From the IMG/VR virus record IMGVR_UViG_2663763428_000005: a stretch of 11,813 nucleotides of DNA; one strand, given 5' to 3'. The DNA comes from a virus (taxonomy: Duplodnaviria; Heunggongvirae; Uroviricota; Caudoviricetes). Below are positions 1 through 11,813 of this stretch, one piece after another. The translations under genes were made by a program, and so were the position numbers. Under the pieces are notes generated by a model. The model did no database searches. It was not told where the DNA came from and saw only the letters and a list, made by a program, of their open reading frames with translations. How positions within the stretch are numbered: position 1 is the first letter of the stretch; each line of letters begins with the position of its first letter.

Positions 1-110
1 AGCTAGAAGTTTCAAATGATTAGATATTTAACATTACCCATATTCAATCAAAAAAATAACGCCCTGCCATTTCAAGTAAAAATTACCAATATTTTCAGAT
101 AGTAGTGGCG

Positions 111-1088
111 TTAATTTTCTTCAGTTTTTTTATTTTTTCTTGCAGGAAGTTTAGGCTTATATGCATTAACAAAAAGTTGATATGAATCCTGTAATGATAA
201 TCCGGGAAGGGTATCGTTTTTGGCACTAAATATTGCATAATACTTTTCGTATCGACTTATATCTTTTTCAAACACCCATGTCCATTCAGAATCATATAGT
301 CTTTCCCCTCCTTTTTCCTTATTTTTGTTCTCAACTGTACGATTAATTATAAATTTGAAAACGGTATTATTCAAAGTTCTAATAAAATTCTCAACAATAA
401 ATGCGATTTGCTCGAGATCATCATTATTGAGTATTATCGGTTTTTCTAAGTGCTTCATATGTTCAGCCAATCCTAGTCGGATTGCATTTTTCGAACCCAA
501 CTTACCAAATCGATGAACACAACAATGCCTTAACTCGCAAACTTTCATGAATTCGCTTGAGCATTTCATCATTTCGATTGGTCGTTGTCCTTTCATTCCA
601 ATAATGTCCTTTAATGTTTCAAAAACATTATAAGGGCTTGCCAATGAAAAGTCCTCAAGTAAAGCTTCTGGTAATAACTCCTTTTTATGGTGTTGTGCCG
701 CTGCATAACTAACGGCCTTATCAGAAACTATAGACTGTATATATTCATCATGATTAATTAGATTTCTGATAAGAGCTCGCAAATAACTTTCGGCTGCAGA
801 CACATAACCTAATAACAACAGATGGCTTAATGTGTTTGAAATATCACCAGATCTTAACAAGTGAAGTTGCTTTGTATTAGCTATAAAAAGATCTAACGGG
901 GATTCCTTGCTATCAACAGGTAACTCATTAAATTTTTTGTGTGTCTCAAACGAAAAAACTAGAGCTGGATTACTACATAGTTCAAAAAACTCTCTTCCAT
1001 CTAAGTTATCATGGGTTGCAGTGACAACTGAGGACGCCACATTATGATGAGTGGTCTCTTCATAATCCTCTTTTGATTCTAGTTCCAT
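111..1088 (-). CDS. Hypothetical protein, third gene of the MTase-ATPase operon; possible HEPN-like or other nuclease effector (speculative)
   Basis: Long minus-strand ORF (track 111..1214, which opens on a TTG). In-frame ATGs at 1181, 1148 and 1088; 1088 (MELESKEDYEE...) is chosen because it has a purine-rich stretch upstream and a hydrophilic N-terminus, but the start is uncertain. The ORF overlaps or abuts the upstream ATPase stop at 1159. Contains 'ELRHCCVHRFGK', which fits the HEPN Rx4-6H signature; this short motif can occur by chance. Stop TAA at 111-113. Confidence 0.55.
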   Translation of the reverse strand: MELESKEDYEETTHHNVASSVVTATHDNLDGREFFELCSNPALVFSFETHKKFNELPVDSKESPLDLFIANTKQLHLLRSGDISNTLSHLLLLGYVSAAESYLRALIRNLINHDEYIQSIVSDKAVSYAAAQHHKKELLPEALLEDFSLASPYNVFETLKDIIGMKGQRPIEMMKCSSEFMKVCELRHCCVHRFGKLGSKNAIRLGLAEHMKHLEKPIILNNDDLEQIAFIVENFIRTLNNTVFKFIINRTVENKNKEKGGERLYDSEWTWVFEKDISRYEKYYAIFSAKNDTLPGLSLQDSYQLFVNAYKPKLPARKNKKTEEN

Positions 1089-1158
1089 TTTCCCGACTCT
1101 TTTTAAATTAAACTTTTCAGATAAGAAAGACACGATTGACAAGTACATGCCATCAAAA

Positions 1159-2865
1159 TTAAGACAAAAACTCTTCAACATGTAATAACACTTTGTCCAT
1201 AATTTTATTGGCAATTTTGGGTCCTATTCTGTGAATTTTTCTTAACTCACTCCCAGGGTCTTGTAAAGACAATACATCTCCTATAGTTTTTACTTTTTCC
1301 AGCCCAGATAGTTTTTGCATTTGCCAAGATGTTAGATGTGGTACTTTTGACAGTGGAATAGACATGCACTGATTATAGGCCGACTCATCAATCAATTGAT
1401 TCCCACAATGATGGCAAAATTTTTGATTGTCAGTCAATCGCGGAGTCTTGCAGTTATTGCATGGAGGTAAAGTTAGTTTAAGTCTCGCAAGTTGCTCAGC
1501 ATTGAATAATGATGAAATGTTTCTTCTGACAGGATGCTTAGCATTCTTTCTTAGTATTTTTTGAATAATCTGAGAAGGAGAAAAACCTCTACTTCCTTCG
1601 TTAAACACTCTTTCCTTTATTAATAAAGCATAATGAGGTATATATCTTTCATAAGTACGCCCATCACCATGAGAAATATCAGGAAGATTATAAAAAAGCC
1701 CTGTTTCAATTAATAGCTTAGTGAGTCGAGAAAAATAAACATTATCATTTTTCTCTATACCGATTATGACTTGTTTCTCTTCTTTATATTGGGAGTTACT
1801 TTCCTTGAGTAATTCGACTACTTTTAATAAAAGTGATTCACCTAATGAAACAATGTCAAACAATCGAGGTAGCTTATCTTTTAGTGAACTGTATTCGCTG
1901 AGTCTAAGCTCAACATACCTTTCAATTATTTTATTAAATTTTTGCTGAGTTGTCTGACTTAAAGTTGTTTGATAATCTCTTAACATCATCAAAAAAGAAC
2001 GTGGAATACCAAATGCTGAGAATTTAAATAACTCTTTCAAGTCATCCGGAATGCCATCATACCCAGGAAACCTTGCCTGCGCTATAGCATCCATCACTGA
2101 GGAATAATTAGGGTGCTGTACCGAAATCCAAGCATCAATTGTTTCAGCATCATGAGCAACATGAAACCTTGGGCCATATTCGGTTGTTCCAGGATAAACC
2201 GATGCCTTTAAAGCTATTTTTGAGGTTTTTAGACTACGTACAATATCAAAAAACTCGTAAAGATATTCAGGAGTTAAGCTTATTGCTGCATCGTCTAATA
2301 AAATAATGACTCTTTTACGTTCAAGCCAATCACATAGTGAACTCAACGAGGATATAACAGAAGAAACACTGATCAATTGAACAATGTTTTCTTGTTCTAA
2401 TGATGGCGAAAGACCCTGCTCAAGCCTTACGATTAAATTAATTAGGAACTCTTTATCCGCTATGAGTATCGTTGACAAATCAAGATATTCAGAATCTTCA
2501 ATATCGCAAGCAATTTCATAAGCAGAGAGTAGTATCTTTGCTAATACCCATTTATGAAAGAGATCAATTGCATTTGGTTTATTTTTTAAAAGCGGCTCTA
2601 ACTTAAAATATTTATTAAAAGAAACATAGAGTGGTAATGGTGCGTTATCATCGTTTTTACATTCAACCCAAGCATAACGCATCAAATGTGTTTTACCACA
2701 TCCCCTAGGACCAACTATAAGTTTGATGCCTGGGGATATAAGAGCATTATGTATAATATCGAAAAACTCTCCAGTTCTGATAGTATTATTTTTTATCGTA
2801 TCCTCATCAATATAATCAGCTCGTTCCTCGATAAGAAAATTACTATCTAATTCCACATCAGTCAT
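1159..2865 (-). CDS. P-loop NTPase (AAA+/ORC-Cdc6-like) with C-terminal CxxC...CxxC zinc ribbon and helix-hairpin-helix-like tail
   Basis: 568-aa ORF. Walker A 'GPRGCGKTH' near the N-terminus, Walker B 'VIILLDDA', C-terminal 'CNNCKTPRLTDNQKFCHHCG' (four-Cys zinc ribbon), then a Gly-rich 'RIGPKIANKI' segment typical of HhH DNA-binding motifs. ATG at 2865 overlaps the MTase stop (2858-2860) by 8 nt, indicating translational coupling. Confidence 0.85.
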   Translation of the reverse strand: MTDVELDSNFLIEERADYIDEDTIKNNTIRTGEFFDIIHNALISPGIKLIVGPRGCGKTHLMRYAWVECKNDDNAPLPLYVSFNKYFKLEPLLKNKPNAIDLFHKWVLAKILLSAYEIACDIEDSEYLDLSTILIADKEFLINLIVRLEQGLSPSLEQENIVQLISVSSVISSLSSLCDWLERKRVIILLDDAAISLTPEYLYEFFDIVRSLKTSKIALKASVYPGTTEYGPRFHVAHDAETIDAWISVQHPNYSSVMDAIAQARFPGYDGIPDDLKELFKFSAFGIPRSFLMMLRDYQTTLSQTTQQKFNKIIERYVELRLSEYSSLKDKLPRLFDIVSLGESLLLKVVELLKESNSQYKEEKQVIIGIEKNDNVYFSRLTKLLIETGLFYNLPDISHGDGRTYERYIPHYALLIKERVFNEGSRGFSPSQIIQKILRKNAKHPVRRNISSLFNAEQLARLKLTLPPCNNCKTPRLTDNQKFCHHCGNQLIDESAYNQCMSIPLSKVPHLTSWQMQKLSGLEKVKTIGDVLSLQDPGSELRKIHRIGPKIANKIMDKVLLHVEEFLS

Positions 2866-4066
2866 GTTTAATCCTTACAAGATGTATTTTTTTTAATGCA
2901 TCCATTGTAATATGTTGTGCGGCTACACCACTACTCGCTCGAGATAATTCCTCTTGCCCATCTTGAGAACAAAGAAAATCAAATAGTTTTTTCTTATCTC
3001 CACCAGAGGCTCGTATCAGAAAAATACAGTCACTGATATAAGAATAGCCGCTCTCAACAAACAATATTTTTTTATGAAAATTTCGCCCAACTCTTGCTAT
3101 TAATATATCACCAGGCTTAGCAATGACATCTAATTTTGATGGCTTCAATTCTTCTACAGAGTTGCAGTGGAATTTAATGTACTTTTCATCACCACTAAAT
3201 TTTGTCGTATGAAAAACATGTTCCGTAATTTCCTTTGAATTAAACCTACCTCTAAAAATTGAAATATTTTTAAGCATCCCTATTGTGCTAAACCCTTTAC
3301 CTTCATTTTTATTATAATGATAAGAGTAGTCCATTCTCTCAACCGCATCTTCTTTTCTAATTAAAACAGAAGGCGACAATTCCCCATCTTTAGTTATACA
3401 ATGTAATTGTATTTTATGATGAGGCATAATTTTTTTATTAAAAATTAAAATATGTGTTTTAGCCTCTGTCCTTTTGAAGATATTCCTAGGCAATTCAATG
3501 ACTTTTGTAATTGAATGTTCATTCAATAAATATCGTCTTAAACCTATAAACTTTCTTGCTGTAAATATACCATCAGGTAAAATTATTCCAGCCTCACCGC
3601 CCTTTTTAAGAAACCTGATGACTTGAGATATAAATATTATCTCTGCTGGGACATATTTTGAGACAGATATATATTTATCTGCGCCAATCTCACTAATGAT
3701 TTTAAAATAATCATCCCTCCATTCAGGGAGAGTGAATGGAGGATTACATACTGCAACATCAAAATTTCCTTGATGTCGGGCAAGCATTTCAGGAAATGAA
3801 TGAACAAGGGCATCTGTTACAATATGAGTAAGATTATCACATACTTTTTTTGACATCCGAGATTCTATATCCAAAGAATATGCTTCTGCATTCTTCCATC
3901 GGTCTAAAGCAGCATAGGTTAAGCTCCCCTCACCAGAAGCTAAATCAATAATATTATTGACTTTTTCAGCTTTCATCTGAGAAACCAATAATGCACTTAT
4001 GGATTCTTTTGTATAGTATCTTCCGAGACTATCTCGTTGTGTGAATGGCATATAGTTACTGTTCAT
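2858..4066 (-). CDS. N6-adenine DNA methyltransferase (gamma-class, TaqI/Eco57I-like catalytic domain plus C-terminal putative target-recognition domain)
   Basis: 402-aa ORF. 'GRYYT' N-terminal motif (as in HsdM/PglX-type MTases), SAM-binding motif I 'DLASGEGS', catalytic motif IV 'NPPF' ('VAVCNPPFTLPEW') about 65 residues later. The roughly 250-aa C-terminal remainder is long enough for a target-recognition domain. First gene of a 3-gene coupled operon. Confidence 0.9.
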   Translation of the reverse strand: MNSNYMPFTQRDSLGRYYTKESISALLVSQMKAEKVNNIIDLASGEGSLTYAALDRWKNAEAYSLDIESRMSKKVCDNLTHIVTDALVHSFPEMLARHQGNFDVAVCNPPFTLPEWRDDYFKIISEIGADKYISVSKYVPAEIIFISQVIRFLKKGGEAGIILPDGIFTARKFIGLRRYLLNEHSITKVIELPRNIFKRTEAKTHILIFNKKIMPHHKIQLHCITKDGELSPSVLIRKEDAVERMDYSYHYNKNEGKGFSTIGMLKNISIFRGRFNSKEITEHVFHTTKFSGDEKYIKFHCNSVEELKPSKLDVIAKPGDILIARVGRNFHKKILFVESGYSYISDCIFLIRASGGDKKKLFDFLCSQDGQEELSRASSGVAAQHITMDALKKIHLVRIKHD

Positions 4067-4307
4067 TTTTTATACTCATCTTAAGTACGCTACCGCCCTA
4101 GGCGTTACGGCTACCCAAGAACCAACACAATCATGTAATCTATTGATATTTATAAACTTATCTTCAAATCTTTCAGCCCTAGAACCTAAAAAAGATAGAA
4201 GTGTAGGTAACAAAGGGCGATCGGATATAGGGCTAATGTTTAAACTTAAGTATCAAAATATACGGTTTTAGGTCATTTTCCTAATCAATCCTATCATCAC
4301 GTCAAAT

Positions 4308-5516
4308 CTACTTTGTAGCGTTCACCAGCAAAGAAATACATGAATTATGATTAGCGTTTATATAGTCCGCATACCACTGCATCATCTCCCTACGTCCTTC
4401 CAAATACAACGCATGGTTATACGTCCCACGAATCGCATTTTTATCAACGTGAGCCAGCTGGGTTTCAATCCACGCTGTATTGAAACCTTCCTCATGCAAA
4501 ATCGTACTCATCGTGTGACGGAAACCATGCCCCGTTACCCTCCCCGTATATCCAATCCGCTTAAAAACCTGATTAATACTCGCTTCACTCATCGTCTTGC
4601 GGGGATCATTACGTCCCGGGAACACCAGTGGATATTGCCCTGACATCACTTTGAGTTGCTGTACGATTTCCAGCGCTTGGGTAGAGAGGGGGACAAGGTG
4701 AGGCCGTTTCATCTTCATACGCTCGGCAGGTATCTCCCACACCGCTTTTTCAAGATCAAACTCACTCCAGAAAGCACCTCGGAGTTCGCCAGTGCGAACT
4801 CCCGTGAGGATCAGCAGACGTGCCGCAAGAACAACTAACGGGCTTCCTGTGTAGCCTGCGAGAGCTTTAAAAAAGTCTGGTAACTCCTCAACAGTAAGGA
4901 AGGGATAATGCTTCGATTCATGCCCTGACATCGCGCTGGTAAGATCCGCTGCAGGATTGTATTCCGCACGACCGGTTACGATGGCGTAACGAAAGACTTC
5001 GCTGCAACGCTGGCGAACCTTCTTGGCCTTCTCTGTCGCGCCACGGCTTTCAATTCGACGCAGCACATTAAGCAGAACCAGCGGTTTGATTTCATTCACC
5101 GGTTGTTGGCCAATATAGGGAAAAATATCTTTATTAAAGGCTTCGATAATGTCCGAGGCATAACCTTCTGACCATCGGCTCACCTTCGTTCCATGCCATT
5201 CAAGTGCCACAGCCTGAAACGTATTATTTAGCTGCACATCTCGAACCAGCTTTTCTTCTTTCTTGGCAAGCGATGGATCGATACCTTCGGCAAGCTTTTT
5301 CTTGGCGTCGTCACGCAGTGCCCTCGCTTGTGCAAGGGACACTGCCGGATAGACACCAAAGGCCATACGCTTCTCTTTTCCATTGAAGCGATATTTCATC
5401 CGCCAGTATCTGGAACCAGAGGGAACAACCTCAAGATACAAACCAGCACCATCTGCCAGCTTATAGGCTTTCTCTCTGGGTTTAGCTGCGTCTACCTGTC
5501 GCGCATTAAGTTTCAT
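4308..5516 (-). CDS. int: Tyrosine site-specific recombinase, P4-type (tRNA-targeting) integrase
   Basis: N-terminus 'MKLNARQVDAAKPREKAYKLADGAGLYLEV...' is the canonical P4-like integrase arm-binding region. C-terminal catalytic residues are in 'HGFRHTMST' and '...GTYNHALYLEGRREMMQWYADYI' (R...HxxR...Y). ATG at 5516 has an AGGGAG Shine-Dalgarno upstream; the ORF track extends to 5555 with alternative upstream starts. Lies 164 bp downstream of a tRNA 3'-end repeat in the same orientation. Confidence 0.92.
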   Translation of the reverse strand: MKLNARQVDAAKPREKAYKLADGAGLYLEVVPSGSRYWRMKYRFNGKEKRMAFGVYPAVSLAQARALRDDAKKKLAEGIDPSLAKKEEKLVRDVQLNNTFQAVALEWHGTKVSRWSEGYASDIIEAFNKDIFPYIGQQPVNEIKPLVLLNVLRRIESRGATEKAKKVRQRCSEVFRYAIVTGRAEYNPAADLTSAMSGHESKHYPFLTVEELPDFFKALAGYTGSPLVVLAARLLILTGVRTGELRGAFWSEFDLEKAVWEIPAERMKMKRPHLVPLSTQALEIVQQLKVMSGQYPLVFPGRNDPRKTMSEASINQVFKRIGYTGRVTGHGFRHTMSTILHEEGFNTAWIETQLAHVDKNAIRGTYNHALYLEGRREMMQWYADYINANHNSCISLLVNATK

Positions 5517-5574
5517 TGGGGGCATCTCCCTAGACCGAACACAAAATGCCCCCACTTATGCCCCCAACTGCGAC

Positions 5575-5658
5575 TTGATTTCGGTTGAGTCTAGTTGATA
5601 ACAGGAGATAAGATACGGGCCAGAAACCGCAGTATACGAGCTTTTAGTTGATTTCGGT
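5575..5658. repeat. Direct repeats between tRNA repeat and int start; putative integrase arm-type or regulatory sites
   Basis: Exact 11-mer 'TTGATTTCGGT' at 5575-5585 and 5648-5658; 'AGTTGAT' at 5593-5599 and 5646-5652. Located in the int promoter/att region. Confidence 0.4.
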
Positions 5659-5679
5659 AGACTTGGGAAGAGTTTGAAA

Positions 5680-5725
5680 TGGTGCCGATAATAGGAGTCG
5701 AACCTACGACCTTCGCATTACGAAT
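5680..5725 (-). repeat. Partial tRNA-Thr(CGU) 3' end (about 46 nt, anticodon loop to CCA); attachment-site (att) repeat, not an intact tRNA
   Basis: Reverse complement of 5680-5725 reads 'ATTCGTAATGCGAAGGTCGTAGGTTCGACTCCTATTATCGGCACCA', matching the 3' part of enterobacterial tRNA-Thr(CGU) (thrW-type) as remembered. The sequence beyond 5725 does not supply the required 5' acceptor strand 'GCCGATA' or a D-arm, so the tRNA is truncated. Confidence 0.8.
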
Positions 5726-6421
5726 TATAAGAATCCGCTTCTAATTCAAAGTATTACCCCATCAACACTGTGCTCACACGTCCCACCACATCAAAACATG
5801 TAAAGCCTTGCAAGCCATTGTGAGGCCTTATGTGTCTCAGTTTTGTCCCACCTTGTATTATGACTTGCATAGCCAATGAAGATAAACGTGACGACAAACA
5901 GCGCAGCAGTCTTCTTTTCTTTCACACTTTCCCCAATCAGCATACATACTTTCTACCATAACTGTAGTGAATGTCTGTTATGAGCGAGCAAAAGAGATTC
6001 AATTACCGGGGAATTACTCCGACATAAGCTCTCCCAGAAACACCGGAACAGCGATTCGCATATTCTCTTCTATACTTTCAGTCTGACCGGCTGGAGATTT
6101 CATAGCAAGAAAATGGATGAGCCAAGACCTATGCGGGAAAGAGGCTGAGGAAATAATTGCCGATAGCACTGTGCCCGACGAAAAGTTAATCTGGCACGCA
6201 ATGACGCGCGTCCTTGGGGCATCAGGAATCAGAGAGCCAACTTAACAACCCATTATATATTATTTAACCGGACTGTTACATGTACAAAGTTCAATGATTA
6301 GTGATTCTGTGACGCCACATACAACCTAAGCCCCTGATATAAAACCAGTCTATGCAACACCTAAAAATCATATATGATAGGGTGATAAGTCAACGCGCAG
6401 TATAAAAATTAAGCTAAAAAA

Positions 6422-6472
6422 TGCTTTCAGCATAGTGAATCTATTTCACACTACATAATTAAGGATGAAAAA
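6422..6472 (+). promoter_or_regulatory. Putative promoter/operator region of the ParA-like operon
   Basis: AT-rich leader with two small inverted repeats ('TGCT-TTC-AGCA' 6422-6432; 'GTGAA-TCTAT-TTCAC' 6435-6449), a -10-like 'CATAAT' (6454-6459) and an 'AAGGATG' Shine-Dalgarno ahead of the ATG at 6473. Confidence 0.3.
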
Positions 6473-7318
6473 ATGACTGCACCAGTAATTAGTTTTATCA
6501 ATATGAAAGGTGGGGTTGGTAAAACAACTTTATGCGTTGGGATTGCTGAGTTTTTAGCCAACCATATGGGGCGCAAGGTTCTAGTTATCGATATTGATCC
6601 TCAATTTAATGCCACTCAGTCCTTAATGGGGCATTATGATCGAGTAGAAGAATATATGACTGCCCTTCGCCCTAATAATCAAACCATTCGAAAGATTTTT
6701 GAGCTTCCAAATTCATTAATGGAAGATGAAAAGAAAGTGACACCAGAACAGGTCATTACTAAAGTTTCAGACAATCTTGATATTATCTTAGGTGATATAA
6801 ACATTATCTTTGATACTAACCAAGAGGGTATTAGAATAAAAATGTTGCGTAAATTCATCACCGAAAATGACTTAAAAGAAAGTTACGACTATATCTTTAT
6901 CGATAGCCCCCCAACAATCTCATTATTTACAGATACCGCACTCCTTGCTTCTGATTATTATCTTACTCCGGTTAAAATTGATCACTACTCGGTGCTTGGA
7001 GCAAGCAGTTTAAATAGCGTTATAAGAAATATGCGCACACATCATGAGAAAGAAATCAAGCAAGTCGGTTACATTTATACAAACACTGATGCTGAAATGA
7101 CCAATAAAACAAGGGAAATTAAAGAACAATTCGAAAACCATACTCAATTTACAAATTTTTATTTCTTTGAAAATCAATTAACCTACGTGCGTGATTTAAT
7201 GGTAGGTTATCAAGGAAATATTCCTTCTTGTTATTCAAAGTCACGCCAAGATATAGAAAAGATCTGTAACGAATTTATTAACAGAGTGGCTCACTTGGAA
7301 GGTAACACAAATGAATAA
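6473..7318 (+). CDS. ParA/MinD-family (deviant Walker A) ATPase
   Basis: 281-aa ORF. Deviant Walker A 'NMKGGVGKTT', 'VIDIDPQ' motif, Walker B-like 'IFIDSPP'. Good Shine-Dalgarno. Stop overlaps the next gene's start (ATGAATAA). Confidence 0.88.
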   Translation: MTAPVISFINMKGGVGKTTLCVGIAEFLANHMGRKVLVIDIDPQFNATQSLMGHYDRVEEYMTALRPNNQTIRKIFELPNSLMEDEKKVTPEQVITKVSDNLDIILGDINIIFDTNQEGIRIKMLRKFITENDLKESYDYIFIDSPPTISLFTDTALLASDYYLTPVKIDHYSVLGASSLNSVIRNMRTHHEKEIKQVGYIYTNTDAEMTNKTREIKEQFENHTQFTNFYFFENQLTYVRDLMVGYQGNIPSCYSKSRQDIEKICNEFINRVAHLEGNTNE

Positions 7319-7709
7319 ACAATTAATTAAAGCGCTCAATAAAGCTAATAATATGCCCATGACCAAAGAAAACTTCTTAGGCTTGGTAATTATGTTGATT
7401 CTTTCAAAAGAGGTTTTTAGATCAAATTTTGATGTTAGTAAATTTATTAACAAAACCTTCAAAATATCTTTTTTGAATTATGCTGTACGGTCAAGAACTT
7501 TGATGTGCGCTAAAATTTGCAGACATATTAATGAATTAAGTGAGAATGACATAAAGATGGCTTATACGCATTTCTTAAACAACATTAACACATTAGACAT
7601 TATTTTTAATGATGCAAATAAAACAAGCCAAAAACCCACATCTAAAAGCAAGCATGCTATAAGGAATTTAAATATTTGGATTAATGCAAATAAAAAGGAA
7701 GAAGAATAA
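7311..7709 (+). CDS. Hypothetical protein (132 aa), coupled to ParA-like ATPase
   Basis: ATG at 7311 preceded by a 'GGAAGG' Shine-Dalgarno and overlapping the ParA stop; Lys/Asn-rich basic C-terminus. No recognisable domain by eye. Its stop overlaps the next start (TAATG). Confidence 0.6.
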   Translation: MNKQLIKALNKANNMPMTKENFLGLVIMLILSKEVFRSNFDVSKFINKTFKISFLNYAVRSRTLMCAKICRHINELSENDIKMAYTHFLNNINTLDIIFNDANKTSQKPTSKSKHAIRNLNIWINANKKEEE

Positions 7710-8374
7710 TGCTCACGCAGGATCCCTTCAACATTGGAAGAGATGTAAATTATTTTAGAGCGGAGGTGCAAAAGCACCTCAGAACCACTGATGAAATAAA
7801 CAAATCAGTATCAATATTTAGGCAAATAAGTCTTTGTAATACAATTTTAAGTCACAATCCTAATCTAAATCACTCTTCTTATATAAAAGGTTTTATATAT
7901 GATACCTTAAACTCCTTAATTGCCATTATAAAAAAAAGAGAACGGTATCTCCAACTGAACTTCCGCTCAATGGTGGAGCATGTGGCCAGAATAAGCCTCA
8001 ATAAGAACTACAATGGTGGGGATTTTGACCAAACTGTACGTCGTAGAGACTTTGACTTCTTAAAAGCCCAACAAGTCGATGAAGGCTGGTCTTATTTACA
8101 TAATGTCTATATCAACGCCTGTTATTATGTTCACTCCTCCCCCCAAGCGAACCTAAATGTTACATCAACATTTATATCACTTATGGAGGGAGATTGTAAT
8201 TCAACACAGCATAAAATGGTGAAAAAACTTCATGAGGTAGTATCGGCGCTGATGAGAATCATTATAAAGTATTATCATCAGCATATCTCAAACATTTTCT
8301 TTAGAAACAAAAAGGATTTAGAGAAAATAATGGGAAAAAGCCTTTATTCATATTATACCAGCTTAGACAATTAA
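7709..8374 (+). CDS. Hypothetical protein (221 aa), third gene of the ParA-like operon
   Basis: ATG at 7709 preceded by an 'AAGGAAG' Shine-Dalgarno and overlapping the previous stop (TAATG). Contains 'NFRSMVEHVAR' (an Rx4H-type motif of unknown significance). No recognisable domain. Confidence 0.65.
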   Translation: MLTQDPFNIGRDVNYFRAEVQKHLRTTDEINKSVSIFRQISLCNTILSHNPNLNHSSYIKGFIYDTLNSLIAIIKKRERYLQLNFRSMVEHVARISLNKNYNGGDFDQTVRRRDFDFLKAQQVDEGWSYLHNVYINACYYVHSSPQANLNVTSTFISLMEGDCNSTQHKMVKKLHEVVSALMRIIIKYYHQHISNIFFRNKKDLEKIMGKSLYSYYTSLDN

Positions 8375-8439
8375 TTCTCTCATATTCATTGCGTAGAGCA
8401 TAAATATCTATCTAACCACCTAAAATGCCAGAAAATCTA

Positions 8440-9170
8440 GTTGTATACCGGTGCGAAAATATCTCGCGTTTCATCTGCCACTGCTGCTGAATGCCCTGCC
8501 CAGCGAAACAGAGTGTTTCCTTCCCGTCTTTTGCATTGAGGTGCTCCAGCACGCTCATTAACTTTTCGCTCCCAGGACCCAGCGCGTTATCGTCGAATAG
8601 GTTAGGGCATGCTCTGACTGAAGAAGTCCCCCAGCATTACCCCGGCTTTCTGATATCGGTGTCCGTCTTTCCATATTGCATCCAGACTCCCCGTTGCTAC
8701 TGCAATGATATCCCGACTGTCCTGTGTCGGGATGAGCAGCTTCACCGACGCGCTGTTACAGTAGTACGACTCGTTCAACGCAAAGGGTATCGTGTAAAAC
8801 CGATGATGACACTGCCGGCAATCAGCACTGACGTCAGCAAACGTGAGAAAGAACAGATAAGCCGAACGATTTAGGAAATGTTTGAAGAGACTGATATGTG
8901 GATGGTTTCAGTTTAAACGCCTTGAACCGTCATATTACCTAAGTACAATCCGCTGTGACTGGCAATCATTCAATACTTGCACTATCAAAAGTGCATCAGC
9001 CAACCGCAGCACGTCTTGCATACGACCTGTCTGCGGTTTCAATCACCTCTCACCACCAGTCCCATCAATAATAATTAAACAGCGCCTAAACAAAATAAAT
9101 AACAACAAGTCAACAACCTCGACAGGATGCCGATGGGATGATGAAGAGATAAGAAAGAATAACTAGTAAA
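8440..9170. other. GC-richer segment without a convincing gene; possible degraded gene remnant
   Basis: Composition differs from the flanking AT-rich genes. The plus-strand ORFs here (8491..8874, 8882..9166) have odd Cys/Ser/Pro/Arg-rich compositions. On the minus strand, a 48-codon frame runs from an internal Met to a stop near 8420 (MSVLEHLNAKDGKETLCFAGQGIQQQWQMKREIFSHRYTTRFSGILGG); an upstream stop was not located. Confidence 0.25.
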
Positions 9171-9304
9171 GCCCTAAAACGTCAGCGTTCAGACGCGTTT
9201 TTTACTTAACCGGTAACAAATACGTTGTATCATAGCAACATAAAATGATTGTTCTAAATCAGATTAACTCCTCACTTTTGTACAATGTCGCTTACAGGTA
9301 TACC

Positions 9305-11194
9305 ATGAAATCCGAGACGCTAACTGTCCAACAACTTTTTCAAGACCGCCGACAATACTGTGTTCCATTCTATCAACGTGCCTATGTATGGACTCAGCGA
9401 AACCAATGGTCAGCTCTACTGGAGGATATCCTAGAGAAAGCACAATCCCGGCTCTCGGGTACAAAACCAACTCCCCATTTCCTTGGTGCAGTGGTACTGG
9501 AACCTCAACCAAAAAAAGGATTATTCGGTGTAGATTCCATACATATTATTGATGGTCAGCAACGATTGACCACTCTTCAATATGTTCTGGCATCCATCCG
9601 ATTAGCATTACGTGCGACAGATCTTTCCAACTTAGAGCCTCTCATTTCGTCTTGCCTGAAAAACTCAAACGAAGACACAATGCGAAATAAAGAAGTAGAG
9701 CGCTTCAAACTGTGGCCAACTTTTCGGGATCAAACTCATTTTATTCAAAGTTTTAATGTTGAAAATATTGACGATATCCGGAATGTATTCTCTGATAGTT
9801 TCACGCAGCATGGTACGTTGCGTAAGCATTTTAATCACCCGCCATCACTAGAAGCATTATGTTTTTTTACTGAAGCCTTTATAAAGTGGATTAAAATAGA
9901 AAATCACTCACCACGAGAAAATGCTGTAGCATTAATTGAGGCTGTCTTGACGGATCTGAAACTAGTAAGCATATTTCTCGAGGCTGAAGATGACGCTCAA
10001 ATAATTTTTGAAACATTAAATGGCAGAGGTGCGGAACTTCATGCCACAGATCTTATTCGCAATTATATTTTTATGTGCGCTGAACATGAAAATATTAATG
10101 CTGTTGAATTATATGAGAATGAGTGGAAGATCTTTGAAGATACGTACTGGTCAGAAAGACAACGTCGTGGTCGTATTAATAAACCACGCATGGAGTGGCT
10201 AGTGCATGCAACATTGCAATCAGAAAGGCAACGTGAAATCGATCTGTCTCGTCTTTACAATGAGTATCGTGATTATGTAAGTAAGGACTTGCCTTCACAA
10301 CGAGCAGATCTGCAAGTAAAGCGCCTCAAACAATATGCATCACAATATAAAGAATTGGTTGGTGGTTTTGGCACAACCCCCATCTCACACTTTGGACATC
10401 GCATCGCAGCCTATGATGTGACGACACTTTATCCGCTTGCTTTGTTCATTTCGATAGCTAACATCGCCGATGATGAGAAAGCAGCCATGTATAATGATCT
10501 TGTCTCCTACGTAGTACGAAGAGCCGTATGTGGCCTGACGCCAAAGAATTACAACAATGTATTTATGAATGTATTGCGGCACTTGTCTAAAACAGAAATT
10601 TCCAGTGTTGAGTTACGTAATATCCTCAATAGCTTAAATGGCGAAGCCTCACGTTGGCCTGGGGACTCAGAATTTCTCAACGCTTGCATCAATGCTCCAC
10701 TTTATCCTGGCAGGCTCGACGCACCGAAAATGCGCTCAATGTTAACGGAACTTGAAAGAGAACTTTGTCGCCAAGTGAAGACAGAGAAGCCTGATGTTCC
10801 AAATCTTTCTAACCTCGATATCGATCATCTTATGCCTCAAAGTTGGTATTCCTGTTGGCCTCTCGAAAATGGTCATATAGTGACAAATTCAGATGCTACG
10901 GTATTGAACCAAATTGTTCTGTCTGGAACCGATCTTACCCCAGAACAGCTACTGGTAAGGAAACGGCAACAAGCGATAGCTACGTTGGGAAATCTAACTT
11001 TGCTTAACCTTAGCGTAAACCGTTCTGTTCAGAATGCTGTATTTCTGAAAAAACGTGATGCTCTCATCGTCCACACCAATCTACGACTGAACATTCCACT
11101 TATAGTTAAGGATAAATGGGATGAGGATGAAATCCTGGAGCGGGGTAAAAAGTTGGGGGAAATTGCATTGAAAGTATGGCCAAAACACGATTAA
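9305..11194 (+). CDS. GmrSD-like DUF262/DUF1524 protein; putative type IV (modification-dependent) restriction endonuclease or related defence nuclease
   Basis: N-terminal DUF262/ParB-like signatures 'VPFYQRAYVW' and 'IIDGQQRLTTL'. C-terminal DUF1524/His-Me-finger-like 'DIDHLMPQSW' and 'GNLTLLNLSVN'. Start uncertain: ATG at 9245 (longest ORF, no Shine-Dalgarno) or ATG at 9305 (AGG about 9 nt upstream, motif spacing typical for the family). Confidence 0.85.
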   Translation: MKSETLTVQQLFQDRRQYCVPFYQRAYVWTQRNQWSALLEDILEKAQSRLSGTKPTPHFLGAVVLEPQPKKGLFGVDSIHIIDGQQRLTTLQYVLASIRLALRATDLSNLEPLISSCLKNSNEDTMRNKEVERFKLWPTFRDQTHFIQSFNVENIDDIRNVFSDSFTQHGTLRKHFNHPPSLEALCFFTEAFIKWIKIENHSPRENAVALIEAVLTDLKLVSIFLEAEDDAQIIFETLNGRGAELHATDLIRNYIFMCAEHENINAVELYENEWKIFEDTYWSERQRRGRINKPRMEWLVHATLQSERQREIDLSRLYNEYRDYVSKDLPSQRADLQVKRLKQYASQYKELVGGFGTTPISHFGHRIAAYDVTTLYPLALFISIANIADDEKAAMYNDLVSYVVRRAVCGLTPKNYNNVFMNVLRHLSKTEISSVELRNILNSLNGEASRWPGDSEFLNACINAPLYPGRLDAPKMRSMLTELERELCRQVKTEKPDVPNLSNLDIDHLMPQSWYSCWPLENGHIVTNSDATVLNQIVLSGTDLTPEQLLVRKRQQAIATLGNLTLLNLSVNRSVQNAVFLKKRDALIVHTNLRLNIPLIVKDKWDEDEILERGKKLGEIALKVWPKHD

Positions 11195-11215
11195 TGCAAT
11201 TAATAAAATGATTAT

Positions 11216-11241
11216 AGCGGCCTTACATTAGTAAGGCCGCT
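11216..11241 (+). terminator. Stem-loop, probable transcription terminator downstream of the GmrSD-like gene
   Basis: Perfect 11-bp inverted repeat 'AGCGGCCTTAC-ATTA-GTAAGGCCGCT' 22 nt after the stop codon. There is no strong T-tract on the plus strand; the minus-strand flank is T-rich, so it could act bidirectionally. Confidence 0.5.
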
Positions 11242-11446
11242 ACTCACTATTAAATCCTTTAATTTGCAACAAGAACAGCAGTGTCAGCCCTAGGTTTCGG
11301 ACTTTGTACCGCTTATCTTGTCTTCAAAATCAGCTCGCATCCTGCACAGTTCAGCGCATTACGTTGTAGATCTGTGTTCTGGTCATTTGTTGATACGCGA
11401 ACATAGCCAATAAGCATGATAGCTCCTCCTGACAAAAACAGGAACG

Positions 11447-11687
11447 ATGCCATTTGCGCGCTATTTCTGCATTTTCATAAACGTTCAATTGGGAGAAGCG
11501 GCAAAACGGGATGTCGGAACCGGTAATAATCAACTCCCGGACATGTCCGCATTTGGTATGTCGCGAAACGGACAAACTGCCTGGGATATTCTCCCAAATG
11601 GTATGATTCGACAGGTTGGTACTGTGACACTGACGCCTGTTGGTAATTTCAACGCAATTACTCTTGGTGGAGTGCTGTACTACACCC
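11447..11687 (+). pseudogene. ORF truncated by IS insertion (unknown product)
   Basis: The plus-strand ORF 11447..11716 runs straight into the IS terminal repeat; its last 9 codons (TLNRPGNPGD) are encoded by IS sequence, so the native 3' end is missing. Product not recognised. Confidence 0.3.
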
Positions 11688-11813
11688 TGAACCGCCCCGG
11701 GAATCCTGGAGACTAAACTTCCTGAGAAAGAGGTAAACAGGATGACTAAAAATACTCGTTTTTCCCCCGAAGTCCGTCAACGGGCAGTCCGTATGGTTCT
11801 GGAAAGTCAGAGC
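11688..11813 (+). mobile_element. Left end of an IS3-family insertion sequence (IS629/IS1203/IS3411-like), continuing beyond the window
   Basis: Terminal sequence 'TGAACCGCCCCGGGAATCCTGGAGACTAAACTTCCTGAGAAAGAGGTAAACAGG' followed by the ATG of orfA; this matches the left inverted repeat and leader of IS629-group elements as remembered. Confidence 0.75.
11742..11813 (+). CDS. IS3-family transposase OrfA (N-terminal HTH part), partial: runs off the window end
   Basis: ATG at 11742 with a 'GAGAAAGAGG' Shine-Dalgarno. Translation 'MTKNTRFSPEVRQRAVRMVLESQS' is the characteristic N-terminus of IS629/IS1203-type OrfA. Not in the ORF track because no stop lies within the window. Confidence 0.8.
   Translation, partial: MTKNTRFSPEVRQRAVRMVLESQS

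Follow-up and report, generated by a model that had tools for sequence, protein, structure and literature searches.

A candidate mobile immune module linking a DNA methyltransferase to a STAND/ORC-like ATPase and a HEPN-like predicted RNase

What might a DNA methyltransferase (MTase) do in an operon that holds no restriction endonuclease (REase) but pairs it with a P-loop ATPase and a HEPN-like protein? This question is raised by a locus in the window, the whole stretch of 11,813 nucleotides analyzed here. Three overlapping minus-strand open reading frames lie exactly where the original prediction had placed them (Table 1), and the 8-nt overlap claimed for the MTase and ATPase genes was found. 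The overlap or abutment expected at the second junction takes a form that depends on the start codon of gene 3, being an overlap of 56 nt (TTG at 1214, 367 aa), an overlap of 23 nt (the PGAP start, ATG at 1181) or a start 10 nt past the ATPase stop (ATG at 1148), with a further alternative start at 1088. Lack of conservation over the first ~70 aa leaves the actual start uncertain; among homologous loci, the modal junction is a 4-nt overlap. The three are coupled in translation and are inherited together in many phyla. As had also been proposed, they form AT-rich cargo behind a P4-type integrase, with a GC content of 0.30 to 0.37 across positions 1 to 4250 versus 0.45 to 0.51 over the integrase, and the element is an E. 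coli chromosomal island.

Table 1. Positions of the module genes, their motifs and the adjoining integrase in the window
Feature	Position	Strand	Details
Gene 1, predicted gamma-class N6-adenine DNA methyltransferase with C-terminal target-recognition domain (TRD)	2858..4066	-	402 aa, WP_001087767.1
MTase motif I, DLASGEG (AdoMet binding)	3926..3946	-	Translation; N-terminal to motif IV
MTase motif IV, NPPF (catalytic)	3734..3745	-	Translation
8-nt overlap of MTase stop and ATPase start (translational coupling)	2858..2865	-	ORF coordinates; PGAP annotation agrees
Gene 2, predicted STAND/ORC-Cdc6-clade P-loop ATPase with wHTH, zinc ribbon and HhH-like tail	1159..2865	-	568 aa, WP_000132880.1
Walker A, GPRGCGKT, aa 52-59	2689..2712	-	Invariant in aligned ATPases; 80/80 homologues
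Walker B core, DDAA, aa 191-194	2284..2295	-	D191, D192, A193, A194 invariant; 80/80 homologues
Zinc ribbon, CxxC...CxxC (C469, C472, C484, C487)	1405..1461	-	Four Cys invariant; 80/80 homologues
C-terminal helical tail, HhH-like hairpins, aa ~496-568	1162..1380	-	Weak sub-threshold HHH matches
Gene 3, HEPN-like (RiboL-PSP-HEPN-related) predicted RNase	111..1181	-	356 aa by PGAP, WP_000920172.1
Rx4H motif of gene 3, RHCCVH (R218...H223)	513..530	-	R218, H219, C220, H223, R224 invariant, 51 sequences
P4-type tyrosine integrase (mobile element bearing the module)	4308..5555	-	Pfam Arm-DNA-bind_3 + Phage_int_M + Phage_integrase

The product of gene 1 is assigned by its sequence to the gamma-class m6A DNA methyltransferases and carries its own putative TRD. 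It matches Pfam N6_Mtase (9.8e-23) and Eco57I (6e-11), aligns end to end with the REBASE-derived PADLOC model MTase_II (PDLC03285, 1e-237) and has the gamma-class order, because motif I is N-terminal to motif IV; residues 256 to 400 resemble the TRD of an S subunit (NF047740, 6e-5), and the nearest solved structures are type I M subunits and BsaXI. The catalytic motifs are intact in 73 of 74 homologues, with motif IV reading NPPY in 44 and NPPF in 29. The claim that this enzyme has no partner REase held as well, since Pfam and PADLOC revealed none in the window operon, and none is conserved beside the MTase in the 80 homologous loci described below. The TRD is the sole sequence-specific element in the module and, unlike those of diversifying restriction-modification (R-M) systems, it is not hypervariable. 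Divergence of the MTase follows that of the ATPase weakly (Spearman 0.27 to 0.37, versus 0.53 for gene 3), and replacement of the whole MTase occurs among homologous loci. Strain NCTC86 has the module at 100% identity, and its methylome includes a type II gamma m6A activity at GGTACC (PMC5399273), which probably belongs to the module MTase.

Gene 2 encodes what its motifs identify as a switch ATPase of the STAND/ORC-Cdc6 clade. The protein combines a P-loop core (Walker A GPRGCGKT, Walker B LLDDAA), a helical lid and a well-conserved C-terminal wHTH, its catalytic motifs are intact in all 80 homologues, and its fold is nearest to archaeal ATPases, followed by STAND NLR/CED-4 proteins and Avs. 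Both the ORC-like fold and the zinc ribbon of the original prediction stood, the latter with its invariant cysteines and a sub-threshold Zn_ribbon_3 match on the isolated tail (E 1.7e-4), whereas the HhH tail fared less well, with sub-threshold matches to HHH_8 (E 0.0058) and HHH_5 (0.053); nearly invariant residues in the tail are G529, D530, P537, G548 and R551. These putative DNA-binding modules (wHTH, zinc ribbon, HhH-like tail) appear generic, and comparison across the family revealed no hypervariable reader domain in the ATPase or gene 3. Membership in Pfam PF24389 (ORC-CDC6-like) was rejected, as the module ATPase aligns to profile positions 27 to 121 of 571 (aa 40-122, 37.7 bits), whereas a true member, L002 (668 aa), covers positions 3 to 571 at 1.9e-95 and has 15 residues in common with the module ATPase by BLASTP.

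Gene 3 appears to encode a HEPN-like protein with an invariant Rx4H catalytic motif and is a predicted RNase. Neither R218 nor H223 varies in the 51 sequences or in the 29 most divergent members, and R[HN]xxxH is found in 79/79 genomic homologues. The gene 3 protein itself has no Pfam or NCBIfam match. PF18735 (HEPN_RiboL-PSP) matches none of the 51 core members at E<=0.05 and matches 6 of the 29 divergent members nearly full length, the best at 25.3 bits (E 1.7e-5) against a gathering threshold of 28.4 bits, which suggests a protein related to this family, yet not a member by Pfam's rule. The proposed Rx4H motif was thus borne out and a distant HEPN_RiboL-PSP relation came to light, but a HEPN fold was not supported by Foldseek. 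Every characterized HEPN domain with Rx4-6H is an RNase (PMC3710099), and the HEPN assignment would predict an RNase effector rather than a DNA nuclease; searches of the ATPase and gene 3 turned up neither motifs nor folds of the PD-(D/E)xK, HNH, PLD or GIY-YIG types.

Co-occurrence of the three genes in other genomes, on which the prediction of an operon depended, was seen in a neighborhood sample of 80 loci from independently sampled species genomes of many phyla. In 79 of the 80, gene 3 comes immediately after the ATPase gene (79/79 informative), and a homologous MTase adjoins in 74 (93%), in two gene orders. Because the same triad recurs in 74 of 80 species genomes, its association is more than chance. 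The position and strand of the MTase vary between loci, it often overlaps the ATPase start, and no fourth gene is conserved in the 80 loci. Five loci (Bacteroidota, Thiotrichales) hold an intact ATPase-HEPN pair amid housekeeping genes with no adjacent MTase, where the pair may work without methylation or the MTase may lie elsewhere in the genome; the pair is also kept in a divergent long-form branch. The whole module is present in 145 of 5,426 complete E. coli genomes (MTase in 145, complete ATPase plus gene 3 in 145), and none of the 5,426 has the intact pair without the MTase, a pattern that does not represent many independent events, since the copies are at least 99% identical. Five disrupted alleles were inspected; the ATPase is broken in all five, and it is this gene that IS knock-outs hit. 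Strain W21 retains gene 3 alone, which indicates that cells can tolerate the HEPN protein when both partners are missing.

No named system for the module emerged from PADLOC, NCBIfam, Pfam or the searchable literature, and profile searches placed the ATPase and gene 3 in no known system or housekeeping function (PADLOC matches were at the P-loop level alone, E 1e-4 to 4e-3, and no NCBIfam score came near the cut-offs). The view that the locus is not a type I, II or III R-M system, BREX or DISARM also survived, as their defining components are missing from it. A sequence-specific DNA MTase, as in type II R-M, is predicted from the MTase_II model, motifs I and IV and the TRD, but a cognate DNase-fold REase beside it was not found. 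Type I and III systems were rejected with an ATPase that is AAA+/STAND-clade and not SF2 and an operon without HsdS or HsdR (for hsdM TIGR00497, 46 bits where the cut-off is 243). For BREX, no PglZ or BrxC model matched in this operon of three genes, and PglX NF033452 reached 31.6 bits against 500 through the MTase catalytic core alone; for MADS (methylation-associated defense system), no model from MAD1-8 matched at equivalog level, as MAD2 scored 58.6 bits against 720, MAD5 21.9 against 400, and mad8 matched the P-loop alone (E 0.0036). The DISARM components DrmA (helicase), DrmB (DUF1998) and DrmC (PLD) were all unmatched in PADLOC and Pfam, and no PrrC or RloC model matched the module, whose ATPase is AAA+-type and a separate protein.

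Among known systems, the Type-1 BREX-related (BR) systems, which consist of a HEPN-DUF499 ATPase, a DUF1156 methyltransferase and a helicase (PMC12839542; PMC3710099), likewise place a DNA MTase, an ORC/Cdc6/STAND-clade AAA+ ATPase with a wHTH and a HEPN endoRNase in one operon, and both are predicted modification-linked defenses with an RNase arm. In BR systems, however, a DUF499 ATPase of ~1,000 aa carries the HEPN domain in the same polypeptide, together with extra domains like those of BrxC and an RRM at its tail; a DUF1156 enzyme serves as MTase, and the helicase belongs to the core. The module, by contrast, has a 568-aa ATPase with a zinc ribbon/HhH-like tail, a separate RiboL-PSP-like HEPN protein, an N6_Mtase with a TRD and no helicase; Pfam, PADLOC and NCBIfam profiles gave no sequence-level match between the two. 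BREX type 1 (PglX with the ORC/Cdc6-clade ATPase BrxC) and Ssp (SspC) are also among the closest systems, but BREX requires PglZ, BrxA, BrxB and BrxL, has proteins of ~1,200 aa and lacks a HEPN core.

We tentatively consider, at somewhat less than even chances, that the locus is a self-contained, horizontally mobile immune module that uses R-M logic with an RNase effector. Host DNA would be marked by the MTase, probably at GGTACC in E. coli, with the MTase giving sequence specificity; like BrxC with PglX, or Res with Mod, the ATPase would work together with the MTase to detect unmodified or foreign DNA; it would then switch conformation or oligomeric state in an ATP-dependent manner and so activate the HEPN protein, which would cleave RNA (tRNA, rRNA or mRNA), so that translation stops and infection is aborted. 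Type III R-M resembles this proposed logic in that a methyltransferase with the only TRD gives specificity to an ATP-dependent partner, and its loss would abolish restriction without killing; by the same logic, with recognition resting on the MTase, a cell that lost this enzyme would be left with a disarmed pair, not an unleashed one. The likeness ends at the parts, as Res combines an SF2 helicase with a DNA-cutting PD-(D/E)xK nuclease and Mod is beta-class, whereas the module has an AAA+ ATPase, a HEPN protein and a gamma-class MTase. In favor of an R-M-like module with an RNase effector are the coupling and wide conservation of the triad, the intact motifs, the ATPase fold, the HEPN evidence, the TRD as the one specific element, the island context, the E. 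coli population pattern and the GGTACC methylation of NCTC86. The five loci with a pair but no adjacent MTase, the weak tracking and occasional replacement of the MTase, the TRD that is not hypervariable and the near identity of the E. coli copies weigh against it. The full scheme, a minimal epigenetic-sensing abortive infection in which one MTase both marks self and guides the STAND/ORC-like ATPase to unmethylated incoming sites before the HEPN RNase acts, is a doubtful though serious possibility. Were it true, cleavage of RNA rather than DNA would be the readout of DNA methylation status, with the whole chain from sensing to RNase held in three small proteins of families without a characterized member.

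The same genes could be read differently. The MTase, with the ATPase, might keep the HEPN RNase latent until phage attack on the MTase or its cofactor (by DNA mimics, Stp-like peptides or SAM hydrolases, and not by unmethylated DNA) frees it for abortive infection. HEPN genes inside R-M operons are common, with PrrC-EcoprrI as a worked example (PMC3710099). Both there and in RloC, as would hold for the module, a latent HEPN RNase linked genetically to DNA modification is governed by a P-loop NTPase, with abortive infection as the outcome. The coupling of MTase, ATPase and HEPN is tight, strain W21 tolerates the HEPN protein alone, and a lone MTase gives no first-line restriction and therefore makes a sensor or decoy role attractive. 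Nevertheless, we regard such guarding as unlikely. PrrC unites its two domains in one ABC-ATPase::HEPN polypeptide and is encoded within an entire type Ic hsdMSR operon that restricts, whereas the module has no REase, HsdR or HsdS, a separate HEPN protein and an AAA+/STAND-clade ATPase with no homology to the PrrC/RloC ABC ATPases. Moreover, pure inhibition would make the MTase-less pairs with intact motifs constitutively toxic. Those same five loci, which keep all motifs, speak for a pair that autonomously senses a phage protein or nucleic-acid structure, the MTase being an accessory regulator or a hitch-hiking orphan: the pair is the invariant core (79/79, plus the long-form branch), the MTase varies in position and strand and is sometimes replaced, and Avs3 and NLRs are structural neighbors of the ATPase. 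Avs and other antiviral STAND NTPases with HEPN effectors, like the module, join a STAND-type switch ATPase to a nuclease effector. Still, an Avs protein is one large polypeptide that binds phage proteins through TPR-like sensor arms and has no MTase partner, and the module ATPase has a conserved zinc ribbon/HhH-type DNA-binding tail in place of a repeat-type or variable C-terminal sensor. Across phyla, 93% of loci have an MTase of one specific family beside the pair, its gene often running into the ATPase start, and no E. coli genome keeps the pair without it; we hold autonomous sensing to be distinctly improbable.

Very little probability attaches to an ATP-dependent type II-like restriction enzyme in which the ATPase and gene 3 cut unmethylated DNA, so that gene 3, its HEPN-like fold notwithstanding, would be a DNase. 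In favor of this, the MTase is of the REBASE type II gamma kind, a carrier strain is reported to have a palindromic motif, and some type II systems, such as CglI and NgoAVII, depend on NTP and keep the ATPase in a subunit of its own. The RNase activity of all characterized Rx4-6H HEPN domains (PMC3710099) and the lack of any detected DNase motif or fold in either protein nonetheless argue against DNA cleavage, and with such an enzyme the MTase-less pairs would be lethal. Selfish stabilization of the integrative element, with a long-lived ATPase/HEPN toxin that kills once methylation is diluted, seems equally remote. It would suit the module's constant place among the cargo of mobile islands, and no E. 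coli genome has lost just the MTase while IS insertions fall in the ATPase, an R-M-like addiction pattern; however, the module is missing from the plasmid collection, where addiction modules are commonest, five loci stand amid housekeeping genes without the MTase, and for R-M-like systems addiction and defense are not mutually exclusive.

The module was absent from the phage and plasmid collections searched, which we treat as neutral evidence. Its surroundings are those of mobile and defense islands: the window also holds GmrSD beside the P4-type integrase, the module is swapped for a type II R-M system in strain Sanji, and strain 32-4 has a 94%-identical integrase on a P4-like satellite. Neighbors elsewhere include integrases, a type I REase, Lamassu, retron RTs, AriA, an HsdR with a GHKL ATPase, and the PRTase-CE triad. 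The last of these, a three-gene system with an ORC-CDC6-like ATPase (PF24390/PF24389), is the source of the PGAP name for the module ATPase, with which its own ATPase has the P-loop segment RGCGKTxLMRY in common, but it is a separate family that goes with a PRTase and an unknown protein instead of an MTase and a HEPN protein; it adjoins the module in 8 of the 80 genomes.

We found that the MTase, ATPase, and gene 3 on the minus strand of the window stay together far beyond E. coli. A survey with the ATPase profile, taking one genome per species, yielded 80 loci spanning Gamma-, Beta-, Alpha-, and Deltaproteobacteria, Bacteroidota, Myxococcota, Bacillota, Planctomycetota, and others. A gene-3 homologue lies directly downstream of the ATPase in 79 of them, the exception being a 1.6-kb contig, and the two genes most commonly overlap by 4 nt. 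An MTase of the same family adjoins the pair in 74 of the 80 loci, usually in the order MTase-ATPase-gene 3, with ATPase-gene 3-MTase in about 10 loci and a divergent MTase in 3.

The window itself is E. coli chromosome (100% identity to, e.g., NZ_CP082129.1 3765074-3776886), and the island holding it adjoins the lsr operon and has IS remnants and lambdoid tail genes at its flanks. The three predicted open reading frames were found where they had been placed (see the table), and they are as tightly coupled as had been claimed: the MTase stop and the ATPase start overlap by 8 nt, and gene 3, according to whether it starts at 1214, 1181, or 1148, either overlaps the ATPase stop or abuts it. The N-terminal ~70 residues of gene 3 are without conservation and without a confident structure model. 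The module is cargo behind an integrase with the P4-type domain set that the original prediction had assigned to it, and this cargo is indeed AT rich, with a GC content of 30 to 37% versus 45 to 51% in the adjoining integrase. Searches of the window for tRNAs, Rfam families, and att-like repeats found none, and promoter and terminator scans gave signal no higher than background.

Features of the window: the three-gene module and the rest of its island
Feature	Coordinates	Strand	Size	Remarks
Gene 3 (WP_000920172.1)	111-1214	-	356 aa	Size from PGAP start 1181
ATPase (WP_000132880.1)	1159-2865	-	568 aa	
MTase (WP_001087767.1)	2858-4066	-	402 aa	
Spacer	4067-4307		241 bp	Integrase stop to MTase start
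Region without convincing ORF	5556-6472		~900 bp	Integrase start to ParA gene; intermediate GC, 0.40-0.47
ParA operon	6473-8374	+	281, 132, and 221 aa	ParA-like ATPase and two further proteins; three tightly overlapping genes
Pseudogene debris (PGAP)	8412-8874 and 11296-11638			DUF4113/UmuC-like, DinI, recombinase fragment, gp53-like tail fiber fragment
GmrSD	9245-11194	+		Full-length DUF262-DUF1524 type IV modification-dependent restriction enzyme; PADLOC mREase_IV, 1436 bits

The MTase matches N6_Mtase (1e-22), its motif I (DLASGEG) precedes motif IV (NPPF), and its C terminus holds a TRD resembling that of S subunits, which together make it a gamma-class m6A DNA MTase, as originally predicted. 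A REBASE-derived PADLOC model of type II MTases matches it end to end (1e-237). Among solved structures, type I M subunits and BsaXI come nearest, with the likeness confined to the catalytic core. Mean pairwise identity is 0.34 in the TRD versus 0.39 in the catalytic domain; a hypervariable TRD in the style of type I or III systems was rejected. Since the wHTH of the ATPase is well conserved, the MTase is the module's only obvious sequence-specific reader. Strain NCTC86, whose published methylome reports m6A at GGTACC (PMC5399273), carries the module at 100% identity, and the MTase, being gamma-class and type II-like, is the probable GGTACC enzyme of this strain. No named KpnI relative that would account for this motif through kinship with M.KpnI was found among the MTase homologues, and the window holds 0 GGTACC sites versus 0.8 expected, which is uninformative.

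Walker A and Walker B (DDAA) of the ATPase are invariant, as are its four zinc-ribbon cysteines, so the zinc ribbon of the original prediction stands; its HhH tail found weak, sub-threshold matches only. The PGAP name "ORC-CDC6 family" was rejected, as it stems from a partial match, and the true PF24389 family belongs to a different, PRTase-CE-linked system that has the P-loop segment alone in common with the module ATPase.

Gene 3 had no match among Pfam, NCBIfam, PHROG, or PDB sequences, and its family is small and isolated, as only 422 relatives came out of 1.84 billion representatives in an exhaustive profile search. The Rx4H motif (R218...H223), an upstream helix with E131, R135, and R139, and N271 are invariant. 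Pfam RiboL-PSP-HEPN gave near-full-length matches in 6 of the 29 most divergent members (best E value, 1.7e-5, under the gathering score), and hhalign relates this branch to the core family at 100% probability. The invariant Rx4H motif and these matches bear out the proposed HEPN-like protein, and gene 3 is very probably a divergent RiboL-PSP-like member, an identity that predicts an RNase and not a DNase. A Foldseek search against the PDB supported no fold for gene 3, and hhalign found no relation of its profile to a Cthe_2314-type HEPN. Some NCBI/UniRef records label this exact protein (111-1181, minus strand) "phage head-tail connector protein." We rejected this name, as the protein is predicted to be all-alpha and HEPN-like and has no PHROG match; that tblastn of the ATPase against the phage collection gave no match also counts against it. 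The label looks like an annotation error under propagation, unsupported by sequence, fold, or context.

Some part of the module is present in 148 of 5,426 complete E. coli genomes, always on the chromosome and at least 99% identical, and the plasmid and phage collections showed no carriage. The MTase occurs in 145 genomes (~2.7%), as does the complete ATPase-gene 3 segment. The ATPase is broken in all five disrupted alleles inspected: by IS3 in its 3' part in EC15 and in strain 167 (the latter from a genome-survey row alone), by IS1 in its 5' part in HCP8S3_I1, by IS1 in MSB1_1D, where another IS1 lies in gene 3, and by an IS1-mediated deletion in W21 that removes the MTase and the ATPase P-loop and leaves gene 3 intact. 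These alleles, including W21 with gene 3 alone, therefore suggest that the HEPN protein is tolerated by itself and that it is loss of the ATPase that selection favors or allows; the pattern is suggestive at most, as the module copies are nearly identical.

A mismatch to named systems had been claimed, and PADLOC, NCBIfam, Pfam, and PHROGs indeed match the MTase and ATPase at the level of catalytic core or P-loop only and gene 3 not at all, so that assignment to a named system was rejected. The accessions of the module proteins are not mentioned in the DefensePredictor supplements or the searchable literature (subscription journals lie outside this scope), nor does the triad figure in that literature's surveys of STAND, BREX-related, PT, and HEPN systems. 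We rate the module as a candidate R-M/BREX-like, modification-linked, NTPase-driven defense built from two uncharacterized protein families.

To the observed domain identities, gene coupling, conservation, and population pattern we add a model whose functional steps are all inferred, and which we place a little short of an even chance. In this modification-linked immune module, the MTase would mark self DNA and provide specificity, the ATPase, as a DNA-binding switch, would signal unmodified or foreign DNA, and the HEPN protein would act as an RNase effector leading to abortive infection. Its logic resembles that of the HEPN-DUF499/DUF1156 "type-1 BR" systems (PMC12839542; PMC3710099), PrrC-EcoprrI, BREX (PglX+BrxC), and type III R-M. 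We checked for the hallmark components of each of these systems, and they are absent. The likeness to PrrC-EcoprrI would also suit a PrrC-like guard triggered by counter-defense against the MTase, which we think unlikely, with the PrrC-EcoprrI components among those missing.

Five loci in Bacteroidota and Thiotrichales (L026, L027, L051, L053, L058) carry the ATPase-HEPN pair with all catalytic motifs intact and no MTase nearby, inserted among housekeeping genes. They could speak for an autonomous, Avs-like sensor-effector pair with the MTase as an accessory; the pair lacks the MTase in 0 of the 5,426 complete E. coli genomes, and we regard this reading as slightly less likely than the guard. 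In the modification-linked model, recognition would be MTase dependent, as in type III R-M or BREX, and loss of the MTase would disarm the system and not kill the cell, which would reconcile these five loci with it. A purely selfish addiction module, with which the mobility genes near many copies might agree, is improbable, and these same MTase-less pairs count against it. An unconventional, DNA-cutting, type II-like enzyme is equally improbable; the MTase is type II-like, but the RNase predicted for gene 3 stands against this reading. The 80 loci revealed no hidden restriction endonuclease and no conserved fourth gene, as the original prediction had it for the endonuclease.

Among new candidate defense systems, which are common, this one stands out for its compactness, its broad conservation, its natural occurrence in E. 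coli, and the strains and methylome data already at hand for direct tests. If the modification-linked model is true, the module would be among the smallest modification-linked immune systems known and a tractable one, since it occurs naturally in E. coli and one of its carriers is the historical strain NCTC86, with its published methylome. It would be an experimental demonstration of an RNase driven by R-M logic, give a function to an E. coli MTase that seems to be an orphan and to two families now labeled "hypothetical protein" and "zinc ribbon domain-containing protein," and close a gap in defense annotation, as PADLOC calls nothing but a lone MTase at the module. It also bears on the BREX-like question of how an ORC/Cdc6-type ATPase couples DNA methylation state to an effector.

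Several other features of the island were observed. In the spacer, ~25 nt upstream of the MTase ATG, lies an imperfect inverted repeat, CCGTAACGCC-TAG-GGCGGTAGCG, a possible operator or RNA structure. At the same chromosomal position in strain 32-4 (L082, NZ_CP048310.1 1-10157), behind a 94%-identical integrase, a P4-like satellite (HTH regulator, antirepressor, Ash, TOPRIM-DUF927 primase) replaces the three-gene module, and the window element may be a satellite pared down to its defense cargo. Across the integrase, the region before the ParA gene has a 14-nt direct repeat (copies at 5575 and 5648) and no tRNA or Rfam match, so that the attachment site is not evident. The ParA-operon proteins match PHROGs phrog_164, 6264, and 7540, families without known function, and the ParA-like protein weakly matches PADLOC PDC-M28B. 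Because MAE_18760-type HEPN genes are reported in operons with ParA/Soj ATPases (2013 HEPN survey, PMC3710099), this operon could be another candidate defense cassette. It adjoins GmrSD at what the pseudogene debris marks as a decayed prophage end, and a methylating module is thus stacked beside an enzyme that attacks modified DNA. In strain Sanji, a type II R-M system and a GIY-YIG gene replace the ParA-GmrSD block.

In other species, the nearest neighbors of the module are most often integrases, resolvases, and transposases, among which known defense genes (type I restriction endonuclease, GmrSD, LmuA, retron reverse transcriptases, AriA, NsnB, PD-T4-5, HsdR with GHKL) and also housekeeping genes are scattered. 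The commonest flanking family, at 8 of 80 loci (L002 10815-14728 and 7 others), belongs to a separate triad of PRTase-CE (PF24390), a true ORC-CDC6-like ATPase (PF24389, 668 aa), and a 308-aa protein, which also match the PADLOC models CARF6 and PRTase_III-A; two ATPase-centered triads are thus repeatedly paired, directly adjoining each other. At L026, a Cthe_2314-type HEPN gene lies just downstream of the ATPase-HEPN pair. A 522-aa protein, P0038 (L089-L091; three runs of one metagenome study), joins an MTase catalytic domain in frame with the HEPN protein and is missing the TRD and ATPase. Its contigs have no ATPase, and we rejected a designed fusion; it is probably a deletion derivative. 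Divergent gene-3 proteins (P0478, P0481, P0484-P0486) have a ~200-aa C-terminal extension without a Pfam match, and one such long form (L092, 1880-3262) is preceded by a 566-aa zinc-ribbon ATPase and adjoins type I HsdR and a GHKL ATPase.

Follow-up and report, generated by a model that had tools for sequence, protein, structure and literature searches.

The window, by which we mean the whole 11,813-nt stretch of the Caudoviricetes virus record IMGVR_UViG_2663763428_000005, carries on its minus strand a methylase gene, an ATPase gene and a third gene (gene 3), together with a P4-type tyrosine integrase gene (4308-5555, with Pfam integrase domains on the same strand) that belongs to the operon-bearing island. 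In E. coli DA33133, this integrase adjoins a tRNA-Thr gene upstream of proA. The methylase gene (2858-4066) encodes a predicted N6-adenine DNA methyltransferase of 402 aa that matches Pfam N6_Mtase (9.8e-23) and PADLOC MTase_II (1.2e-237), with a SAM-binding loop, DLASGEG, at 3926-3946 and the NPPF motif at 3734-3745. Its residues 256-400 resemble the target-recognition domain of an S subunit (NCBIfam MAD5, 6.4e-5), giving the methylase a predicted C-terminal target-recognition region of its own. The methylase stop overlaps by 8 nt the start of the ATPase gene (1159-2865), whose 568-aa product is predicted to comprise an ORC/Cdc6-STAND-type AAA+ module (Walker A at 2689-2712, Walker B at 2284-2301), with a winged-helix-like region next to it, then a Zn ribbon (1405-1461) and, at the end, a helix-hairpin-helix tail. 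In its make-up the ATPase recalls the switch-type or loader-type ATPases found in immune systems. Its matches to PADLOC HEC-02A, mad8 and similar models are confined to P-loop segments, approximately 30 residues for HEC-02A and mad8 (mad8, E = 0.0036 over 20 residues), and a match to NCBIfam DS41 was discarded as noise from the P-loop (15 bits, where the cut-off is 370). A scan of positions 1-4400 for promoters and terminators returned counts equal to the shuffle expectation.

Gene 3 (WP_000920172.1, annotated in RefSeq as 'hypothetical protein') lies in an open reading frame of 367 codons (111-1214, minus strand), for which 171 homologues were found. As originally predicted, the frame opens on a TTG at 1214 inside the ATPase gene, and ATG codons follow in the same frame at 1181, 1148 and 1088, with TTG 1178, TTG 1142 and GTG 1133 as additional starts in frame. 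The unclear N-terminus deduced from this layout is a genuine ambiguity, which could be narrowed to ATG 1088 and ATG 1181. TTG 1214 was rejected, as in-frame stops cut off its equivalent in three related loci (L055, L056 and L068), and so was ATG 1148, which is ATT in a 99%-identical Kluyvera copy and missing in other relatives. ATG 1088, from which a 325-aa product (111-1088) consisting of a predicted HEPN fold and a helical extension at its C-terminus would be made, is preceded at a distance of 8 nt by a Shine-Dalgarno-like AAGAG (1097-1101, minus strand). The block AATTTaAaAAGAGTyG..AATG is kept in the window, in the Kluyvera locus L002 and in L055 and L056, with the preceding ~45 nt nearly randomised, and L068 has AAGGG at the equivalent position. 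In the Pectobacterium locus L069 and in the locus L003, in-frame stops spare only the equivalent of ATG 1088, which indicates that this start is sufficient in relatives. In more than 40 loci, the start of the HEPN gene and the stop of the ATPase gene are coupled, with spacings of -4 to +18 nt, and the conserved core of the protein begins at FFELC (975-989).

The possible 31-codon N-terminal extension (1089-1181, minus strand) corresponds to the RefSeq (PGAP) start at ATG 1181 and would overlap the ATPase gene by 23 nt. Its frame is free of stops in six of the eight lineages of the enterobacterial clade despite strong DNA divergence, and on this account a purely non-coding nature of the 70 nt that separate ATG 1088 from the ATPase stop was rejected. 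ATG 1181 is conserved, but it falls inside CAT GTT, which encodes H-V at the C-terminus of the ATPase. Taken together, translation probably, if by no means certainly, starts at ATG 1088, and with a chance somewhat short of even there may be a longer isoform, made instead or in addition, from ATG 1181 or by re-initiation near the ATPase stop.

The hallmarks of catalytic HEPN domains are an Rx4-6H motif ending helix 3, a polar residue (N/D/H) after the arginine and an upstream Ex3[KR] (Anantharaman et al. 2013, PMC3710099). Gene 3 encodes RHCCVH at 513-530 (minus strand; aa 229-234 of the 367-aa frame), in which R229 and H234 (R187 and H192 in 325-aa numbering) are the predicted catalytic residues and a histidine is the polar residue after the arginine. 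The original prediction recognised this motif as a HEPN RNase signature and warned that it might have arisen by chance. Caution over the bare motif is justified, because 40% of same-composition shuffled gene 3 proteins contain at least one R....H (mean 0.49 per protein). However, chance does not account for RHCCVH, since R229, H230 and H234 are invariant in alignments of 34 and of 73 homologues with a mean column identity of 38-42%. The second hallmark, ESYLR, lies at 777-791 (minus strand) with E142 and R146 both invariant, so that Rx4H, the polar residue and Ex3R are all present and invariant. In 45 divergent members with a mean column identity of 14% (set A3), the only invariant columns are Met1, the E of Ex3R, the R and final H of RHCCVH, and one asparagine. 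The latter, N282 (369-371, minus strand; 367-aa numbering), lies in the long helix after RHCCVH and is invariant in alignments A1, A2 and A3. A second Rx4H, RNLINH (750-767, minus strand; aa 150-155), was rejected as a second active site and is considered a chance match, with R150 conserved and position 155 occupied by I, C, H, V, N or S among the homologues.

The AF2 model of gene 3 (pLDDT 88.2, pTM 0.82) is all-helical, and its core of four up-down helices is interrupted by an insert that separates helix 2 from helix 3. RHCCVH occupies the last turns of the model helix 171-192 and is followed by a loop; this helix is preceded by several inserted short helices, and the long helix 222-253 comes after the motif. 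The structure prediction thus returned a HEPN-like fold around the motif and no fold of the PD-(D/E)xK type. Profile searches are consistent with this assignment among the relatives of gene 3. Nine of the 45 distant members match Pfam HEPN_RiboL-PSP (best E = 1.7e-5), single distant members match HEPN_Apea and HEPN_Cthe2314, and among 73 members the PADLOC models RTasHEPN, Csm6 and CARF_HEPN are matched by ten, two and one, respectively; all these matches to HEPN families fall short of curated thresholds, and those with listed bit scores reach 13-19 bits, under the Pfam gathering score of 28.4. One homologue carries the UniRef label 'RiboL-PSP-HEPN domain-containing'. The window protein itself gave no match in Pfam or NCBIfam, the family profile found no PDB sequence at E <= 10, and a Foldseek search of the model against the PDB returned nothing significant (best E = 0.32), with HEPN chains among the insignificant matches only. 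From its motifs and predicted fold, the product of gene 3 is very likely to be an RNA-cutting enzyme of the HEPN type.

No DNase domain (PD-(D/E)xK, HNH, GIY-YIG or PLD) was recognised in the three proteins by Pfam, PADLOC or NCBIfam, and a nuclease-like alpha/beta domain is absent from both predicted models, those of gene 3 and the ATPase. Neither model supports a DNase fold, whether PD-(D/E)xK or another, and this possibility was rejected for both proteins.

The methylase, ATPase and HEPN genes are strictly linked, all three being detected in 51 of 53 species loci, with the ATPase gene fragmentary in a few. These loci span Proteobacteria, Bacteroidota, Acidobacteriota and Myxococcota, and in four of them the gene order is ATPase-HEPN-methylase. 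In Vibrio, a methylase of PF01555 replaces that of PF02384 beside the same ATPase-HEPN pair; such a swap of methylase family next to an unchanged pair points to methylation itself as a component of the predicted system. A distant variant in Limimaricola has the ATPase and HEPN genes beside a 442-aa protein without a Pfam methylase match. The cassette was found in 148 of 5,426 complete E. coli genomes, many of them from clinical isolates, and the other species that carry it number more than 50. It resides on an integrase island, on integrative conjugative elements and on plasmids. The tblastn search against phage genomes gave no match, and that against plasmids retrieved four records only. The trio is absent from PADLOC 2023 and has no name in NCBIfam, and no description of it was found by full-text literature searches or in the DefensePredictor supplements searched for the three RefSeq accessions.

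Our main reading, to which we assign a probability of about 0.65, is that gene 3 encodes a catalytically competent HEPN protein, a metal-independent endoribonuclease, and that this protein is the effector in a three-gene cassette that is conserved and mobile. The N6-adenine methylase would mark host DNA at a specific sequence, and the ORC/Cdc6-STAND-type ATPase would serve as a DNA sensor or switch powered by ATP. On encountering unmodified, foreign DNA, or on disturbance of the methylase/ATPase complex by a phage, the ATPase may release the HEPN protein or assemble an active HEPN dimer, HEPN active sites being formed across a dimer; the active protein would then cut RNA and stop the growth of the infected cell. 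The original prediction held that the effector, if the motif were real, would be an RNase of the abortive-infection kind rather than a DNA restriction enzyme. The HEPN hallmarks and the lack of a recognisable DNase domain agree with that proposal, and we infer RNase activity, abortive infection and a role in defence, as well as the trigger and the direction of signalling. More tentatively, the trio may represent a minimal, self-contained form of methylation-based immunity with an RNase as its 'restriction' arm, in which the ATPase, alone or with the recognition domain of the methylase, would read DNA methylation and switch on the dedicated HEPN protein when it encounters unmodified DNA.

The strict three-gene linkage would fit equally well if the HEPN protein were a PrrC-like guard, silenced by the methylase/ATPase complex and firing on a phage anti-restriction attack instead of on unmethylated DNA, that is, a back-up suicide module. 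Many HEPN families, including PrrC/RloC, are embedded in restriction-modification operons (PMC3710099), and reappraisals of BREX and Dnd (PMC12839542, PMC10853773) read HEPN proteins in methylation systems as last-resort co-effectors. However, the PrrC-type and BREX-type cases also have a primary DNase effector, whereas no other nuclease was found in the trio cassette, so that the system under guard by the HEPN protein would have no restriction arm of its own. We therefore regard this explanation as unlikely, although it deserves to be kept in mind. Less likely still is an addiction or epigenetic module, in which loss of the methylase unleashes an ATPase/HEPN toxin, or in which the methylase works with regulatory partners, and phage defence is not the selected function. 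The location of the cassette on a P4-type integrase island, inside conjugative transfer regions in Serratia and on plasmids, and its toxin-antitoxin neighbours in Pectobacterium and Limimaricola, would suit such a module. In the window, however, the cassette has defence genes beside it (a GmrSD type IV enzyme and a ParA-linked cassette), and restriction-modification systems commonly unite addiction and defence, making this explanation compatible with the main reading. Finally, a HEPN-like helical protein without RNase activity, acting as a non-catalytic adaptor or regulator of the ATPase or methylase or on another substrate, is very improbable: several HEPN families are indeed non-catalytic substrate-binding domains (PMC3710099) and the structural matches of gene 3 are moderate, with none significant in Foldseek, but the non-catalytic families have lost Rx4-6H (PMC3710099), and the E, R, H and N that very divergent members retain constitute an active-site signature.

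If the main reading of gene 3 as an RNase effector is true, the trio would offer a simple, three-protein route from 'DNA lacks my methyl mark' to RNA destruction and growth arrest in place of DNA cleavage. On the more tentative reading, it would amount to a three-gene 'R-M system without a DNase', widespread across phyla and unnamed, that directly couples epigenetic discrimination of self from non-self to abortive infection. The link from a missing methyl mark to RNA destruction is suspected for the HEPN add-ons of BREX, Dnd and Hma, where it is hard to study because these systems are large and also contain DNases. Moreover, the cassette may affect phage therapy and plasmid uptake in carrier strains, given its presence in E. 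coli, clinical isolates included, and in many other species. For annotation, the label 'HEPN-domain protein' can take the place of the present one for WP_000920172.1, with its start codon flagged as uncertain.

Within the HEPN superfamily, gene 3 comes closest to the Abi2/Swt1 assemblage (PMC3710099), with PF18735 (HEPN_RiboL-PSP) as the nearest Pfam model. It shares with PF18735 the predicted helical bundle, an Rx4H ending helix 3, the polar residue after the arginine and the Ex3R, and its distant relatives match the model over its full length at sub-threshold scores. Unlike PF18735 proteins, the window protein has no match to the model, let alone one reaching the gathering threshold; in addition, the gene 3 protein is conserved over a further region at its C-terminus (WTW...D...YY..F), and its gene has the ATPase and methylase genes as obligate neighbours. 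The contexts described for PF18735 are fusion to an endoribonuclease L-PSP domain or an operon with ParB (PMC3710099), and neither an L-PSP nor a ParB domain was seen at the gene 3 loci examined. By sequence comparison, the gene 3 family is related to PF18735 and not a member of the curated model.

Among complete systems, PrrC/RloC (with the EcoprrI type I system) resembles the trio in combining a HEPN RNase, control by a P-loop NTPase, linkage to methylation genes and an abortive-infection-type response (PMC3710099), of which the RNase, its control and the response are predictions on the side of the trio. In PrrC/RloC, however, the HEPN domain has an ABC ATPase joined to its N-terminal side and works with a complete hsdMSR system, which brings a DNase of its own, whereas the gene 3 protein lacks an NTPase domain, the AAA+ ATPase of ORC/Cdc6-STAND type is encoded separately, and the trio contains one methylase with its own predicted recognition domain and no restriction subunit. 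Unlike classical type I, II and III restriction-modification systems, the trio has no recognisable DNA endonuclease subunit or domain. It also differs from BREX and BREX-related systems (Hma/DUF499 type-1 BR; MANTIS/Gao_RL) in lacking PglZ, BrxA/B, BrxL and a helicase-nuclease, with no PglZ or helicase found in the window or in related loci; BrxC and DUF499 are each more than twice as large as its ATPase, which has the Zn ribbon and helix-hairpin-helix tail, and its HEPN protein is separate and the only nuclease candidate. The MADS system differs in comprising the set mad1-8, which the cassette does not contain, and the methylase scores 58.6 bits against an NCBIfam MAD2 cut-off of 720. STAND-type or 'archaeal ATPase' (PF01637) sensors such as Avs and RADAR RdrA belong to systems without a methylase and sense phage proteins or other cues, whereas the trio would be expected to sense the modification state of DNA. 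Overall, the trio has the appearance of an immune system akin to restriction-modification, as yet unnamed, that attacks RNA instead of DNA.

The third gene of the methylase operon, a minus-strand ORF at 111-1214 (gene 3), encodes RHCCVH at residues 229-234 of its 367 codons (window 513-530), as originally predicted. The accompanying worry that so short a motif might occur by chance holds for the bare R....H pattern, which is uninformative because 40% of 20,000 shuffled sequences hold at least one copy, and does not hold for RHCCVH itself, in which R229, H230 and H234 never vary across alignments of 34 and 73 homologues. A database search yielded 171 homologues, mainly of 285-300 aa, and CELRHCCVHRFGKLG is the best-conserved block of the protein in both alignments (n = 34 and n = 73; mean column identity 38-42%), in which E142 and R146 of an ESYxR motif are likewise invariant. 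Searching 1.8 billion representative proteins with a profile extended the family to 426 members. When 45 of the more distant members were aligned (mean column identity 14%), the sole invariant columns were the initiator Met, one E, the motif R and H, and one N. A second Rx4H in gene 3, RNLINH (residues 150-155), was ruled out as the true motif; its H is unconserved among homologues, indicating a chance match.

In the HEPN superfamily, the motif R is immediately followed by a polar residue (N, D or H), and an insert separates helices 2 and 3 (Anantharaman et al. 2013, PMC3710099). When gene 3 was modelled in its 325-aa form by AlphaFold2, with 73 sequences as input, the result was all-helical (pLDDT 88.2, pTM 0.82). 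In this model, E100-x3-R104 (E142 and R146 of the 367-aa ORF) lies within a long helix (85-113), an insert of short helices occupies 115-163, helix 171-192 ends with RHCCVH (187-192) and runs into a loop, and another long helix (222-253) lies downstream. The weak profile matches of the family point exclusively in the HEPN direction: Pfam HEPN_RiboL-PSP was matched across almost its entire profile by 9 of the 45 distant members (best E = 1.7e-5), HEPN_Apea and HEPN_Cthe2314 were matched by single members of the family, and the PADLOC models for RT-associated HEPN, Csm6 and CARF-HEPN were matched by 10, 2 and 1 of 73 members, respectively; the listed bit scores are all under the curated cut-offs. 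Gene 3 is related to PF18735 (HEPN_RiboL-PSP), yet outside its curated membership. The window protein had no match of its own in Pfam or NCBIfam, its model had no significant Foldseek match in the PDB, and the family profile found none among PDB sequences. Weighing the motif conservation, the helical model and the weak HEPN matches against these null searches, we put the probability that gene 3 has a HEPN fold and that its catalytic signature is intact at roughly 85%; conservation, predicted fold and gene context support the HEPN reading. The RNase function of gene 3, originally suggested (if the motif were real) in place of a DNA restriction enzyme, and the defence role are predictions.

The family also contains longer or broken members. 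P0235 and P0242-P0245 (460-500 aa) carry extra domains, several extended members have ~230 additional C-terminal residues, and P0038 (522 aa) has a partial N6-methylase region N-terminal to the HEPN core, possibly an assembly or gene-calling artefact. In a Serratia-type conjugative element on a JGI metagenome contig (6802-7765), the homologue is broken into ORFs of 96 and 181 aa beside an intact methylase and ATPase, an apparent inactivation of the putative toxin.

The TTG at 1214 that opens the ORF and the in-frame ATGs at 1181, 1148 and 1088 are all present, and the ambiguity of the N-terminus noted in the original prediction is genuine; the start can be narrowed to ATG 1088, although a longer form beginning at 1181 is possible. 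TTG 1214 was rejected because in-frame stops in relatives sever its equivalent, and ATG 1148 because it is ATT in a 99%-identical Kluyvera copy. Over 40 loci of other species have the HEPN start at -4 to +18 nt relative to the ATPase stop, commonly through an overlapping ATGA, with the conserved core 2-55 nt further on; enterobacterial-clade loci have this core (FFELC) 145-170 nt past the stop of the ATPase. When the window, the Kluyvera copy and the related loci L055 and L056 are aligned as DNA, the first ~45 nt past the ATPase stop prove nearly randomised and are followed by a conserved AATTTaAaAAGAGTyG..AATG block, within which AAGAG stands 8 nt upstream of ATG 1088 (AAGGG in locus L068). 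The equivalent of ATG 1088 is the sole start that in-frame stops spare in Pectobacterium (L069) and in L003, so the 325-aa form is sufficient in relatives. ATG 1181 is the PGAP start and is conserved, but it lies within constrained CAT GTT (H-V) codons of the ATPase C-terminus. The stretch from the ATPase stop to ATG 1088 (1089-1158, minus) has diverged nearly to randomness, as have its equivalents in L055, L056, L067, L068 and Serratia L059, yet, unexpectedly, the gene-3 frame is stop-free throughout in six of eight lineages. For the window, L055, L056 and L059, the shuffle chance of this is 0.07-0.13 each, and the remaining two frames hold 1-7 stops. Together with an identity by codon position of 2>1>3 in this stretch, the stop-free frame makes a longer isoform possible, whether begun at 1181 or produced by re-initiation close to where the ATPase gene ends. 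The extra residues would lie upstream of a low-confidence tail (residues 1-30 of the 325-aa model; pLDDT 40-59), clear of the HEPN core.

Upstream of gene 3 on the minus strand lie a 568-aa ATPase (1159-2865) and an N6-adenine DNA methylase (2858-4066), the methylase stop and ATPase start overlapping by 8 nt. The methylase has a SAM-binding loop, an NPPF motif and its own target-recognition region. In the ATPase, Walker A, Walker B and four cysteines of a Zn ribbon are all invariant, and its model (pLDDT 87.8) comprises an AAA+ domain, a helical lid, a winged-helix-like region, the Zn ribbon and a helix-hairpin-helix tail. No DNase domain was seen in the methylase, the ATPase or gene 3 with Pfam, PADLOC and NCBIfam or in the gene 3 and ATPase models. 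Among 53 loci encoding a gene 3 relative (one genome per species), 51 carry both methylase and ATPase homologues; the other two are a degraded locus and one truncated where its contig ends. Genes usually run methylase-ATPase-HEPN, with ATPase-HEPN-methylase in four loci. The cassette occurs in Gamma-, Beta-, Alpha- and Deltaproteobacteria, Myxococcota, Bacteroidota and Acidobacteriota, next to integrases, within conjugative transfer regions and on plasmids. In Vibrio splendidus (L065/L066, 3442-7690), the ATPase-HEPN pair is accompanied on the opposite strand by a beta-class methylase (PF01555, N6_N4_Mtase), which replaces the PF02384 methylase of all other loci, suggesting that the pair needs DNA methylation itself rather than one given enzyme. 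A Limimaricola variabilis plasmid carries a distant variant (4186-8297; 28% identity to gene 3), flanked by HipA and ParDE toxin-antitoxin genes. Its HEPN protein has 274 aa (PF18735, E = 0.0012), its ATPase is ORC-CDC6-like and bears a Zn ribbon, and its third protein, of 442 aa, matched nothing in Pfam and shows no obvious methylase motif; the third partner in this branch may not be a methylase.

The window derives from a chromosomal island of E. coli. Of 5,426 complete E. coli genomes, 148 contain bases 1-4300 at ≥99% identity, chromosomal and in single copy in every carrier; in two genomes, IS903B is inserted between the methylase and the P4-type integrase (4308-5555, minus). In strain DA33133, a tRNA-Thr gene adjoins the integrase, next to proA, whereas no tRNA was found in the window, where, as in 46 E. 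coli genomes, a ParA cassette, GmrSD, prophage remnants and IS elements follow the integrase (5556-11813). This replacement suggests that the island is composite or has been rearranged. A GmrSD/DUF262-type type IV (modification-dependent) restriction enzyme (9245-11194, plus; PADLOC mREase_IV at full length, Pfam GmrSD_N and GmrSD_C) makes the window a small defence island. An apparent second three-gene operon with overlapping stops and starts (6473-8374, plus) encodes a ParA-family ATPase (6473-7318), a 132-aa protein (7311-7709) and a 221-aa protein (7709-8374). The last has RSMVEH at residues 86-91, with R86, S87, E90 and H91 invariant in 18 enterobacterial homologues (49-90% identity), and no match in Pfam, PADLOC or NCBIfam.

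As the most likely mechanism, we propose that the methylase would mark host DNA and that the ATPase would bind DNA through its C-terminal modules, sensing unmodified sites or a disturbed methylase/ATPase complex. Through ATP-driven assembly, the ATPase would then activate the HEPN protein, probably by dimerisation, and the activated protein would cut RNA and halt growth of the infected cell. The leading alternative is a PrrC-style guard whose RNase would fire solely upon phage attack on the modification complex. An addiction-module role of the trio would be compatible with either model.

The trio is absent from PADLOC-DB 2.0 and has no NCBIfam name, and no paper describing it was found in the literature, though it may have been named recently. 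By its gene content, the cassette belongs to none of the PrrC, BREX, Hma, MANTIS or MADS systems, and it matches the MADS and HEC models at the P-loop level only. Like BREX and MANTIS, it pairs a methylase with an ORC-clade ATPase, but it lacks the PglZ and helicase-nuclease of BREX, Hma and MANTIS. Its mode of action may resemble that of HEPN add-ons in BREX, Dnd and Hma/DUF499 systems and that of PrrC/EcoprrI, from which it differs in having neither an ABC-HEPN fusion nor hsdR/S. The cassette is predicted to be a variant of methylation-linked defence with a HEPN effector; it is small, widespread and open to direct testing.

Follow-up and report, generated by a model that had tools for sequence, protein, structure and literature searches.

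BrxC, SspC and DUF499/Hma are ORC/Cdc6-clade ATPases wired to DNA-modification enzymes, the DUF499 proteins often being fused to a HEPN domain (PMC12839542, PMC10853773, PMC3710099). HEPN RNases wired to restriction–modification (R-M) systems and to ORC/Cdc6-type ATPases, as in PrrC–EcoprrI and DUF499/Hma, have been proposed as suicide effectors (PMC3710099, PMC12839542), and PrrC–EcoprrI provides the established precedent for HEPN nucleases that are embedded in R-M loci and held inactive by them (PMC3710099). The linkage of ORC/Cdc6-type ATPases to methylases is already known; the ATPase described here belongs to none of BrxC, SspC or DUF499/Hma.

The protein is encoded in an 11,813-nucleotide stretch of DNA (IMG/VR record IMGVR_UViG_2663763428_000005), which we call the window; positions are counted from its first letter and all features named below lie on the minus strand. 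Its gene (1159–2865, ATG start) specifies a 568-residue AAA+ ATPase of ORC/Cdc6–STAND type with a winged helix, a zinc ribbon and a helix-hairpin-helix (HhH)-like tail, identical to RefSeq WP_000132880.1, which is annotated as “ORC-CDC6 family AAA ATPase” or “zinc ribbon domain-containing protein”. We read it as the sensor or switch of a small mobile defence-type cassette, with a HEPN protein as obligate partner and a DNA adenine methyltransferase as the usual third component, and give this reading a probability of roughly 0.4. It is based on a conserved ATPase–HEPN module with intact motifs, conserved DNA-binding modules, a recurrent link to methylation, an island-type context and the HEPN precedents above. 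Literature searches by accession, RefSeq name and domain combinations found no published description of the cassette, and it is absent from the DefensePredictor supplements.

Comparison with described systems

Hma, or “Type-1 BREX-related”, systems resemble the cassette in that a STAND/ORC-Cdc6-type ATPase with winged helices, a HEPN RNase and an N6-adenine methyltransferase share one operon, and an R-M-like logic has been proposed there as it is here (PMC12839542, PMC3710099). An Hma system is made up of a DUF499 ATPase (often with an N-terminal HEPN domain), an N6-methyltransferase and a helicase-nuclease, whereas in our cassette the HEPN domain is a separate protein and the sole predicted nuclease, with no helicase-nuclease beside it. 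The ATPases also differ, a zinc ribbon and HhH tail on a protein of 568 residues standing against the wHTH / alpha+beta / wHTH / RRM array of Hma, and the methyltransferase is an HsdM-like N6_Mtase with its own TRD and not a DUF1156 protein. DUF499 was absent from the Pfam table of the window protein at E ≤ 0.1 and was not among the 25 most frequent of 41 Pfam families over 33 ATPase homologues. With no PADLOC Hma match and no conserved helicase, membership of Hma/Type-1 BR was rejected.

BrxC is a protein of 1200–1300 residues that works with PglZ, BrxA/B and BrxL, none of which accompanies the present ATPase. No BrxC, PglY or PglZ model matched the ATPase or the HEPN protein, no PglZ occurred among 135 flanking genes, and the cassette was not assigned to BREX; the PglX model matched the methyltransferase weakly (E = 1e-7, far below cut-off). 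SspC works with phosphorothioation machinery, and here too the partner genes are missing and no sequence model matched, so that membership was likewise rejected. A BREX-like exclusion, in which methyltransferase and ORC/Cdc6-type ATPase would stop phage DNA from replicating without cutting it (the proposal made for PglX–BrxC) and the HEPN protein would be a back-up suicide effector, nevertheless draws on the fact that BREX, Ssp and DUF499/Hma all pair ORC/Cdc6-clade ATPases with DNA-modifying enzymes, often with a HEPN back-up (PMC12839542). We consider it quite improbable: no PglZ, BrxA/B, BrxL or helicase is conserved nearby, PADLOC and NCBIfam gave no match to Brx or Hma ATPase models, and the invariant partner of the ATPase is the HEPN protein and not the methyltransferase, which makes HEPN a primary component instead of an accessory.

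The initial annotation had called the ATPase unlike the motors of known R-M classes. It does lie outside the helicase and McrB motor families, but BrxC, SspC and DUF499/Hma had been overlooked. Type I, Type III and ISP R-M were set aside because the window operon has no HsdR or Res gene and none is conserved in 80 related loci. Resemblance to McrBC type IV is confined to marginal P-loop similarity (profile E 0.2–0.5, Foldseek E ~1e-3), there is no McrC, and the partner is HEPN.

PrrC–EcoprrI offers a likeness of a different kind, an NTPase-regulated HEPN RNase that is tied genetically to DNA methylation and restriction and for which an abortive output has been proposed (PMC3710099). PrrC, however, fuses an ABC-type NTPase to HEPN and needs a complete type Ic R-M system, whereas the ATPase here is a separate AAA+ protein with DNA-binding domains of its own. 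From Avs and bacterial NLR-like STAND proteins the cassette differs in having no TPR, LRR or WD repeat sensor but a compact DNA-binding array, in having its effector on a separate polypeptide, and in its methyltransferase linkage. The archaeal Walker-type ATPases PABY2304 (2qen) and SSO1545 (2fna), of Pfam PF01637 (ATPase_2), share 12–16% identity with the window protein and have neither zinc ribbon nor HhH tail; PF01637 itself scored 23 bits against a cut-off of 33.2, the relationship being structural only.

The remaining candidates were rejected as follows. For MADS, mad2 scored 58.6 bits against the methyltransferase (cut-off 720) and mad8 aligned only with P-loop residues 45–64 of the ATPase (E = 0.0036). 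PADLOC HEC-02A/B, mad8 and PDC-M49A and NCBIfam DS41_1 and Sll1717 gave short P-loop-only matches far below their cut-offs, and PADLOC PD-T4-6 a zinc-ribbon-only match that was equally short and far below cut-off. HEC-02A is an ABC ATPase paired with a NERD nuclease. Tn7 TnsC and Mu MuB gave no model match, and the linked transposase and target-selector genes of those systems were not found.

Domain make-up of the ATPase

Full-length homologues of 550–590 residues occur in at least six phyla, so that the architecture is not that of a chance open reading frame. The AAA+ α/β core (2071–2748, residues 40–265) contains a helical insert between strands 2 and 3 (residues ~86–180), part of which (residues 121–180, nucleotides 2326–2505) varies more than any other stretch of the protein. 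Walker A (GPRGCGKT, 2689–2712) and Walker B (ILLDD, 2290–2304) are both intact in the translation, with G52, K58 and T59 of the former and D191 and D192 of the latter invariant in 80/80 homologues; ILLDD is the STAND-like “hhhhDD” form of Walker B and not the “DE” form. A helical lid and, after it, a long helical hairpin follow in the AF2 model (1780–2070, residues 266–362). R289 of the lid (GIPR) is again invariant in all 80 homologues and is a candidate arginine finger or sensor. The P-loop core with its two Walker motifs, the helical lid, the helical insert after strand 2 and the C-terminal winged helix place the protein in the ORC/Cdc6–STAND superfamily.

Sequence and structure searches agree with this placement. 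Pfam PF24389 (ORC-CDC6-like) scored 37.7 bits against a cut-off of 27 (E = 1.4e-9), above the gathering threshold, and matched 33/33 homologues; membership is that of the N-terminal ATPase region, the alignment covering only residues 40–122 against profile positions 27–121 of 571. In Foldseek the best matches of the AF2 model (pLDDT 85.5) were ORC4 and archaeal ORC1/Cdc6 (E = 1e-6 to 1e-5), the alignments to Orc1/Cdc6 running to ~450–480 columns and so extending beyond the ATPase core. Against the PDB, neither single-sequence nor profile searches found a significant match for the ATPase or the HEPN protein. The AAA+/ORC-like core proposed in the initial annotation is borne out by these results. 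Its further suggestion of a DNA-tracking ATPase is not: the nearest folds (ORC/Cdc6, STAND/NLR, TnsC and BrxC) are ATP-dependent switches, loaders and oligomerisers and not translocases, and the modelled fold points to a switch or loader.

The C-terminal part forms a compact array of putative DNA-binding modules, and the description of the protein as a nucleotide-binding protein with such modules is supported by the predicted domain make-up. The winged helix-turn-helix (1606–1779, residues 363–420) has strand-helix-strand-strand topology in the AF2 model, H411 is invariant, and H399, R403 and R407 are conserved in 75/80, 79/80 and 76/80 homologues; this module had been overlooked in the initial annotation. 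The zinc ribbon noticed there is confirmed as a Cys4 ribbon (1390–1470, translation LPPCNNCKTPRLTDNQKFCHHCGNQLI) of pattern CNNC...CHHC (residues 469–487), its four cysteines (C469, C472, C484 and C487) invariant in 80/80 homologues. Pfam zinc-ribbon families matched 21–29 of 33 homologues, Zn_Ribbon_1 matching 29.

The C-terminal tail (1162–1389, residues 493–568) folds into two helix-hairpin-helix units in the AF2 model, with helices at 513–520, 528–532, 537–542 and 549–567, and G548 is conserved in 77/80 homologues. Pfam HHH_8 matched at E = 0.053, HHH_5 matched 7/33 homologues (best E 0.0026), and the best PDB matches of the tail profile were the N-terminal (HhH)2 domain of RAD51C and the HhH domain of DisA (E 0.2–0.3). 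The tail that the first reading had named HhH is therefore a real, conserved helical domain, whereas its HhH identity is weakly indicated, if consistently so (E 0.05–0.3). Tail domains of this kind are of non-sequence-specific DNA-binding types, and this counts against our reading, since it leaves the sensing of methylation state by the ATPase without explanation.

Partner genes and their linkage

Downstream, the product of gene 3 (111–1181) is a HEPN-fold protein of 356 residues as annotated, conserved from near residue 75, with a HEPN core at ~116–284. The HEPN assignment is based on fold and motif, namely a four-helix up-down bundle and a conserved Rx4-6H motif. This motif, RHCCVH (513–530, R218...H223, read from the translation), has R218, H219 and H223 invariant in 78/78 homologues, and RHxxxH is also kept in the HEPN proteins of a distant clade (clade 2). 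No Pfam HEPN family matched any of 32 gene 3 homologues, even at E ≤ 1, and the UniRef name of one of them, RiboL-PSP-HEPN, was dropped for this reason. Gene 3 encodes a predicted RNase, the putative effector of the cassette. Judged by the conservation of Walker A and B, R289 and the four cysteines (80/80) and of Rx4H (78/78), both enzymes look active.

The annotated HEPN start overlaps the ATPase stop by 23 nucleotides (1159–1181), where most relatives have an overlap of 4 or 1. The two genes stand side by side in the same orientation in 79/80 related loci (clade 1), drawn from Proteobacteria, Bacteroidota, Myxococcota, Planctomycetota, Bacillota and Acidobacteria, and the pair is present in 7/7 sampled loci of the more distant clade 2. 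Pairwise distances of the ATPase correlate with those of the HEPN protein at r = 0.86, against 0.60 for the methyltransferase. The constant, translationally coupled partner of the ATPase is the HEPN gene, and the methyltransferase is only its usual neighbour. The related loci contain no conserved fourth gene, and those of clade 1 no restriction enzyme.

The methyltransferase gene (2858–4066) lies upstream of the ATPase and encodes 402 residues, a gamma-class N6-adenine DNA methyltransferase as predicted from models: N6_Mtase (E = 9.8e-23) and Eco57I (E = 6e-11) in Pfam and, over the full length, PADLOC MTase_II PDLC03285 (E = 1e-237). A catalytic domain with an NPPF motif (residues 1–255) is followed by a TRD-like domain (256–402), of which residues 256–400 weakly match an S-subunit-like TRD, and the nearest solved relatives are HsdM proteins and BsaXI. 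We looked for a hypervariable TRD as a sign of diversifying specificity and found none, mean pairwise identity being 0.34 in the TRD-like and 0.37 in the catalytic domain. On these sequence identities, the TRD-like domain does not resemble the TRDs of typical R-M or BREX systems, which diversify, and this counts against our reading.

The methyltransferase stop and the ATPase start share exactly the 8 nucleotides reported initially (ATGACTGA, 2858–2865). This overlap had been taken to imply stoichiometric co-expression; it suggests translational coupling instead, and it is not conserved, with gaps of −38 to +103 nucleotides across relatives. Coupling of the ATPase to a methyltransferase holds insofar as the gene is operonic with the methyltransferase and gene 3, but HEPN is the tighter partner. 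An HsdM-like methyltransferase occurs in 73/80 clade 1 loci (~90%), usually overlapping or within 15 nucleotides, and its position varies from upstream to downstream or divergent. About 6/80 loci have no recognisable methyltransferase nearby; these pairs lie between housekeeping genes and form stable sub-lineages with all catalytic residues intact, so that the pair seems able to function, or at any rate to survive, with no self-marking enzyme linked to it, a further point against our reading. In clade 2, four of the seven sampled loci have no recognisable methyltransferase near the pair, another partner is a beta-class N6/N4 methyltransferase, and in locus L088 a C5 methyltransferase overlaps the ATPase start by 4 nucleotides and is accompanied by an Eco47II-type restriction enzyme. 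One protein fuses a methyltransferase catalytic domain to a HEPN domain.

These linkage data bear on whether methylation matters at all. The pair could be a methylation-independent abortive-infection system of Avs/NLR type, the ATPase sensing a generic infection cue (phage DNA ends, replication intermediates or a phage protein) and activating the HEPN RNase, with the methyltransferases as frequent but functionally separate neighbours, either orphans or parts of R-M systems sharing the same defence islands. The intact lineages without a methyltransferase, the clade 2 loci without one and the STAND-like fold all fit such a scheme, and the variable insert 121–180 could be a fast-evolving recognition surface. 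Yet in 73/80 loci, from different phyla, the methyltransferase beside the pair is of a single family, and this linkage, with its close spacing and its correlation of 0.60, goes far beyond co-residence in islands; the C5 overlap in L088 and the methyltransferase–HEPN fusion also argue against separate functions, and we regard this alternative as rather unlikely. Even if the methylase proved irrelevant, the cassette would still add a new STAND-like sensor that binds DNA, and its effector would be a new HEPN family.

Alternatively, the methyltransferase (or an R-M complex) could keep the ATPase–HEPN pair latent in the manner of PrrC until a phage anti-restriction protein or DNA mimic frees it, which would make the enzyme a bait or monitor more than the source of a self mark. 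Apart from the PrrC–EcoprrI precedent, the association with three unrelated methyltransferase families, once together with a classical restriction enzyme, would fit the guarding of any R-M system present, and a conserved TRD-like domain is odd for a pure specificity determinant. In clade 1, however, a restriction enzyme that could be guarded is missing, several lineages keep the pair on its own, a purely protein-guarding role has no need of the conserved DNA-binding array, and an interface that should adapt to each methyltransferase family is hard to reconcile with a fixed ATPase architecture. A guarding role is for these reasons unlikely, somewhat more so than a methylation-independent one.

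Proposed mechanism and genomic context

The cassette looks like an R-M system in which an RNase replaces the DNA-cutting enzyme. Because it contains no DNase, it is not expected to restrict DNA in the strict sense. In the mechanism that we propose for the sensor/switch reading, the methyltransferase would mark the host's own DNA and the ATPase would bind DNA via its winged helix, zinc ribbon and HhH tail. On DNA judged to be foreign—most simply unmethylated DNA, perhaps recognised in a complex with the methyltransferase—ATP binding would then change the state of the ATPase or make it oligomerise, as in ORC/Cdc6 and STAND proteins. The assembly would bring HEPN subunits into an active arrangement, and the RNA cutting that follows would stop the growth of the infected cell, or of a cell that took up the element. 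To the observed domain make-up, intact catalytic motifs, fold assignments and conserved gene linkage, this adds four points that we infer: that the ligand is DNA, that methylation is the self mark, that ATP drives the assembly and that RNA is cleaved as the output.

The specific proposal of a DNase-less R-M-type system, in which the ATPase reads methylation directly or via the methyltransferase, assembles and turns on the HEPN RNase, is held more tentatively than the sensor/switch reading as such and is, taken singly, somewhat doubtful. If true, self and non-self would be told apart by DNA methylation with NLR-style abortive infection as the output, and the same pair could plug into gamma N6A, beta N6/N4 and C5 methyltransferases. 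Epigenetic self-marking (R-M, BREX) and switch-ATPase suicide (STAND/Avs, HEPN Abi) would then be joined in three small genes. Lineages with the methyltransferase, without it or with another family form a natural experiment on the coupling between self mark and effector, a question that has yet to be settled for BREX and its relatives. Since clinically relevant Escherichia coli lineages carry the cassette natively, it can be tested in its own host, and it is small enough for structural work.

R-M-like modules can serve as addiction systems, and the cassette adjoins an integrase in E. coli. A non-defence role could accordingly be pictured, either as a replication, transposition or partition ATPase of a mobile element (ORC-, TnsC- or MuB-like) or as a trio that stabilises its island by post-segregational killing. 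We consider it very unlikely. The conserved neighbours include no transposase, replication or partition gene, and integrase (8/135), rve (2/135) and resolvase genes are only sporadic among the flanking genes. The constant partner is a predicted RNase, several genomes carry the module between housekeeping genes, and the cassette was not found in any of 50,697 phage records and is rare on plasmids. The context thus also speaks against a transposition or replication ATPase, the outcome that had initially been named as a refutation.

In keeping with a mobile element, the cassette is found in only 148 of 5426 complete E. coli genomes. A scan of positions 1–4400 for promoters and terminators gave nothing above shuffled expectation. 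Two E. coli genomes carry an IS903B insertion between integrase and methyltransferase that disrupts no gene and is for that reason uninformative on the inactivation of a component. Flanking genes in other genomes are heterogeneous, with integrases the commonest. Directly upstream of the cassette in the window lies a P4-type tyrosine integrase (4308–5516; Pfam Arm-DNA-bind_3, Phage_int_M and Phage_integrase), which in other E. coli genomes abuts tRNA-Thr beside proA according to RefSeq annotation, and the E. coli cassette is located close to a GmrSD type IV enzyme.

Architecture of the ATPase and its relatives

The ATPase, a 568-residue protein of the ORC/Cdc6-STAND type encoded on the minus strand at 1159-2865, where the initial annotation had placed it, has a fixed architecture with three conserved nucleic-acid-binding modules. 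The Pfam family ORC-CDC6-like scores above its cut-off, yet aligns only with residues 40-122; ATPase_2, AAA_16, NB-ARC and several zinc-ribbon families match weakly. Among 33 homologues, ORC-CDC6-like and ATPase_2 match all, Zn_Ribbon_1 29, nSTAND3 22 and HHH_5 seven. The homologue alignment yields a confident AlphaFold2 model (pLDDT 85.5, pTM 0.81), in which a long helical insert separates strands 2 and 3 of the P-loop core. The model also has a lid, a hairpin of helices, a winged helix (residues 363-420) that had gone unmentioned, a Cys4 ribbon and a tail with two helix-hairpin-helix (HhH) units. Walker A, a Walker B of "DD" type, R289 and the four cysteines do not vary across 80 homologues. 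The feature is real and its description as an AAA+/ORC-like core with zinc ribbon and HhH tail is correct at the domain level; the HhH call is the weakest piece, with HHH_8 at E 0.053 and the best matches to the tail profile (RAD51C N-terminal (HhH)2 and the DisA HhH domain) only at E 0.2-0.3. By fold, the protein is nearest to uncharacterised archaeal PF01637 ATPases.

By far the most variable stretch is the helical insert (residues 121-180; window 2326-2505), with a mean pairwise identity of 0.20 against 0.5-0.58 for the AAA+ core; unlike the insert, the putative DNA-binding tail is well conserved. The insert may form a fast-evolving recognition or counter-defence surface. A stand-alone 97-residue homologue of the zinc-ribbon and HhH tail (31% identity to residues 454-568) is encoded on Piscirickettsia salmonis plasmids (locus L085, 4543-4836; 38 records) beside a DNA/RNA non-specific endonuclease gene, so the tail also occurs as an independent module.

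Scanning 1.84 billion representative proteins exhaustively with HMMER brought up only 341 relatives with E <= 1e-3, of which 113 reached E <= 1e-30; those aligning over their full length are almost all 550-590 residues long. The ATPases therefore constitute a small, discrete family of fixed architecture without effector fusions. Two clades can be distinguished, with about 39-53% (clade 1) and about 29-33% (clade 2) identity to the E. coli protein. On Planktothrix agardhii plasmid p2, a remote relative of the core (L084, 4489-6102; 28% identity over residues 15-338) has no tail; its operon also encodes a PAPS-reductase-family protein, a DEAD/DEAH helicase and a further ATP-binding protein, and the setting looks like a Dnd/Ssp-like modification context.

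A HEPN protein as the invariant partner

Neighbouring genes were surveyed at 80 loci on one-genome-per-species contigs from Proteobacteria, Bacteroidota, Myxococcota, Planctomycetota, Bacillota and Acidobacteria. Directly downstream of the ATPase, 79 of them have a homologue of gene 3 (111-1181, minus strand), a HEPN-fold predicted RNase, the sole exception being on a 1.6-kb contig. The distance from ATPase stop to gene 3 start is mostly -4 or -1 nt; in the window, the annotated gene 3 start overlaps the ATPase ORF by 23 nt. Pairwise divergence of the two proteins correlates at r = 0.86, a value reached in none of 500 permutations. The same order, overlapping or adjacent, was found at all seven sampled clade 2 loci; for six of these, homology was tested by hmmsearch (E 1e-30 to 1e-46, RHxxxH kept) and, for L087, by hhalign (99.9%). 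Gene 3 is the invariant, translationally coupled HEPN partner of the ATPase, with its catalytic motif intact. The initial annotation had coupled the ATPase to the methyltransferase (MTase) instead: that linkage stands, with an 8-nt gene overlap (ATGACTGA) exactly as described and an MTase homologue at 73 of 80 loci, but the key partner was misjudged, MTase divergence tracking that of the ATPase more loosely (r = 0.60).

A census of 135 flanking genes revealed no conserved fourth member; the commonest among them were integrases (8), resolvases (3) and rve transposases (2). The cassette of MTase, ATPase and gene 3 is rare, occurs in at least six phyla, and its distribution is mobile and patchy. 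The metagenome protein P0158 (522 residues, 3.9-kb contig) joins the catalytic domain of an MTase, 36% identical to the window's MTase over residues 3-231, directly to a HEPN protein with neither target-recognition domain (TRD) nor ATPase between. It is a fusion that arose naturally or else the product of a deletion, and stands out because a 2013 HEPN survey found no HEPN-methylase fusions.

A recurrent but dispensable methyltransferase

The MTase (2858-4066, minus strand) carries a gamma-class N6-adenine signature with an NPPF motif (N6_Mtase, E 1e-22), and a REBASE-derived model for type II methyltransferases matches it over the full length (E 1e-237). The last 150 residues are similar to the TRD of a type I S subunit, and the nearest solved structures are HsdM proteins and BsaXI. 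Across 73 homologues the TRD-like part is near-constant in length and, unexpectedly, no less conserved than the catalytic part (0.34 vs 0.37 mean pairwise identity); the specificity domain lacks the diversification typical of type I, IIG or BREX enzymes. By an ORF-level order call the MTase is upstream at 51 loci, downstream of gene 3 at nine and divergent at three, seven further loci not being placeable by this simple rule.

Six loci hold the ATPase-gene 3 pair without an MTase, flanked by housekeeping genes (e.g. valyl-tRNA synthetase, threonine synthase, AIR synthase). These pairs form conserved sub-lineages in Bacteroidota (61-73% ATPase identity) and Thiotrichales (60%) with all catalytic residues intact, and four of seven sampled clade 2 loci have no recognisable methyltransferase. 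One main rival reading takes the pair as a methylation-independent, Avs-like sensor and effector with methylases as frequent neighbours. Elsewhere in clade 2, one locus has a beta-class N6/N4 methyltransferase and another an Eco47II-type restriction enzyme together with a C5 cytosine methyltransferase gene, the stop of which overlaps the start of the ATPase. A PrrC-like guard of a methylase or R-M system is a further main rival. Linkage to a DNA methyltransferase, from one of three families, is recurrent but dispensable.

A central part in modification-based defence is already known for ORC/Cdc6-clade ATPases: BrxC and BrxD of BREX, SspC of the phosphorothioation system Ssp, and the DUF499 ATPases of "Hma" or "Type-1 BREX-related" systems, in which an N6-methyltransferase and a helicase-nuclease accompany the ATPase, itself often with a HEPN domain at its N terminus (PMC12839542, PMC10853773, PMC3710099). 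Because these are known, the earlier statement that the ATPase is unlike known R-M classes was too strong. Membership of BREX, Ssp or DUF499/Hma was rejected in each case: no model matches the ATPase, the domain array after the core is another one, PglZ, helicase and Dnd-type partners are absent from the flanking genes, and the MTase belongs to a different family. BREX-like exclusion with HEPN as back-up is likewise a main rival reading. In searches of the literature and of defence catalogues, the cassette appeared in no paper and no entry, nor was its accession mentioned; the defence models of PADLOC v2 and NCBIfam do not include it either. It is most aptly described as an uncharacterised, minimal methylase-linked ORC/STAND-ATPase-plus-HEPN cassette, directly testable in E. 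coli.

We favour, at roughly 40%, a model in which a DNA-binding switch ATPase activates the HEPN RNase and methylation marks self. Structural relatives suggest that the ATPase would be an ATP-dependent switch or oligomeriser, not a translocase, whose assembly would switch on the RNase; the active site of HEPN enzymes generally needs dimerisation (see also PMC13092281). If methylation by the linked MTase marks self-DNA, the trigger would be foreign, unmodified DNA. Since no DNase is present, RNA cleavage and growth arrest would be expected rather than DNA restriction. The MTase-less lineages and the conserved TRD fit this methylation-gated model least well. Some defence or conflict role for the cassette is much likelier than this specific model, and we consider it probable.

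Island setting and neighbouring modules

A chromosomal segment with 100% identity to the window's left 4.3 kb occurs in 148 of 5426 complete E. coli genomes, single-copy in each; a P4-type tyrosine integrase there abuts tRNA-Thr, beside proA. The cargo is AT-rich (30-37% G+C vs about 50% for the integrase). No tRNA was found within the window. Two E. coli strains, 164 and WCHEC005784, carry an IS903B insertion (L086, 5718-6686) within the 240-bp integrase-MTase spacer, the presumed cassette promoter region; it leaves all three genes intact.

The right-hand part is common to 46 genomes, where a lambdoid prophage remnant follows; in the remaining carriers tRNA-Thr adjoins the integrase, so that the genome of the window has a rearranged junction. 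In this part, 8400-9200 and 11200-11813 hold only pseudogene fragments in RefSeq (DUF4113/UmuC C-terminus, DinI, recombinase, gp53-like tail-fibre piece). Between the integrase and the GmrSD gene, an AT-rich segment (6473-8374, plus strand) encodes a ParA-family ATPase (281 residues) and two overlapping small ORFs (132 and 221 residues) without family matches. It may be another small defence-type module, since the 2013 survey described the HEPN family MAE_18760 as operonic with ParA/Soj ATPases; by eye, no clear Rx4-6H motif was seen in it. A full-length GmrSD-type (DUF262 + DUF1524) type IV restriction enzyme (9245-11194, plus strand; PADLOC mREase_IV E = 0, 1436 bits), related to HEC-06 (E 4e-53), brings the count to two or three defence-type modules inside 11 kb.

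Follow-up and report, generated by a model that had tools for sequence, protein, structure and literature searches.

The locus analyzed here raises the question of why the 3' end of a tRNA gene should stand, without its 5' half, directly upstream of a P4-type integrase gene, and which of the adjoining mobile elements left it there. The junction lies within a DNA stretch of 11,813 nt (the window), which is 100% identical to several E. coli chromosomes, e.g. NZ_CP082129.1 at 3765074-3776886. The features that meet at the junction are as follows.

5726-5847, no strand assigned: non-int arm of an SfIV-type attP, where the prophage "b region" ends, 119/122 identical to SfIV
5680-5725, minus strand: 3' fragment of thrW (46 nt), an exact match to the intact gene, assigned below as the attR core of the prophage
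5517-5679, minus strand: int-proximal (P') arm of the island att site (163 nt), which abuts intact thrW in relatives and in strain M217
4308-5516, minus strand: P4-type tyrosine integrase of 402 aa, with the domains Arm-DNA-bind_3, Phage_int_M and Phage_integrase

Alignment with the intact gene on the same chromosome shows that the fragment corresponds exactly to the part of tRNA-Thr(CGU), thrW, that begins at the anticodon-loop edge (position 31) and ends with the CCA. On the minus strand it reads ATTCGTAATGCGAAGGTCGTAGGTTCGACTCCTATTATCGGCACCA, and the identity to intact thrW spans 48 nt (window 5678-5725, minus strand), the two nucleotides past the CCA being 5678-5679. The position where the 5' half of thrW would be expected holds unrelated sequence in this alignment, ARAGORN found no tRNA genes in the window, and Rfam gave no matches in the window at gathering score, hence no tRNA; by all three approaches the fragment lacks the full cloverleaf of an intact tRNA-Thr. 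The int gene is co-oriented with the fragment, and its ORF starts 163 nt past the CCA end. An earlier, sequence-only reading of the window had described the 3' 46 nt of a tRNA-Thr, co-oriented and upstream of int, with no intact tRNA across it, and this observation proved right in every stated detail.

In NZ_CP082129.1 an intact thrW is located beside proA at 3818520-3818595. It shares the strand of the fragment and lies 47.7 kb to its right. This gene contains the second copy of the 46-mer; within 150 kb around the site there is no third full copy, just a degenerate one of 16 nt. The fragment had been taken for an att repeat derived from tRNA-targeted integration, a reading that depended on a second 46-mer copy in the replicon, and both this copy and the intact tRNA gene were found where predicted. 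A complete lambdoid prophage fills the interval between fragment and thrW, with int and xis at the thrW end. The gene order from thrW is int, an HTH excisionase-like gene, early genes of yfdP-T type, repressor/cro and Q, followed by genes for lysis, terminase, head, tail, J, lom and tail fibre; after the tail fibre come an IS3-disrupted remnant of an invertible segment and then the accessory genes of the right half of the window.

The Int protein of this prophage is 99.5% identical to SfIV Int and ~89% identical to that of P22-like Salmonella phages. The SfIV attP core is the same as window 5680-5725 at all 46 positions, and likewise the same as thrW (46/46). The int-side arm of SfIV matches the DNA beside intact thrW (attL) at 198 of 200 positions, and the left flank of the fragment in the window at just 20 of 60, which is the chance level. 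The core together with the non-int arm occurs as a simple attR beside paoD in another strain, and also within phage phi458. The sequence features expected of such an attR are thus present, i.e. an identical core, the non-int arm as its flank, cognate int-xis and attL with an intact tRNA gene, and an unoccupied site elsewhere. Since the core, non-int arm, attL and Int all match those of SfIV, the segment formed by 5680-5725 and 5726-5847 is, on sequence comparison, the attR of an SfIV-like prophage. The 46-bp attP is identical among phages SfI, SfIV and SfV, which integrate into thrW (PMC3851460), and P22-like phages likewise integrate into this gene (PMC2629481).

The likeness to the attR of SfI, SfIV and SfV at thrW lies in the 46-bp core, the nearly identical SfIV arm and Int, and the location of thrW beside proA. 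In contrast to those phages, the prophage at this locus has a lambda-like, siphovirus-type genome, and its attR abuts another mobile element, whereas that of SfI, SfIV and SfV abuts the native downstream flank of thrW. The DNA behind the arm also differs, with a small membrane protein ORF, ParA and GmrSD here versus gtr genes in SfI, SfIV and SfV.

5791-5943, minus strand: small ORF of 50 aa on the prophage side, homologue of a "putative membrane protein"
5944-11813, no strand assigned: end of the prophage accessory region ("b region"), which continues rightward into tail and head genes

Homologues of the 50-aa ORF adjoin the icd-type attP in phage 21 and lambda-like phages. The accessory region contains a ParA-like ATPase gene, two unknown genes, umuC' and dinI' fragments, GmrSD, a pin fragment and a tail-fibre fragment.

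The left side of the fragment borders on a genomic island whose Int has 44% full-length identity to P4 Int (E = 5e-124). The composition is that of a P4-type att module: a P4 Int homologue with an N-terminal arm-binding domain, encoded downstream of a co-oriented tRNA 3' end. Relatives of this integrase from other Enterobacterales were compared. Those with at least 69% Int identity mostly have a co-oriented intact tRNA-Thr gene upstream, as detected by ARAGORN, with the anticodon CGU except for two with UGU; the spacer is 163 nt in the closest relatives (92-98% identical) and slightly longer in others. Relatives with 58-68% Int identity are mostly found behind tRNA-Arg, tRNA-SeC, tRNA-Phe or tRNA-Gly. 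Two candidates for the identity of the island integrase were rejected: the integrase of PAI III536, as strain 536 has a P22/Sf-type int pointing toward thrW, and that of CP4-6, as K-12 IntF is just 22% identical.

Directly behind int the island carries three cargo genes.

111-4066, minus strand: cargo region with the three genes
2858-4066, minus strand: N6-adenine-type DNA methyltransferase (PADLOC MTase_II, E = 1e-237)
1159-2865, minus strand: ORC/CDC6-like AAA ATPase of 568 aa, with just weak HEC-02A matches
111-1181, minus strand: unknown protein of 356 aa, with no Pfam or PADLOC match

Apart from the methyltransferase, PADLOC recognized no known defence system in this trio. Part of the cargo region is taken up in some strains by a cytosine methyltransferase and a type II endonuclease instead, and this alternative cargo suggests that the region behind int is a swappable defence slot. 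Further left, the island holds IS debris, an acquired lsr operon and genes of the CP4-6/CP4-44 type, namely yagK, yagM, an AlpA-family gene and those for a GTPase, Ag43, YeeR, antirestriction, RadC and YeeU/CbtA. The lsr operon for autoinducer-2 uptake, complete as lsrKRACDBFG and accompanied by a Salmonella-like downstream gene, lies between IS fragments (L001 5553-15088, NZ_CP082129.1) and appears to be horizontally acquired island cargo.

The far end of the island, ~48.5 kb away beside yagP'/paoD, reads TCCTATTATCG-CACCA followed by TTAAAATCAAAGAGTTACCCC, the latter being the native flank downstream of thrW in K-12. The repeat at this end spans just the last ~17-20 nt of thrW, is seen within an IS-rich mosaic island and may belong to an element older than the present int. 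The copy (L003 25195-25210, corresponding to NZ_CP082129.1 ~3722194-3722209) is degenerate, with a 1-nt deletion of an acceptor-stem G. Acceptor-stem "damage" has been reported for attR tRNA fragments of some islands, Thr included (PMC10111431), and the missing G resembles it. The P4-type integrase is presumed to use as its own core about the last 20 nt of thrW.

5680-5699, minus strand: last 20 nt of the fragment, presumed core of the P4-type island integrase

The core of P4 is 20 bp long and ends in CGGCACCA; the presumed island core of ~20 nt of tRNA ends alike.

We are therefore dealing, in all probability, with a hybrid att site, in which the attR of the prophage has been joined to the former attL arm of the P4-type island through two integrations at thrW. 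With two successive integrations, the DNA to the right of 5725 is prophage and the DNA to the left of 5680 is island. The proposal that the repeat parts two tandem elements has thus been borne out, with the P4-type-integrase island on the left and the lambdoid prophage on the right. A partial tRNA beside int is normal in the attP of a free phage or plasmid, and the window was considered as such; this was rejected, the window being chromosomal and its flanks belonging to different elements.

The int-proximal arm of the island has a counterpart in the attP/int module of phage P4, which was reportedly treated by Pierson & Kahn in 1987. The P4 GenBank record (NC_001609) annotates six "attP arm sequence repeats", which are 12-mers of TTGGGGGCAT type, and as far as could be checked this annotation is sequence-based. 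One tandem pair lies between core and int (3942-3965) and another in the opposite arm (4151-4174); of the two single copies, one covers the int start in inverted orientation (3915-3926) and one is located within int. The window has the following equivalents, of which the tandem 12-mers are here called G-boxes and the inverted copy the C-box.

5544-5567, minus strand: tandem 12-mers TTGGGGGCATAA and GTGGGGGCATTT, of GGGGGCAT type, matching the "attP arm sequence repeat" pair of P4
5517-5525, plus strand: inverted arm-repeat copy TGGGGGCAT, between the Shine-Dalgarno sequence and the int ATG, as in P4

The far arm of the island carries GTGGGGGCATAA and AAGGGGGCATTT (L003 ~25270-25293), so that doubled repeats on both arms and an inverted copy at the int start are found as in P4. 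Measured centre to centre, the int-side pair and the 20-nt core are 134 nt apart in P4 as well as in the window, and the distance of the other-arm pair to the core centre is 75 nt in P4 and 78 nt in the island. Another integrase clade has a doubled motif 81 and 132 bp away from the centre of att, which has been proposed to constitute arm sites (PMC10111431). Of 82 upstream regions, from 80 relatives, P4 and the window, 58 contain the G-box pair; it precedes the ATG by 47-51 nt, or by 36 nt in P4, and the variable G-box bases (CAT, TAT, CCT/CTT, CAC) change jointly in the pair and in the inverted copy. By homology with P4, the GGGGGCAT 12-mers and their inverted copy are probable Int arm-type and autoregulatory sites. 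Differences from P4 concern the target (thrW here, leuX in P4), the phased boxes described below (TCWAC here, TCCGN in P4) and the nature of the element, which is a large mosaic island here and a satellite phage in the case of P4.

Between the fragment and the G-boxes there are exactly two copies of the sequence TTGATTTCGGT, at 5575-5585 and 5648-5658. When the 163-nt spacer was shuffled, a direct repeat of an exact 11-mer came up in 0.15% of the shuffles. Among shuffled whole windows, ~32% contain a repeat of this kind within 100 bp, while the real window has two, and since repeats are this common in shuffled windows, the case for function is made by comparative conservation and not by the repeat itself. 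The 11-mer is largely kept in close relatives, whereas in relatives with 58-77% Int identity boxes of the form TC..A(C/G) persist and the 11-mer does not. In a G-box-anchored alignment of 23 non-redundant arms (<85% identical), TC is conserved at -44, -34, -24 and -14 from the first G-box, and these are the sole strongly conserved upstream columns. The boxes form two clusters in the window.

5574-5608, minus strand: cluster B, with TCTCC, TCAAC, TCAAC and TCAAG (tRNA orientation) in 10-bp phase, candidate excisionase (Vis/AlpA-type) sites
5647-5661, minus strand: cluster A, with TCTAC and TCAAC in 10-bp phase, 19-33 nt past the tRNA end, containing one copy of TTGATTTCGGT

Cluster B is located immediately upstream of the arm-repeat pair, and the int-proximal TTGATTTCGGT covers its boxes 3 and 4. 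In a tRNA-end-anchored alignment the boxes of cluster A lie at +19 and +29 from the tRNA end; across both clusters, 23-25 non-redundant arms were covered.

Several direct repeats one helical turn apart in an att arm make up the layout of an operator array for a recombination directionality factor (RDF) of Vis/AlpA/Xis type, and such spacing of direct repeats is a hallmark of RDF operators (PMC7498355). The AlpA-family protein Vis of P4 binds within P4 attP (PMC2603039), and a passage of PMC7286903 that cites work on P4 has Vis repressing the int promoter. An AlpA-family gene sits in the island. From the RDF-type layout, the behaviour of P4 Vis and the presence of this gene, the TCNAC boxes are provisionally assigned as putative binding sites of an island excisionase or regulator of the AlpA/Vis family, an assignment to which we give a little less than an even chance. 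In the least certain step of the scheme, a protein of this family would bind the boxes, bend the arm and repress the int promoter. Literature searches for footprints of P4 Int and Vis yielded secondary mentions only, and a simple sigma-70 scan of the minus strand found no convincing int promoter.

As the main alternative, the boxes could be IHF sites and/or elements of the int promoter instead of excisionase sites. Several of them read AATCAA, which is the core of the IHF consensus WATCAANNNNTTR, the int promoter regions of P4 and PAI I536 hold IHF sites (PMC7286903), and a TATAAT-like hexamer follows cluster A in many relatives. However, inspection by eye revealed no box in the window with a TTR element at the consensus spacing, and four boxes in strict 10-bp register are the pattern of an RDF operator, unlike a single IHF site (PMC7498355). 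We consider this explanation unlikely, if worth keeping in mind, and retain the AlpA/Vis assignment as the working one.

The second G-box and the inverted C-box are predicted to form a 12-bp hairpin around the int Shine-Dalgarno sequence (5495-5575, minus strand; -33.7 kcal/mol, z = -4.0), and the leaders of P4 and of each of the 23 non-redundant relatives are predicted to fold similarly. Such a hairpin may provide additional control or simply follow from the way the sites are arranged, and the conservation of G-box and C-box could be due in part to RNA structure. If carried further, the GGGGGCAT and ATGCCCCC elements would act mainly as an int-leader RNA hairpin that hides the ribosome-binding site, and not as protein-binding DNA. 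The predicted stability, the recurrence of the hairpin in 23/23 relatives and P4, and the covariation of G-box and C-box speak for such a role. It nevertheless seems rather improbable, because the tandem pair is also present in the other arm, both in P4 and at the island far end, with no gene start following there; the first G-box covaries too, yet one hairpin needs one box; and the pairs keep fixed distances from the core (-75/-78 and +134), like the doubled proposed arm sites of PMC10111431. The function as Int arm-type and autoregulatory sites is therefore preferred for these elements. As a separate observation, the relatives L044, L051 and L053 have a fourth, inverted box, with which nested hairpins are predicted.

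The int-proximal att arm of P4-like island integrases may possibly follow one fixed grammar across thrW, argU-type tRNA-Arg, selC, pheV/U and glyU-type targets, a generalization that we put forward with some doubt. With similar reservation, this grammar would consist of two 10-bp-phased TCNAC boxes by the core and four more before the doubled Int repeat at +134. It might also include, just as tentatively, an inverted arm repeat over the int ribosome-binding site that would close an mRNA hairpin. Should the phased boxes prove to be AlpA/Vis operators, hundreds of pathogenicity and defence islands would come under a sequence-level rule from which their att arms, the specificity of their excisionases and the autoregulation of int could be predicted. 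P4-like arm-repeat geometry and phased TCNAC boxes across tRNA targets may be of some use for att-site prediction.

The sequence-only reading had tied the 46-nt repeat to the adjacent P4-type integrase and had offered the TTGATTTCGGT repeats as candidate integrase arm-type sites. The latter idea is not supported. The repeats are real and conserved in the form of TCNAC boxes; however, the 11-mer has no copy in the far arm of the island and does not match the P4 arm repeats, and TTGATTTCGGT thus lacks what distinguishes arm-type sites, i.e. copies on both attP arms and identity with the known repeat of the family. That the neighbouring integrase made the 46-nt repeat and uses TTGATTTCGGT as its arm-type sites is suggested by the co-orientation of the fragment 163 nt upstream of int, and by an 11-mer repeat that is unlikely by chance in the spacer and largely kept in close relatives. 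This explanation is very improbable nonetheless: 46 bp is instead the attP/attB core of SfI, SfIV and SfV, and both this length and the right flank of the fragment match SfIV attP, while the far-end repeat of the island spans just ~17 nt; moreover, the 11-mer is lost in relatives with 58-77% Int identity, and the repeats annotated in P4 are GGGGGCAT 12-mers, present here on both arms with P4 geometry. The 46-nt repeat is thus better ascribed to the SfIV-like prophage, and the arm-type sites of the island integrase to the G-boxes.

The order of the two integrations can be reconstructed by comparison with E. coli M217, in which proA and thrW are followed by 163 nt, the gene for an identical Int protein, and those for the methyltransferase, the ATPase and the hypothetical protein, with no prophage. 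The simplest history has the island arriving first and regenerating thrW at its attL, and the phage arriving second, into the regenerated gene. In the first step, as deduced from structure and relatives, the island with the P4-type integrase would have integrated at the 3' end of thrW, leaving thrW, the 163-nt P' arm, int and cargo on one side and a short direct repeat of the tRNA 3' end beside yagP'/paoD, ~48.5 kb away, on the other. In the second step, which the comparison of the junctions shows, a lambdoid phage with an integrase of SfIV/P22 type and a 46-bp attP core recombined with the regenerated thrW. The int-xis end of the prophage now abuts intact thrW (attL), and at its other end comes the displaced 46-nt copy (attR, 5680-5725), followed by the old P' arm and int of the island. 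An origin of the junction by rearrangement, that is by homologous recombination or inversion between thrW repeats or prophages in place of integrase-mediated phage insertion, is hardly credible, even in a region rich in IS elements and repeats and with K-12 CP4-6 as a case of differently arranged elements at thrW, given that both prophage ends are precise with 46-bp cores matching 46/46, that both attP arms of SfIV recur at these ends, oriented as simple integration would leave them, and that an otherwise identical context without the prophage exists in M217.

Insertion of a phage next to a resident element at thrW has a precedent in SfI, which has been shown experimentally to enter the attL of a resident SfX prophage (PMC3306764). 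The SfI/SfX tandem lysogens have the same order as the locus described here, namely tRNA, newcomer, att repeat and resident element. The resident is a second Sf phage in the SfI/SfX case and a genomic island with a P4-type integrase here, and the elements at our locus, unlike SfI and SfX, have different integrase families and core lengths in the same tRNA 3' end. The same hotspot is occupied in K-12 by CP4-6, where a 49-nt 3' fragment of thrW (ptwF) is kept as the island att repeat; ptwF, however, adjoins the native flank and the divergent, different integrase IntF (22% identical). The K-12 fragment is found at L005 35700-35760 (297.2 kb), and IntF belongs to another subfamily and is oriented away from it. 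The thrW hotspot is used by at least three integrase types.

A search of 5426 complete E. coli genomes found the simple thrW-arm junction in 529, as counted with a synthetic thrW-plus-arm query at a coverage of at least 80%, and the tandem junction in 157, so that ~3% of these genomes have the tandem arrangement. The 47.7-kb SfIV-like prophage and the ~48.5-kb P4-type-integrase island meet precisely at the truncated tRNA, which also reveals the order of acquisition, island and then phage. The setting is that of carbapenem-resistant E. coli lineages, and the main value of the finding lies in correct annotation. Nothing in the two element types, the 46-bp core, the hotspot or the tandem occupation goes beyond what is documented and ordinary; the only mildly new product is the family-wide grammar proposed for the int-proximal arm, which extends a well-studied system.

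Some further observations concern the prophage side of the window. The phage att arm contains two overlapping terminator-like hairpins (5805-5839, plus strand) that fall within the 50-aa ORF on its antisense strand, and their sequence is conserved in SfIV, phi458 and phage 21-like phages. Behind the gene for the ParA-like ATPase come two genes of 132 and 221 aa that overlap each other and have no family match (6473-8374 for all three, plus strand); this trio in the prophage b region is operon-like and ~94% conserved in other E. coli lineages. The accessory region encodes a full-length type IV (modification-dependent) restriction enzyme of the GmrSD family (9305-11194, plus strand), with umuC' and dinI' fragments (~8412-8874) on one side and a truncated pin invertase gene (~11296-11417) on the other. 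Finally, ATGCAAATAAAA is repeated at 7612-7623 and 7684-7695, 72 nt apart at the end of the 132-aa gene, and is, besides TTGATTTCGGT, the only exact local direct repeat of at least 11 nt in the window.

Follow-up and report, generated by a model that had tools for sequence, protein, structure and literature searches.

A probable RemAIN homologue carried by an Escherichia coli prophage, with a mechanism proposed by homology

ParA-like ATPases and HEPN nucleases in described systems

The Salmonella prophage Gifsy-1 encodes the three-gene system RemAIN (STM14_3218-3220). Passages of PMC13043305 assign to it an ATPase (RemA), an immunity protein (RemI) and a HEPN nuclease (RemN), as well as an anticodon nuclease activity for which they cite Sargen & Helaine 2024 (Cell Host Microbe). 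In the relevant passages of PMC12724215, RemAIN is reported to block both co-resident prophages and incoming phages, although one study saw no activity of remAIN against phage FO1 in strain LT2, a result that points to host dependence. The genes STM14_3218-3220 are also needed for activation of the RNA-repair regulator RtcR in the SOS response of Salmonella Typhimurium 14028s, and have been described as lying in the Gifsy-1 immunity region and as coding for a ParA-like ATPase without ParB and two hypothetical proteins (PMC9879122).

Gifsy-1 carries a further anticodon nuclease, HepS (STM14_3211), which according to passages of PMC13043305 acts on its own, has the tail-tip protein J as its trigger and does not depend on RemAIN. 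HepS and Tha resemble the system considered here in being prophage-encoded HEPN RNases that serve as abortive-infection effectors. They are, however, single proteins, whereas the system in the window (the whole stretch of 11,813 nucleotides that was analysed) requires an ATPase and a small partner, or is at any rate never found without them. A pairing of ParA/Soj-type ATPases with HEPN proteins has likewise been proposed: Anantharaman et al. 2013 (PMC3710099) predicted that ParA/Soj-HEPN gene pairs of the MAE_18760 family are toxin-antitoxin systems. These dyads share with the window operon the combination in one operon of a ParA/Soj-type ATPase and a (here predicted) HEPN nuclease, for which a role in conflict has been proposed, but differ from it in that a conserved small gene always separates the ATPase and nuclease genes in the window operon and its relatives.

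Type Ib partition systems can combine a ParA with a small adaptor that is not a ParB, as in ParF/ParG of TP228. This pair and delta-omega are similar to the window operon in having a small Walker-type ParA ATPase that lacks a DNA-binding domain at its N terminus, with the gene of a small partner next in order. The window differs from them in lacking centromere repeats, a ribbon-helix-helix partner and a plasmid replicon, and in possessing an extra nuclease gene. In phage lambda, rexAB lies directly downstream of the cI repressor gene. The likeness of rexA-rexB to the present system is one of position only, and applies to the Salmonella-type trio found downstream of a repressor; there is no sequence or fold relationship, and the window copy occupies another accessory locus.

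Organization of the operon and its homology to RemAIN

The window operon consists of three open reading frames on the plus strand. The remA-like gene (6473..7318) encodes a 281-aa ATPase of the ParA/Soj superfamily, the remI-like gene (7311..7709) an all-alpha protein of 132 aa that is presumed to be the immunity or neutralizing subunit, and the remN-like gene (7709..8374) an all-alpha protein of 221 aa with a predicted HEPN fold that is presumed to be the anticodon nuclease effector. The first and second frames overlap by 8 nt (ATGAATAA) and the second and third by 1 nt (TAATG), and a Shine-Dalgarno sequence of the AAGGA/GAAGG type is located 8-9 nt 5' of all three starts. A sequence-only reading of this DNA had described three coupled frames with such overlaps and ribosome-binding sites in an AT-rich setting. 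Its coordinates and both junctions were recovered exactly, and the GC content of the operon is 0.29-0.36 as against 0.44-0.51 in the integrase and upstream regions. No Rfam family was matched in the window.

A conserved non-coding leader (5726..6472, plus strand) separates the remA-like gene from the putative att core discussed below, and is near-identical in six E. coli loci. The leader contains no convincing open reading frame, with only short frames of at most 51 aa present. A promoter scan returned promoter-like matches no more often than in shuffled sequence, and none of them stands out. Presumably the leader holds the promoter of the operon and the phage-side att arm.

The 281-aa protein matches the Pfam families PF13614 (AAA_31; E=8e-38) and PF01656 (E=7e-17) and the PHROG family phrog_164 (E=2e-57). 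Its best solved relatives are Soj/ParA (E=1.5e-18), and it scores under all NCBIfam equivalog cut-offs. The deviant Walker A motif, NMKGGVGKTT (K12, K17), agrees with the earlier description of this protein as a deviant-Walker-A ParA-like ATPase. Among the ATPase homologues compared the KGGVGKT core is invariant, and K12, K17, the DxDPQxN motif and the Walker B residue D144 are invariant in ten homologues, the most distant of which is 43% identical.

Pfam and NCBIfam yielded no family match for either small protein, and a PDB sequence search with profiles of both families identified no solved relative. The earlier statement that these proteins have no recognizable domains thus stands for Pfam and NCBIfam. 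It does not stand for PHROG, where the 132-aa protein belongs to phrog_6264 (E=3.5e-25) and the 221-aa protein to phrog_7540 (E=6e-77), both families of unknown function, nor for predicted structure, in which the larger protein adopts a HEPN fold. The structural model of the 132-aa protein is all-alpha, without any strand, and none of its matches has a DNA-binding fold. Residues 98-113 form a disordered linker ahead of a basic C-terminal helix, and the family has an invariant Y-x2-RSRT-x3-A motif.

As judged from its predicted structure the 221-aa protein is a HEPN-fold protein, with an all-alpha core of up-down helices, the last of which carries an Rx4-6H motif. The motif, R86-S-M-V-E-H91 (Rx4H), lies on the fourth helix and is invariant in 31 homologues. 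Across 88 distant relatives R86, E90, Y134 and H142 are invariant, and the position of H91, the canonical HEPN histidine, is occupied by asparagine in 67. Because of this pattern of substitution and invariance, the RemN family may depart from the textbook HEPN active site. HEPN Pfam models match neither the 221-aa protein (E<=0.1) nor the 88 relatives (E<=0.01), and membership of the protein in the MAE_18760 family is therefore not supported. A Foldseek comparison of the model with the PDB was uninformative; the entries 4nqf, 1wol and 3mfn are listed among the structure results. A tblastn search of the INPHARED phages with the 221-aa protein found nothing.

For comparison with RemAIN we used a Salmonella locus, L006, that was matched to Gifsy-1 of strain 14028s by its gene order and by a 58/216 alignment. 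The genes of this locus (210-aa hypothetical protein, eaa-like, P, O, cII-like, cro-like, cI-type repressor, then the ATPase of 279 aa and proteins of 128 and 220 aa) follow the order of the published STM14_3211-3220 map (PMC9879122). The L006 ATPase aligns to pSLT ParA (401 aa) with 58/216 identities (27%), which are the figures printed for STM14_3218 (PMC9879122), and the members of the L006 cluster come from serovars Typhimurium, Newport and Anatum, matching the published report. The window ATPase is 65% identical to its L006 counterpart over 275 aa (E=1e-141), the 132-aa protein 33% identical over 129 aa (E=4e-22) and the 221-aa protein 49% identical (E=6e-88). The Y-x2-RSRT motif and a C-terminal tryptophan are common to the 132-aa protein and its Salmonella counterpart.

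The two operons are alike in gene order, in protein size (279/128/220 aa in Salmonella and 281/132/221 aa in the window), in having overlapping or abutting frames, in beginning with a ParA-like ATPase gene and ending with an R-x4-H HEPN-fold gene, and in being prophage-encoded. They differ in that the window copy forms a diverged subfamily, whose immunity protein has just a third of its residues in common with RemI, and in that it lies at the att-proximal end of its prophage beside GmrSD rather than in the immunity region, where it would follow the repressor. The host also differs, the role in E. coli being assigned by homology, and a megablast comparison of the Salmonella-type operon DNA with E. 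coli genomes gave no match. On the strength of protein homology the window operon is a diverged E. coli member of the RemAIN family, and so not a new system. The sequence-only reading had proposed an undescribed system; this does not hold, because each of the three proteins has a homologue at the corresponding place in a system characterized in 2024 in Salmonella Gifsy-1, and because a module of ParA/Soj and HEPN proteins was predicted as early as 2013.

Genomic setting and alternative readings

A 46-nt copy of the 3' end of tRNA-Thr is present on the minus strand at 5680..5725. It matches annotated E. coli tRNA-Thr genes at 100%, and the window contains no complete tRNA. Six E. coli loci are near-identical rightwards from this fragment but differ in the DNA to its left, which consists of a P4-type integrase, a lambda-type integrase or chromosomal genes. 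From the tRNA-Thr match, the lack of a complete tRNA and the sharing of sequence only rightwards, we infer that an att core, represented by this fragment, delimits the prophage on its outer side, and that the operon is the cargo lying farthest out in this lambdoid prophage. This location would correspond to the b-region position on the circular phage map. The neighbours in the window are as previously described, namely a P4-type integrase (4308..5555), a GmrSD enzyme (9245..11194) and a methyltransferase operon. In an annotated counterpart the trio is located at the tail-fibre end of a lambdoid prophage and is followed by UmuC and DinI fragments, GmrSD, a recombinase fragment, tail-fibre genes and lambdoid tail genes.

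Positions downstream of the repressor and in the b region are typical sites of prophage accessory and defence genes. Most related loci with enough flanking sequence have the trio in an accessory-gene position of a prophage: it lies directly downstream of a cI-type repressor in twelve Salmonella-type loci, after a lambda-type integrase in nine others (L011, L013, L028 and L030-L035; also L036/L037), as in a circular phage genome, and beside a P4-type integrase at a tRNA-derived att core in the window and in L014.

Of 5426 complete E. coli genomes, 52 contain a 2.15-kb segment of the window at 99% identity or more, and 16 further genomes have a second variant of the trio (283/137/221 aa), after the integrase of a yfdPQR-type prophage. 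All but one of these 68 copies are chromosomal; the exception is carried by a circular record of 44.6 kb that bears a plasmid label. IS elements disrupt some copies, and the ATPase gene has an IS1 or IS3 insertion in some genomes.

These data bear on whether the operon could be a type Ib-like partition cassette, in which the ParA, the 132-aa protein as centromere-binding adaptor and an accessory protein would segregate an episomal phage. In favour of this reading, the first gene encodes a true member of the ParA/Soj ATPase family that, among proteins of solved structure, is closest to Soj and plasmid ParA; small adaptors other than ParB exist in type Ib systems, and one copy carries a plasmid label. 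That record is, however, a circular phage genome with integrase and tail genes, and we dismissed it as a sign of partition. Partition fails in three of its four defining features, which are the partner, the centromere array and the plasmid location. Positions 5500-9300 hold no tandem or multi-copy repeats, 5700-8500 contains only two-copy short repeats at chance level, and neither a ParB helix-turn-helix nor a ParG/omega ribbon-helix-helix partner was identified by Pfam/NCBIfam searches and predicted structures. A partition function is accordingly extremely unlikely, and the original observation that the operon has no ParB-like partner or centromere repeats is borne out. The sequence-only reading had also preferred defence or addiction to partition, a preference reinforced by the predicted HEPN fold, the prophage accessory positions and the homology to RemAIN.

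Addiction and defence are compatible and not mutually exclusive. A pure toxin-antitoxin addiction module, which would stabilize the prophage or island with the ATPase as antitoxin and would not sense other phages, is nonetheless improbable given that, in Salmonella, the homologous system acts against phages arriving from outside as well as against prophages resident in the same cell. Simple neutralization would also require less than three components that include a strictly conserved ATPase, and no HEPN Pfam family, the MAE type included, matches at the sequence level. The case for addiction draws on the toxin-antitoxin-like architecture of a nuclease gene preceded by a small 'immunity' protein, on the siting beside att sites and integrases, which would suit stabilization of an element, and on the prediction of ParA/Soj and HEPN dyads as toxin-antitoxin systems (PMC3710099). 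It is very unlikely that the window copy is an inactive remnant, no longer expressed, in a decaying and IS-ridden prophage end. Its three frames are intact with coupled starts, its catalytic residues are kept, and both the 2.15-kb segment and the 750-bp leader have been retained, the segment at the high identity noted above in 52 complete genomes, even though the surroundings of the annotated counterpart are degraded (UmuC/DinI fragments, a recombinase fragment and IS elements), no outstanding promoter is present and the ATPase gene is IS1- or IS3-interrupted in some genomes. We consider with good confidence that the operon is a prophage-borne E. coli homologue of RemAIN that would act by the mechanism proposed below.

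Public annotation does not identify the operon. In the NCBI annotation the first gene appears as 'ParA family protein' and the second and third as 'hypothetical protein', and PADLOC 2.0.0 fails to recognize the trio as a defence system. The PADLOC hits, namely PDC-M28B (over 40 residues at the Walker A motif), TRIP13 and, for the 132-aa protein, PD-T4-2_B (E=0.004), were dismissed as P-loop-level or chance similarity. Literature searches by protein accession, and on ParA-like ATPases in phage defence, found nothing. Because the NCBI labels are generic and PADLOC 2.0.0 misses the trio, a RemAIN-type system, as defined by homology, is carried unrecognized by about 1% of complete E. coli genomes (68/5426, in two variants). 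The significance of the assignment is mainly one of annotation, and recognition of the system guards against misreading the locus as partition machinery. An E. coli RemAIN homologue by itself opens no new question, but it would offer a second, diverged and genetically tractable member in which to study the control of a HEPN tRNA nuclease by a ParA-like ATPase.

Proposed mechanism and distribution of the family

In the mechanism that we propose for the RemAIN homologue, the three proteins would form one unit in a resting lysogen, in which the RemN-like nuclease would be held inactive by the RemI-like protein and the RemA-like ATPase. The start of lytic development by an incoming phage, or by an induced co-resident prophage, would release the nuclease, with the ATPase assumed to be the phage sensor. 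The freed nuclease would cut tRNA anticodon loops by a metal-independent HEPN mechanism, and the resulting arrest of translation would block late gene expression and lysis by the competitor. For Salmonella, published work covers the defence phenotype, what the unit is made of and the anticodon nuclease activity; by analogy these would extend to the window locus, with this E. coli copy being active and cleaving tRNA. Since its RemI-like protein is only 33% identical to that of Salmonella and it resides at another prophage locus, the E. coli variant may have another trigger, or other tRNA targets, than Salmonella RemAIN.

We fetched 35 related loci, one of which (L019) ends at a contig edge and is outside the linkage count, and in 34/34 loci with enough upstream sequence the trio is present in the same order. 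This arrangement is far beyond chance. Overlapping or abutting starts are also kept in the related loci. Identity to the window proteins across these loci is 57-100% for the ATPase, 30-99% for the middle protein and 38-100% for the last protein. Homologues of the 221-aa protein occur in Escherichia, Klebsiella, Enterobacter, Citrobacter, Salmonella, Yersinia, Serratia, Brenneria, Dickeya, Pantoea and Proteus. The trio is carried by 27 IMG/VR viral contigs, and a scan of species-representative genomes returned one locus only.

A profile search of 1.84 billion representatives identified 102 relatives of the last protein, mostly of 195-305 aa. Five distant relatives, about 17-27% identical, were sampled. 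A homologue of the middle protein precedes the last gene in all five, as far as the contigs reach, so that the linkage seen in the closer loci is kept here as well. The trio reaches well beyond Enterobacterales, and the combination of ATPase, small protein and nuclease could therefore represent a broad and still largely uncatalogued defence family. We hold it doubtful, although possible, that this proposal, a non-textbook RemN active site, and a different trigger or tRNA specificity of the E. coli variant are all correct together. An ATPase homologue (41-45% identity) lies upstream in the four distant relatives whose contigs extend far enough, and one of the distant trios is in a prophage, between XhlA/Amidase_2 lysis genes and the integrase.

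Putative active-site residues and gene interruptions

Among 88 distant relatives of the 221-aa HEPN-fold protein (residues numbered as in the window protein), the canonical HEPN histidine of the Rx4H motif, H91, is replaced by asparagine in 67 sequences, while R86, E90, Y134 and H142 are invariant across the whole alignment. This pattern hints that the catalytic histidine of the RemN-like family might be non-canonical, or a second one.

At the other end of the operon, the ParA-like gene or its surrounding segment is broken by IS1 or IS3 in some genomes, namely E. coli NZ_OZ501671.1 (H1) and NZ_CP049081.1 (H35), and a Dickeya locus (L002, 8003–9620). These interruptions may reflect a fitness cost of the system, or mere decay.

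A tRNA-Thr fragment and its flanks

The sequence shared by six E. coli loci begins exactly at a 46-nt duplicate of the tRNA-Thr 3′ end (5680–5725, minus strand); the remainder of the tRNA gene is missing. On one side of this fragment lies a P4-type integrase island and on the other the end of a lambdoid prophage. We infer that the fragment is the att core for elements integrated in tandem.

Immediately beyond the P4-type integrase (4308–5555) is a separate three-gene operon (111–4066, minus strand), with overlaps at its gene junctions. It encodes an HsdM-like N6-adenine methyltransferase (2858–4066, minus strand; 784 bits to PADLOC MTase_II), an AAA ATPase that resembles ORC/CDC6 and carries a zinc ribbon at its C-terminal end (1159–2865, minus strand) and a 367-aa protein (111–1214, minus strand) for which a family assignment was sought and none found, with a weak match to RTasHEPN (E = 0.005). 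This operon looks like a further candidate defence locus.

On the prophage side, the annotation of an identical E. coli record places fragments of the UmuC C-terminal domain (DUF4113; minus strand) and of DinI within about 8412–8880. A 127-aa ORF on the plus strand (8491–8874) overlaps these fragments and is probably spurious. Further along, a type IV restriction enzyme, GmrSD, is encoded at full length (9245–11194, plus strand; PF03235 and PF07510; PADLOC mREase_IV, 1436 bits). Among the E. coli viral contigs, several (L010, L011, L013 and L014) carry both GmrSD and the RemAIN-like trio.

Neighbourhoods of related operons

A 44.6-kb record (NZ_CP148393.1; locus L037) that was deposited as a plasmid is a circular lambdoid phage genome of the yfdPQR type. 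Its trio, a second variant within E. coli, lies between the integrase and DinI/tail-fibre genes. The same element, covered by loci L036 and L037, is also integrated in O103:H2 chromosomes.

In Yersinia enterocolitica (loci L003–L005, 10942–19263) the trio adjoins a 2773-aa protein of the polymorphic-toxin type, with LPD5, LPD1, MuF_C and LPD38 domains, and a deaminase-C/DUF6911 pair is present upstream.
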